Below, in pieces: positions 1 through 64,000 of a DNA stretch of 64,000 bases. The DNA is taken from contig OU015567.1 of assembly GCA_907165135.1 (NCBI GenBank), positions 8,184,001 to 8,248,000 on the forward strand. Reading direction: 5' to 3'. The notes beneath the pieces were generated by a model. The model had not been told where the DNA came from. It did not search any database and saw only the letters and a program-made list of their open reading frames with translations. The DNA is from Oikopleura dioica (taxonomy: Eukaryota > Animalia > Chordata). A program made the translations under genes and the position numbers. Position 1 is the first letter of the stretch. The number at the start of each line of letters is the position of its first letter.

Positions 1-2061
1 ATCGTAAAGATAAGGAGGTACTTTTAAGTCGAATTTTAAAGAACATCCGCAAAAATGGACCAGCTCATTTTTTGACGGTCAGCAAAATGGTCAAGTCCTT
101 ACTGGATGTTCTCATACACGGTACTTCTCGAACCAAAAATATTTCCGAGACAAGACAGTGTATTTTCAGCTTTAGATCTGAAAAGCTTTTCTTTCAAAAA
201 GAATGCAAAGATGCCGTGTTATTCGGGAATATTTTGTTACATAGAAAAAAAATTATAAGCCTTTATCTCCTTGAATTACGGCGTCTTACTCTTCTTTTGG
301 CAGACTTATGCACTCAAAATTTGCAAATGGCCAGCGATTTCCAACGAGCTCGAGCAGTAAATCCGATTGCGATAAGTTCGAGATAGAGGGATGAAAACAG
401 GCGGCTACTTACTCGTTGCTCAGATAAGACGTAGTAAATGGGAACACCACTTTATCTCCCTCGTCCATGACGGAGAAAAACGCATCGAAGGCTTAATCAA
501 TGGCGTTAACGACTTTCAAAGGGTTTTTTAAGGGCTTTGGTCGTAAGGTGCGATTTCTGAACAAAAGTTTCTCACAAACTCTCAGACAGATTCACAAAAT
601 TTAATTTCGTTAATTCGGCTGTTGAGTGCATAATCTACTCAATAAACAAAGTAAACTAGTTTTGGCCATTTCCTGAAACACTAAGGAGTGCTTGAGTTTC
701 CTCTTCCGATGCTCCAGTAGTTCCTTCAAATGTTTATTATTCCATCGATGTCATTATCCTTACCAGAAAAGTCTTGCCCACATGAATTGACGTTATTGAA
801 AAAATGGACTGGCTTGAATAGTTGTAATGTCAATTAAACTGTTTTAAACAAACACTCGATGCTTACAAAATTATGCATAATATTCACTCCATCGCATCCA
901 ATGTTAGAAGCCTTTCGATTCTTCCTCCAGTTTGAATCGACCGATCTAAAAATTTTGATTAAAATTTCGAGTACTTTTTCCTTATCGAGCATCAGATCAC
1001 TAAAAGAGGTAGAAAACACCGCTTTAAAAAGATAAAAATTTGCTAAGCGGATACTGTAAACAATGCCCAACCCAGCGGTTCGAGTGATAAGAAGATTATA
1101 TCGCCGTTTTGAGCTGCTTGAAACTGGTGGAGTCAGCAAAATGGCAAACTTACTTGACACTGTTCTTCAGAAAATTTAGTTGTGTATGTCCACAAGCCGG
1201 ATTTTTGGCGAACGTTGCTCGAAAAAGTTAACATACTGACACCCTTAAGGTAAAGTGGACGAAGTTTTTTTATTTCATAAAAATTGTCTTCAATCAACTT
1301 CCGCAAAATTGTAATAATCGGTAGTTCTTTGTCAACGTGAATTACTGGTACTAGAAAACAGATTTCTACTTGTAGATAAACCGATAAACCAGACGAAGAT
1401 ATGTTGCGCATGGCCTTACATCCCGTGAATACCACAGTCATAGCCGAAAAAGCAGTCTGCATTAATAGGGGCTCAGAAGCTGTCATGACTTACTTGGAAT
1501 ATTCGTATCCATCTGGATTCAATTTTGGAATGATGGTCCAATCCACCTGTTGCGAGGTAAAAAAACAGTGTCTCTTAGACAGTTTCGACTAACGTTTGTT
1601 GACTTATCGGATGGAGCTGACCCTCAGGAAGAGGGTTGATCCAGTGCCACTCGACCGGGGCGGAGTTCTAACCGCGGTTAGCTCATGTTTATTATACCTT
1701 TCCTGGCTGAGTGACGATGTTTCGGAGTCGCTACTACTCAAATACGTAACTTTCAAGTGCTCAAACATCTTTTTACCCTTCAAACTCCCTTCAAAGAACC
1801 GAAAAGACAAAAAAAAAGCCGAGTTCACTTTCCTAAGCTCTCGCAAAAAGCAACAGCATTCCAATCGTTGCCCTGCGAGCCGCATTCTACAACAACGTGC
1901 GCAGGATCGGTCGATACAGATCTCGCAGGAAGCTTATGGGCTAGTATTGGGCGGCCTTCGAAGGTATTTCCCAAAAGAACTTCCTCGGCACTCACCGCAG
2001 TTGCCAAAAGAACTACTTGGCTGTTTGGTGGGTTCCGGATATTACTCGAAATTGTTTCCAA
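1..2061 (-). CDS. M14A zinc-carboxypeptidase-like protein, predicted catalytically inactive; multi-exon, 3' end runs off the window, 5' end not fixed
   Basis: Manually spliced exons give CPA/CPB motifs in the correct order: GNTFEGRPILAHKL, VVVECGSQGNDWNAVAFC (for IDxGIHAREW), VDWTIIPKLNPDGYEYS (~1490-1540), NWRKNRKASNIGCDGVNIMHNF (~870-950), SEEETQAL (~690-715), AFFSVMDEGDKVVFPF (for SxHSYSQ, ~430-500). Confidence 0.75.
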
Positions 2062-3150
2062 TCATTTTTAATGCAAAACTTATTCATTAAAAAAAAATTC
2101 ATTAAAACAAAATGTCTACTCGGATGTCTACATAGGATAATTTGTGTATAGCAGCATAATTTCAGGTCCCGAAAAGTTAATCCTAAAACATGACGCATGA
2201 AGTAAAATAAACCAAATTTGCAATACAGTAAACAGTTATGCCATAACTTAACTTATGCAGCTTAAATTAATTGCCCAACTAAAACTCACTTTATTTTACC
2301 TCCAAACACACCTTTTTCCTGAAACCCAACCTTAGAAGCCTCATTGCCTTGGCTTTTTCTCTATCTTTCTTTTAGATCTTTTAAGCCTATAGTTCAAAGT
2401 TTCCAACACAAATAAAACACGCAAAAGGCACATTTGGAATAACTCTCAAGAAGGATTTTCGTTTAATTTCGAAAAAGTGGTATGTACAGAATCTTGAGAT
2501 TAAAATTGCAGATTCAAAAATTTTTTCGAATTTTTGAAGAACGGTTTTTGTATGTACAAGATTTTCATAAAACTGCGGCGGTTTTCTGAGTTTTTGAATG
2601 GTAGCGTGGAGAATAAATGATATTGAATTTTGTAGCTGGATTTTGGACGAGGCATCTCGCTGGTTCCGGCAGTCGGTAATCATTTTACCGAGCTGTGATT
2701 TTGAATAAAAAAAGGAAGAAAGTAAAAAATTCAGAAGCGGCGGGTGATTTACAAATCTTAGCGTTTTTTGTCGCCTATTTACTGAATAGCACGATCGCCT
2801 TGGAAAGCGTAATAATTAGCCGTCAATTACTTCTCGACCGCTTTTTTCAAACTTTGAATTTTTCATCCTTTCGAGCGCAGATTTTTTATCGTGAAAATGG
2901 ATTTTTTGCCAAACTCGAATAGCCAATATTCGTTTTGTAAAAAAGCTTTTTCAAGCGCTGAGTATTGAAAAATTATTTTGAAAAAAGAGTCGCTTTGGCT
3001 AGTCCTAAAAATCGTTTTCCAAACGGCAAATTGAAAGGGCCCTTATTATAAATGTATAATACGAAGGGCTCCTTTTTTAGATAATATAAAAGGAGGATGG
3101 GCATAATATCGGTCTATGTATAAAAAAAAAGAATGGTCGTATAAAAAGAC

Positions 3151-6100
3151 TTAGTATTCTTCGTGCCAAGAGACGATGTTGCGTTTGATCTTGGTCTGAT
3201 AGTCCTGGAAGTTGACGTCCTCCTTGCACTCTTTGTGGACGTTGTACTTCCAGTAACTCATCACACTTTTGATGCTTTGCTTCTTCTTTTGGGCACGCAT
3301 CTCCCGCACGCGGCGGCAGAGGAGGCAGATTGTTCGATTGACGGTGCCAAGGTTCTGCAGGCAGCCGTCAGCTGTCTTGGGCCCTTCAGTGTACAGATTT
3401 CGCCAGGCGTGGTACTCCATGTAAGCTGTGTTGTTCTTATCGAGATATTCCAAGTATTCCACGAGTTCTTTTGGTGAGTCAAAGTCCTTAAAATAAGAAA
3501 TTATAGATTTGCTGTAATTTCATTGGATAAGCCTATTTTCAGATAGTTGGCGTTCTTGTGAGGGTTTCTCGGCTTTCTGATTGGCGAAAAATGAAAGGTG
3601 GCGCTATTTGTAAGAAACTGAGAAAAATGCTGCAAATTTATTGGGTACAACTGTTTTGATGGCGCTGTTATTAGTTATGTTCGGTTCTGATTGGTTAGAA
3701 AGAGAAATTTACGCTGTTTGGTGAAAAACATCGATTTGCAAGGAAAAAGGTTGAATATTGAATAAGGGCTCTTAATATAGCATTCTCTGAGGATTCTCAA
3801 TCGTGGCTCGTTGGTCTAGGGGTATGATACTCGCTTAGGGTGCGAGTGGTCCCGGGTTCAAATCCCGGACGAGCCCTGTTGCTTTTTGATTTTGAGAATT
3901 CGTATTCATTTTTGCTGGGAAACTTCCTCTTCAACAGCATTTGAGCTTTGAACTCCATGTCACGAGAGGATGGGGCTCTCCTGATTTCGAATTCAGGCAT
4001 GCGGAGGTGAATAACAAAGCTTCATTCTAGGGGATCGCGCCACGAATGTTGGCTGGGAAGTTGGCCGATAAGCGGCTGACTCCCTCTCTATGCATAATTT
4101 CTAAAAAGAACTCGACCCCTTCTAACCTAATAGAGAGACTACAAAATTACTGTTTCAAAAAAAACAGCCGTAGTGAATAATCCGGAAAGAATAAAGTTTC
4201 GAAATTACGGTTATTCAATGCAACAAATCACCAAAGAATAGGATGGCCAAGAAACGAGTGTACCTCTGCTAGAATGTAGGAGTTCGGAGGAGCAACAGCT
4301 TTGACATCATCTGGATGAGGGCCGTAGACGACTGGAACCAATTCGTTGTTGAATGAATTGCGCCAGAACTTTTCGCTGAATAAATATCGTTACATGCCGC
4401 AAATTTGAAAGACTAACAAAAGTCTTTGGAAGATAAAACTTCCACAGAACACACGTCGTTTCGAATCTAACTGAGACGGATTACCGCACGAAAAGAACAC
4501 AATTTTCTCGTGAAAATACGCGCCTTAGAATGATATTCAGAAGTTGCGTTCATTTTTTTAAGTTGAAAGACAAGTTCATAGTTCAACGTTCAAATCAACC
4601 ACAAGAAAAAAGAGAAATAGAGTCTAAGAGAATTGGTTAAAGCTCCATTCTAGTAAAGTGAATGGTAATCCAATTGAATACTAACCTAATGTAGTCGTTG
4701 CAATGGAAGGCGTTTTCAAAAGCCAAGTAAAATTTCAGTTTCTTGAGCGGGAAAAGCTCTGACCCTCCCTTTCCAAAAGCCTTAGGAGTAGCATGCCCAA
4801 AGCATTCTCCTTCTGAGTAGAGTTTCAAACCGTCGGCAATTAATTGGGCGCCGTATTCGAATCGCTTTTGGTGGTTTTATTTACTGTTAATCTACGCACG
4901 CTTTTCTTGGCTCCAGGTTGAACAAGGACGACATGTTCGATAACATGCCTTTTGAGCGAATTAACCTAGGATAAGCGCACATGTTTAGGGTGGTTCTAAA
5001 ATGTCCCTCCGGCTTTTTTTTTATTTTGCGCAGCAACGTTAGCTGTACTTTTTCTTCCGCTATCTGGTAGGAACATGCGCTGATACGCTCCTCCGCCACA
5101 TAGTGATAAGCCTCCATAAAGTACCATACACCAGGGTTCGAAATCACCTTAAAATCACCTAAAAGTGATATTTTTGAAATTCGAAATAACTACCTCACCG
5201 TAATAATTTTTTAAGAAATTAAAAGAATAACAATTTATAAGACTTTTGAAGTGATTATTGAAGGATTTGTCACATTAGAACGGAGGAGAGAACACGATTT
5301 ATACCGGAAAAATCATCACTTTTAGGTGATTTTAAGGTGATTTCGAACCCTGCCATACACACTATGGTATCTTCACCAGAATTTTCCGCGGTGACTAAAA
5401 TGATTGTTTTCTAAAAAACAACTTCTATTATTAAGTTCATATGAGAGCTTTCGAAAGTTGCAAATAAGCTTGCCTTAGTTCCACGAAGGCTCTCGTAATT
5501 TAGCTCGAGCTTTAGAAGGCCTAGTATTCTAGCCCTCACGAGCGCGTATCAATTTACTGCCGATTTATGACTCCTAAATCCGATAAGCGCGAAATTGCGT
5601 GGATAAAATCACTCCTAACGAACCCTGAACACTTCAAATATCGATTAAATAACGTCGTCGTCATCCGAGAGCCCGTTACTATAACTGCAAATAAACCATT
5701 CCTTTACGGCTCCAGGAGTCTTTCCGCAGTTGGAGACGAACCAAGCCGTGTTGAATTCGTTACCAGCTGGGTACTTGTTTGCCATCAATTGACGAGCATA
5801 ATCCTCGTCAGACATCACCAACTCACCCTTTTCATCAAATCTAGCGCTAGTGATGACGGACTCGATGTCGCCAAATCGACGGGAAATGTCGGAATCGAGA
5901 CGGTAGGTCATTGTCACATTGAAGGCGGAATCAACTTCTCGAGGAATTGTTGATGGTTGTTCTGATCCCTGAAAAATAATGATGAAGACCGATTTTTGAG
6001 ACGAAGAAATCGACATTCGAAAATTCAGATTTGTCTATTTCGAGAGATTATCTTACCTTGATAGCAGATTCCTTGTTCTCAAAGGCCCAGATCTGCGAAA

Positions 6101-9100
6101 GATTTCTATTTTCCAAATCCGGGAAGCCGGCATCGCTGTCGCCACCGTCCCCCGCACGTTGCGAAAGACGGTTAACGCCGTGTTTAAGAACACTTTGGAG
6201 CGGTCCATTCGGAATCACGATTGCGTCAGCTGTCTGTTCTTTGCTCCGATCCGTAGTTAAGATGCACGTTCCACATTGCTCCTAGAAAGAAAGATTTAAT
6301 GAACAAGCGGGACTTTTTCGAATTGAGCGGAAGCTTCGTTAACTTGGGTTACGCTTCGTTCAAAGAAAGAATAAGACAAAACTGTGAACCCTCAGAAACC
6401 GCCAAAAAGAACGCGATTCTTCACGGCTAATGGTCTTTTTGCTCATGTAATACTAGCTCCAAAATGGATTTTTCGCCCATTCTAAATGATCCAGAATTCG
6501 AGTGAAGGCGTAATAGAATTACGTTAACTCATAATCGGATTACTACAGTAACTGTTCGTGAACGTGGTTTTTAAAGAAGAAGCGTTATGAAACCTAAGTT
6601 ATGAAAAAAACATAGCTTATGTTTCCGAAGATTGAGTTAAAAATTTGGGTTGCTGGATGTTTTGGGTCGAAATATTTTATGTCTTTCAAAACACTAGAAT
6701 ATTTACAAAAATAATTTTCACGTAAGAAACTGCCAAAGGATCAGTTTTAGAGACCTTGACTGTCTCCAAGTCATTTTGTCAAAATAAAGGTTTTTTCTTT
6801 TCGAACAGTTAGAAAATCCTGACTCAGGCTTTTAACATGGGTTCTGGAGCCCAGACGATGACTACCCCCTTAAAAGCTAGGCGAGAGCGAAGCTCATCAG
6901 CGTAATTACTGACTGCATTTGTCATCGTTTAAAAATCCCGTACGTCAAGGTCATTCATTCTCGTAATTACGCTCTCCAAAAAATGCTCAACTTGCTCTTC
7001 TTCCAATTTTTCTGGATAGATGGATTTCTTGGTGAGCGTTTTTGGTCACCGCTGCGGCCTGAGAAATAAGCTAAAATTCAGCGCGGCGCTGGAATGCCTG
7101 AAAATCGTGAAGAATTTTTTTAATGGCCTGGCGTGGTTTTCTCGGGTGAACGAACTACTCCAGAAATTGCCACAAAAATCACAAAGCTGCCCGTTTTCGC
7201 CGTAATCATTATTCACGAGCTCAATTACGAGGAACGAGGAAAATGGAACAAATTTCTATTAGACGAAAAAATTCTTTAAACTTGAGAGTTTTGTCTTTGT
7301 TATCAAGTTTTGAAAATAAAGGCGAGTTTATATCGAAAAACCACTTATTATCTTTATCTCAAGAGCGATTTTTAACCATAGTTAAGAGTCCTAAGGCTAA
7401 AATTTACGATATGAAGCAATGAACCCATTTTTAGTCAAAGCTTTGACCCAAAATTGAATAAAAAACGGTCAGTTCTGAGCGAAAAACAGCCAAAAACTTT
7501 CAATTTCTTCCTGAAAATCGACCAAAAACGGCTAAATTTCAGGCCAAAAATAGGTCAAGACGATTGAATTTCAGAAAAGAAGTCATGAGTCTCAAGATCT
7601 CTGGAAACTTTCAAGACAACAGTCAAAAAAAAGTCCCCAGACCGAACATGTCAGGTAATAAGGACCCCTTTTTTAAAAGAATATAACTTACGTGATTTTC
7701 CCACTTAGAGTCTTGTCGCACGTTATGTCCAGTATGCGCAAACCACCATAGAATTTCAACAGGCTCGGCATCGGCGTGAGACTCCATTTGCGCCGTAGTC
7801 CAGATTTTCTTCTTCCAATCTTCTTCATCCTTTTTTGTGAGGGGCTTTGATGAAGGTTTCTTATTTGAGAAAACAAATGAAGAGAGATTTTTCCAATAAG
7901 CCCTTAAAAGTGCGTGAAATAATCGATTCGCACCTTGTTAGCTTAAAAATTTAACGGTTTAAATTTTGGAATTACGTTGCGAGCGAAACGTGCCTCGTTT
8001 TTCTGGCAAGGGATGATCCTGCCGATCGGTGACTAGATAATTGGAGGTGTCGAGAATTGACGGTGAAAATTTGATAAGTTTCTAATAGCGGCTTAGAATG
8101 ACACTTCTTTTTAGATTTTTTCAGAAAAAAGATACCGATGATTTCAGACTCAAATTATCGGTTGCGCCGCCACTAAGGACTTCGTGGCTTCTCATTTGCC
8201 TCATCTCATCACCGCTTGGATTTTTAGAGTAAAAAATGCTTACTAAGTCCTTTTCGGTTTTTATGAAAAAGCTTCTCGAGCTATTTTTCGAAAACGAAAT
8301 TTCCAATTTCTAGCGCTTGTCTGACCTTATCAAATTTGCATCATGAACGACCCCAAGTCCCTCAATTTTATTTTCCCCGTTCTAATGGAACATCATTTGC
8401 TCTAAAAGTTCAACCTTTTCCTGAATTAATTGCTGGTGTTTGGCTGCCATTTTTTGGCTGATTTCGTCGTCGACAGTTTTTGAATCTTCGAAATGGAGCT
8501 TTCCATAGGACTTTGAACTGGTGATACAATTAGTTTAAAAAAAGATAAGGCAAGAGCTTAATTTGACGGGGAGGAGAAAAATGACGTTTTAGATGTGACA
8601 GATATTTTTGATAAAGATGACCTCGGAAAGGCGATAACCGCGCTTAGTTGTAAAGGTTCTTCTGGAGGGCGATTAGGATCTTTGGACAATGGAAGCGAAA
8701 TTTTTACAGTAAGAACTCATGCCGAATAATGGCGATGATAAAGAACGCTTCTTAACGTCATGACGAAAAAACGATATACAAGACCATTTTTGGTACAAGA
8801 CCATATCATATTTATCTAAAATTTCCTTCAGAAAAATTCACCATTCCTTGTGTTTCTTATGTTTCTTGTCATTTTCTTCATGAATCTTTGCCGTCATGAT
8901 CGGCATTTGTGTCGTGGTCACTTCTTTGTCGAGAGATCGTTTCTGGTGCTTTCTGAAGCCTTCTTGTACCGCTGTCAGGCTTTCTTGCCAGGTGATAAAA
9001 GAGACCATGGCAAGGAGCGCAGCGATGAATAACGAAACGCATGCGCTTCGAAAGGACACGCTGGGCCTAGGAATATTTTAATCCAGGAAGCGGCGCTGGT

Positions 9101-9108
9101 CCAAACAT
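3151..9108 (-). CDS. Alpha-1,3-fucosyltransferase (glycosyltransferase family 10), about 7 exons
   Basis: Exons approx 8847-9066 (type II TM anchor), 7690-7859 (EILWWF), 6052-6282 (CILTTDRS..ADAIV), ~5705-5968 (NVTMTYRLDSDI, AWFVSNC), 4686-4864 (KFYLAFENAFHCNDYI), 4264-4375 (SEKFWRNS..VPVVYG..VAPPNSYI), 3151-3486 (DFDSPKELVEYLEYLDKNNTAYMEYHAWR). Start uncertain: ATG at 9108 is out of frame across an A4 run. Confidence 0.9.
3805..3876 (+). tRNA. tRNA-Pro: tRNA-Pro(AGG)
   Basis: 72-nt GGCTCGTTGGTCTAGGGG...CTCGC-TTAGGGT-GCGAG...GGTTCAAATCCCGGACGAGCCC; canonical A and B boxes, anticodon AGG, T5 pol III terminator at 3883-3887. Lies antisense inside fucosyltransferase intron 3487-4263. Confidence 0.97.
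5132..5352. mobile_element. hAT-type MITE (221 bp)
   Basis: Perfect ~38-bp TIRs beginning CAGGGTTCGAAATCACC; 8-bp TSD CCATACAC at 5124-5131 and 5353-5360; located in a fucosyltransferase intron. Confidence 0.9.
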
Positions 9109-11517
9109 AGTTACGTCTTAGGTATAGCAGACATAATAAGTTTTATTATTAGATTATGATTAGTAATATGTTTGCTCAAATAAGAAATTAGTCATCTTTT
9201 TTAAGTTATTTTAAATAATATTATTAAAGTATTTTTGTATTTTTGATTCTATCAAATTTTTGATTGATAAAGAAACATGTAGAATTATCGATTTGATGAA
9301 TTATGAATCATAATTTTTGATCCTTATTAGGACCCTAATCAAACGGTCAATTTTTTAATCTCGTCAAGGAATTTACTCTTTGATAATCATTATCTCATTT
9401 ATAATGGTAAAAATACTGTAAAAAAATCAAATATTCGGGAACAAAAATAATAAAAAAAAATATTTCGCAATTTTCTGGCTTTGAATCTAACCCTTTATTT
9501 CTGTGCAAATTACAGCACATCTTTCTCGACTCCTTCTTTCTTTCTTCCTTTTAATAAATCTCTGAGTCCTCGAATGAAAAAAAAAACCGACACCACTTTC
9601 TACTAATCTTTAACAAAGGGACGCGGGTGACCTTCGCTAACGGGGCGCAGCAAGCGGGGTCAACGGGCGCGCGCCGCGGATCACTGGCGCCCTCTGAGCG
9701 CTAAAGAACGCGCGTATTTTCTGTACCGCGCGGGCCGTTATACATAAAAAGCGCCAAAGAGCAAGTCGTGCACTATTCTGTGTGTCCAAATCATCTTTCA
9801 CCAGGGCTTAATGCGATAACTAGACTCATTGGGTGATAGACTTTCTAAGTCTTTCCACGGTAGTCTTGGTAGACTAAGATATTTATCAAGGACTTTTTAA
9901 GTACTAAGTCGTCTATCAATAATTTTCTACAGCCACATTTAAACGTCTAACTTTGATAGAAGTTCGATTCATAAGAATTTTTCTAATAGAGTCTCATTCA
10001 ACTCATCCAAGAATTAATTCGATCTGCCTTCTCTTATCTCTTTTATGACAAAATCGCTAACTCGATGGATTCACTCCTAATGGATTTAGCTCGACCCAAA
10101 ACAGGCTTATTCAGATAAACCATTTACGGTGGAACATCGTTAAAGAGCCGGGACAAGGGTCTTTCCATCCGGCAAGAAGAGGGATCAACAAGTATCTCTA
10201 TCCTGACCCCTATCCTGGTACTTAATCGATTCCATAAAAATTCGCTCAAAAATTTGGGAAAAACGAAGATCTGGAGAGGTGGAGTTCGAGTTCCTACGAG
10301 TTCAAGCTCGTAAACCGTTCCTGAGCTACAGCATAACTACTCTGCTCCTGCATATATAAAAGTCTGTGTGTGTTAGAGGTTCGCAGACTTGGACGAACTC
10401 AATTTGTTATGCCCAAGGAAAAATAAATATTCTTTTTGCTCGAGTGGAACTAATTTGTTGCTCATTCAAGTTTTCGATTAATTGCACAACAATTTGTGAT
10501 ACTATGTAAAATACATCAGTTTTATTGACGCTGTTCATTTATGAAAGCATTTTAGAAAAATGCGACCTTGTTTTTTCATCAACTTTTACCTCTCAATTTT
10601 CCGATGCGTCTTTTTTTCATCTTCTTTTTTCTTTCAATTTGGCATTAATGAGTTCATAAATTGGCTTTTTACTGTCTTTTCAATGTCATTTAATATGATC
10701 AATTTGTCACTATGTCTTTATCGATTTCATCAGCGTTTCCTGAATAAATTATATCATGAAATTTTTAAGACATTACGAAAAACTTACGTTTTACTTGGAT
10801 CGTCAACAAGAAAGCACATGTTTCGCGGTTTTTTATAAGTAAGACAAATTTAAGGGCTCGGAAGCTGAGGGATCTCGGGAATTTTAGAAATGGACAATAA
10901 AAACGTGAGTTACTAAAAGTTTAACTTTCAATATATTTTCTTGGCCACGTGATATACGGGCTCGGAGTACAGAAGGTCTTCAGATTGCGGTTTTGTCGGA
11001 GATAAGAGCGTCAAAACCGCTTTTTTCGCTTTATGACTTTGATTAAACTTTAGCCTAGTAGTTGCCCATGTAATTTTCTTTTTATCTTTGTAGCTTTTGA
11101 GCTGGCCTTAATTTTTCTTCACTTTTCTAAAAGAGCTTTATCCGGATTAGGTTCTCGTTGAGAGAAGAAAAATAACCTTTAACTCTTTTTTCGCCAAATA
11201 ACGGTTGGATCAAGCACGTGACAGAATAATGATGATAAAGGTTGGGTAACTCTTTCATGAATAATTCGGTCATAGCAAAGTGCGCCAAGATACCGTAAAA
11301 ACGTGCGCCGCGAAATATCAAGAATTCTGTCACACCAAGTGTGCGCACATTCCGAGTTCATTTCTTCGGATAAACTCCTTAATGAGGTCACAAGAACACG
11401 AAATTTAGAGCGTTAGTTTTTCGTTACTCATCGATGGATATTTATTTTATTCGATTTGCACTCAAGCGGTGCGAAAGGAAAGAGTGTGTCAATAAGAAAG
11501 AGGTCTTAAAATCTAAG

Positions 11518-13024
11518 ATGGGGCTCGACGGAGAGATTTCAAAAACGCAAAATGATTTGGATCATTTCAAATGTGGAATTTGTTTCGAGTAAGTTTTATA
11601 ACAAGAAACACAAACTTTAATTCTTCAGGATATTTAAAGACCCTTTGGAATTATGCTGCTGTAATAAAAATATTTGCAGCATGTGTATCAACGATTGGCT
11701 TAAAAACAAAACTCGGAATGACAAAGTATGCCCGTTTTGTCGAGGCTCACAGCATCCGAGGAGAACGAAAAAGAACAAAGTATTTTGTGAAATTCTTGAG
11801 TCGACAAATCTTGTCTGTAAAAACGATTGGTGTCGAGCACTTATTCCTTATGGAAATTATAAAAATCATGTTGATGGTTGCAATTCCGCTTTATCAAAAC
11901 GTAAATCAATAAATACATAGCATTTCTTTTTATTATTAGTTTGTGATTTCTGTGGCATCGGTGTTTTGCAACGAAAGATGAAAAAACATCAAGAAGAAGA
12001 ATGCGCTCCATCTTTATTATATCAACTGACCGTATTGAGAGGCAGTATGAAAGAATCATCATTGAAGAAAGATAATTCTGAGAGAGAACTCAAAATTGTT
12101 CAATCATCAAAGAAAAACGACGAGGATCCATCACTTGTAAAGATTTGTGACAAACTCGAATTACTTGAGAAGGAAATCTTTTCAAAAGAAAAATCAAATG
12201 AAATTGTCGCGGACATAAAAGAAGAAGTCAAATCACTGAAACAACAAATTATTTATGACCGGGAAATTATGCTTCGAAATATTATGGATAAATTTGAATC
12301 GTTCGACAAAGAAGATTCTCAAAAGCTTAAAAAAGCTCTTGAAGATCTCAAACAGCGCGAATTGAAAATCGACTTTCTCCAGTCTCAAATAGTAAGCCTC
12401 AAGAGTGAATTGGAAATAGCAAAGGACTGTCCGTTCAAATCATTGTATGAAAGAACAAAGAAAAACACTGGCGAACTTGCATCTCAGCTTTCAAACATAA
12501 AAAAGGAGCTTCATCAATCAGAAGAACTTATTAAAGAGTATAAAAAATATTATTATCGAGTAGAAAATTACAAGAGATATGTAAACAATTTTTGCCTATT
12601 TCGAGATGATTACGCTAATGTCCCTGGATGCAAATGCCCCGGTTGTAGATTAAACGTAATGGATAATGATTTTTATGAATTTAGGGTAGTCCTATCTTCG
12701 ATGATGCTCTGTACCTCAATGATAATTTTGACATTTATTATTGAGAAATATTTTGGTTACTGGTATTCGTGGCTTACTTGGCTAGCGTTTCTTTTCCTTG
12801 ACGAAAAAATAAAGAAGGTCCACGTTGAAGGAACCTTTATAAAAAATTGCGAGGACTTTACACATTTTATTTTTCTTTCTTTCTTTTTCTTGCCTGTGTC
12901 GCTGGATAACTATTATTATTCTATAGCGGCATTTATAATATCATTTATTTTTCTTGGATGCGCGTTCGATCATTTACCACCGAAGAAACTACTGTACAGA
13001 TTATTCAAACCTATGAATGATTAA
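11518..13024 (+). CDS. RING finger / TRAF-type zinc finger / coiled-coil protein with C-terminal transmembrane segments (putative membrane E3 ligase)
   Basis: ATG 11518; GT-AG introns ~11589-11628 and ~11901-11940 join FKCGICFE-IFKDPLELCCCNKNICSMC..CPFC (RING), CKNDWCRALIPYGNYKNHVDGC and CDFCGIGVLQRKMKKHQEEEC (TRAF/SIAH-like fingers), a long heptad region and 3-4 hydrophobic helices. Confidence 0.8.
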
Positions 13025-13819
13025 AATTTGACTGCAATTATTACGATAAATATTTGAATACGTTTAAAAGACAGCGTTTAATTTTCAGCTTTTTCGAAGA
13101 TAGGGCGCATCTCTCATAAAAAATGATAAACGAACTTCGTCACGAAGCTTTAGAAAGCCTTTGAAAAATAGGGCTTGGCGGGTGAGGCCAATCATAGCCT
13201 GATAAGGAAGCCGCCTATCTCCGGTAACGATTTTTCGATTTACGCTCGTTTAAAGTCCCTCTTGAACTTCTTGAGTTAGGTAACACAAGTAATGCGAGCT
13301 GCAACGTATGAAAAGTCTTTTATTGAACCGGTTTTACTAACGCTACTGTGGCTGAAAAAGAATACGGTCAACGAATTTGTTTTTCGATGAAGTGAGCTCT
13401 GTTGCGACAAAAAAATCCTAATCGATTTCTAACGACATGAAGGCTTTCCTAAGTTTTGCGCACGTTTTTAAACATTGCTCTCGAATGAGGTCACGCTGTT
13501 CAATTAAGGACCTCTTTAGGCGCAATAATAAAGGTCTTCTTTGGTCTAAAGTAGAGTAGGAATTTCAGCAATTCTCCGCCTTTTCGCGAAGTGATTAATA
13601 ATGAACGATTCATGACTAGAACTGGTAAAGCTAATTTATCACAATTGCAAGCTGCTTTTTTCAAAGTTTTAACTAGCAAATTGCAAGTGACGAACATGAG
13701 TGATCACACGTTGCGAAGTCTTAACGTTTCTAGTGCTCTCATTATTATTCCGGCGAAGACAAAGCAAGCAGTACTTTAACACCTTAATTCTGCAGCAATA
13801 AAAACAGTAAATTCATACA

Positions 13820-14166
13820 TAATCGGTGTTTTTATTGACGAAAATAGCGCTAGAACAACCTCAGCGGGGAGTTGTTATTGAGATGCGCCGAACTCCAAAA
13901 TTCTGGAAATTCTCTAGAACTAAGGTCGTGCTGAGGGGTGTTTTGCAGATTTTAGTCAGTTCGAAAATTTGCAACGTCGAAACAACACCAAAAGTAAGTT
14001 TTCCCAAATTTTACAGATGCGGGGCAATTCTGCGCTTGGAGTTAGTCGTACTAAACTCCAAGCTTGAGCCAGAGTGGCTCAAATTTTCAGAATTTACCCC
14101 AATCTGAGCTATTTTGGGTACTTTTGGAGGATTTTTTCTTCTAGAAATTTTTTATTATTTTCTTTC
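13820..14166. repeat. 347-bp direct repeat, copy A1 (matches 16479-16825)
   Basis: TAATCGGTGTTTTTATTGACG...TTATTTTCTTTC recurs at offset 2659; the ORF track shows the same 93-aa ORF twice. Confidence 0.95.
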
Positions 14167-14199
14167 CAAACTCTCAGTGTTCCGTGAGTAGAATTTTCA

Positions 14200-16239
14200 T
14201 GAGAGAAGGGATTGATTAGAAGAGATTGCTCGGAGTGAGCTGTTTCAATTCGCGAATTTTCGCAGGTGGCAAAGGTGTCACATTTCTGGGGGAGCGACTC
14301 AATTCTTTCATTTTTCGAATTCAGAGTGAATTTGCCTCGAGAGAAGAATGTTTTACGAGCTCGTCCCGGCCTACGCCAAGTTCCAAAGCTTCCTCCAGAG
14401 TGGAGGAGAGATTTTCAATGACCTCTCGGTTATCCCTTGGGATTGTGAGGAGAAGGCGCGAACGTTTCTCGCCTTCGACTCAAAAGAGAGGTTCGTTGGC
14501 TTTGGCAAGGCCTTTCACCAGTTGCGTCCTCAAGGTGCGCAGAATTTACACCTGGTGGGCTCGAATTACTTCGTCATTGGAGTAAAAATCGTCCCCTTGG
14601 ATGAAGAATTCATGGTAATCCATGAAAAATCTGCGAGGTGAGCTTAGAGAATAACAATTCTAGAGAAGAATTGCTCTAAAATATCTTTAGCTTCACAGCA
14701 CTGTCCCACGCGGTGGATACCTTCATCCGGTTCAAGTGGAATGCTTTCGCCGGCGAAATGTCGCTGAAGTGGTCGTTTCCACAGTTGGACTTGCTAAATG
14801 AGGGCAATTTGCCTCAAGTCCAGAACAGCCTCTCCGTGGAAGGTTTCTGGAAGAAGTTTTCCTCTACCAGAGGAAAATTTACGAGCCTCCGAATCGAAAT
14901 CGGTGGAATTGCCGACGCTTCTTTAGCCCAACAGGCGAGTGTAAAAGGTAATCCCATGAGATCAAAAGAATGGCTTGAATTTGAGCTAACGTTTAGCTCA
15001 ATTCAAGCGACGGATCTCCAGATGCCTGGGCCCGTTTCAAGATCTTCATCAAAACGGAAAACTTCTTTGCCCCGCGCCTGCGAATTTCAGCTACAATAAA
15101 GCGGATTTTCCGGCAGAAACGATCAAGGCTTGGGACAAGTTTCTTCTCAGTAAGAGGACTCCATGCCAGGATTTAAACTTGCCGTCCTTGGAAGTTTTCA
15201 AGTAAGAGGAAAACAAAGTTCGTAATGGGTATATCGGTGTATATAGTTGAGGGAAATAATTTTGAGGACATTTGAGGAAAGTGTTACTTCGATTTCCTTT
15301 TATTGCCTCCGAGTACTAGCTCTAACTGCGGAAAGCCGCGAGGGTTTCCAACAAGATTTCTTCGGCGTACTGGAAAAACACACCACCAGCCTCAAAATAA
15401 TGATGGAAGAGATCTTAGGAAAAAGGGAAAATCAGCCTGACTTTTAAAATTAAGCTCGAAGGGTATGTCTGAGTAATACCCCTTTCGAATAGCTTTGAAA
15501 AAGGCTGCAAGAGCATCTGCATATGGCGAAACAGGGCGCCGATGGACTGGCATCCAAGAAAACTTTCTCCTCACCTCTTTAGCCATGTGGCCAGAGGCGC
15601 GACACAAGATCAAGGCCACACAAAAGATCTTGCAGGAAGAGCTTCATCTAATCGGAGAGGACATCGGGGATGCAGAAGCTGGAATAGATGAAGCAGTCTT
15701 CGTTGTCGCATCGAAGCAAATATCTTGGCTTTCAGATATGGCCAAAAGCCAGACTGAAGATGGTGAGTCCCCATCCAAATAAGCCAATGGGGTAATTCTC
15801 CCTATTTCTAGCGGTGGCATTCCTCACTTCTCTCATTCCGGGCCCAAGACCTGACCGCCTGAACGAACTCATCAAGCTAGAAGGAGTCTTCAGGGACCTG
15901 GATAGCGTCCTCTCATCATCCCTTCCGCGGTTGGAAGCCTCTAAGATTCCAGCGGTAGCTCTGCTGTTCGAGGAGGACTCGGCCTACCCATTGGTCTGCA
16001 CTTATAAAGCAGATTGCTTCTCCATCATCAACCCTAACACCAAAGATGCGTGCTGGCTTGCGGTGGAAAGTGGCCTTACAGGCACCATTGGTCAGATCAT
16101 CGAAAGAGAAGACATGGAAGACAGGTTCTTTGGCTTCGATCTGAGCGAAAGGGCCCTCATCATAAAACTGGTGGCGAAAGAAAAATGGCCAAAAGAAATC
16201 AACTGGATGACCGAATGCAGCCGAAAGCGACGGAGGTAA
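14200..16239 (+). CDS. Spliced gene of unknown function between the direct repeats, with an apparent frameshift near 15090-15110
   Basis: Protein-like ORF blocks 14348-14641, 14713-~15000, ~15100-15200, 15495-15770 and 15814-16239 are joined by GT-AG introns (e.g. GTGAGC..TTTAG at ~14638-14690, GTGAGT..TTCTAG at ~15762-15811); ends in KRRR-stop. No family recognised. Confidence 0.5.
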
Positions 16240-16428
16240 AACGTTTACCCCGTCAACTTCCTGTAGATCCTCCACTTTCGCCAACTTTTTTATGCTCACA
16301 AAATTGAATTTCTTATTATCACAATAAATTATTTTATATATTCCATCACAAAAGCGCTAACCTAATTAGAACCAAGGTTATCATCATTTCGTTCAAGACT
16401 GAGAGTTTGAATCTTACAACAGTGGGGA

Positions 16429-16478
16429 GGTAAAAATGTAATTTTCTCCACTTATTGTATTTCCACCTATTACTTTAT
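16429..16478. repeat. 50-bp direct repeat, copy B1 (matches 17028-17077)
   Basis: GGTAAAAATGTAATTTTCTCCACTTATTGTATTTCCACCTATTACTTTAT directly abuts copy A2 and recurs 599 bp downstream. Confidence 0.95.
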
Positions 16479-16825
16479 TAATCGGTGTTTTTATTGACGA
16501 AAATAGCGCTAGAACAACCTCAGCGGGGAGTTGTTATTGAGATGCGCCGAACTCCAAAATTCTGGAAATTCTCTAGAACTAAGGTCGTGCTGAGGGGTGT
16601 TTTGCAGATTTTAGTCAGTTCGAAAATTTGCAACGTCGAAACAACACCAAAAGTAAGTTTTCCCAAATTTTACAGATGCGGGGCAATTCTGCGCTTGGAG
16701 TTAGTCGTACTAAACTCCAAGCTTGAGCCAGAGTGGCTCAAATTTTCAGAATTTACCCCAATCTGAGCTATTTTGGGTACTTTTGGAGGATTTTTTCTTC
16801 TAGAAATTTTTTATTATTTTCTTTC
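16479..16825. repeat. 347-bp direct repeat, copy A2
   Basis: Matches 13820-14166 by visual comparison. Confidence 0.95.
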
Positions 16826-17027
16826 ACCCTCCCAGAACTATGTCAAAACAGAATGAGGACAGTAATTGGAAATGTTCCGAATCCCTTTGATGCAGCAGGC
16901 CATCACCTCGTTGATTTGATTAGTTCTTTCCCAAAGAGCAAGTTCCTTCAGATATAATTAGTAGGAGAACTCCTCTTACCCTGGTATTCTACTCACGGAA
17001 TACAATCACATTTTAAGGTAGTAGGTC

Positions 17028-17077
17028 GGTAAAAATGTAATTTTCTCCACTTATTGTATTTCCACCTATTACTTTAT
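17028..17077. repeat. 50-bp direct repeat, copy B2
   Basis: Matches 16429-16478. Confidence 0.95.
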
Positions 17078-18098
17078 GACACGCCTATCGGAGGATAAAT
17101 TCAAGCTTGCGAAATATTATCACTCGCTGGAGACTCTTCAGTTGACCAAGTGAGCTGTTTCCTTTTATGATAAGTAGCGGTTTAATTACGACTCAAAAAG
17201 AGCTTTTTAACACACAGGCGAACTTGCGTAACCCACCGACGCAAGGTTGTAAACTTCACCGTCACAGATAACAGGAACGGAAAAACAATTTCGCCCGTCA
17301 AAGTTGCTTGTAAGATAATAACTGAGGGAAAGTCGTTTTCCACGAGATTTCTAACACAAACTTCGGTAATTTGGAAATTTTGGAAAAGGAGCTTTGGCGT
17401 AACCCCACTACGTAGATGAAAACAAGTGCGTATTGTACACAAATAGAGGTAATAACAAGAAAGGACGTGGTGAAAGTGTCCAGCACTTGGGCAAAGACGC
17501 CAAGGCCAGAGGAGTTCAATACTTTGCTACTAACACCTTTTCCTTCCCTCTTGACTTTTTGATCAAACAAAAAAGAGGGTTTGCAAATCACGAGTTGGTT
17601 TTAGAAGAAAAATTATCCAGCCACGATGTTTCAGCGAAAATTATTGTTCGGCACTTTTTCTCCTAAATGAGTGGTGATCAGAATAGTAATTGACATTCCG
17701 GCTCTAGAATGGAATCCCTGTCATCAGAGAGATAAAATAATTTGCTGAGTCCAGTATTAAGAAATGACCAAGGCTTGTGCGAAAGGAAACGTGTCAATTT
17801 CTTCTGTAACTTCTGCAAGAGGGGACGAAATGTAAAAAAACAATATGTCAATGGTCTGAAGAACACAAGAGCGTTAGAAGTGACGGTCCATAAATAGCTT
17901 GACTGGCGTAATTTAAAGTTCATTTTAAGTCCAACATAAGTATTCTCGATGAGCCCTTGATCATGTTCCACGTACTCGTCTTTTTCTAAAGCCCTTTTCG
18001 CACTTTCTCAGAAGCGTGACTCAGAATTTTTATTTGCTTATTGAACGATACATTATTTGAGGGGAAACTCATTACATTTTCGTTTTGCATGAGAGAAA

Positions 18099-19402
18099 AT
18101 GTGGAAATCGTTTCTTTTTTCTTTCGTCTGGCTTTTGGTGGCGTCGAAGAAAAATGACGATGTCTCGGTTGAATTTTTCAATTCGGCTGAAGGTAGAAAA
18201 TTCTTGTTTGAATGCTTATAAATTCCATAGTAACAATATCGATTGCTGGTTTTGGTGGTTGGGAGAACAATTACTTCACGGAAAAAATTGACGCTGGGAA
18301 AACTCTAATTGTTGACCTTCCACGGGGACTTATGCAAGTTCATATTCATGTTCTGGGAAAACATAATGAAGCAATTGCAGCGATTCTTGATGATCCGAAG
18401 CCTGAGAATATCGATAAACAGTGGCATAAAAATGTTATTTACATAAGGAATGTCTTTTTTGTTGGTAATTTTTTCTTTGTAAAATATTTATCTTTAATAT
18501 TTTCATATATTGACTCTCAAAAGTGATGATAACTCTGAGTTCATTATTTACGGCGGACCACACGGAAAAGATGTCAATAAGTGGAAAGCAATACAGATAA
18601 CATCAGATAGTTTTGAGAACTGTGCTTCATATCCCTACAACCCAAAGATTGTCCGACAAAGTAACTGGAGAGAAAATAAAAATAGAATTGACGAAAAGGG
18701 TGGTAGTTTGATGTATGGCCTAGGAGTTATGGTCGGAATGGCTGCCGGTTCATTTATGCCAATGTTAATGCCTGCGGTTTTGCCTTCGATAAACCTTGCT
18801 CCTATACTTTCCATATTCGGATTTGGAGCGGCGGGTATTACCGGGAACTCATTTGCTTCATTTATTCAGTCAAAATTTTGGGGGTAAGTTGTCAATTGTT
18901 AAAAACCTACAAAAATATGTTTAGTGGCGAAACTGGGGGACTCTTCAGTATCTTACAATCTTTTGGGATGAAGGGAGCAAAGATTAATCTTGACAGCTTA
19001 TTCAAAACACTTAGATTGTTCGGTTTTACCAAAAGCTTGTCTACTATTTTGATGTCTGCACTCATTTTTACCGCGGAAATAGGACACAAAATGGATGGTT
19101 CCAGTCTTATCCAATTCAATGGGGACTTCAATTCATTAAAAGAAGTCATTTTCTTCCCGACTGATGATTTTGATGCAAAAAATAGGACTGGACTTATGTT
19201 GACCTTTACTAAATCAGATGAAATTCATCGATATAGATTTCGATTTTCAAAAACTGAGCTTGATTTTGAGGTCCAAGTTCCTGCATTTTCAGGAAGCTCG
19301 TGGCGAGAGTTCATTTATATGGATTCCAAGTATCTAATTGGCGAAACACTCGAGACAATTTATGTGCTGGAGCCCAAAACCGAGGATGATAAGCAACCAT
19401 AA
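18099..19402 (+). CDS. Signal-peptide protein with an internal IFI6/IFI27 (ISG12)-like glycine-rich hydrophobic motif
   Basis: MWKSFLFSFVWLLVAS signal peptide; 3 GT-AG introns; spliced central segment GFGAAGITGNSFASFIQSKFWG-GETGGLFSILQSFGMKG resembles the ISG12 consensus GFTxxGIxAxSxAA...xGSLFAxLQSxG. Confidence 0.7.
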
Positions 19403-22339
19403 AAACCACGTGAGGATACTGCGCTAAACGTTTTATAAATCTGCATATTCTTGGAAACACTGTCCCTTAATTTGCAGGTTCAAGTCAACCTCGATAGCTC
19501 AGTGTTTTACGATTTCCCTGTCAAAACAAACCAGCCTGCGTACTAGTTAATCTCAAACATGATCATAAATACGTCTCCAAAAAGTATGTCGAACATGCGT
19601 TACATCATTGCTACAACAGAGCGGATTAAAGGCCTCTACGCGAATTATTCTATTCATGCAAGAGACAACGTGTTTGACCAAAGATTACTGAATTACAGCT
19701 TACCATGAAGAAGGGCAGGCCCTTGACTAAGCCTAAATTAAGGGGACGGCCCAGATGGACATCAAAAATCGGACTTTTATTCTTCAGTGAATTTCGAGTC
19801 CATCATTATCATCGAGTTCATAGCCCACTACAGAGAATTGCTGTGGATTTACAAATCGAACATCTTTGATCCGAGCTCTTGATAAGCTTCATATTATAAG
19901 GAAAACCTGTCTTAGGACTGTCACTATTTCGTTAACAAGCTGAATTATCCCAAAAAGGCATGTTACAACGTCAAAGTGAAGAAAGAGCAACGTCATTTTC
20001 TTCAAAAATATATTTATTCATCACTTATTTTTCGACGAATAGTACTTGCAACGCCGTCAAAAACGAAACGGATACCCTTAACATCTGCGGAACAGGCGGT
20101 ACCTGCATGATTGATCGAGCAATTTTAGGGTGCAACCGGATATTTTAAATTCATCTGAGTAATTACCAATTATTTTACCAAGATAAGGGTCTGACTGATT
20201 TAGGCGCAGAAAAAACTGACATCTCGTAACGGGCCATAAGTAGACATTCTTGTATTTACAGAAAGCCTCATAATTGCTTTGACTCAACACAATCGCGCGT
20301 TGGGTCCGTTTCTAAAATTCTGTTTCAAAAGATACAAAAGAACCCAAAATAATAATTATTTCTTTCTTTTAAATGCAAACGGGACAACGGCGAACAGGGC
20401 GATCGGAATTTCATACAAAAATGCACTTTGGAAAGAAGAGGCTGAAAATTCTTGGTGCATTCTATCCTCCACTATCGGAAGAATTGCCATTCCCGGCGAG
20501 GGTGTAAACATCCGTGCAGGATATTGTCCAAACGTGAAAAGGCCCTGTTCTATATAGAATTTAACGTTTTTGGTAATTATGAGTCAGAAAATGCAGTGAT
20601 CAAATATGTTTATATGCAGCTTACATTTCATTTGCAAGGATGTAATATAAGAGAGCGCGAATGTATACTGTTTATTTGCACAGACATGAGAGTCTGTATA
20701 TACAGTGCAAGGGTACGACATATACACTGATACTTATGACAGTTATTTTTACGTTCCGGCGTTAAAATCACATATAAACTGGAAAAGTGGCACAGTGCGC
20801 TTACGTCGTATGAAAACACTCGTCCAAATTGAATATAGGCGCGGGTTAGGTTCACCAGACGGATTGGAAGTACGATTTGTTATCGTAAAACTGATTCCCT
20901 ATGCACGCGAATGCTTGTTTAACTCGCTGCTGAACCAACTCCGGCGATTCGTATAATCTAAGTAGAAGATAAGCTCCCTATTGCGACGAACAAGGAAAGT
21001 CATGTTAGCACGCTTCTAATGCTAGGGCAAAATTTCGAATTTTTGATTGGCTGAACAGAAAACAGCGCCATCTGGGGATGAAATAATTAATGAAGAGCTT
21101 TGACCTGTACTTTGAAAAGTCCACATCAATCTTCTTCCGGATAGGTATTTTTTTCTAAAGAAAATCGGGATTCTCCATCAAATTTAAAATGACAACAGAC
21201 AAGATAAGCACCACCCTGAACGGGAATTAATAATTTCTAAATTTAAGAAAAATGAGGAAGTGCGGCGGATATTTTTAGAAAATTCCTCTTTTTGATAATC
21301 GCTCAATTTAAAATAAAACGAATTTTCATTTCGAAAAAGTAATATTTTTAATGATCATATAAATAATCAAATAAGCTCTGTCGAAAATCATGGCCTCGAG
21401 TATTTTCATTGCTAGATTAAGACCGACTTGATGAGCTGGGGAAAAACATGCTTGAGAGAAGCTCTCCAATTTGCTAAAAACTTGTTTACAAAAGAGAAAA
21501 GGGCAGGGTTCAAGACCGGGCCTTCCCACAGAATCATTTTCCATACTAGTCAAGTTATTGTTTTACAAGCACGTCGAGGTAGGGACACGCCGTCGGTAAA
21601 TGCGATTCCCAATTGCACACGTTTGAATATAAAATGGACCTTTAATTAACTCAAACAGTGGAATTTTTAAGCAACTTTATTAGTCCATCTTTTGAGCAAA
21701 GGACACCATGACTCTCCCGCTCACTCACGTTTCTAGCGCTGAAATTTGAGTCGTTTTAATTGCCCGTACACTTCCGCCGCCCATCATAATCAACAGATAG
21801 CGTTTACTTGCTTACGTATCGATGGATGCATAATTATTGTTGCTGGACTAAAACAGAATCTGGGGAAATAACGAAAAAGATCTCAAGTGCGATATGCAGG
21901 CGAGTGTAGGCTTTTCGTGGTTTTCCTCTTTGACGAAAAGCTATTTCCATTTTCGCCAAATTCGCGGCGATGGTACCGCCTCTTGAGATTCAATTGTCTC
22001 CACCAGAACACCTAAATGAAGGAGAGAATCTAGCACGTGACGACCACTGTAAATTTCAAAGTTTGGTGAAAGAAAATAAGAATAAAGAAAATTGATACTT
22101 AGTAAATTTCTTCCAAACTTTACACAGTAGCTGTTCGGATGCAGACTCTCAATTCGACTCGACAAACAGTAATACCGATACCGGATCATCGTCAAGTGAC
22201 GGAAAGTTTTCAAAGAAAGACCTTTCTTCTCTATTCCTAAGAAAGTATTTCATTCTGACCGCGTACATAACGAGCGTGAGGCTCTAGAATTCCTGCTGGT
22301 AAAAAGTTGACCTCAGCAATGAAGCAACTTCGTTTTAGA

Positions 22340-24928
22340 CATTCTTTTGAAAACTTGAATAAAAGAGGAAGAAGACGAAGAAGAAGAAGTTTCGACGCTG
22401 ATTGATATCACCAATTCTGCGCCACAGTTTGAACAAGAAAAACGCGTGAAAACCGGAACGTAATTTAACGTTGTGAACAAGCCACAGTCACTTTTCGACA
22501 AGGCTATCTTGAACATTTTTTCTCGCAACCGCTTTTTCTCAGCGTTATCAGAAAGTGGGAATAGAGCTCCACCCGTTCTATCTGACTTTGAGCAAATGAT
22601 GACGCCCGCGTTGGCGCAGGTACGTTTATCGCCGACCAGAGGTTAAGCAGAACATTCTTTTGGCAATATCTTATCTTGTTACTTCAACCATTTTTCCAGT
22701 GGGCGAGCCAAATACAGTCCCAATCCGCTCCGATCTGCGATCTTCCTGAACTTCTTCCTGTATCAGAAAACGATCTCGATGGACTTCTCACTGATCGGTC
22801 ACGGGAGGAGTCGCAAGACTCCCTTGGTTACAATTCCGCAACATCCTCCGTGCTTGACCCCGGGTATTACTTAAAACTGAGTTACTGCGTCTATCTTCTT
22901 TTATTTTTTTAGAGAACGGCACCGAGAATCCAGCTTAAATTCAGTCTTTTCTGATGCTTCTTGTTCTTCCAATAATTCAGGTGAGAATTCGATCAACATT
23001 GATGATTTCAAAAAAAATTTCGCGGGCCCGGAAATCGTCAAAAAACTTCTTGTCTAGTTTTGTAGAGCTCGTCGAGAGGAGTCGAATGATGTATCAAACT
23101 CCTGATAGTTTTAAGATTTACCGCCAAAAAAGTGATAAGAAGGTGTCTTATCAAAGATTTTCTGACCAGCGCCGTTTTTGTTCTAGAAAAGCTGAGGTCA
23201 TGCTTGACCCCGGAAAATGATCCTCATGATCTGTTCTATTACAGCAAAAAATTTCAGCTCATGCATACGTATCCTGCTGTCCTTATCAGCGAAAAATCAA
23301 AAAAATAGTGCATTTTGTTGTCGCTGCACGTTCCTAATTTCTAGCCCATTTCCAGTCCCATTCTCCTTGGAAAATGAAATTTAACGATAAACTCGGCTGG
23401 GTATGATGACGGGCTGAAATTTTTTGCTGTAATAGAACAGGTCATGAGGATCATTTTCCGGGGTCAAGCATGACCTCAGCTTTTCTAGAACAAAAACGGC
23501 GCTGGTCAGAAAATCTTTGATAAGACACCTTCTTATCACTTTTTTGGCGGTAAATCTTAAAACTATCAGGAGTTTGATACATCATTCGACTCCTCTCGAC
23601 GAGCTCTACAAAACTAGACAAGAATTTTTTTGACGATTTCCGGGCCCGCGAAAATTTTTTTGAAATCATCATTCATTGAATCTGTTGAAAATGGCCTTCA
23701 GCTTTTACAGAAATTCTTTAGAAATGGAACTGTATTGCACAGAAGTAGTAAGTGCCACTTACCATGAGATACTTACGGTAAGAAAGCTGGAACCACTCTA
23801 AATACGGAAAGGATATTTTCTAATTTGAGTCAGGGATTGTGACCAGCATATCTAATCAGCAAACCCCAGCCCACGACTTATTTATGAATAAACAACAATT
23901 TCAAGTGCTCGGCGATAAGTCGTGAACATAACCTGCATTTAAACCACAACACCTTCGTTTTCACTAGAACTTAAGTTATTTCCGACACATTGACGAAAGC
24001 AGACGAAACCATCAACAAAGAGACCCGCCAACGCAAGCCTTTCCAGCGAGTCATTTACACAGGAAAGGATCTTATCTTGAGATGAGCAAGAAGTCAGCAT
24101 CTATTATCCCTTGAAAAGACGAGCAACTTTCAATCCTCGCCCTTCGATTCGAGGAAAAACGTTACTTGACTACAGAAGAGCGACATCAGCTGGCCACGGA
24201 AATCGGCATCACGGACACGCAAGTTAAAGGTGATCAGAATTAAAAAATCATTAAAAACCAACCACCCACGTTTGTTCTCCAAAATTACCTCGGGTTCAGA
24301 CTAAATTACTGAATTTCCCCTTCAGTTTGGTTCCAAAATCGACGAGCAAAGGAAAAACGAAAACGTTACTCAAAAGACTCTGGCCTCAGTTTTCAGTAAA
24401 AAAAACCTAAATAATCTATAAAAATTAACTGCTGAGCCAACGGGAAGCCAATCGCCCCCGAATATGCCGACTTCTCTGTGTAGCTCTTCTGTAATTCGGC
24501 GACATCCAGATTACGCGAATTCTATGACGGACATGAACAGCTCGCAAATGCACTCTCAGATTCCACAGGCTCTCATGCATGGGCCAATGCCAAGTCTTTA
24601 CCAGAACTTTGGAGCTATCCGACAAAATCCTACACAGGAAATGGGCTAGTTTTTCTTCGAATAAATCTGACAAAGAAATACAAAGTCCCTCAAAAAGCAA
24701 ACATATTCAGCAGCTTACGAAGGATTCTCACTTCCTCACTTTTACGTTCCGATGCCAGTTTCAATCCAGCCTCAGCAGTTCACCACGCCTCCAATGAGCT
24801 CACCAACTCCACCAGGTCCTATCGACCTCTCAATTCCTTCCAGCTGTTCTCCAAGTTCTTATCCGATCAATCTGCCGCAAACACAGTGCCAGTTCTACCC
24901 CATCAATCTTTCCCCAAGCGGATCCTAG
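22340..24928 (+). CDS. Cdx: Divergent caudal/Cdx-like homeodomain protein (5' end uncertain)
   Basis: Spliced homeodomain RQRKPFQRVIYTDEQLSILALRFEEKRYLTTEERHQLATEIGITDTQVKVWFQNRRAKEKRK; RVxYTD and WFQNRRAKE(R/K)K are Cdx hallmarks. Introns at 22981-24002, 24063-24118 (GA-AG) and ~24229-24325. Ser/Pro-rich N- and C-termini. Confidence 0.75.
23001..23670. mobile_element. Long-TIR MITE / foldback element (670 bp) in a Cdx intron
   Basis: Near-perfect ~258-bp inverted arms (23001-23258 and 23413-23670) with termini GATGATTTC...GAAATCATC; flanked on both sides by ATT (candidate 3-bp TSD). Confidence 0.9.
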
Positions 24929-25363
24929 TTCAATAAAATAAAATATTCAGTTTCTCACTTGCTCCTCACTTGTCAAAGATTTCTAATATTGGTACATTGA
25001 GTCAAAGAAAGGGATGAAAACGTGAGGGTACCCCTGACTGGCGCATTCTAAAAGCCGTGCACTCGAGAAAACCTCCGAATTTCAAGTACTCTGTAAAACT
25101 CTATTGACCTACAAAGCAAGTACCTGTATTGTAGATTAGTATTGTTGCTTTTTCTCGCGATTTCAGAAAAGATAGAGCCCCAGCTTAATTACTCCTTCTT
25201 GTCTCCAAAATTAGTTTTGGAATTCTTTTATCTACGTCAATCGAAGTAAGAATATAAAAATTTAAAATGATACTTTTTTATCATGTGTTATCTTCGAGAA
25301 TAAGAATCGTAAATCACATGTGTTTGAGAAGAAAAAATATCTTTTTATTGAAAAAATGGCAGT

Positions 25364-26434
25364 TTATGCAACGTTAACATGAGGAATGAGAAACTGTAAG
25401 TTGACGTCCAGGCCGAGGAGAAGCATACAGTGAAGTAACTGGCCTTCGACCAAGTTTACGATGCAGCGGGTCGGTTTCAAGGCCTCCCCGGAGGTGAAAT
25501 CCAACAGTTTCTTTATCTTTTGTAAGGTTATCAAGACTGTTCTAAAAGTTAAAGCTATTGACTTAAAGCAGTAATAAGATCATTTGATAGCCTTGTCGGA
25601 ATTCTAACGCTTGCTTCCGCCTCATCCGGGGTCGCTTCTCCCTCCCAAACCGGCTTCTCCAGATTGTGGAAATTGACGCTTATTTTCTGCATCGCATTTT
25701 TCGTCCTAAACTGCAGCGTTCCTTCTGGATTCGCGCGAACGATCACCGTCTTGCTCAAGCACTTGATCTTGTCCACCATCACTCGAACTTTGCTAAGAGT
25801 GGGCATGAAGATCGACATGTTGAATTTTGGCATAAGCGGCTCCTTGTAATCTGCCCAGAACTTTTTGGAAACAACTTTTATCGGGATCTCGCGAGAAACG
25901 ACCATTTTTCGTCCGGTCTTGACTTGCTCGAATTGAATTTGAAAAGCGAGGACGGGATTTCCAGTGTTGGCCATTTTTGTTTGATTTTTTGCTCCTGGCA
26001 CTACTTCTTTGCTAGAATGAACGATTTTGAATGTGGGGTCGAAAACTGATTCTACCTGAGTTTCATTTTCAAATCTCTGGGACAAACCTTCTCCTGATTC
26101 CCGAATTCCAACGCGCGGCAAAGATCTGCAGCAGAAAGTTCTAGCAATATTTCATGGAATAAGGCGGTTAAAATCTAATCAAACCTAGGATAATTTCATC
26201 CTCATCGAATCCCGGAGCGACATATCCTTGATAAATATATTCCGTGAATAAGGACTTTGTCTCAATATCGCACCAGAGAACTCCTTCTTCTGAAGCAGAA
26301 ACTGATTGAATCAGGTAGACTTTCTTCTTGCTCAATCGCAAGATGGTTTCATTTGATAGTTTTGCAATAACGGCGGCAAGCTGAGAAAATGTAATTATCT
26401 TCGTTGTCTTCTCGATCTTCGCTCGGAATTTCAT
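25364..26434 (-). CDS. HUS1: Checkpoint clamp (9-1-1) component HUS1
   Basis: MKFRAKIEK..IAKLS..TILRLS..GVLWCDIE N-terminus; REIPIKV, SIFMPTLSKVRVMVDKIKCLS, and C-terminal IKKLLDF..VNLQFLIP match HUS1. One junction near 25520-25610 is not resolved. Confidence 0.92.
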
Positions 26435-26488
26435 TCTAAGTACACCCAATGTTATATAAGAGAGATAACTAATCATCTATCAAGCTCG

Positions 26489-27144
26489 TTACGAGATAAT
26501 TGGAAGGATAAGTTCATCATTAAATATATCAGGAAAGAAGCTTAGATCGCAGTCTTCTAGCATCCATTCTAATTCGGCGAGACGCCGCATGTTAATCTGC
26601 CGAAATCGCTCTAATAGAGGGACGATACGTGCACTTCCAAACGATACTTCACTTTGTTCAACAGGTGGTTCTTTTGATAGAGCTTCTACTTGCTCGTTGA
26701 ATGCGTTTATCAAAGGTTGATATCGATCGATTAACTTCATGATCGCTTGAATTTCTCGTCAAGGATTTTTACAGAGGAAAAATAATGAAAAGTTACGATC
26801 GAAGATTTTATTCAAGCTGCGATTTTTTGACCGAAAATAGGAAAATCCCTGGCCATATCCTTCTCAGCTATCAGTTTTCCGATTAGACCTTGGTCTATCT
26901 CAATTATGAAATCAACCGGGTCATCCTCATCGTCTTCCGTTCTGAAGTCTGTGATCTTTAACCCCTCCAGGACTCTTCCTTCTTTTGAACTTTTCATCAC
27001 ACTTTCCAGTTGCTCATCAAACGATTCGATCATGCTTACAGATGCTCTTATTTCTTTCTCTATGTCTCCCCATGCTTTTGCTAATGATACTGCCGATTTC
27101 CAAATGTCTTTGGCGTTTTCAGGCACAAATTTTGTACAATTCAT
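26489..27144 (-). CDS. Helical protein of unknown function, weak resemblance to C1orf109/AIRIM
   Basis: Two ORF blocks (26812-27144, 26489-26740). AWGDIEKEIRASVSMIESFDEQL, RDFPIFGQKI and SARIVPLLERFRQI loosely recall C1orf109 blocks from memory. Stop is 55 nt upstream of the HUS1 ATG. Confidence 0.5.
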
Positions 27145-27378
27145 TTGAGTCTGAAAAACATACCGATGAACACAATTTCTTGTCTAATACCCGGCTTGAA
27201 ATGGGCAAGTTTGAAAGGCAAACTGTTGTTTATTTCAGTAGGCTACAGAACATACAGGTAGAGGCGCCGCATTTTGACGATGGGCGCGCAATTTTATCTT
27301 TTGAACTTTGAACTTGAGAGAATCACAGGAAGATCACATGTCATGACACACATAAGTTATTATTCTAGAGGAAGACCT

Positions 27379-28847
27379 TTACTTGGTAACTTCGTGGATG
27401 GCGTTGGCCAAATAGTCGACGTTCTTTGACGAGATACCAGCGACGGAGATTCGACCGTCCTAGAATTATTGTTGGTTTGGGAAGGAGAAGGGTGAAGTTA
27501 CCTTGGTGAGATAGACGTGGTGGTCAGCGGTGAGCTTAGCAACCTGCTCGGGCGAAAGACCAGTGAAGCAGAACATACCGATCTGGTTGGTGATGTGATC
27601 CCAGTTGTGAGGGTTGCCTCGGCTCTGAAGCAATTTTAGTTTCAAGAAAGAGTTTCGAATATTTAACCTCGATGCCAGCCTTGAGCTGAGTTCGCATGGA
27701 GATGATTCGGTCGGCCATTCCCTTGACGTCGCCGCTGAACTGGGCGTTCAAGTTGGGGTCGTTGAGGATCTTGGAGGCGATTCGAGCACCATGGGCAGGT
27801 GGGTTAGAGTACATTGGTCGGATCAAGATCTAAACGAAGAAGTAATGAGCAAGGATGGAGGAATACTGAACAGACCTTGATCTGGGATTCGACTCGAGCA
27901 GCTTCTTCGGAGTCCTTGCAGACAACGGTGAAGGCACCGGTTCGCTGGCCGTAGAGACCCATGTTCTTGGAGAAAGACTGAGAAAGGAGGATGTTGTGGC
28001 CATCATCGACGAACTGTCGGACAGCGAAAGCATCCTGGTCAACGGAGCCAGAGGCAAATCCCTAAATTTTCAATAAAGATTTGAGAGATTCCTATCGATT
28101 TATGTTTACCTGGTAGGCCATATCAAAGAAGACGAGGAAGTCCTTCTCCTTGCAAATGGCGGAGAGCTCCTTCCACTGTTCTGGAAGAGGATCGACACCA
28201 GTAGGGTTGTGAGCGCAAGCATGGAAAACAACAACGGAGCCATTTGGAACCTTGTTTCGGAGCTCGTCGTAGCAGCCAGCGGCGTCGAATCCGCAAGTGT
28301 TCTTGTCGTAGTAGGCGAAGTTGTCGATCTTGTTGCCGCCGTGCGTGAAAATGGGGTTGTGATTTCCCCAGGATGGTCGGGGAAGGAAGACGGTTCGGCC
28401 GCCGCTAAAGGCGTTGAGGTAGGCGGAACCGATTCGGAGGGCACCAGTACCGGAGATTGCCTGGGTGGTCACATTTCGACCGTCAGCGATGACGTTGCCG
28501 GCATCAGCGAAAGCAAGCTTGGCAGCGGCCTGGGTAAAGGCTGGGAGACCTAAAAGAGAAATGGGAAGAGGGAAAATGCGGATGGTCATACCAGTGATTC
28601 CAAGATATTCGTGGTCAACAAGTTCAGCCTGAATCTGCGCTTCGGCCTCTCGGACGCAAGGAAGGACAAAGGGCTTGCCCTGGTCGTCTCGGTAAGCACC
28701 GACGCCCAAGTTCATCTTGTTGGAGTCGGTGCATCGCTTGAAGGCCTCAGAGACGCCCAAGATGGCATCTGGGGGACCCATGGGAACATCGCTCCAGATG
28801 GAGGAGGCTCGGCTGATGTTCTGGACAATTCTCTGGGTTCGTCGCAT
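27379..28847 (-). CDS. GOT2: Mitochondrial aspartate aminotransferase
   Basis: Arg-rich presequence [16 protein letters not shown], then [59 protein letters not shown]; ends HEVTK-stop. Confidence 0.97.
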
Positions 28848-29494
28848 CTTTTTCGGCACTCTCTGAATTTGATTTTTGGAGGATAAGATAGGGAAGGAAG
28901 ATCTTTATATTTTTATAGTAGAATGGCAACACGCTTACTTAGCGTGATTGTTTCGGAGCAGACCAGGGTATCCTTGGCCAGAAGCAAATGCAGATTGCGC
29001 AACAGTGAGTAACTTGGCTTTCAGTAAACTGAAGCACTGATCGTTAAAAAAATGATAAAAATTAAGGCGTTCTAGAAGGAAGAAATGAATGAAGATAAAA
29101 AATTTGGAAACTTGAGAATGTGTGCCTATTATTAGGCTGGAACGGAAGTGGTCGTATTTACAGAAATCAAGAAGTAACAGTATTGGGTAGCAAGGCCAAG
29201 GCGTGATGATTACGGGAAGAAAGGAAAAACCCAGCGGGTGGCATTATTAGAGTACGATTACAGCTGAAATAGGTTACACCCCCCTCGAGGCAGGTTAGCC
29301 CCTCCTCGGAGGAACGGAGCCGGTTTTCGAGGGGAAAGTATGTCAAGCAAATATTCATAGAAATAGGACTTATATAACCCAATTATATAATATTCGAGGT
29401 AAGCGATGGAGCGTTAAAAATTTCAATAAGGCAAAGTTGAAATAAGTCATGTCAAATGAGATGAAGGAACTTGGTGGTTAGTCATGCAGGTCTT

Positions 29495-32533
<3,039 letters not shown>

Positions 32534-32916
32534 CTTTCCCGATCCTCATCTGAGAAGATTAAAAAGATGAATGAAGTCTGTGTTTGAAATATTTGGAAAT
32601 TTTGGAGTTCTTGGATTGAGAAGAGCGTGCAATTTGAGATTGGATGTTTTGGAGGTTTTTAGCAAACAATGAAAAGGATGAAGATTTTATTGCTCGGATG
32701 AAAATTTGCTTTTTAGTACGATTTCTTTTTTTCTTTCTTTTTAGGAGTAACAGGCAAGAGAGCAGGCTTTTAACTTAGAAAACAGGCAAGAATAGAAAAA
32801 CAGAAGTATTTGAATGTTTATTTGTTGTTTCACAATGAATGGTAAAAGAGCTACTGTATCTCTACTATCATATTTACAGGGTTCAGGGTTGCGATGAATT
32901 AAAAAGAAGAAGAGTG

Positions 32917-33951
32917 TCAAACTCGCTTGGTAGGTTTTGGCTTAGGTCCGCCATAGTACCACGCGATTTCGTCGTCGTCGGGGCAGGTTTGCCGGAATTC
33001 GTCGCACGCCTTTGCGTTCTTCATGTAAGCTGCGATTCCGTCGAAAGCCTTAGAAATCAGCGATTATTTCTGTTGACTTCGACAGCAAAATTGATTCTCA
33101 GCCGTTAATTATGCATCCAAAACCCAAAAATTACCTCGGGTAGATCAAAGTCGTGCAACTTTTTCCCAGCAACGAGAGCAATCTGTAATTTGGGTAGAAT
33201 ATTACAGTCTGCCAGGGTCATCCTATCGCCATCAATAAAAAGGCGCGATTCTTGAGCAGGATCAAGACTCGTTTTCAGGAAAGCGTCCAGTTTTGCTAGT
33301 TCAAGTACGTATCGCTTCATCAGCGCTGAACAAGAAAGTTTTATGAACAAAAATCTTGTGAATTTCATACTTGGTAAATTTGGCTGGTCGGGTTTGCATT
33401 TGATCCACGCAGAAAACTTCGCGAAAAGATCGTTTCCCGCTAGGTACGATTCTGGATGAACAGGTGACAATGAAGGGTATCTAGTTAATGACGGAGAATA
33501 GATTAATGCAAGAATGGCAGCCATGGTACTTACTTTGGAGGGGAAAGATTAGACTCGAGAAACTCTTCGATTCTTGGAATGTCAGTTAACACCTCTCCGT
33601 CAAAAAGCACAAACGGGGGGTTCGTTCCAGGCGCAATGTCAGCAAGTTCTTTCGGCTTCGTTGTTTTGTCCACAGTAGTCACATTGAACTAAAAACATCA
33701 TCAAGGGTCTCAATCATGTCATAAGTTGAAAGGTCATTCAAGGTCACGTTTTTATGTTCTGACGGTCAGAATCTGACCCCAAATGATCTCAGATCAATTA
33801 GACTAAGTATTGGCATTTTTCACTTACTGACCTGTGTACCCTTAAGCCAAAGAATCATGAACAGTCGTTGAGAAAAAGGGCAGCATCCCAAACACTCCCT
33901 GTCCGAACCAGCTTTGACGAAGAGTACAATATCGTGTTCAGCACTCGCCAT
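32917..33951 (-). CDS. CLIC: Chloride intracellular channel protein
   Basis: [28 protein letters not shown] signature, [40 protein letters not shown]. Confidence 0.95.
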
Positions 33952-34751
33952 TTTTTCTAAAAATAGAAAATGAAAGATGAAACTTTTTCAAATTCGCTCT
34001 CTTTTTTTCTTTGGAAAACCATGCTTTTTCGGAAGAGCAAATTTATCTTTTGTTCAATTTATCTCTTGAAGAAAAAAAGAAACAGTCTTTTTCAATTTTC
34101 TAAGACTAAAGTTTACTTCGGTCTCTACAAAAGAAATGTTAATCAAGGCGCTATTCTCTCTCAGACTAGTAATTTTGATATTTCTTTTTCATTGATTTCT
34201 AATTCGAATTTCGCTCTCAAGAGTCTCAAAGGGATCTCTAGTCATTCTGGCTTCATCTTCTGGCTTATTAAAATTGACGAGGAGCAGGATCAAGAGCCAG
34301 AGGGAGCCAGGATTTACGAGCGCTTGGAAAACCGAGGCCGGAATCACGCGCCCGTGAGCTCAATAACTCCCCTCTCTCTCTCTTTCAGACTTTTAACAAC
34401 TTTAAGCAACTCGGCCTTTATTCATCAATAAATGGATCGGCTCCAGATCAGAATAAAGTCATGAATAGTTACCTTTTATTATTCAGCTTTTTTCTTAGAA
34501 TTAATCGTATCGGTCCAGGATCAGTGACATCTCAAAATCTAAAATGGACTTTTTTTTATAGAATCATATAATATCATAATGATATTTTAATATATTCATA
34601 TACTGTTTATAAATGAACAATTAAAAACTTTTGGAAACTGAAAAAAAGGAAAGATATGAAGAAATCAGACAGATAAACGTATTCTTGCACAGATAACATA
34701 ATGAGGAAGTCTTATCGGTAAAATTAGAACGCATTCTGCTACATGTGGCCA

Positions 34752-35860
34752 TTAGCTTCGCATCAAAGGACGATCCACAAGCTCTATCGACGATTTGAGA
34801 TGGATATCGAAAAGATCTGAAAGAAAAAGAATAGTTTTTCAATCGAAATAGACGAGAATAACCTGCTCGAATAGGCATTTCCAAGCTATAAAATGGATTC
34901 TTCAGGGCATAATCTGAGTAGATTTCGTAACACTTTTCGAGGAAAGATTCTGCTCGCTCATCGGTTACTCTTGTGTCTGTCTGGCAACTAAAATGCATTT
35001 ATCAATTGATTGTATCCGCCTCTATCATGATCGAGTTTACGCTTGTCTTCGGACAAAATCTCCAAATATTAACATGGAAGAACTGAGGGTCAATTTATGG
35101 ATGGTTGCATCATAGATATGATATCTAAGATATCATCAACCGACGGTCATTATTCAAGAGATTCTCTTTATCAATTTCAATAGGTCTATCTAGAGCAGTC
35201 TATCCCCTCTTTCAACGCATATTCTTTTTCCTCCTGTTATTTTAAATAGTCATCACTTACATAAATTTCGTCCCTGTAGGAGACTGGAAGCAGAAAAATT
35301 TAAAAGATCCACAATCCATCGCTTTTATTCCCGAGCTGCCGGTCATAGGAGAAAGCTGGCACGAAAAGGCGAAAACGGTATGGAAAGTCGAAGCCATGAT
35401 GATTTTCTCATTGCTGCTCATTTTGGGAAGTCCAAAACGAAGATTTACTTTTATGGCGCGTTTTCGTGGAAACTCTCTTTTTCATTTTAAAAGCTGCAAA
35501 TTTAAAGACGTTAAAGGCGCCCGTTGCCTGGGTAGTTGGCTTTGTCCGCGAGAAGGGTTAGCACAGGGGTGCCAGTTTGGGACCCGTCGCGCACAACCGT
35601 CCCGGAAACCTCTAAAATCAATGTTATAAAAACGAGAGTAGATTCTCCTTACCATGCTCATTGTAATTCAACAAAACTTGACCCGTTTTGATTCCATCTT
35701 GCTCGCCGTAAACAACCTCAATTTTGCCATCAACGACATCCAACTCAAAAGGCAGAGGAAAGCCCAAAGTCTGCTCAACACTTGGACATGCTGCTGCGTT
35801 GTCGTATGAATAAATCAACCCTCCTGATTTCGAAACGATGAAAAACCGATCTACAGGCAT
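34752..35860 (-). CDS. TRAPPC4: TRAPP complex subunit 4 (Trs23/synbindin)
   Basis: [78 protein letters not shown]. Confidence 0.95.
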
Positions 35861-35953
35861 CTGACAGTAGTAGTTACAGTACAATCTTAAGAATTCGAGG
35901 ATTCAATAAGTTGCTCTTGTCAAATTTTAACAATTGAAATGTTCGATTTACAG

Positions 35954-36680
35954 TCAGGCAGATTTAACTTTCTCTTCTTGGTTCTGCATAAGTGTATTTA
36001 ACCTCTCAGCGACTTGATCAGCTCCCATGGGCCTGTGCCACGGTGCCGAGTACCGCGGATTGTCCTTAATTAGCCGCTTGTCTCCAACCTGGCCCATAAT
36101 AAATTTCATTTGTCGCAAATTGTACGGCCACACTTTTTCGCCTCTCTGAAGATTTTCAAATATCTCTCTGAAGGAAAAGAACAGGGACGAACCTTTGTCT
36201 CCACCCATAATACTTTGCTATCTGGATAAGCGGCTGGGTCAAGTTTGGGATCTGGATGGAGAATGACGACTTTTGGATCTTTCTCGTGACGCACCCAGGT
36301 CATCGTGTTGCCTGTTCCAGCCATTGATTTTAAGGTGACCCAGTACCACTGCTTCCGATTTTGACCGGGGACGCCATAATTCTTTGCCTAAATAGAAATT
36401 TTTATGGTAAATTTTTGGAATAATGTAACATTATTAATGTTGCTCGTAAAATGATTCTTTATCTATGTCTAAAAATATAACTTATTGGATTCTACCAGTA
36501 TAAATTGATAGCTAAAATCTAATCAGAAGAAACTTCAGCTCTACTTACAGTAATCAAAAATCCAAAAAAATGGTCTTTTCATACCTTTCCTGCATTAGCT
36601 TTAGCCAAATTCGTCGAAACGGAAATATTTCTCGCTGGAACTGAAAGCGACGATCGAAAACTTCCGATTATCCGATTCAT
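35954..36680 (-). CDS. MRPL33: Mitochondrial ribosomal protein bL33m-like with C-terminal extension
   Basis: Presequence MNRIIGSFRSSLSVPARNISVS, then VTLKSMAGTGNTMTWVR..KVVILHPDP..KVLWVETK (bL33 pattern VRLxSxAGTG...YDP..VLFxE); ~70 extra C-terminal residues. Confidence 0.65.
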
Positions 36681-37120
36681 TTTCTTCTGAAAATTGCTCT
36701 CTCAATTGAAAAATCGACGAAAAGGATGGAGAGTTGGAAATCTTGACAAACGCGCGGAGCTGATTGGCCGGGCGCGTTAATTTCTTTCTCGCGAACTCGG
36801 TAAGGCGCACTTTTTCCGGTGTTTCCGGGCTACAGGGAGAGTTACAGGCATAGGCTATGCCGCATAGCTTACGGTAGTGTAATCTTTTATGAGAAAGAAA
36901 AGCTTATTTTGCCTTTAGAGGAGGAGAATAACCAAAAGTTATGTAAAATAAATTAACTTTTCGCTAGAATAAATTTTATTCGTGATATTACAGTAGATTC
37001 TAACAGTAATCCTTTTCAAATTCAATTCAAATATTTGACTTCAAATTGCACCAATGATTTCTCATAGCGGGTCAATTTTAGGCAAACCTCTTCAGACTGA
37101 ATTCTGACTGCAAAGACAAG

Positions 37121-37787
37121 ATGGTTCAAGCGTGGTTTTTCGATGAAAAAGTGGCGAATCCAAGAGAACCGTGCCAACTGGAAAATGTCGCACTTGACGT
37201 CGTTGAAGGTATTTTCAATTATTGACTTTTGATGAAGGCTTTTATTTTAGCGCTTGGATGCAAGCTTTTCAAATTCGACGCAGCGAACAAGTCTTCTTGC
37301 CCAAATTTGGCGAAAATCGTCAAAGATCAAAACTACAACTTTCAAGATGAAATCACCGTCTCTCCAACTACTCTTCCCGATTACGAGAAAAAGGTTCAAA
37401 TGTTTCTGGAAGAGCACATTCACGATGACCCAGAAGCGAGAGGATGTCTTGACGGGAGCGGCTATTTCGATGTTAGGGACAAGAATGACAAGTGGATCCG
37501 AATTTTGGTCGAAAAGGGAGACCTGCTCATTATCCCTGCTGGAATCTACCACAGGAACGGAAATATAGACTTTTGAAATATTTGTAGTGTTCATTTTTAT
37601 GCTTGAATCTTTATAGTCAAGAGTAAGTGCTTATTTTCTTGTAAGATTCGTCCCAGATCTGAAAGACTTCATCGTAGCTATACGATTTTTTGAAGGCAAC
37701 CCAGTTTGGACCCCGATAAATCGCGCAAACAACGAAGAAAACATCCAAAACATGCCGATTCGACAAAAATATCTTGCTTCTCTTTGA
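37121..37787 (+). CDS. ADI1: Acireductone dioxygenase (methionine salvage)
   Basis: MVQAWF..; metal site [54 protein letters not shown]. Introns ~37210-37250 (GT-AG) and 37555-37645 (GA-AG). Confidence 0.97.
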
Positions 37788-38069
37788 AAAAATTTTTGAA
37801 CCAAAACCTCGCTTTTCTTAATCGAAAAATCTCTGTTCCAATTTTTCTCTCGCTCTTTTAAGTATTGAATATACTGTATTTAATTGTCTTTTATGCTCAA
37901 ATTGAGTTACGATAACGAAGTCTTTCTGATGATTTCTATTAAAAAATTGTCAAAACAGAATTTATCTATGATGATTTATTTAATTAATGCTGGCATAAGC
38001 GGATATTGAATCAGACTTTAAATTATTATACAGAACATAAAGTTGAGTTTCGTTGGAAAACGGGAATCT

Positions 38070-38342
38070 TCAGTATTTGACATTGAGTTGTTCAGTGTCT
38101 TTGATGAATTCTAGCGTGAATTTCATCAAACTCGAGAGAGAGGAGGAAACATCTACAGGTTGAGTGGTGTGATGATATTGAGAGAATCTATCAGATCGGG
38201 CATAGTAGTCCTGGAGATCTTTTTGGTGATTGCTGTCGCTTTCGAAACTGTCGAAGGAAACGTTTGAGCTAGTGTCTTCATTGCTGCATGTTTCATTGAT
38301 GACGGAGTGGAAGATTTCATCGACGCTGGAGTAGCCTGACAT
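38070..38342 (-). CDS. Intronless 90-aa Ser/Asp-rich protein of unknown function
   Basis: ATG-initiated ORF preceded by a CAAACAAAACAAACAAAC leader and a TATATAAAA box ~70 nt upstream; no family recognised. Confidence 0.55.
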   Translation of the reverse strand: MSGYSSVDEIFHSVINETCSNEDTSSNVSFDSFESDSNHQKDLQDYYARSDRFSQYHHTTQPVDVSSSLSSLMKFTLEFIKDTEQLNVKY

Positions 38343-38408
38343 GTTTGTTTGTTTTGTTTGAGATAAGAGTGTGAAGCTTGTTGTGATGATTGTTGTACTA
38401 CAGGGCTG

Positions 38409-38417
38409 TTTTATATA
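38409..38417 (-). promoter_or_regulatory. Candidate TATA box for the 90-aa ORF
   Basis: TATATAAAA on the minus strand, 67 nt upstream of ATG 38342. Confidence 0.5.
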
Positions 38418-38994
38418 CTATCAGAAGGGGACAATTATGGAGCGCGCGGGAGAACAGGGTCGGAGGCGGTCGAGAGTTACATCTTTTTTTTATTCAATTA
38501 ATGTTCAGCAATAGAGATACATGTATGTTGATGATGTCAAATTTTTATGTTACTTGTACTGTCATGTTATGAAGCTATAGCCTATAGTACTTATCAGATC
38601 TCTTCGCATTTTATGAGTTCTTTTGCGCTCAGGCAATAAAGGATTCTCCCTTTTATATCCTCTTCTGTCTTGAATACAACTTCTATCCTGCACGTATTGT
38701 ATAATTCAAAGGAATATGGCGTAAATTATATAAAGAATGTAAACGTATTATATACCAATTCGAAAAACAAAGACGACCGTACCTATAATATAAACCTATC
38801 GAAAAGTTTCGTCTACGTATGAAAATGAACTTTGCTGAAAGGGCAACGGTCCATTTCCTTGTGAAAATGTTGGTGTGCGAAAGTATTTATGCGGAAATTC
38901 CAAAGACAAATACTAATAAAAAGCGCCATGGGAAGCGAAATGCCGCAAAAGGCAACAACCAAAAATCTGACGAACGGAATATCTTAGAGATTCA

Positions 38995-39745
38995 ATGAAG
39001 CTCGGTCTTTTAGGTACATTCTAGTCTTTACTGCTACTGTAGTTATGTTGAATGTCTTCAGGTTTAATTGGTGGAAGCATCGCAGCTCCAGCGGCTTCGC
39101 GACAGATTTCCATCCAAGTCCAGACTCGGGACAACGGACCAGGCTCTATCAATGTGAATAGCAACGGAGAAGAGTACTCAAGAGAATGGGAACAGCTCAC
39201 TCCCGACGTCAGCGAAGAAATCAACGAACAACTCGATGCGATGGGCCTCGGAGGAGGGTTCTCTGACGGTCAATTTCAGGTCCCGGTCGAATAAAATAGT
39301 CATATGTTTTATCGAGCGTCCTTTTCGATCACCGAAATAGTTCGAAGCTCCAAACTTCCCGGCTCTTATCGCCGATGTAGCAAGCAACAATGGAAATGCC
39401 GTATCGTCCTCGAAAACACTAGAGGTATAATTAGTTACCCAGCGGTCTTTCCAAATGAATTATTCATTCAAATTCAATTATTCAATAAAAAAACAGATAA
39501 TTAACATCATTTTCAGTTCTCAGTGAATAATGCTGAGGATTTTGCAGCTGAGTTTGAGCAACAGGTGATTAAATACTTTCCAGAAGTATATTTCAAACAT
39601 ATGTCTATCTTTTCACTGACTGAGATAATTGTAAACCTAATTTCAGGAGCAGAAAATCCTTGATTGGGTCCGACAGTATTCTGAAGATTTCTACAATACT
39701 GTGAAGGCTCAGCTTGACCAAATCGGATCTAGCCTCGACTCTTAG
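38995..39745 (+). CDS. Small acidic secreted protein of unknown function (5 exons)
   Basis: MKLGLLG-LIGGSIAAP signal peptide formed across a GT-AG intron; further GT-AG joins give DGQFQ-FEAPNFP, LE-FSVNNAEDF, EQQ-EQKILDWVRQY..SLDS-stop. Confidence 0.65.
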
Positions 39746-39831
39746 ATCTCCTGACTGAAATTCAGCTTGATCCGCCAATAAAAAAATCAAGTAATCAAAG
39801 AAACCAGACTTTATTGAGAAAAAATTGAGAG

Positions 39832-41680
39832 TCAATCGTATAGTTCTCCAAGTAAAACGGGTCCAGAAGCACTGAGAAAAATTAAGAACTAACAAGGCGA
39901 AAACAAAGCATACCCAGTAGTAGTAACAGACAGAATTCGGTGCCAACGTCTGTATCCAAGAATAGCAAACCCTAGTGCTTCTCTGAAATCACTAGAAACA
40001 GCAGCAGAAACTTTCAAATGAGGCAGTCGTTTTTCAAGTGTGTTCATGATCGTCGTATTCCGAGCTCCACCACCAAAAACTTTCAAAAAGCGAGCACTCC
40101 GCCCAATTTTTTCAACTTCTTTTATGATCGTCTCCGTTGTTAGGGCCGTAACTTAATTGCTGGTTAAAGTTAGGCATTATCTTGTGATTTAAATATATTT
40201 CTCGAAGATGAATTCACCTAGAACTGTCAGGCTGGAAGGATTAAAGAACAATAGTGAAGCAATTAACTACTTATAGACTCTAGTGCTCTTTTACAATTTA
40301 AACTTACTTGTTGCTATTTTCTCCGATTTATTGGCCTTTACGTCGTCCAATAATTGCTTTATCATCATTTTGTTGAAATACTCTCTGCCAGTCGATTTAG
40401 GATGAGGAAGTCGAAAGTATGGATCTATTTATGAATGCAATTAATACTTAGACTTCAAAACTATTTATATACCCTCGAGAAGGCGACTTAGATGAGAATC
40501 ATTAATTGTCCCTTCTTTTGCAAGTCTTCCATCCTCGTCAAAGTCCAACCCAAAAAAGTTCCTTCGCAGCAATATCTATCAAACAGTTTCCAGGGCCGAT
40601 GTCATAACCGATTGACCCAGACTCGTCGGAGAAAGATAAATTTGCTGAAGAGAAAGATTAAGAGCATATTTTATCAAATACCAGCTCAAAAATAAGATAA
40701 TCCGAAAATAAGCATCGCTCAAAAAATTGCTCAGTCGTACCTAGTCCTCCGATATTTAGCATAATTGTCCCCGGTTCTGAATATTCGATCGAGCTTTCCA
40801 CGGCTGGCATAAGAGGTGCCCCGTGTCCTCCTTTCAAAAATTTACATTTCATAATTTTTTTGCAATGTCACAGCATGAAATTTGCCTGGTGAACTTTCCT
40901 GCTAGTCTTTCTTTGGATAAAAAAGGTACTAAAGTAAATTCTGTCAAAATATGATATTTTCTAAATATCATTAAAAATAATTGATGCGGCATAAGATTTT
41001 TTATCCAAAAAATATCAGCTTGACGAAACTCACAGGCAACAGGAATTCCTAGTTCTGAGGCTAGTCTTCTTCCCCTTCCAATTTGCCAGGTTCGAGCCGG
41101 TTTCTTTGAAGTTCTCGGGCGATGGTAAATCGTTTGCCTTCAAGTTGGAAGAAATTAATTTTTGGGAGCCCTTTGATGAAGAAAGACTATCTTACTGACA
41201 ATCAAAAATTTTAACTAATGGCTCTATGATCAGAGTCTGATCATCAGACTGGCGATGAGACTCACCCATGAATAGCCACTAATTGAATCTCATACTGTGG
41301 CAAATACTCCCCGGCGATTTCAATCAGTAGATTTTCATATGCTTCTTCAGTGTTTGAAATAAACTCGCAAGACTTTCTTTCTCCAGCAATTAAGCTTTTG
41401 ATATCATCTTGAAGCACCTGAGGAAATTGATGAACCTTGGTCGTTTTAATTTCAAAATTGCTTAATTGAGTTAACAAGATAAAACGTCACAAATGGTTTG
41501 GAAAATCTTAGTAAACGTAAGTCCTGTCTGCGTTTTTGAAATCAACAATGACAACGTCTTTTCGAAGTTTTTTTTGTAAGATAAAGAATTGATTTCTGTT
41601 AAAGGAAATATTTTCGACTAGTTTAAAAACTTGACGACTCCGTCGACACTCGTCCCGGTCATAATGCCCATGACGATCAT
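39832..41680 (-). CDS. anmK: Anhydro-N-acetylmuramic acid kinase (AnmK / levoglucosan kinase) family protein, about 8 introns; two junctions need 1-2 nt indels
   Basis: All family blocks in order: MGIMTGTSVDG, AIHGQTIYHRP..TWQIG, EFRQAD..GGHGAPL, MLNIGGLANL, YDIGPGNCLID, DPYFRLPHPKSTGREYF, ATITALT, FGGGARN, DFREALGFAILG, TTGASGPVLLG. Confidence 0.9.
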
Positions 41681-41798
41681 TTTTAATCCGAGATTTGAAA
41701 TTTCTCTTGAATAAAATTTAAAAAATCAAAGATTTATTTGAAGAATGATGCAGTGGATGGATAATACAGCTGTAGAACGATGTTTGATTTACAAATTT

Positions 41799-43896
41799 TC
41801 ACCACTTCCAATGGTCGTTATTTTGATGTGTGTATTTCTCGGTGAGTTCTTGGTTAAACGGCGCGTAGAACTTCCTCACGAGCTCCTTTGTCTTGTCATC
41901 TACTGTATGATTTTTTGAGCTAGAAGTAGGAGAACGTGTAATGATTTTTCTAAGCTCGACAGGGACACTTACCGGCCCTTATCGCCTGCCAAACAGAAGT
42001 CGCCCCGCTCGGACACCTCTCTCGGTGGACGCATGCAATAGAATCCCTTTTCTTCGTCAAAGTAAAAGTTCTCCTCGGTAATCAGTTCCTCCACGCCAGT
42101 GAATTTGGCCACTTTGCGCATCACTTTGCCTGGATTCTCGGTCAATTCCGACGCGTCTAAAAACAACATGTTCTCAAGTTTTAAATACCTGGCGTATTGC
42201 GCGATATGAAGAGGATACAGGCCTCCAGTAAGTAAAACATCGGGAATTCTTAGAGGATAAACTCGTTCTGAAAGAGGAGCATCCCAGCGAGAATAGTAAT
42301 CTTTCACGTGATGGCGGATTTCTTCTGAGCTTAATTCATCAGGCTTTGTTTTGGATTCGAATTAGAGGTTATCAAGGATATATCTATTTTATGTTATCTT
42401 GATATAACGATTCAAAAAAATATGTAACATTATTAAATTCGAATATTATTCAAGCTTAACTATAATTAAACAAATTAGAATCCCAAGCAATGAGCCCTTT
42501 AAAATCTTCCTCATTGCAATCTCGATGACTTCCGTAAAGTTCCCATGTCCCTGTAAGTAGTACCAGCCAGGCATTGACAGTTCTCCCTTCTCCTTCGTTT
42601 TCTAAATGAAACTTTTGATTGAGCGCTTAGTTGAAAATGTGAGAAAATCCCCCAATCTCGAGGGGGAAATTGGCGGCTGCACTCGAGACTGGAGTGAGTG
42701 ATTCTTCCAGCGAAGGCCTCTCTTTACCTGGACCACTCCAGCATGGAGAAAGTGGCTATACGCGCGATGCACGGGATCGCACATGATCGAGATGATTTTA
42801 ACGCTGTCGTTCATCTGCGCCATTCTTTCTGGAACAAAAGGCCGGTCGAAGTAGTCCGGGGTCTTTTCGTACGTAACTTCGTCGGAGTAAGAGTAGGGCA
42901 TCTGATTCAAATACCAATCGAATCCCATCTTCCAGTTTGTCGGCCGGTTGAAGAAATGCTTCTCGCCAGGCGTGTCTCTCAACTTTGGATGGTAGTTCAT
43001 AAAAATCTTGAGCGCGCTTGTGCCGCACTTCTTCGCCCCGACAATGATGACTTGAGGAAAGCGCTTCTTCGGGATCTCGGTTCCATGAGCGACTTGGCGT
43101 CGTCGATTGCCCCCGATTTTGTAGAATTCTGAGAGCTTCTTTTTCATTTCTTCGGGAATAGCAAGCCCGTTCATTTCCGGACTTGTCGTTACTGTCAGCG
43201 GCGAAGAATTGTTTGCAACAGGAGATGTGGTCGTCGTCTCTTGAGTTTCAGGAACGAATTCAAGCTTGTTTTGATGAGCGATAGAAAATTCTCCATTTTC
43301 GATTCTCCTTGTTAGCAATAATGGAACACTTGTTGTTTGTATCTTCTGCAAATTAGTGTTACTCACGTATCCATACTCGTAGTATCCAACAGATCTAAAC
43401 GGATTTATTATTTGCTCGCTCGAGCAAGAATTTTCTGTGAAGTAAGATGTTTACATGTGTTCAAGTTAAATCAAATCCGCGCAGCTGAGATCTGCCGGGA
43501 AGTCCTCCGGGGAGTAGCTTACATAATACTAAGTACCCACTTGTTGGCTTGAAACAACAAAAACAAATGATTCTCGATAGAAGCTAAAAACCGAACTTTA
43601 ATAAAAAAGGTTCTCTTGTGATAAAATTTTATCTTTTGAAATAATTACTCATAATTGTAGTCGTCTTTCAGGGTTCTTCTTTGAAGTCGGTGCAATCTCG
43701 ATTCTTTGAACACAAAACAGAGTACTCCTACTGATAGAGCAACCATTATTCTGATAATTTTGGAGACTCCTGAGATAACTCGAGATGATCGCCGTATCGC
43801 TCTCCTGAAAATTTATCTGTAAAAATTTTCAGATGGCAAGAATATTTACCTTTGCTCTTTATCATGATATCGAATCGCCACTAATTGGCTCTTCAT
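41799..43896 (-). CDS. HS3ST: Heparan sulfate glucosamine 3-O-sulfotransferase-like
   Basis: Type II TM (IIRIMVALSVGVLCFVF, ~43700-43760), 5'-PSB PQVIIVGAKKCGTSAL, EKTPDYF, 3'-PB DPVHRAYSH, GLYPLHI, FYFDEEKGFYC..CLAGDKGR, KFYAPFN. Confidence 0.9.
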
Positions 43897-44217
43897 CTCC
43901 ACTGAAGAGCTTTTTCTCTAGAAAATATATAAAAACTTCGTTGTTAAATTTCCGAAATTCCAGCTTGCGCAATAATTTGAAGCCTCTCAAGAATGCTCAG
44001 GCGGCGCGCGCTCCTGCTCATTAGCGCCTCTCGCAGTCGAATGTCGAACAAGCGTCGGACAAGTTCTTTATCACCTGTCTAATTATGGTCGAGATGGTCA
44101 TCGAAGACGTCGAAATGAAACAACGTGCATACTTTGCTCTTTAGAAAATGAGTTTTTATTAAAAGATTTTTATTGAGTAAATACAGGTATTTCGGAGACA
44201 GGAAAGATTTTGCAAAA

Positions 44218-45721
44218 TTAAAGTCCGTGAGCAGCGACGGTCTGGCGAACCCAACTATCAGTTGTGAAAGCCGAAGTATAAAGCCCGGGCCATCCTTCCC
44301 AGGCACAGCCTTGTCCTCTAGAAACGACACCCATGAGTGTTGCTTTTCCGTCGACTGGGCAGACGAGGGGTCCGCCAGAATCACCCTGGCAAGCGTCAGA
44401 GCCAGGATCGGTCTTTCCATCGCCATCAATGTCAGGTTTGGATGCGCAGATATCATCTGCTTGAAGAGAAGAGAAGTAAGAATTCGCAACGCAGTATTCT
44501 GCGCTGAGAATATTCACTCCAACTGATAGCAATGTCGCACTTGAGGAACCCCCTGAGCTGGTCGTACCCCAGCCTGCGACCCAACAGCCAGCACCATGTT
44601 CCTTATCAGCTTTTGGAAGACAAGCAGGTCGAACTTGATTGTCTGGATCAGAAGCGATGATATCATTATTGAACTTGATGAGGCAAACATCGTTGTTTTG
44701 TGAGTTTCCATCGGCGACACGGGAGCCGTACTCAGGATGATTAAACCAGGCGGTGGCTTGGAGCTCATACTCGTTGCTATCCCATGCAGATCGATGCAGA
44801 TCTCCGAATCGGGCGTAAATCGTCTGTATACCTTCGCAACAATGAGCAGCGCTCATTACCCATCTGTTGGCAATCACGCTACCGCCGCAAGAATACCACC
44901 AAGCATCATTTTCTTCGTCTTGCAGACTCAAGTGGGCGATCCAAGGCCAAGCGTTGTCGCCGGCTTCTACTCCCCGACGATTTTTCTTCGCTAGACAGAC
45001 TTGTAAGTTCGGGGAAATTCTGTGCCTCAGAGCAAGTTTGAAGACCAGGAGTGATTGAATTGCTCAGTGGGGCGAATTCAGTCGGTGGCACCGTTGGAGG
45101 CTCAGTTGGTGCCTCAGTGCCTTGTCCTCTGCAAGATCTCTTCCAGAAATTCCTATTCCACGATGGCTTTTTGAAATTTCCGCGAACACAGAGAACTGCT
45201 CCTTTAATCTCTCCATCCTCGCAGACGACGTTAAACATCGCCCGTCTGGGGTTGACGATATTCTTCAATACGAGGCCTCCATCCTCAATAGTGATTGTGT
45301 CTGCTTTGACTTCACACATATGTGGTGGCCTAGGAGCGCAGGAGAGGGAAGTTCCCGCTGGTAAGTTCCTAGAAATTGAATAAATGGATCTATAAACAAT
45401 GATTTTGTCTTACTTTTTAACAATCTTCGGTGATTTTTGGCATCTTGCGACGAATTTCGGAGCAATTCTACCTGGCTTAGTTTTCCAAGTCTTTATAAAT
45501 CCGTCATTGCACCTTGGGAAGCACCAGATATTTGCAACTTGCTGTCCAAGCTTTGGACAGTTCCAGTATCCATTGTCGATAGGAAACTCGTTCTTTGTGT
45601 CTTCTACTTTTGATTCACAGGTTTCTGCTCTCTGTGCTCTTACTGCAGGAACGAAGGCTTCATATCTCTTCTCGTAATGTGCGGCGACCTGAGTGGCGAG
45701 GAAAAATTGCGACAACTTCAT
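44218..45721 (-). CDS. Secreted trypsin-like serine protease with two Cys-rich N-terminal modules; 1-nt frameshift in the IVGG activation motif
   Basis: Signal peptide MKLSQFFLATQVAA; triad motifs SAAHC, NNDVCLI, GDSGGP; S1 Asp (SDACQG). IVGGVEAG needs G5 but the sequence has G4 at 44972-44975. Confidence 0.9.
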
Positions 45722-46087
45722 TTTTCTCTATACTATTGAAAATTGAATTTCTTATAGAGCGAATGAAAGTGATGGTCTGACACGAACGAAAGCTAGATTA
45801 TATGGACCCATTTCTTGTTTTCAGTACTACCAAGACGAGGAAACCAAAATTGTTTATATTGCGAACATCATGCTCCAGGCGCTTGAATTTGAGCACTTGG
45901 TAATTATTAGACACGATTGAATATAAATACACTACTTTGAATCATAGACTAAAAATTCGAAGTAATCAAAATAATTGTTGACAATTGCATTAGTTTGTTG
46001 TAGAAATTGAAGTCATTTTGAATGGAATGAATATTCAGACTTGAGTTCAGCCGGAGTAAACTGTTCGTAAAACTGCCATCTATTTAA

Positions 46088-46509
46088 CCCTATGCGTGAC
46101 GATCAGAACTACCCCTATGCGTGACGCGGATGCATTCAGTGCATCCGACCCATCTAGAACAATTTTTTGCTCATTTTTGCCAATTTTAGAAGAAAAACAG
46201 CATGAATTCGCTGTTGTCAGTGTCTCAGAGACCGAAATACCCCCTTCTTCGGCGGCGAAACGGGCTCGAAGTTACGTAACATGCATCAAAATTGCTGTTC
46301 TCGAGACGAAAAATAGTAAAATTAGGACATTTTTTACGTTTTTAGGTTATTATAAAATCTGTTTTCAAAATGTTACGAAGCAGATTGGATGTGCTCTTGG
46401 ACGTAGATTCTTATTCTTTTTAAATTTTTGAATTCGGGCGAAATTTGAGAGAGAAATGGAAAGAAAACCATGAGCGGATGCACTGAGTGCATCCGCGTCA
46501 CGCATAGGG
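46088..46509. mobile_element. piggyBac-type MITE (422 bp)
   Basis: TTAA on both flanks (46084-46087, 46510-46513), termini CCCT...AGGG, ~35-bp TIR CCCTATGCGTGACGCGGATGCATTCAGTGCATCCG; the first 14 bp of the left end are duplicated (46088 and ~46113). Confidence 0.88.
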
Positions 46510-47179
46510 TTAAGTATGAATAAGATCACTCAATTTATATTCTAAGCTGGAATAAACTTCAACTGTATTGTAGAGAAAAATGAATATTCAGAACCAAAGT
46601 TAGCTATAATAAACAAATTGCTTGCATACAGCGCATCCCAATAAAATATGGATAATATCATCTAATATATATAAGGAGCTGAGTTTTGAGAAAAGTTTAT
46701 CAAACGTTACCAAGAGAGAAAAATGAAAGTACTTCTTATTCAGTTTTATCTTTCGATTGCTGGTCCATTGAAAAATATGACGGCATGATAATTCCAATCA
46801 GTTTGCAGGCTGATTTTAACGTTGACAGATCTGCTGACTCGAAACATGGAACACATGGGCAAATTGTCCTTGACAGAGACAGGTTCTAATAAGTTCAATT
46901 GTTCAGATTTAAATTTATTGAAAGACAAAAACTACACTTCGATCGAATCAATCAGTACGGACTTCTCGATGGATTTTTCTGACTCCCTTTTCCCACTACT
47001 ACTAGAATAAACACTCATTTTCCATGAATTTAACTCGATGCAACGTCGTTATGGGGCGTATCAGGAACACATGTTAGAACGCATCATCTTGTAAGACTTT
47101 TTGATTATGAGAATTCCAGCAGCTGAGGAATCTGCATTTGTGCACGTTCAAACACGAGACTAGTAAACGGCCAAAAATT

Positions 47180-48351
47180 ATGAAATTCTTGCCTTTTCAT
47201 GTTGCAATTGCTCAGGCAGCTTACGTAAATGAATGGATACAGAATTCGCTGTAGAGACGCTTTTTTATATCAAGCTTGAAATCGTTCTAGTCATTACTTA
47301 TCCATGAAACGCAGCAAACTCATAATTACCCGGATTTCTTTGATCCCTCAATTCTACCAGAGGGATTTAGCGATGATGTGGCGCTGGCTAAGTGGCTTGA
47401 AGGGATGAAATTTCAACGTGAAATGATGGAATTAGAAAAAGCAAAACACGTACCAAAAGGTAAGCAAATCGACTGGCGATGTGAGGAGATTTCGTTTTCG
47501 ATGGATGGGAGAGATCGATGTCAGGTAAGTGGCATTATTAATTCGATTGAGAGGGAGACATAGTAATTCAAGTTTGATGCGGAAACAACCCTCTGCAATT
47601 GCGCGGAGCTGCGAGCAAACAAAAGACTCGTCCGGTACTCACTTCCTTCTCACTCAGATCTCGACGATGGAGATGGCATTCCCGTAGTCATGATTTACCA
47701 CGGCTGGACAGTTAGCTCGATCACTTCTTTTCGAACAGAAGATGACTACTATTGTCAGAATAATAAAGTAAGGGTCACACAGGCTCTTCTTAATGCGGGT
47801 TATGCTGTTTTTGCCCCGTCAGCATCAGCTCTTGGAGATAATCAAGACGGTGGCGAATGGGCTTACTGGCTCACTAATATTCCTGGCTACAACAATCTCG
47901 ACAACTGGACAAAAGTTCCGATCACGAAATGCTCATCGACCTCTGGTCCCAGCTTTCTCGCGGCCTCCACGGATATAAATTCAACCTGAACAAAATCCAC
48001 GCAGCTGGACTCAGCTCTGGAGGTTTCATGACCAGCAGAATGGGCTTTTCCTATCCTGGCATGTTCAGCTCCCTCTCCATCAATGCTGGCTCTTACTACA
48101 ACTGCGATGGCATTTGCGACAAGTACTTGGATGAATTCGAAAAGAGATTAATTGATCTGCATCCTCCCACTCAAATCTTACAGGGAAGCACAGATCCTGT
48201 CGTAATTCCAAGCGCAAACGTTGACTACGATCGCGAGCTCAACAGAAGAGATTGGATCCCAAATCGAAGGATTCTGCGGGATCGAGTTGGACATAGATGG
48301 CTTGACGAGTCTCCGGAGCTCATCCTCGATTGGATAAATACCCACAACTAA
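47180..48351 (+). CDS. phaZ: Secreted extracellular medium-chain-length polyhydroxyalkanoate depolymerase (PhaZ)-like alpha/beta hydrolase; 1-nt frameshift at 47911-47914
   Basis: Exons 47180-47224, 47291-47524, 47573-48351 (GT-AG introns). Product contains GIPVVMIYHG, QALLNAGYAVFAPSA, WLTNIPG, AAGLSSGGFMTSRMGFSYPGMF, NAGSYYNCDGIC, HPPTQILQGSTDPVV, VGHRWLDESPELILDWINTH, colinear with the bacterial GK13-type PhaZ as I recall it. Confidence 0.85.
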
Positions 48352-48691
48352 TACACCAGCTGATTTGAATAAATTACCTTCAAATATAATTCTAAATAAC
48401 CCTTGTTGGAACTTCTGTGAAGATTTTCTACTACGTCAAATTTAATATGCCCAATTTAACGAAGAGTCCTTCTGGAAGTGCAATTAAGCCGCTTAACGAA
48501 TGGGAAAAGGGACGAAATTCCCTAAAGAAACGATTCTTTGAGTTTCATCCCCTTTGAGGATATATGATGTAATAATTTATTGCATCAAAAGATAATTGTC
48601 AGATAAAAGATCTAATTGAACGAATAAATAAGTAAATGTTGCACTAATGTCGAACTTGAACTGACAGAAACTTGACCTCTGAAGCGATTTC

Positions 48692-49499
<808 letters not shown>

Positions 49500-49609
49500 T
49501 TAGAAACAATGGATCAGCTTTTGGTGTTTTTGTGTATAAAAATATATTCTGTAAGTATACAAAAGTAAGAGTAAATAATAATGAGCAATTAGCAGGATGA
49601 AAGTGTTTC

Positions 49610-50840
49610 TTAATCTCTGTTTTTGGCTTTTTCCTTTTCGCGCTGTTCGGCTTCTTGGCGGCGGATTTCGTTGGTGATTTGGGTGAGATCTTGAATGAAT
49701 GTTTGAATTCGCTCCAGCTGGACGACGGTGTTGTCCGTTGGGTTCACCGAGCCGCGAGAATGTTTACATACAAGCTGAACGAGAATACATTTAAATTAGG
49801 TCTTACAAGCATAATTCAATATGGGAAGAGAAGATAACTGACCTGGTAAAGGTTGTGAGTTGCGATTTTGATGCGACCAAGAAGAAGCGTTTTCTTTGCC
49901 GCAGTGTTCTGGATATGCGTCCACTTTGACTCCCATTTCACCGCGTTCGACTGTGCCTTGTCCAGTTTTGTCTGTAATTGAGCCAGCTGATTGTTATAAT
50001 GTAGAATTTGGTTGTTCTTCTCTTCTGTGAATCGTAGTAGACGCGTTCTTTCTTGCTCTGAGTTATCCTAAAATAGTATTTTAATTATAAACGAGCTTGA
50101 ATAGTTTTTCTACCTGATTTTTTGCTCGCGATCCAAGAGATCCAAATGAGTGGCAACAAGGGTGTTGTATCGATCAATGATCTCGCGTACTTCTGAGAAC
50201 TCCTCCGACGAGTCCAGTACTTTTTGCATAAATTTCGCGAACACCTCGTGCTTTTCTAGCTTTTTGTTGAGCAAGGCACGGCGAGAAATGAGCTCTTCTT
50301 GTTGCTTCTCAAGTTTGACGATTTCCTTGTCTAAATAAGCAAGTTTTAGAAAAGAATTAATTGAAGAACCACCTTTTATTCTGCACATTTCTCGCTCCTC
50401 TGCGGTCTTTTTAATCGCTCTTGCTCGTTTGGCATCATTTTCTTTCAAAAACTTGTCGAATTTTAAAAGGCTCTCTTTTAGCTGCTTTTCTTTTCGCTCT
50501 AGTTCTTCAGTCCTCTGCTGCAGGCTTTCCTGCAATTCCAAAATTGATAACGGATCGTCATTTATAAAATAATTACCATGCGCATCTGGAATTCTTCTTT
50601 CTGCGCGACGAGTGCATGTTCTACTTCTGCCATTTCTCGTCGCTCCTCAAGAAGACGAGTGGCTGAGGTAATATCGGCGTCATCGTTGTGCGGGGCTCTG
50701 ACTATCAGTTTTTCCTAGAATTAACCGGTTGAAATCAAGGAAGAGAACGGAAGTTTCAGGCTTTGGTGAGGAAAATAGACATTACTTACATCGAAATTCT
50801 TGAAGTAATCCTTTAAATTCACCGTCCCCGATCCGCTCAT
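49610..50840 (-). CDS. CCDC42: Coiled-coil domain-containing protein 42 / CFAP73 family
   Basis: ATRLLEERREMAEV..QKEEFQMR, QLKESLLKFDKFLKENDAKRARAIKK, AHIQNTAAKKTLLLGRIKIATHNLYQ. Confidence 0.9.
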
Positions 50841-50992
50841 TTTCTTCTAAAGTGGAAAAAAATGAAACGCGCACTCGTCGTGAAGAAGGTGTCTTGCAAA
50901 CTGGGAATGTGCAAAAGTTTGGAGCAGAGCAAGGTGTAAACAGGATGCGATTCTAGAGAAAAGGGTTCACTTAGGTGTTTTTTGGTGGTATT

Positions 50993-52293
50993 TCAGTTGA
51001 GCGCGTTGATGAAATCGGTGAACTCGCTGATGTGGCCGTCGATTTTCGCGTTGAAGATCTTGTCGAATTCGTCGTCCTCGCTTTTGAAGGAATTTAAATT
51101 TGCCGATTCTTGGGACTTCTAAGTTTTACCTTTGGTACTTTTGAGTGATTTGATTTAGTCGCGATTCAGCGCGCGGGGAGAACGCCTGAAAACACTCTTA
51201 TCTGAATGAAATAATGCTTTCGAACTCACTGGAAGGTCATGATTCTCTTCGTTGTCATCAATATCAAAAACAGGGATTGGAACGACATATACTGAGTTGT
51301 TTGAAGTTGTACTGCGCGGTGTTCCCGCTTCAGATGTTGCAGGTGTGACAGATGATTCTCGGGGTAATGGTAAGTTCAGCTAATATTTATGACATGAATG
51401 CATAAAATAAACTCAATATCAAAGTAAATAAATACATAAAAATAATCAATTGTTAATAAGGGGACCAATTGTTCCAGTGGTACAATAAAATTGAAACTAT
51501 TCCAAAAGAATATTTTAAGATGGTTCATCTTTTCGATCAAAAGTAATCACCTTGTGATTAAACTTAAAACTTGTTTTTTATACGTGCTATCCCTTGAAGA
51601 TCATCACCTTAGGTACAGCAGGCGTAATAGTTGAAATTGGAATATCTTCCCTCGGTGGCGTATTCTCCTTTTCAATATCTTTCAGCGCTTTCTTTAGGTT
51701 TTCGTATTTTGCTCGTAGTTTTTTCATATTTTCGTTAACAGTATCACGCTCGATGGACATCTCTTTATTCTTGATGGAATCTGCTTCGAGGATGATGTTT
51801 TTCGTTCGCTCGTCGTTGAACTTTTCTTCGCTCTTTTTCAACTGCTCCTTGAGCCGGAGTTTATCGTCCTTAAGTACTGCTATCTCTTCGAGCAACCGGT
51901 CGTTTTTCCCTTGAAGATCGGTGATCTCTTTATTCTTCGCGTGCACTATTCGTCTGTATTTATCCGGGCGCGAGTTGTGGTGCTTTTCGAGCTTTAAATA
52001 CGCATCTTTCAATGCTCCCATGTCAACTCGAAGCTGCTTGATGCGATTTTCATACTCAAGTTGTTGATTTTGAATTTTCAGCTTTGCAGCTTTTTCCTAA
52101 AAATTCAAGATAAATTGAAGGAAGAACAAGCGCTTACATTCTGAACAGCTTTATTGTACTGCGCTTCCCATTCGCTTCGTTTTGCTTCTACCATCATATC
52201 GACCTGGTGAAGCACCTCGGCGATCTCTGGTCCACATGATTCGATAAGCTCCGACGCGCCGAGCTGATTCCAAAGTCCATCAGACGTCGTCAT
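50993..52293 (-). CDS. CEP63: CEP63/DEUP1 family centriole-duplication protein
   Basis: N-terminal ESCGPEIAEVLHQVDMMVEAKRSEWE matches the CEP63/DEUP1 motif SCEAELQELMxQIDIMVxxKKxEWE; long coiled coil; C-terminal KIDGHISEF resembles RLDAHIEEL. Confidence 0.75.
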
Positions 52294-53072
52294 TCTGAAC
52301 AACTTTACTCTCAACAAACAATAAAATCATGGATCATCTTCGATAACCATAAGAAAATAGCAATAACTTTGTAAGAATCCATTTAAATGGGTCCCTAAAC
52401 GGGCTTGGATTCGCAACTCGGGATTGGAGAAGGAACAGTTTTTTATTCTTTTCTACGTTCCATTTATCGAAGGCGAGATCATCCTCTGACGTAGTTTTGC
52501 CAGCATGCTTGGCAGTCCAGTAATTAGTTTCATGTGCTATATATGGGCTTTAAAATAATTTAAATAATGGAACTTTGAGATGTTTTATCATTAAATTTTA
52601 TGACTATTATTTAAGGAGAGAGCGGGTAAAAATATGTGACGTGCCGATATAAAATCATAAAACTACGTAAATTCTCTCTCCAATATAACAATTTTTAAAG
52701 CCTCCCAAAGCATTCAAGCTCGAATTGCTGTAGATTTTCTCGAGCTTTTGTATTCTCATCCTCTACAAAATCATTTTAAACACACAAGAATTTATACTTT
52801 TAATTACCAATATTCGTGAACGAAATCTGCGGGACACCGCTTTTATATCCCTTCACTTCCTCCCAAGGCTGCCCGTTCTTTAAAATATGCGTCGCTCGCG
52901 TAATCTCATAAAGCTTCTTTTGCAAAAACGGAGATCTTCCACCCCTACTCAGTCTGACCGATAAATACATCAAGAACTCTGAAACCGCGAAAGTTAATTT
53001 ACACTTTATTCATGATCTCAGTGACTTTCCATTATACAGTATTTTTGTTCAGAAATACAGTTAGGTACATGT

Positions 53073-53882
53073 TTAAATGGAGTAAAAACCACCGTTGTGC
53101 TTTCGGGAGTATCCTCGGTTGGTCGTGGCGTTGTGATGTGAATGGATCGCTCCTGGATGAGGTGAGTTTCTGAAGATAATTCGTTTAGATTTTAGCTATA
53201 TTTTCAAGAAAAATAGCAACAGCGACATCGTCCGATAACGACTCTTTCTATCCTCCCTCTGATTGGCCGAGCTTGGAAAGGACCAATCAGAGCAAAGTAT
53301 AGATTAGTTCGCTATCAACGGAAGAGAGTTAATCTTTTCTCATCTCTAGAATCGTTTTTTTTTTGTTTACTTACTTGGTATCAACTGATCCGGTGACAAT
53401 CCGTAAAAGCTTATTCTCATGATCATTAATCTTATGATCTTCTTCATCGTCAACGTTTGTCTGTACTCTATTCTTGAGGATGACACCATCGGGATTGCCG
53501 CTGGTCACTTTTTGTCTGAGCACGTAAGGCTGATTCTTGAGGAAATCGTTGTGGTGGTCGTATACGGATTTCAATTCAAAGTCGAGACAATCGATTGGCG
53601 CGTCGCGGTTGAAGTGGTAGATCTCGCGACGGGCGCTGGATAGCGTTGGTGTGTCGAAAAGACGAGTTCCAACATCCTTATCAAACGGTTTTAAGCTGAA
53701 AAATTGTTAGTAAACTCACAGTTTTTCGATAGTCAGTCTTTCTGCCAGGCTGCGGCGCGTGGAACTGCTCGTCACCCTCCAACTTTGGGTAAGGATAAGG
53801 ATCCCGCTGAGGACTTGGAATTTGATTGAGACCTAAAAACGAAATGGGAAATAGAAAATCGAAAAATTGACTGCTTACCCAT
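53073..53882 (-). CDS. CFAP276: Ciliary microtubule inner protein CFAP276 (C1orf194)
   Basis: 4 exons: [50 protein letters not shown], and C-terminal [17 protein letters not shown]-stop, matching the family's TNGGYSRKxDGGFF ending. Confidence 0.88.
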
Positions 53883-54052
53883 ATTTAAACGACAAAACTG
53901 ATTTTCCTCCGAAAAACGGGTTGAAAATAACGGACATTCTAGAGATGAGGATTTTTAAAGTAATGTTTTTTTCTTTGGCAGTGATAAATTATCTGTTAGG
54001 AGTTAAAAGATAAGGAAATGTTAGAATGTATGGAAATATTTGACCGGACCTA

Positions 54053-57000
54053 TTAAGATTGAACTGGATACTCAGAGAGAGAATCTTCATCGACTGATGA
54101 ATAGCCCGGAGGAGAGCTTCCAGCGGGAGAAGGACAGTTAATCACTGGGGCGAAAGCGGGAACGAGGTCTGGGACAAGTTTCTCTGTCGAAGCGCAGACG
54201 TTTTCTAGGTAAGTTGGTAGGTTTCGCAGCAGATCTGTGTTTGGCTCCAGCATCGCGCTTGTAAAGGACTTGCTCTAAAGTTCAATTACGTAAAGAGGTG
54301 GACAGTTCTCAGATTTTGTACTTTTTCCATTAGGAAGAGGATCATTTCCGCGGCATCGGATACTTCCTCCTGATCTTTCAATTGTTTTTCAATTTGGTTA
54401 ATGCTGGGGCCGAATCCATTTTCCGAATTCAAATTGCGCCTGGCTTGAAGCTTCTCAGCTGTGTCTTGCGTACAGTTGGTTTGAGCAACAGTCCCGCCAG
54501 TCGAGAGCGGCTCCCGAGACGCAGATAGGTCCAGTCCGAGGTCTCGGAAGTACTGCTCCTTTGGCCCTGTTTTTGGCGTTGTCGGAGTTTGCTTTTCTTT
54601 GTTGCTTCGGGTTTGCGATCCAGAAGTGGTGTAACTCGTGTTCATGGACAAATCGAGTCCGAGATCTTTCATTGTTTCTTGGAACCCAACTTGTCGGATT
54701 TTTTCGCGAATCGGACTAAATGAAAAAAAAAACAATCTTAACATATTCAGCAGCTCTAGAAGATTTACCTGAATCCACTGCGTGCGGCATCATCGTCAGT
54801 CGTCGGATCAAAGCCTTCACTTCCACCACTTAATAAAACTAGCAACTTATCGATAAAGTAATCACTTACGGGCCCGCTACTGAAGCTTCGCTTGCTCTTC
54901 TCACAGATGGTATTCTTCGTGAAGCCGTATTTTGGAAGAGCTGGTCACTTCGACAGTAAGTTATGCCGTCATCTTCTGATGTGATTTTTTCCTCAGAAGT
55001 TGTGCATCTAAATGGTTGCTTTCAGCATATTTTTCTTCTTTCAAACTCTTTTTACTTACGGAAGTCTGGTAAGAGTCGTGAGAGGAACTCTTTGTTTGTC
55101 AATGTTGGAACTCTTTGGAATAAAAAGAGGCGAGTTTGAGTTTGAGGACGGCTCTAGCTGTAACTGTTTCACCGCTCTGACTTTATTTGGAGGGGTGTTT
55201 TCCAGGTTCGGCTTGGCTTGAATTTGCTTCTCCCTTCTTGCTTGTCTTGGGCTCAATCGCTTCGGCTTTTCTTTGACTGACTTATGATCATCGTCTGTTT
55301 CTGACGATGGCTTTCGATTCTTTGATCCTCGTTTTGATCTGCGCAACCGTCGATTTTCCGCGGCTTTCTTCCTTTTTGCTGATGGTAGCTCGGAAATATC
55401 CAGCTTTTGCGGAGTCGTTGACTTTCTCTTTGCACTGCCAGTTGGTTTCCCAAGCTCAAAAGAGTTGTCTGGCGTCGTTTGATTGACAGTCAGATTTCTG
55501 GAAATAGAGGCAGGAGATTTAACGGCTTTCGAAGATGCCTGCGACTTCCCCTCAGAGACACTCGACGATGATTGCTCAATATTCTCGTTGGATCGGTCTT
55601 TTGAGAAGGAGCTAATACTGCAGGAATCATTCGTTAATTCAACTGTATAATCAAACTCAGTGGCGGCGCGACAGTCGATAACAATTGGTCTCCGAGAAGT
55701 TGATGCAGAATCAATTTCAGCGAAAAGCTCTGTACTTTGATCGACAGTGCTTTGTTCGGTCGCAGTGCTTTCAATTACAGTTTCTTCCAGTCTACTTCCT
55801 TCTGAGGAATTAGAAGTGCTGAGCGACGTTGAGTGTTCTGGAACTTCTTGATAAGAATACGAGTTAGAGCTCAAGGACAAGTCAGATTTGTCTTGACTTT
55901 CGTCCATGCTAACATCTTTATTTTCAATCGACGCGACTGAGGAAAGCGTATCGTCATGAACAGGAGTGCTGGCTCGTTTTCTTGAGCCATCGGTCGAGGC
56001 TATTTCTTCGATTGAAATTTGCGCTTCACTTTTCTGGGAAGAATCATCGATTTGTAAGGCAGGTTCTGCTGATACAGATGTTTTGGAATCATTCAAATCC
56101 ATTGGAATTTCTTCAATTTCCAAATCCTCTTGAAATTCTGGGATCAGTGAAAGATTTTTACCAAAAAGAGAACATGCCGCGTCGAGAGATGTGATTGAAG
56201 ATTGACTGACTGAGTATTCTTGCGATCCAGAAGACGTTTTTGAAGATGTATCGATGACTTCAGCACTTGTCGCACTTGAGCTTTCGGATGAAAGTGTCAG
56301 CCCCGAAAGAGGATCTGCAGAAATATGACTCTGTAAACTTTTTTGGTTTTCTTTATCCTCAGCATTGAAACTGGTATCAGGAAGTACACATGCCGATTGA
56401 GAGAATACGGTTGATGAATTTCGGTCATCTAAACAATTTTGCTCATCAGATGATACGGTTTTAGATTCTACAGATAAATCCCCAAACTGTGCTTTATCAG
56501 AAGGTCGACTTGCGCCTTGATCAAGTTCTCCTGATACCCATTGTTTAGTTGATGCAGCCTTTTCCTTATCTTCTTCTTCATCCTTGCTTTCTTGAACTTT
56601 CTTCTGTGATTCTTGAATGTGCCCAGAGTATTTCCCTTCCTCTGGAACTGGTTCTTCAATTGAATTTTCAATCTCACCTTCTTCCAAAATCGATGCTTCA
56701 ACTTCACTTTCTTCAATTGTGTCATCAAGCTCGCCGTCCTCTTTCTCAGAGGTGTCGATATCTCCACTTTCCGTGCAGCTTTCAATAGAGCTTTCAGCAC
56801 TCGTCCAATCTCGCTCAGATTCTGACTTGTCAGATGATTGAGGTTCCGCTGAGTTCAGTTGTATCAGAATTTCATTCGCCAAGGCCCCTTCAGTCAATTC
56901 TGTCGACTCATCACGTGTTTCTCCAAAAGTCAAGTCCGTTGCAAATTTTTCAAAGCGACGTGGTGTAAGTCTTTCTTGAGATTCTTCGATGCGCACCAAG

Positions 57001-58505
57001 TGCTCCGAGAATTCCAACGTAACTGGGTCGAAGGATGGCAACGTATTAACGGTGTCTTTTTCTGTCTTGCCACGCATTCCAAGAAATTGTTTCGCATTCT
57101 GTTTCGCCTGACGTGTCAATCTCAAAGGAGATGAGGTGACTGTAAGTTTCGGTCGTTTTTTCGGCGATCCACGATTTGGTGAAAATGAATCACTGTCTGA
57201 TTTTGTCGATGACAATCGTTTTCTTAGTTCAATCCTTTTGAATTCTCGATTCAACTTGGAGCGCTGTTCTGTTTCGACACAGGAAATCTCTCTTTCCACA
57301 AAATCAGCTTTCTTTGGTATATGTTCAGAAGCATTTGACAATTTAGACCCAGAAGTTTGATCTTCAGCTGTGGATGATGAAGCATTCCTTGTCAAAAGAG
57401 TGGTAACCTTTGCATCGCTGACTTCGTCGTTTCTCACGATATGTATTTTGTACTTTTCGGATATCTTCTTCATGATATCTTGTACCGTTGATACCTGAAT
57501 AGGAGAGAAAGATACTGGAATATCAGCTTGTGTTGCAAAAGAGCGTCTCTCTGGCGATAGAAGATCAAGCGTTTGAACTTTCTTTTCGTCTGTGAAAACT
57601 TTTCGAAGATCATCTGGTTTCACACTTTTCATATTTTTATCGTAGTATTCCTTCGCCTTTTGGATTTGAAGCCTTTCAAAATCATTTTCTAGTCTTTTCC
57701 AGTTCTCATCCGTTGTTGCTACTCCAGCCGACCGGACTTTGATTCTTTCCGTCTGCGTTTCAGCATGATCCTTGCCAAAGAAAACCCGAAAGTACTGTCT
57801 TTCATCCCACTGGTCTCCTCTTATCAATCCGTTTTGCTCGCTCGAGTATCTTCGCTCCGCAGCTTCTTTTTCCAACCTCATTCGATTATGCTTTTCCGCC
57901 TCGCTTTCATTCACTTGTTTGTGGTATCTGTACCGTTTGAGGTAGATTGAATGGTACATATTCATCCTTTCTTTTTTCGTCTGGCACTGCAGACGGAGAA
58001 CGTCAACTTCTGACTTGGCCTCGGCAAGTTGGCTTCTAACGAACTTAAACTCGCGCAATGCAGTTTTTCGCAGCTCAGAATGGCGCTTAAGTAATTTCGA
58101 ATTATCCTCTTCTATTTTTCTTTTCCTCTGATTTAATTCTTCAAACTCGGTTTCCTTCTCCGCCAGTCGTTCCTTGTACATCTCAATTTGCTCCTCCAAC
58201 TTATCAGTCATGGCAAAATGGTCAGCAAAAGCATCGAATGGCGCTTCTTTAACATTTCTTCTCTTCGCTCGTTTTTCTAGCTTTTCTTTGTATTTTGCGT
58301 TTTCTTCCTTGACTTTTTGAACATCACTCGCTTGATCCGTACAAAGTGTTTTGTACATGTCGTGCGCTCTTTGCAAGACATTTTTCTCATTTTCCACCTG
58401 CGCAAGTCTCATTTGAAGATTGGTTATTATCATCTGTTGATTCTGATGTATAGAATCTGACGATCCATTTCTTTGGTTCCGAAGTCGACTGTTGTAACTT
58501 GACAT
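54053..58505 (-). CDS. Large (~1450 aa) coiled-coil plus Ser/Glu-rich disordered protein of unknown function
   Basis: 3.45-kb first exon (55056-58505 ORF) continues via a GT-AG intron (~55010-55062) into smaller exons to the stop at 54053; N-terminal heptads, basic NLS-like clusters, two DLGLDLS repeats. Confidence 0.8.
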
Positions 58506-59173
58506 ACTGTAACGAATTTTTTTAAATGCAACAGTTGGTTTTTTTCAATGATTTAATGCTAGATGCGTGTAAGTAGTAGCCTGTAGTAAGATTTGTGGCT
58601 AATCGAAAATTTCGCGCTAGCAATTTCATACAGTTTCAAATAAAAAAATCAAGCATCACACACTTTTAAAAGTCGAATCAATAGCGCGCCAGGATAGAAA
58701 GGGAAGTTTAAAATCATAAATCTCGAGGGATTATATTTTGGATTTATAAATTACTTATTTTATGAAGCTAATTTCGATTGTTATTTATTTTCTTATAGAT
58801 CAAAGAGTCAAACAGTCGCGATGATACTTCTAGCTATCAGATGTCTATCAGATAGCTAGAAAGGTAAAAGAAAGCGTATTCTTGAATAGGAATTTTTTTA
58901 ATAGGAATTGAATTTTGAAGGGTCAAAGATGTTTCTTTTCATTTGTTTATTTCAGTGAACTTGCGAACAGGAGAATTGTTATTGTTATGCACCGAGAAAG
59001 AAGGAGTGCGGCTGAATCAATCAAGAACTCGGCTGTTTGATCATTGAACCCTTCTAGATTCGAACGAGTAAACAGGTAATTGTGGCTGGATTTGGTACTA
59101 AAAACTGAAGGCGACGCAACTCTGATGCTAGCAGTAGATGAGAAAAGAACGGTTTTAAAAACACCAAAATAAC

Positions 59174-60842
59174 TTAAAAAGATCCAACTGTAGCCGGCGT
59201 TTTCGTCTTCTCCACTAAAGGAATGGTTATTTCTGAATTTGTTGGGACGTTTACCTGAAATACTTGTATCCACCCTCTGCTGCGAGTTCTCCGAATTCAA
59301 TAACGTCTTCATAAATTCATACGCCAACCATGAAAGTGCACAACCAGGCGCTGCCGTGATCACTCGTGCCCAACAGCCGCGGAAAAAGGGACGCACTGGA
59401 TCGCCTGGGTTGATTTCTCTGATTTTATATACAGCTTCTTGCCAACTACCAACATAACTTCCTCCTGATAATTTTCTTGTCGAGCACTCTAAATAAGAAA
59501 TCTCAAAATAAGGTTGGAAACATCATGAATACACCAAAATAGTCTTTCATCATTCAGAAAAATCGGAGACAACAAGGACTCGAGATTTCACGCAGCATCT
59601 CAGGATAACGATATTCTCTATTCTTGATGAAATAATCGTTATTCTGAGAAGCCAATGTCATAAAATGAAAAAGACTCACCCGTGGGACAAGGATCACAAT
59701 TAACACCTGCGGCCGCGAGTTTTCCCTCTTGAGTATTGAGAACAGTCTTTATAACATCAAGCGGGGTGGTGACGAATGCTGCGACTCCACCAGCGACTGC
59801 TCCGCAAAGAGCGTTCGTCGACGGGGAGTATGTATTTTGGGGATTGACGGCGTCTTTCAGCGAGTCGTAAATTCCAAAGTGAATGAATGAGAATGGCACT
59901 AGAATTGATTTTATTCACGAAAATAAGCCTCAAATATTCATACAAATAGATTCATATATTCCATAGATTCTTACGATTCATAACCAACTGTGTAGGAAAA
60001 CTCAGATAAAACGCAGAAAAGCCCTCCGTCCTGGCGATTTGAGAAACGATCCGCGAATAAGACATATTCAGATAAGGCGAGTTTTTCATTTGCAATCTTT
60101 GTTTGACGACATCGCAGGGATTCATCCAGATATCATGGAAAAAGGCACCGAAAGCTCCACCAATGTTGGAGGCAAAAGGGATTTTCTTCGCTTCCAATTT
60201 AGATTTAACATTTTCTTTGTTTAGGGCTCAGAAAGACGTAAAACTCCAGTTATTTAAGTTTGATCAAGAAATTCAGAGTTATAAATGACGACAATTCGTA
60301 TACTTTCAATGAGCATAAAACTTGTTCAAGTATAAATTTTTAATTTATCAAGAGGAATTCGAAGCAGTTTTCGTTTCAGCTCTGTAAATCACTCTTACAG
60401 GGTTTTATGCAAGAATTAATTTAAAAAACGTGCTAATTCAAGGTGATTTATAAAGCTTTTGACGTAAATTTGCAGCTCAATAAACTCTCCTTCAAACAGA
60501 GAAGGTTGAGTTGTACGTCAAATGATTTTGATTTATTTATGAGCCCTAGTCGTAACAAAGGAACTGAATTGCATGAGCGGGGCCGCAGCCAAAGGCAATG
60601 GCTCCGCTGCCCCGGGCGAGTGGTCTCGCGCCTTCCGACTTTACCAGACTTGTCATAGCTGTGAAGGGGTTCTGCGTCGCTGGAGCACATCCCTGTCTCA
60701 GTGACTGCATCCGCGTCTTGATCACATCAATCGGATAGACGGCTATGTGTTCAAAATAACCAGCAGTGGCGCCAGCAGCAGCGTTAACCATCATCGACTG
60801 CTGACCCCCGAGACTTTCGTAGTCGATTTCGTCGTCTGCCAT
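59174..60842 (-). CDS. SLC25A28/37: Mitoferrin (mitochondrial iron carrier); 3' end approximate
   Basis: DYESL..AGATAGYFEHIAVYPIDVIKTRMQSL, GCGPAHAIQF, HDIWMNPCDVVKQRLQM, SFPTQLVMN-PFSFIHF, TTPLDVIKTVLNTQ, APGCALSWLAYE. Confidence 0.93.
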
Positions 60843-60924
60843 TTTTATCTCTTAATTTTAAAAATTCTCCTCTTATGATAAGAGTCTTATCGAAAAATTG
60901 TATTTTTGTTTTTATAAATCAGCT

Positions 60925-61863
60925 TCAAGATTTTGAAAAGGGCAAAAGAAGATTTTTGAAGAAAGATATTGAATTTTGAATTTGGAGCGCGGTGATCCAA
61001 GTTGACGCAACGAAAAAGTAAACGCAAGCGCCCAGTAAGGAGCCAGCAATGATGTCAGACAGGTAGTGACGCCCGAGCCACAGACGCGAGAGAACAGTCC
61101 AGAGCGTCGTAAGATAAATCAGTAATCGGTAGAGGGATTTTAGGTGGAACTCTTTGCAAAGGAATGTTGCGATAAAGACGATTCTAAAGGGCTTTTTTTA
61201 GTGTAAGTTTTATTGAAAAATCGTACCTAGAAGCATGGCCAGAAGGAAACGAATACTGATCTGGTCCGATCATCATCGTTTCGCCAACTTGAAACTTTGG
61301 CCGTTTTCTCTTGACCACTTGTTTTATCGTCGCACATGCCACTATATCGAGAATCAAGCCAAAAAGAAAATTCAGGCTCTGCTCGTAAAGCCCGTTTCTC
61401 GGGTACGTTAGGTGATAAATCCCGATCGCCAGCCATATGATCCCATTTCCAAGAACCTCCGTCACTTCGCACAAGATTCTCAGTGAGCGGGAGCTTGAGC
61501 AAACTGTAGCCATTGAAGCAGAGAAAGCCTTGTCAACGGCGAGAATACAGTCGCATAGAATGTTCGGAATTCGCGAGGAAGTCAAGTCCATTGATTTGCT
61601 TTGGTCATGCTTTGGCTTGCTTTGTGTAGCTTTTTCATGGTTCAAAAATACAAAGCCCACTTATTTTTCTTTAATTTTCAATATAGCTTAGAGACAACAA
61701 GGACTCATCTTAGGTGTCAATTTAATCATGCAAGAATCAACCAAGTTCCTTTTGGCGAATCATCATTAGAGCTTCCCGATTCAGACTCGGTCTTTACTTT
61801 CCCGCTCAGGCCAATTCTCCTTCTTCTTGCCTCTCTTTCCCTGCTTCTCTTTGTTTTATACAT
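60925..61863 (-). CDS. PLPP6: PAP2-family lipid phosphatase, PLPP6/PLPP7-like; start at 61863 (basic first exon) or 61591
   Basis: Motifs KQVVKRKRP, DQYSFPSGHASR, SRLWLGRHYLSDIIAG, and LILDIV before motif 1. Confidence 0.85.
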
Positions 61864-62080
61864 GTTTAGGTAGCTCGTATCAGTAAATCGTAATCTCTCT
61901 GATCTTTCTGAACAAATCAAATTCGTATTTTCGAGTGTTTATTTAAATAAAAACTTTGTATATAAAATAAAAAGCAGAGAAATTAGAAAAATAAAGTTAA
62001 AGAGCAAGAGTTGTTGCATGGCCAAATTTGAGATTTTCAGCTGACGGAAGAACAGTTGATGGATTCACTTATTTTTAGCT

Positions 62081-64000
62081 TTATTCGTCGAGCCCGTCGC
62101 CAAACGTGGACGTATACGATGTTTTCAAAAAGTTAACATAAGACTGCATGCTGCGATTCGTAGCTTCCGAGTGATCCAGGCGCTCTCGGAGGTCGGCAAG
62201 GGTGTGCTCCGAGCGTGCTTCCAGCTCGTCCCGTTGCGATTTCACAGCGCTATAATGACGATAGTTATGATCAGTTGTTTGTTACCGGGATTACCGAAGC
62301 TCGCCCTTTTGACGCGTAAGTTCCAGTTCAAGATCAGAATATTTTGTCTGGAGAGAGCGCTCCTTGATTTCATACTTTTCCCGCTCGGCGATCAGGGTTC
62401 GCCGGGCTTCGGCATTAGCAGCTTCAATTTGTCTTTCAAGTGCTGAAGGTGCATTCTATTGACGCTCTCATCATTCTGATCTCTTACCATTAATGCTTTG
62501 TTGTCGCTCGTCAGCGCGAATTCGCCACTGGTTCGTTTCGCTTCTCGCGATATCGAGCTCTTCGGTTGTCTCTTCAAGCGCTTTTTGAACTTCGTCGAGT
62601 CTTATCTCCGCCGCGCTAAGTTTATTGTGATAGATCTTCATTTCTGACTCGTTTTGCTCCGTCAAGATCAGTTGCTTTTGAGTTCGGTCGAGTTGGAATT
62701 GAAGATCGGCGTTCTTTTCTTCCAAAGACCTGATCTCGCCAAGAGCTTCGTCCAATCTGAATGATTTGTGAAAGGGGAGGAGGCAGGCGGTCGTTACCTT
62801 CTATGAGCAATTCGAAGTTCTTCAGGAAGATCCTTGAGAGCAGCCATGGATCCCATGGCGTCCTCCCGCGCCAGATCGAGCTCTCGATCTTTACGATAGT
62901 TCATATCCTGAATTTGCGACTTCAACTCGGCGATAGTGATCTTCATCGTGCTGATTTCACGCGCTTGTTTTGAAATAGTCTCTTCCTTGATTTCATTCTC
63001 GGCGGTGAGAGTGGCAACCTTCTCTGTCTTGAATTCGAGGTCTGAAAAGGAAACTGAATGGAGATTGAAAAGACTGCTCGTGAAATTGATAAATGGGTAA
63101 CTGTGGGAGATAAATGAGACTGAAAGACTCTCACCCCGCTTGACCGGCTTCTTTTCATTCGATTTTGATTTATTTTTTCCTTTATTGACTTTTTAAAATA
63201 AAGTATTTCGATCGAAAGGTACCTCGTTCATTCCGCTTATGATTCAGATTGCTTTCCTCTGCATCGACAGTATTTCTGATGGATCGTTCCTTCCACGCAG
63301 CTAACTCGTGTTGGCTGCGTTTAAGATCGATGCTTAGCTCGTCGTTCTTGAGCTGTAGCATTTCCGCCTTTGTCTTGTGATGTCTGCAAGCTCGCTTGAG
63401 CGCTTGTTTTTCTTGATCTAATCGGATCTTCCCATTTGATGCGCGTTCAGCTTCCAGGAGAGCTTGAGTATCCAAGAGTTGTTTTTTTCGTGGATCGTTC
63501 GCGCGCCTTAATTTCCCTGAAAGAAGTTCAACGTATTATCGTTTTACCTGAGAACGGTTGAGTTCACCCTCTCTGGAGAATAATTCTCGCTGGATCTTCG
63601 CTTTAACGTCTTCAAGATGAGCAACTTTGGCATTGAGCCTCTCTGCCTTCTCCCGCTCAATTTCGGTATCAACACGGAGTCCAGCCAGATCTTGCTCTTT
63701 ATGCTTCAGCTCCGACTTCATGATCGCCGTCTCTGAGTCAGTCTTGACCAATCTTTCGACAACTGCGTCTCGTTGTTCCTCAAGTCTCTGGACATCGAAG
63801 TTCGCTTCTTTGAGCACATTCATTTTTACTCTAATATCACGCGAGAGCATCATGAAACGATCTACTGCGGCGGGATTCGTGAAATCGAGCGTTTTAAGAT
63901 CGAGCTCGGCTGAATGGTACTCGTTGATGGTACTTGAGTGGAAGAAGAGGAACTAACCTTGAACAAGGAGCTTTTGAAGAGACGTGCGCTCGAGGCTAGC
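62081..64000 (-). CDS. ODF2: Outer dense fiber protein 2 / cenexin (5' part outside window)
   Basis: Multi-exon coiled coil ending KERSLQTKYSDLELEL...LADLRERLDHSEATNRSMQSYVNFLKTSYTSTFGD-stop, matching the ODF2 ending LEQSESTNRSMQNYVQFLKSSY..FGD. Confidence 0.92.

Follow-up and report, generated by a model that had tools for sequence, protein, structure and literature searches.

An intron-rich AnmK-family kinase gene of likely bacterial origin in the appendicularian Oikopleura dioica

The window, a 64,000-nucleotide stretch of the Oikopleura dioica genome, carries a gene for a kinase of the AnmK family, whose nine exons and eight introns run from 41680 to 39832 along the minus strand. We assign a probability of about 0.7 to the reading that it is an intact nuclear O. 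dioica gene for a cytosolic AnmK-family kinase, which was captured from a bacterium and has kept its anhydro-sugar kinase activity. Using ATP, enzymes of this family, the bacterial members of which serve cell-wall recycling, both open 1,6-anhydro sugars and phosphorylate them.

The start codon (ATG) occupies positions 41680-41678 and the stop codon (TGA) positions 39834-39832. The spliced model encodes approximately 354 amino acids, of which residues 2-353 can be aligned with bacterial AnmKs over their full length and are 34-38% identical to them (E ~1e-69). The open reading frames of the exons, each taken alone, match the Pfam AnmK profile (PF03702) colinearly at profile positions 2-15, 137-169, 199-226, and 292-346, while single exons compared with the PDB yield only weak scores of about 13 bits. 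The colinear profile matches and the end-to-end bacterial alignment bear out the proposal of the sequence-only reading that the locus encodes an AnmK homologue with eight introns. The motifs listed in that reading are all found in the spliced model: TGTSVDG, HG|QT (with intron 3 in between), EFR, GGHGAPL, NIGG, DIGPGN, PKSTGRE, GGGARN, and EALGFA. Its statement that all blocks splice in the right order holds for the order and the reading frame, but not for the exact junctions at introns 1 and 4.

All exons and introns lie on the minus strand. Exon 1 (41636..41680) contains the start codon and the ATP-loop motif MIVMGIMTGTSVDGV, and it corresponds to profile positions 2-15. The phosphate-binding loop MTGTSVDG, which follows the GTSxDG pattern and includes the ATP/Mg-binding Ser and Asp, is encoded here, while the residues downstream depend on how intron 1 is spliced; the 3' end of the exon was set by homology. 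Intron 1 (41559..41635, 77 nt) is likewise a homology model, with GT..AA termini, or TC..AG after a one-base slide. Exon 2 (41524..41558) encodes DVVIVDFKNAD. The cDNA contig L003 begins at the homologous DVVVVDFKNAD and shows the join to exon 3 at the corresponding position, so that the junction KNAD|SNFEI across the 63-nt, non-canonical GA-AG intron 2 (41461..41523) is confirmed in a spliced sequence. Exon 3 (41266..41460) runs from SNFEIK to VAIHG, and intron 3 (41138..41265, 128 nt, GT-AG) splits the HG|QT motif. Exon 4 (41011..41137) begins with QTIYHRP, ends with GIPVACEFRQADI at a provisional 3' boundary, and carries the Thr and Arg equivalent to anhMurNAc-binding residues of Pseudomonas aeruginosa AnmK. 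Intron 4 (40831..41010) likewise has a provisional 5' boundary, and the GA-AG donor of the sister lineages is missing here. Within the DFRxxD-x-x-GGxGAPL segment, EFRQADI and GGHGAPL are encoded on either side of this intron, and no rule-abiding splice gives the two-residue spacer of the relatives.

The remaining introns conform to GT-AG. Exon 5 (40741..40830) extends from (G)GHGAPLMP to NIGGL and is followed by intron 5 (40645-40740, 96 nt). Exon 6 (40473..40644; ANLSF...YDIGPGNCLID...LLE) encodes the catalytic Asp within YDIGPGN, which corresponds to D182 in an alignment with solved AnmK structures; it also holds an assembly error, at a point where the relatives read DIVAQEKFGRGYDEGG straight through. 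Intron 6 (40425-40472, 48 nt) leads to exon 7 (40308..40424; DPYFRLPHPKSTGREYFN...KIAT), and intron 7 (40152-40307, 156 nt) to exon 8 (39914..40151; TALTTE...GGGARN...FREALGFAILGYRRWH...TTTG). The conserved Glu, located in FREALGFA of exon 8, corresponds to E326 in the same alignment. After intron 8 (39872-39913, 42 nt), exon 9 (39832..39871) encodes ASGPVLLGELYD and the stop codon, and it is spliced in the same way in the related proteins P0001 and P0018.

The family assignment is supported by both profile and structure comparisons. Against PF03702, whose cut-off is 24 bits, the protein P0018 of a sister lineage reaches 243.5 bits. Among solved structures, AnmK reaches 159 and 146 bits and levoglucosan kinase 104 and 96 bits; the latter enzyme also has 447 residues, compared with about 354 here, which places the Oikopleura protein outside the levoglucosan kinase subfamily. 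Bacterial AnmK (E. coli; P. aeruginosa, PDB 3QBW/8CPB; Shewanella, 3CQY) belongs to the same Pfam family, has the same length, and is colinear from end to end at 34-42% identity. In contrast to these enzymes, the Oikopleura protein is encoded in an animal nucleus by a gene with eight introns and without a murein-recycling operon context, and it possesses a clade-specific C-terminal signature and a Q-to-H replacement in GGQGAPL. The fungal levoglucosan kinase of Lipomyces starkeyi (LGK, PDB 4ZLU/4YH5) shares the superfamily, the mechanism, and the motifs HGQT, DFR, and NIGG, but it is about 90 residues longer and reads GRQGAPL where the Oikopleura protein reads GGHGAPL.

As assembled, exon 6 is frameshifted: a homopolymer of six bases (40552..40557; A6 on the plus strand, which should be A5) shifts the frame after DIAAKELF and before GLDFDEDG. 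The extra base is an assembly error, because two independent read sets lack it: it is missing from the contigs of X1 at a depth of 321/321 and from those of X3 at 122/122, two sets produced by separate studies. The window was probably built from X1, to which it is nearly identical. With five bases, exon 6 stays in frame, and the sister-lineage proteins are likewise uninterrupted at the same point. The window belongs to OKI2018_I69, a Nanopore-based assembly of Okinawa O. dioica (PMC8008620). Its public model, Oidioi.mRNA.OKI2018_I69.chr2.g6252.t1.cds (P0019), is an unnamed predicted CDS of 354 amino acids that is identical to the window exons over most of its length. To compensate for the extra base, this model leaves the correct frame in exons 5 and 6, which results in about 60 residues of nonsense that replace GGHGAPL, NIGG, and DIGPGN. 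It also ends exon 1 at 41631, using a 35-nt GT-AG intron (41630-41596). Since g6252 is misread over the active-site region, the AnmK gene would be invisible or misread in annotation-based screens for horizontal transfer.

GA-AG introns such as intron 2 are common in O. dioica (PMC7072748), and 11% of the introns in the OKI2018_I69 assembly are non-canonical (PMC8008620). At the exon 1/2 and exon 4/5 junctions, however, the GT/GA-AG rules and the protein sequence of the relatives cannot both be satisfied. Joining GV|DVVIVDF as in the relatives requires the 77-nt intron 1 with its aberrant termini; the rule-abiding options are the 35-nt GT-AG intron used by the public model, which adds 14 amino acids, or a GA-AG intron, by which Gly-Val is lost. 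The more distant relative L004 encodes an uninterrupted N-terminus at this point (GTSVDGIDVVVIHF). Across the exon 4/5 junction, the sister lineages read FR(Q/H)ADI(E/L)KGGHGAPL, with a GA-AG intron following DI(L/E)KG, and L003 retains this intron unspliced after ...AAA G. Relative to L003, the Okinawa sequence lacks 17 nt that cover these LK(G) codons and the intron-4 donor, and both X1 and X3 agree with the window. An exhaustive listing of single- and double-intron solutions with a G-start and an AG-end contained none that reproduces the sequence of the relatives at this junction. The in-frame options of this type comprise a GT-AG intron from 41024, which loses seven residues, and cryptic donors deep in the intron, which add 16 to 42; the strongest of the latter is CAG|GAAAGT at 40898 (GA-AG, 37 additional residues). 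An AT-AG intron from 41015 would lose four residues. Donors at 41033 and 41006 (GG-AG), within or just past the FRQADI codons, give a T+GA stop. RNA folding of introns 1 and 4 revealed no structure beyond that of shuffled sequence (z ~ -0.2).

The loss of the intron-4 donor raises the question of whether the gene has recently become a pseudogene in the Okinawa lineage, with mRNAs that either terminate prematurely or encode a damaged active-site loop. This explanation draws on the 17-nt gap itself, on the stops produced from 41033 and 41006, and on the in-frame alternatives, which lose four to seven conserved residues or add 37. Two oligo-dT RNA runs also contributed zero reads at the locus; these runs, which may not be of the Okinawa lineage, provide no test, and a read-set search detected the Okinawa AnmK stretch in no run recorded as RNA. 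Selection on the coding sequence argues in the opposite direction. Polymorphisms in X3 amount to 15 in 1059 exon bases (1.4%) versus 24 in 942 other bases (2.5%). The exonic changes comprise 11 synonymous and four non-synonymous ones, and the exons downstream of intron 4 account for seven and one of these, respectively. Compared with two sister-lineage cDNAs, the Okinawa protein is 65% identical with a dN/dS of 0.12-0.14, close to the 0.11 obtained between the two sister lineages themselves at a dS of 0.81. Branch lengths are even across the three O. dioica lineages, that of Okinawa equalling those of its sisters. Once the assembly error is removed, the coding exons contain no stops or frameshifts elsewhere. 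The gene is thus under purifying selection, and since selection acts on both sides of the exon 4/5 junction, the gene must yield an in-frame mRNA, or must have done so until very recently. In addition, codons TTG AAA G directly upstream of exon 5 match the Leu-Lys-Gly of the relatives, while no known splice rule joins them to GAT ATT. We consider recent pseudogenization improbable and retain the reading of an intact gene. Should the excision of introns 1 and 4 follow the homology-based boundaries exactly, O. dioica would have two introns here that break both the G-start and the AG-end rules.

Although the protein family is typically bacterial, the likelihood that the locus represents bacterial contamination or an assembly artefact is negligible. 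The gene resides on a 16-Mb chromosome scaffold (chr2) between animal genes. Its upstream neighbour is a Sulfotransfer_1 gene on the same strand (41799..43366, minus strand), which ends 118 nt before the AnmK start. The gene is found in several independent read sets, its GC content is host-like, and cDNA of sister lineages confirms two of its eight introns at identical sites. The view of the sequence-only reading that the gene is not a contaminant is sustained by these animal flanks and read sets, together with the gene order kept in relatives and the purifying selection described above.

Spliced orthologues occur in sister O. dioica lineages, and others in more distant plankton sequences that resemble appendicularians. 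The Logan contigs L001, L002, and L003 (runs ERR2676436, SRR10519050, and SRR5123517) represent cDNAs of AnmK orthologues whose introns are removed completely or in part; exon 1 is absent from the contigs, and L001 also includes the same convergent downstream neighbour as the window. A Tara Oceans metagenome scaffold, L004, carries an AnmK gene that is 46% identical, with a sulfotransferase directly upstream on the same strand that is up to 87% identical to that of the window. Another scaffold, L006, has a GC content of 31%, long introns, and the same C-terminal signature, GYRR(W/F)H...TTG, which is specific to this clade. The signature is also carried by the short metagenome or metatranscriptome proteins P0005, P0008, and P0015. 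In most members of the clade, the conserved GGQGAPL reads GGHGAPL or QGHGAPL. L004 has only intron 3 in common with the Okinawa gene, at HG|QT and in the same phase; the other seven are missing, and introns of its own are present. Intron 3 is, by this comparison, the one old intron. The absence of the other seven from L004 indicates that most introns are lineage-specific gains rather than age markers, so that the earlier argument from many introns to long residence in the genome holds in spirit but not in its use of intron number. We take the AnmK gene to be old within the marine eukaryote group taken to be appendicularians, and its introns to have been gained mostly after arrival. Intron turnover is visible at this locus: related lineages differ at most intron positions, and one junction has been rearranged beyond current splice rules.

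An exhaustive comparison of exon 8 (80 amino acids) with 1.84 billion representatives returned 17 matches, consisting only of the appendicularian-like clade and then bacteria. Word searches gave the same pattern, with bacterial matches at about 40% identity and below. In the exhaustive exon-8 search and the word-index searches with a length window, in which ascidian genomes were not searched directly, no eukaryote outside the appendicularian-like clade ranked above bacteria. The AnmK-like annotations in some marine invertebrates that the sequence-only reading mentions did not turn up. The closest outgroups, P0022 and P0009, adjoin Peptidase_M23 and other bacterial genes in operon-like contexts. 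Two trees, both built without tick, rotifer, Chitinophagaceae, and LGK sequences, place the appendicularian clade among bacterial AnmKs with a support of 99-100 and a long stem. The first tree (122 rows) groups the clade (SH-aLRT 100, stem 1.18) with a Pseudomonadota-type clade as its sister (SH-aLRT 91). In the second (84 rows, named genomes among the matches listed), neither Pseudomonadota (100) nor Acidobacteriota (98) includes it, and it pairs with another long branch, a placement flagged for long-branch joining. Naming a donor phylum was abandoned, since the two trees disagree and the second carries this flag.

The gene is therefore host-resident, its closest relatives outside the clade are bacterial, and the searches run contain no other animal. 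This pattern points to a bacterial origin, and the gene was most likely captured long ago. The alternative is that it descended vertically from an old eukaryotic lineage of AnmK or levoglucosan kinase, or that a protist, and not a bacterium, was its immediate source. The disagreement of the two trees on the donor, the length of the stem, and the many unnamed database matches leave some room for this scenario, but we regard it as very improbable: in the searches run, the eukaryotic sequences ranking above bacteria are confined to the appendicularian-like clade, bacterial AnmK is closer than the levoglucosan kinase of fungi, the closest outgroups have bacterial neighbours, and intron positions differ among members, as expected of an intronless ancestor. 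Under the preferred reading of bacterial capture, an appendicularian ancestor would have taken anmK from a bacterium, and the captured gene would then have gained introns and a host-like base composition.

A recent preprint describes the horizontal transfer of anmK from Chitinophagaceae clade 2 into ticks, together with an independent case in rotifers, and states that transfer of this gene into eukaryotes had not been reported before (bioRxiv 10.64898/2026.03.13.711553). The tick and rotifer genes, as is proposed here for that of Oikopleura, are bacterial anmK copies domesticated by an animal host; they too have introns and a host-like composition and are retained by selection. The tick gene has a single intron in its 5'UTR, whereas the Oikopleura gene has eight coding introns; the tick enzyme carries an Asn-to-Cys change at GG-x-A-N, while the Oikopleura protein keeps the Asn. 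Among the matches listed, the best ones of the Oikopleura protein belong to Pseudomonadota and Acidobacteriota and include no tick sequence, in contrast to the Chitinophagaceae source of the tick and rotifer genes. Since the nearest relatives are different bacteria, the acquisition in Oikopleura was probably an event separate from that in ticks and rotifers. Within tunicates, CesA and GH6 (PMC7464555, PMC10334666) are likewise horizontally acquired, bacterial-type carbohydrate enzymes fixed in the lineage. Unlike these, AnmK is found, in the searches run, only in appendicularian-like sequences and not in ascidians, and it is a catabolic or salvage kinase rather than a structural-polymer enzyme. 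A literature search yielded no publication linking Oikopleura with an AnmK kinase.

The residues of P. aeruginosa AnmK that are reported as important are S12, D14, T97, R129, N168, D182, D191, F202, and E326 (10.64898/2026.03.13.711553). According to the alignment, all nine, which contribute to ATP, Mg, and anhMurNAc binding and to catalysis, are kept in the Oikopleura protein. Deducing the substrate from the binding residues was abandoned, because levoglucosan kinase has the same residues. No signal peptide is apparent, the protein beginning directly at the kinase core, and since this is so it should work in the cytosol; the Oikopleura protein is predicted to be a cytosolic anhydro-sugar kinase. 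Within cells it would still phosphorylate 1,6-anhydro-MurNAc or a closely similar anhydro sugar, and this substrate would most probably derive from filtered and digested bacteria. Among marine filter feeders that take particles the size of bacteria, Oikopleura is a major one, and for such a bacterivorous animal the dietary salvage role proposed by the sequence-only reading is plausible.

A change of substrate or role after the transfer, toward another 1,6-anhydro sugar, an endogenous metabolite, or the microbe sensing or reproduction proposed for ticks, and away from the salvage of dietary peptidoglycan, is possible but on balance unlikely. The long stem branch, the clade-specific C-terminal signature, and the altered GGQGAPL motif are in keeping with such a change, as are the residues common to levoglucosan kinase, which leave the substrate unfixed. 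In comparison with the NCBIfam models NF007138-NF007151, the 279-residue partial protein P0018 scores best against NF007148, with 272.6 bits, below the equivalog cut-off of 387; the L004 exon for the N-terminus contributes only some 42 bits to such a score. The tick homologue shows only weak activity on anhMurNAc, about 500-fold lower than that of the E. coli enzyme (10.64898/2026.03.13.711553). Against a changed role, all the named anhMurNAc- and ATP-binding residues are kept, the protein is nearer to AnmK than to levoglucosan kinase, and no result obtained here points to an alternative substrate. Retained anhydro-sugar kinase activity is the reading that we favour.

For anmK, this would be the third case in an animal and the first from a chordate, old enough to occur in several appendicularian lineages and clearly kept by selection. 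It is a tentative and rather doubtful extension that appendicularians may have gathered a bacterial-gene toolkit for feeding on peptidoglycan, in which AnmK would salvage the terminal anhydro-amino sugars of glycans from cell walls. Retention of an enzyme for a sugar specific to peptidoglycan would raise the question of what use animals make of bacterial cell walls.

The AnmK gene, a member of a kinase family for anhydro sugars (minus strand, 41680-39832), is preceded on the same strand by a Sulfotransfer_1 gene (41799-43366, minus), with 118 nt separating the end of the latter from the start of AnmK. The same gene order is present in L004, a Tara Oceans metagenome scaffold from a distant relative, in which the sulfotransferase lies at L004:3-1300 and its N-terminal part is 87% identical to that of the window gene. 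The two genes could constitute a conserved operon-like pair. L004 additionally carries, on the same scaffold as its AnmK relative, a member of the PhoPQ-activated pathogenicity-related protein family (PF10142), encoded as a single ORF of 467 aa (L004:5299-6702; 231 bits), for which no match was found within the window. Since this family is mostly bacterial, the L004 gene may be another candidate for transfer.

On the 3' side of AnmK, a convergent gene (seen at 39646-39745, plus, and at L001:1072-1414) ends with its stop codon approximately 86 nt away from that of AnmK. The 3' ends of the two genes probably overlap or abut, because a single cDNA contig from a sister lineage (L001) spans both. 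Elsewhere in the window, an ORF of 237 aa (44218-44931, minus) contains AAHC and GDSGGP, which are characteristic of trypsin-like serine proteases.

Introns 1 and 4 form junctions at which no rule-abiding splice preserves the protein sequence of the relatives. Within 41559-41650 (minus), the two ends of intron 1 are complementary, in that AAGUUUUU pairs with AAAAACUU, and this pairing would juxtapose the exon ends; the fold of the intron is no better than that of shuffled sequence (z of -0.26). The frame of exon 4 stays open for 56 further codons (40846-41016, minus), across nearly all of intron 4, an event with an estimated probability of about 1% by chance. That these codons are coding is argued against by one haplotype in the read set from another study (X3), in which SNPs at 41008 and 41009 place a TGA directly after GAT ATT. 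Of the sampled words of the AnmK stretch, 35% were present in X4, a sequencing run whose label names another organism (organism B), and 15% in X7, a marine metagenome.

The intron between HG and QT, common to L004 (L004:1925-2105) and O. dioica, appears in L004 to end in CT..AG or TA..GT rather than GT-AG, which suggests that the source organism of L004 uses unusual splice sites. In a sister O. dioica lineage, the position of intron 7 is the same as in the window. Read-through ORFs among the metagenome sequences of sister lineages (P0002, P0004, and P0032) suggest that this lineage has two additional introns within the counterpart of the single exon 8 of the window, one after LPSLE and the other after GYR. 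These findings therefore suggest that intron content varies even among cryptic O. dioica lineages.

What the first reader, a model, noticed from the sequence alone, without database searches (positions are those of the whole stretch)
47180..48351. Intron-containing, secreted homologue of a bacterial medium-chain-length PHA (bioplastic) depolymerase in an animal genome
Seen in the sequence: three exons joined by 66-nt and 48-nt GT-AG introns. Exon 1 encodes a signal-peptide-like start (MKFLPFHVAIAQAAY-SLL). Exon 3 carries the whole catalytic domain without introns: PVVMIYHG, QALLNAGYAVFAPSA, WLTNIPG, lipase box GLSSG followed by GFMTSRM, GSYYNCDGIC, HPPT..QGSTD (Asp) and GHRW (His), ending SPELILDWINTH. 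Established knowledge: the extracellular poly(3-hydroxyoctanoate) depolymerase PhaZ of Pseudomonas fluorescens GK13, as I recall it, has the same blocks in the same order (PVVLIYQG, GYAVIAPSA, WQTNIPG, GISSGGYNTSRM, GSYATCSGPLC, HPPTLFLHG..D, GHEW, SP..VLAWFNAH). Inference: horizontal acquisition by a bacterivorous filter feeder, followed by addition of host secretion exons, could let it digest the PHA granules of its prey. I know of animal PHA depolymerases only from the short-chain type, so an mcl-type enzyme may be undescribed. Caveat: one A is missing at 47911-47914.
Basis: partly seen in the sequence, partly recalled or inferred. Interest (0 to 1): 0.93.

Follow-up and report, generated by a model that had tools for sequence, protein, structure and literature searches.

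The report
Oikopleura mcl-type PHA depolymerase homologue
The tunicate Oikopleura dioica carries an intact, intron-containing gene for a probably secreted esterase of the family known from bacterial medium-chain bioplastic (PHA) depolymerases. The apparent frameshift is an assembly error, and the closest relatives are in protists, not bacteria.

Summary
The gene is real and sits at the stated place. Its last exon matches NCBIfam e_dPHAmcl (extracellular mcl-PHA depolymerase) end to end, and the Ser-Asp-His triad, an HG motif and two Cys pairs are conserved.

- **Frameshift:** the missing A at 47911-47914 is an assembly error. Short-read contigs of near-identical DNA and all relatives have A5.
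- **Public model:** CAG5111990.1 (O. dioica OKI2018_I69, chr2) hides the error behind a spurious 185-nt intron that deletes 62 core residues.
- **Intron 1:** A spliced mRNA contig from a sister lineage and the public model support 47231-47314 (GA-AG, 84 nt). The corrected protein has 346 residues.
- **Selection:** orthologues in three other Oikopleura-type lineages show strong purifying selection (dN/dS about 0.05), conserved synteny and intron turnover.
- **Expression:** shown only in a sister lineage.
- **Origin:** in the tree the gene lies in a clade (support 97/94) with diplonemid, Picozoa and other eukaryote sequences. All 28 bacterial genome sequences lie outside it, so a direct bacterial transfer is not shown.
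- **Family score:** the orthologues score 150-171 bits, below the 270-bit equivalog cut-off, so the PHA substrate is inferred.
- **Literature:** the papers I found describe only scl-type animal PHA depolymerases.

The scan had noted this locus before only on this same window.

The parts
47180..47230 (+). Exon 1: start codon and hydrophobic leader (MKFLPFHVAIAQAAYVN), a putative signal peptide
   Evidence: The public model CAG5111990.1 was reproduced exactly with this exon end. The homologous junction is seen in spliced mRNA L092 against genomic L091. The strongest hydrophobic stretch (Kyte-Doolittle, 10 residues) scores 1.3-2.3 in four lineages. No signal-peptide predictor was run.
47231..47314 (+). 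Intron 1, 84 nt, non-canonical GA-AG.
47315..47524 (+). Exon 2: an Oikopleura-specific N-terminal extension with a predicted long helix, then the first residues of the catalytic domain (DWRC...RCQ, conserved Cys codons 47480-47482 and 47519-47521)
   Evidence: The NF050057 match starts at profile position 2, at residue 72 of P0284. The AlphaFold model has helix 38-60, low pLDDT up to residue 80, and a confident fold from about residue 86. dN/dS against L001 is 0.15.
47525..47572 (+). Intron 2, 48 nt, GT-AG, phase 0, with in-frame stops
   Evidence: L001 has a 45-nt intron at the same position. L091 lacks it, with a precise junction.
47573..48351 (+). Exon 3: most of the alpha/beta-hydrolase domain, including the stop codon 48349-48351
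   Evidence: NF050057 matches at 45 and 107 bits. Alignments A2 and A4. dN/dS is 0.05 against L003, and synonymous sites are saturated against L001.
47911..47914 (+). A4 run where the assembly lacks one A (true state A5), the cause of the apparent frameshift
   Evidence: read laying reports 'put in behind 47910: A' in the X1 contig (depth 234 of 234) and in an X3 contig. A5 is also present in L001, L002 and L003 and in P0299.
47768..47952 (+). Spurious 185-nt GT-AG 'intron' of the public gene model, which deletes 62 core residues to step over the frameshift
   Evidence: the exons 47180-47230, 47315-47524, 47573-47767 and 47953-48351 translate exactly to P0306 (CAG5111990.1).
47699..47704 (+). 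HG motif (His130-Gly131), the likely oxyanion-hole region
   Evidence: for the coordinates. G131 is a nearly invariant column in A4. The role as oxyanion hole is inferred from general alpha/beta-hydrolase knowledge.
48013..48015 (+). Catalytic Ser235 in the lipase box G-L-S-S-G
   Evidence: Invariant column in A2 and A4. Coordinates.
48103..48117 (+). Invariant Cys pair (C265 and C269), a likely disulfide
   Evidence: Invariant columns in A2 and A4. Coordinates.
48193..48195 (+). Catalytic Asp295 (GSTD)
   Evidence: Invariant column in A2 and A4. Coordinates.
48292..48294 (+). Catalytic His328 (GHRW)
   Evidence: Invariant column in A2 and A4. Coordinates.
48368..48373 (+). AATAAA, 17 nt after the stop codon, a candidate polyadenylation signal
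   Evidence: The function is not tested.

Best explanation
This is an intact, selected nuclear gene of Oikopleura dioica. It has three exons and encodes a 346-residue protein once the assembly's missing A is restored.

**Protein layout**
- A short hydrophobic leader, presumably a signal peptide.
- An Oikopleura-specific extension of about 55 residues, partly helical.
- A single alpha/beta-hydrolase domain of the extracellular mcl-PHA depolymerase family (e_dPHAmcl). It has Ser235 in a G-L-S-S-G box, Asp295, His328, an HG motif and two conserved Cys pairs. There is no separate substrate-binding domain.

**Likely function**
The protein most likely acts as a secreted serine esterase that cuts ester bonds of hydrophobic polyesters from ingested bacteria. 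Medium-chain PHA is the leading candidate substrate.

**Origin**
The gene belongs to a eukaryote-type branch of the family shared with heterotrophic protists. It was not recently taken from any sampled bacterium.

**Shown:** homology, intactness, conservation of the catalytic residues, purifying selection, orthology and synteny across lineages, and transcription with splicing in a sister lineage.

**Inferred:** secretion, the site of expression and the substrate.
For: - **Family match.** NF050057 e_dPHAmcl hits both pieces of the window protein (45 and 107 bits, profile 27-108 and 114-251). It covers full-length orthologues end to end (profile 2-251 of 252, 150-171 bits).
- **Catalytic residues.** The triad and the Cys pairs are invariant across 17 and 60 sequences.
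- **Fold.** AlphaFold gives a confident alpha/beta-hydrolase fold (pLDDT 80.5, core above 90). Esterases, lipases and a PHB depolymerase (8daj) are its structural neighbours.
- **Intact frame.** A5 is present in the short-read contigs of X1 and X3 and in P0299.
- **Selection.** dN/dS is 0.05 against L003 (dS 0.33). Against L001, pN is 0.07 with synonymous sites saturated.
- **Host gene, not contamination.** The gene has introns that differ between lineages. Its neighbours are animal genes: a trypsin-like protease, an adenylate kinase and a sulfotransferase. The adenylate kinase synteny is kept in L091. X1 covers the region with a 41-kb contig.
- **Expression.** L092 is a spliced transcript of the sister lineage. 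P0284, P0285 and P0291 are full-length products on contigs too short to hold the intron.
- **Organism.** The exons translate exactly to CAG5111990.1 of O. dioica OKI2018_I69 chr2.
- **Phylogeny.** A 31-row clade (UFBoot 97, SH-aLRT 94) holds Oikopleura, diplonemids, Picozoa and Phalansterium. None of the 28 bacterial genome loci is in it.
Against: - The score is below the 270-bit equivalog cut-off. Bona fide bacterial members score 270-384 bits. The substrate may therefore have diverged.
- There are no RNA reads from the window's own lineage: X18 gave none and X19 gave two partial reads. The organism's presence in those runs was not shown.
- No signal-peptide predictor or localisation data were available.
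- Many members of the 'eukaryote' clade are unlabelled metagenome or transcript contigs.
- L003, a related lineage, carries a TAG at the Trp codon two codons before the A-run.
Confidence: 0.55

Rival explanations
1. The gene and fold are as described, but the eukaryote-type branch has a different natural substrate, such as triglycerides, wax esters, cutin-like or algal polyesters, or short-chain PHA. The PHA-depolymerase name would then be family history only.
For: Orthologues score 150-171 bits against a 270-bit cut-off. The whole eukaryote clade scores 180-230 bits. The structural neighbours are general esterases, lipases and feruloyl esterases. No solved structure or assay exists for this branch. 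UniProt names it only 'carboxylic ester hydrolase'.
Against: The best-scoring family by far is e_dPHAmcl, matched end to end. The next families are other PHA depolymerases at 38-44 bits. The bacterial relatives are concentrated in predatory bacteria, with 58 of the 80 best loci in Myxococcota plus one Bdellovibrio. That fits use on prey polymers.
Confidence: 0.33
2. One reading: a direct, fairly recent transfer from a bacterium into the Oikopleura lineage, followed by the addition of secretion exons.
For: The family is overwhelmingly bacterial, with 343 confirmed loci in species-representative bacterial genomes. No other annotated animal was seen among the labelled hits. The leader and the N-terminal extension lie in their own exons.
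Against: The best bacterial identity is 31-42%. All bacterial genome sequences lie outside the 97/94-supported clade that holds Oikopleura with diplonemids, Picozoa and intron-bearing marine contigs. The gene is old within the group, with synonymous sites saturated between lineages. Paralogues or orthologues of 40-65% identity with short introns exist.
Confidence: 0.15
3. Pseudogene: the frameshift is real and the locus is decaying.
For: The window reads A4. L003 has a nonsense codon nearby. No RNA reads were found in X18 or X19.
Against: X1 (near-identical DNA, depth 234) and X3 have A5. P0299, 99% identical, is intact. dN/dS is 0.05.
Confidence: 0.03
4. Bacterial or protist contamination of the assembly.
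For: The enzyme family is of bacterial type.
Against: The gene has spliceosomal introns and animal genes on both sides. A 41-kb contig in an independent assembly covers it. The same locus, with adenylate kinase synteny, is found in other lineages. It lies on a 16-Mb chromosome record.
Confidence: 0.01

Closest known systems
Extracellular mcl-PHA depolymerases of bacteria (NCBIfam NF050057 e_dPHAmcl; from memory the type enzyme is PhaZ of Pseudomonas fluorescens GK13, with a Bdellovibrio enzyme also described)
   Same: The profile match runs end to end. The order of motif blocks is the same. The Ser (G-x-S-S-G), Asp, His triad, the HG motif and two Cys pairs are shared. Both have a single catalytic domain without a C-terminal binding domain, plus an N-terminal export leader.
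   Different: Identity is 31-42%, and the score is 150-171 bits against a 270-bit cut-off. The lipase box is G-L-S-S-G or G-F-S-x-G instead of G-I-S-S-G. There is an extra N-terminal extension of about 55 residues, and the gene has spliceosomal introns. It sits in a separate eukaryote-type clade. Activity is untested.
Eukaryote-type branch of the same family: EukProt proteins of the diplonemids Rhynchopus humris and Flectonema neradi and of Picozoa sp. SAG31, plus unlabelled marine contigs
   Same: They fall in the same well-supported clade, have sub-threshold e_dPHAmcl scores (177-229 bits) and share the catalytic residues.
   Different: Identity to the Oikopleura protein is only about 33-44%. 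They lack its N-terminal extension. None is characterised.
Animal PHA depolymerases of Zeidler et al. 2026 (PMC13642032): dPHAscl domain type 2 family, in 66 animal species of nine phyla
   Same: The proposed biology is the same: secreted alpha/beta-hydrolases that let animals and protists use microbial storage polyester from their food.
   Different: It is a different family. NF050059 (scl type 2) gives only 28-30 bits, around the lipase box. That paper does not mention mcl enzymes or Oikopleura. Its enzymes were assayed on PHB and PHB/PHV.
PHB depolymerase family esterase of Lihuaxuella thermophila (PDB 8daj)
   Same: It is the best sequence match among solved structures (E 9e-5, around the nucleophile). 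It also has the highest query-normalised TM-score among the 50 matches listed (0.54).
   Different: Identity is 13% and the family is different. No structure of an e_dPHAmcl member was found.

Membership tests
e_dPHAmcl (NCBIfam NF050057, extracellular mcl-PHA depolymerase) | Whole-protein HMM score at or above the curated equivalog cut-off of 270 bits | tested here: not met
   The window pieces score 45.3 and 106.6 bits. Intact orthologues P0284 and P0292 score 150.5 and 171.4 bits. Bacterial members score 264-384 bits.
e_dPHAmcl (NCBIfam NF050057, extracellular mcl-PHA depolymerase) | Homology over the whole catalytic domain, and best match among all families | tested here: met
   The match covers profile positions 2-251 of 252, with E 5e-44 to 2e-50. 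The next families score 38-44 bits.
e_dPHAmcl (NCBIfam NF050057, extracellular mcl-PHA depolymerase) | Catalytic triad: Ser in a G-x-S-x-G lipase box, then Asp, then His, in this order | tested here: met
   S235, D295 and H328 are invariant columns in A2 and A4. Codons are 48013-48015, 48193-48195 and 48292-48294.
e_dPHAmcl (NCBIfam NF050057, extracellular mcl-PHA depolymerase) | Single-domain architecture without linker or C-terminal substrate-binding domain (from established knowledge of the family) | tested here: met
   The protein ends with the hydrolase domain. No other Pfam or NCBIfam domain was found.
e_dPHAmcl (NCBIfam NF050057, extracellular mcl-PHA depolymerase) | Exported protein (signal peptide) | tested here: inconclusive
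   The hydrophobic N-terminus is conserved in four lineages. No predictor or experiment was available.
e_dPHAmcl (NCBIfam NF050057, extracellular mcl-PHA depolymerase) | Hydrolysis of poly(3-hydroxyoctanoate) or other mcl-PHA | not testable with these tools
   This needs a recombinant enzyme assay.
e_dPHAmcl (NCBIfam NF050057, extracellular mcl-PHA depolymerase) | Phylogenetic position among characterised or bacterial members | tested here: not met
   The gene lies in a separate clade (97/94) that contains none of the 28 bacterial genome loci.
Animal/protist PHAD, dPHAscl domain type 2 (Zeidler et al. 2026; NF050059) | Sequence membership in the scl type 2 catalytic domain family | tested here: not met
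   Only 28-30 bits against a 280-bit cut-off, limited to about 45 residues around the nucleophile.

The most novel reading that the evidence does not exclude
Oikopleura and a set of heterotrophic marine protists (diplonemids, Picozoa and others) share a eukaryote-specific branch of the mcl-type PHA depolymerase family. This would be a second, independent enzyme family by which an animal digests bacterial storage polyester. It would extend the reach from short-chain to medium-chain PHA in one of the ocean's most abundant filter feeders.
Probability: 0.4. Interest if true: 0.7.

Novelty: new member of a known kind. Interest (0 to 1): 0.55.

Why it matters
Animal PHA depolymerases were described only in 2026, and only for the short-chain type 2 family (PMC13642032). 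An active mcl-type enzyme in Oikopleura would be a second family in animals. Appendicularians are major grazers of marine bacteria and picoplankton, so it would also add a route for microbial storage carbon into the food web.

The eukaryote-type clade found here (diplonemids, Picozoa, Oikopleura) also suggests that the family has a history inside eukaryotes that is not yet described.

There is a practical result too. The public OKI2018_I69 gene model is wrong here, because a one-base assembly error was hidden behind a false intron.

Tried and rejected
- **Pfam:** it gave nothing above threshold on the pieces.
- **PDB sequence search:** only a weak match to a PHB-depolymerase-family esterase, so no family structure exists to compare with.
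- **ESM Atlas feature search:** only generic alpha/beta-hydrolase clusters.
- **Expression in the window's lineage:** not shown. X18 gave 0 reads and X19 gave 2 partial reads, and nothing shows that the same lineage is in those runs.
- **Homologue search with the 145-aa piece:** it could not see full-length relatives because of the length window. A mixed alignment, A3, solved this. A single-sequence search with P0284 found only its own cluster.
- **Structure of the window's own protein:** I could not fold it, because no reference reads through the frameshift. I folded the 71%-identical orthologue P0284 instead.
- **Alternative exon-1 donor:** a donor homologous to L001's (GT at 47251) is in the wrong phase, so I rejected it.
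- **Supplementary tables of Zeidler et al.:** not held, so I could not check whether Oikopleura also has the scl-type enzyme.
- **Unlabelled clade members:** I could not label most of the metagenome contigs in the eukaryote clade. Their eukaryotic origin rests on EukProt labels, introns (L007, L008, L089) and transcript-like contig sizes.

Full report
**1. What is in the sequence**

Frame 1 from the ATG at 47180 gives a short hydrophobic start. After two interruptions it continues into a long open stretch. That stretch changes frame by one base at the run AAAA at 47911-47914 and ends at the stop 48349-48351.

NCBIfam NF050057, the model for extracellular mcl-PHA depolymerases, matches both halves. 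Residues before the shift match profile 27-108 (45 bits, E 7e-12). Residues after it match profile 114-251 (107 bits, E 1e-30). Pfam gives nothing above threshold.

**2. The frameshift is an assembly error**

I laid contigs of two DNA runs on 46900-48600. The X1 contig is 41 kb long, has depth 234 and shows no substitution over 1701 nt. Its single difference from the window is one extra A behind 47910. A contig of X3, from another study, has the same extra A.

Environmental contigs of three related lineages also read A5. One of them encodes P0299, which is 99% identical to the window protein and reads straight through (NWTKSSDHEM).

The window's exons translate exactly to the public protein CAG5111990.1 (Oidioi.mRNA.OKI2018_I69.chr2.g6255.t1, Oikopleura dioica) when spliced as 47180-47230, 47315-47524, 47573-47767 and 47953-48351. 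So the public model steps over the error with a false 185-nt intron that removes 62 residues of the hydrolase core. This match also identifies the organism independently of earlier notes.

**3. Gene model**

- **Intron 2** (47525-47572, GT-AG, 48 nt) stands. The Bergen-type lineage (L001) has a 45-nt intron at the same place. A third lineage (L091) lacks it, with a precise junction.
- **Intron 1** needs correcting. The JGI contig L092 matches genomic L091 in two blocks that leave out exactly 78 nt. It is therefore a spliced transcript, and its junction is ...LN|QS.... The homologous borders in the window are 47230|47315, giving an 84-nt GA-AG intron. These are the borders of the public model.
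- With these borders the corrected protein has 346 residues. It aligns without any gap to the 346-residue mRNA-derived P0284.
In X3 it is mutated (47290 G>A). In L091 it would leave an in-frame stop.
- The catalytic domain begins in exon 2, since the profile match starts at residue 72 of the orthologue.

**4. A host gene under selection**

- **Neighbours.** The flanking genes are animal genes: a trypsin-like protease (44218-44931, minus strand), a sulfotransferase-like ORF (42602-43366, minus) and a convergent adenylate kinase (48862-49493, minus). The adenylate kinase neighbour is kept in L091.
- **Selection.** Against L003, dS is 0.33 and dN 0.017, so dN/dS is 0.05. Against L001, synonymous sites are saturated (pS 0.78) while pN is 0.07.
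- **Intron content varies.** L001 and L002 have two extra introns (44 and 47 nt) inside the window's exon 3. L091 lacks intron 2.
- **More distant relatives.** Marine contigs L008, L007 and L089 carry homologues of 40-65% identity with introns of about 50 nt.
- **Expression.** It is shown only for the sister lineage. L092 is a spliced transcript. P0284 and P0285 sit on contigs too short to hold the intron. P0291 comes from the 'merc' collection, which I recall as assembled from Tara Oceans metatranscriptomes. The two RNA runs of the species label gave no usable reads. This is no test, because the lineage's presence in those runs was not shown.

**5. Protein and likely mechanism**

In alignments of 17 and 60 family members the following are invariant: the Ser of the G-x-S-x-G box, an Asp, a His and a Cys pair (C265 and C269). 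A second, N-terminal Cys pair and the Gly of the HG motif are nearly invariant. The window protein has all of them, as Ser235, Asp295 and His328.

AlphaFold on the orthologue P0284 gives a confident alpha/beta-hydrolase core. Residues 1-80 are of low confidence and contain one long helix (38-60). Foldseek finds esterases, lipases, feruloyl esterases and a PHB depolymerase. No structure of this family itself was found.

The N-terminus is hydrophobic in four lineages, and there is no further domain.

The most likely mechanism is a secreted serine esterase acting on hydrophobic polyester from ingested bacteria. Secretion, the site of expression and the substrate are inferred.

**6. Relatives and origin**

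An exhaustive HMMER search of 1.84 billion representatives found only 178 clusters with E up to 0.001. The best is 44% identical.

In species-representative bacterial genomes, 343 loci were confirmed. Of the best 80, 58 are in Myxococcota, 14 in Pseudomonadota, 4 in Actinomycetota and one each in Bdellovibrionota and Planctomycetota. Identity is 31-42%.

Bona fide bacterial members score 264-384 bits on NF050057, while the eukaryote-labelled ones score 177-229 bits. Phalansterium is the exception at 319 bits. Oikopleura scores 150-171 bits.

In a maximum-likelihood tree (LG+C20, 80 rows) Oikopleura groups first with the intron-bearing contigs P0004 and P0066 (94/95). This group lies inside a 31-row clade (97/94). 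That clade holds all eukaryote-labelled sequences (Rhynchopus, Flectonema, 'Hpha', Picozoa, Phalansterium and another EukProt transcript) and none of the 28 bacterial genome loci. The bootstrap had not fully converged, so the support values are approximate.

Two diplonemid-type homologues lie on contigs of 0.98 and 2.86 Mb in which all, or all but one, of the called genes point the same way.

A direct bacterium-to-Oikopleura transfer is therefore not supported. Transfer from another eukaryote, or old eukaryotic ancestry with many losses, fits better. I saw no other annotated animal among the labelled hits, but most hits carry no label.

**7. Comparison with what is known**

The only paper on animal PHA depolymerases in the library (Zeidler et al. 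2026, PMC13642032) describes enzymes of the dPHAscl type 2 family in 66 animal species and 18-19 protist species. It does not mention mcl enzymes or Oikopleura. Searches for eukaryotic mcl-PHA depolymerases, and for Oikopleura together with 'depolymerase', found nothing relevant.

The protein is in UniProt as E4YEB4_OIKDI, 'carboxylic ester hydrolase', without characterisation.

I file it as a new, animal member of a known enzyme family, on a eukaryote-type branch. The family's score criterion is not met and the activity is untested.

**8. Verdict**

Intron 1 and the start of the catalytic domain needed correction.
- The pseudogene caveat is removed.
- The HGT-from-bacteria story is weakened, and the PHA substrate is plausible but unproven.
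- Interest is moderate to fairly high for people working on PHA turnover or on Oikopleura gene acquisition.

Noticed in passing
window 47768-47952: The public gene model CAG5111990.1 (OKI2018_I69 chr2 g6255) contains a false 185-nt intron that compensates for a one-base homopolymer error of the assembly and deletes 62 core residues. Other models of this assembly may hide similar errors.
   Followed up: yes
window 47231-47314; L091:31-108: Intron 1 is non-canonical: GA-AG in the window and exactly TA-AG in the genomic contig L091. The spliced transcript L092 proves removal of the TA-AG version, and the junction cannot be shifted.
   Followed up: partly
L001:912-955 and 1083-1129; L091: Intron turnover between Oikopleura-type lineages. 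There are two extra short introns in the Bergen-type orthologue. Intron 2 is absent in a third lineage, where the neighbouring adenylate kinase also reads without the introns seen in the window.
   Followed up: partly
L003, at the position homologous to window 47907: A metagenome scaffold of a lineage at dS 0.33 from the window has TAG instead of the conserved TGG (Trp), two codons before the A-run. The gene there is otherwise under purifying selection. It could be a null allele or a sequencing error.
   Followed up: no
window 44218-44931 (-), 42602-43366 (-), 48862-49493 (-): The neighbours are a trypsin-like serine protease ORF, a sulfotransferase-like ORF and a convergent adenylate kinase with short introns. 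I saw no evidence that the proximity is functional.
   Followed up: no
P0244 (EukProt, Phalansterium solitarium): Unlike the other eukaryote-labelled relatives, this one scores 319 bits, above the bacterial equivalog cut-off. It could be bacterial contamination of the transcriptome or a separate recent acquisition.
   Followed up: no
L004 and L005 (ENA contigs of 0.98 and 2.86 Mb): Homologues matching diplonemid transcriptome proteins lie on very long contigs. All called genes point the same way in L004, and all but one in L005. In L005 a second alpha/beta-hydrolase gene lies directly upstream.
   Followed up: no
If real, it could act downstream of PHA depolymerisation. I did not check it.
   Followed up: no
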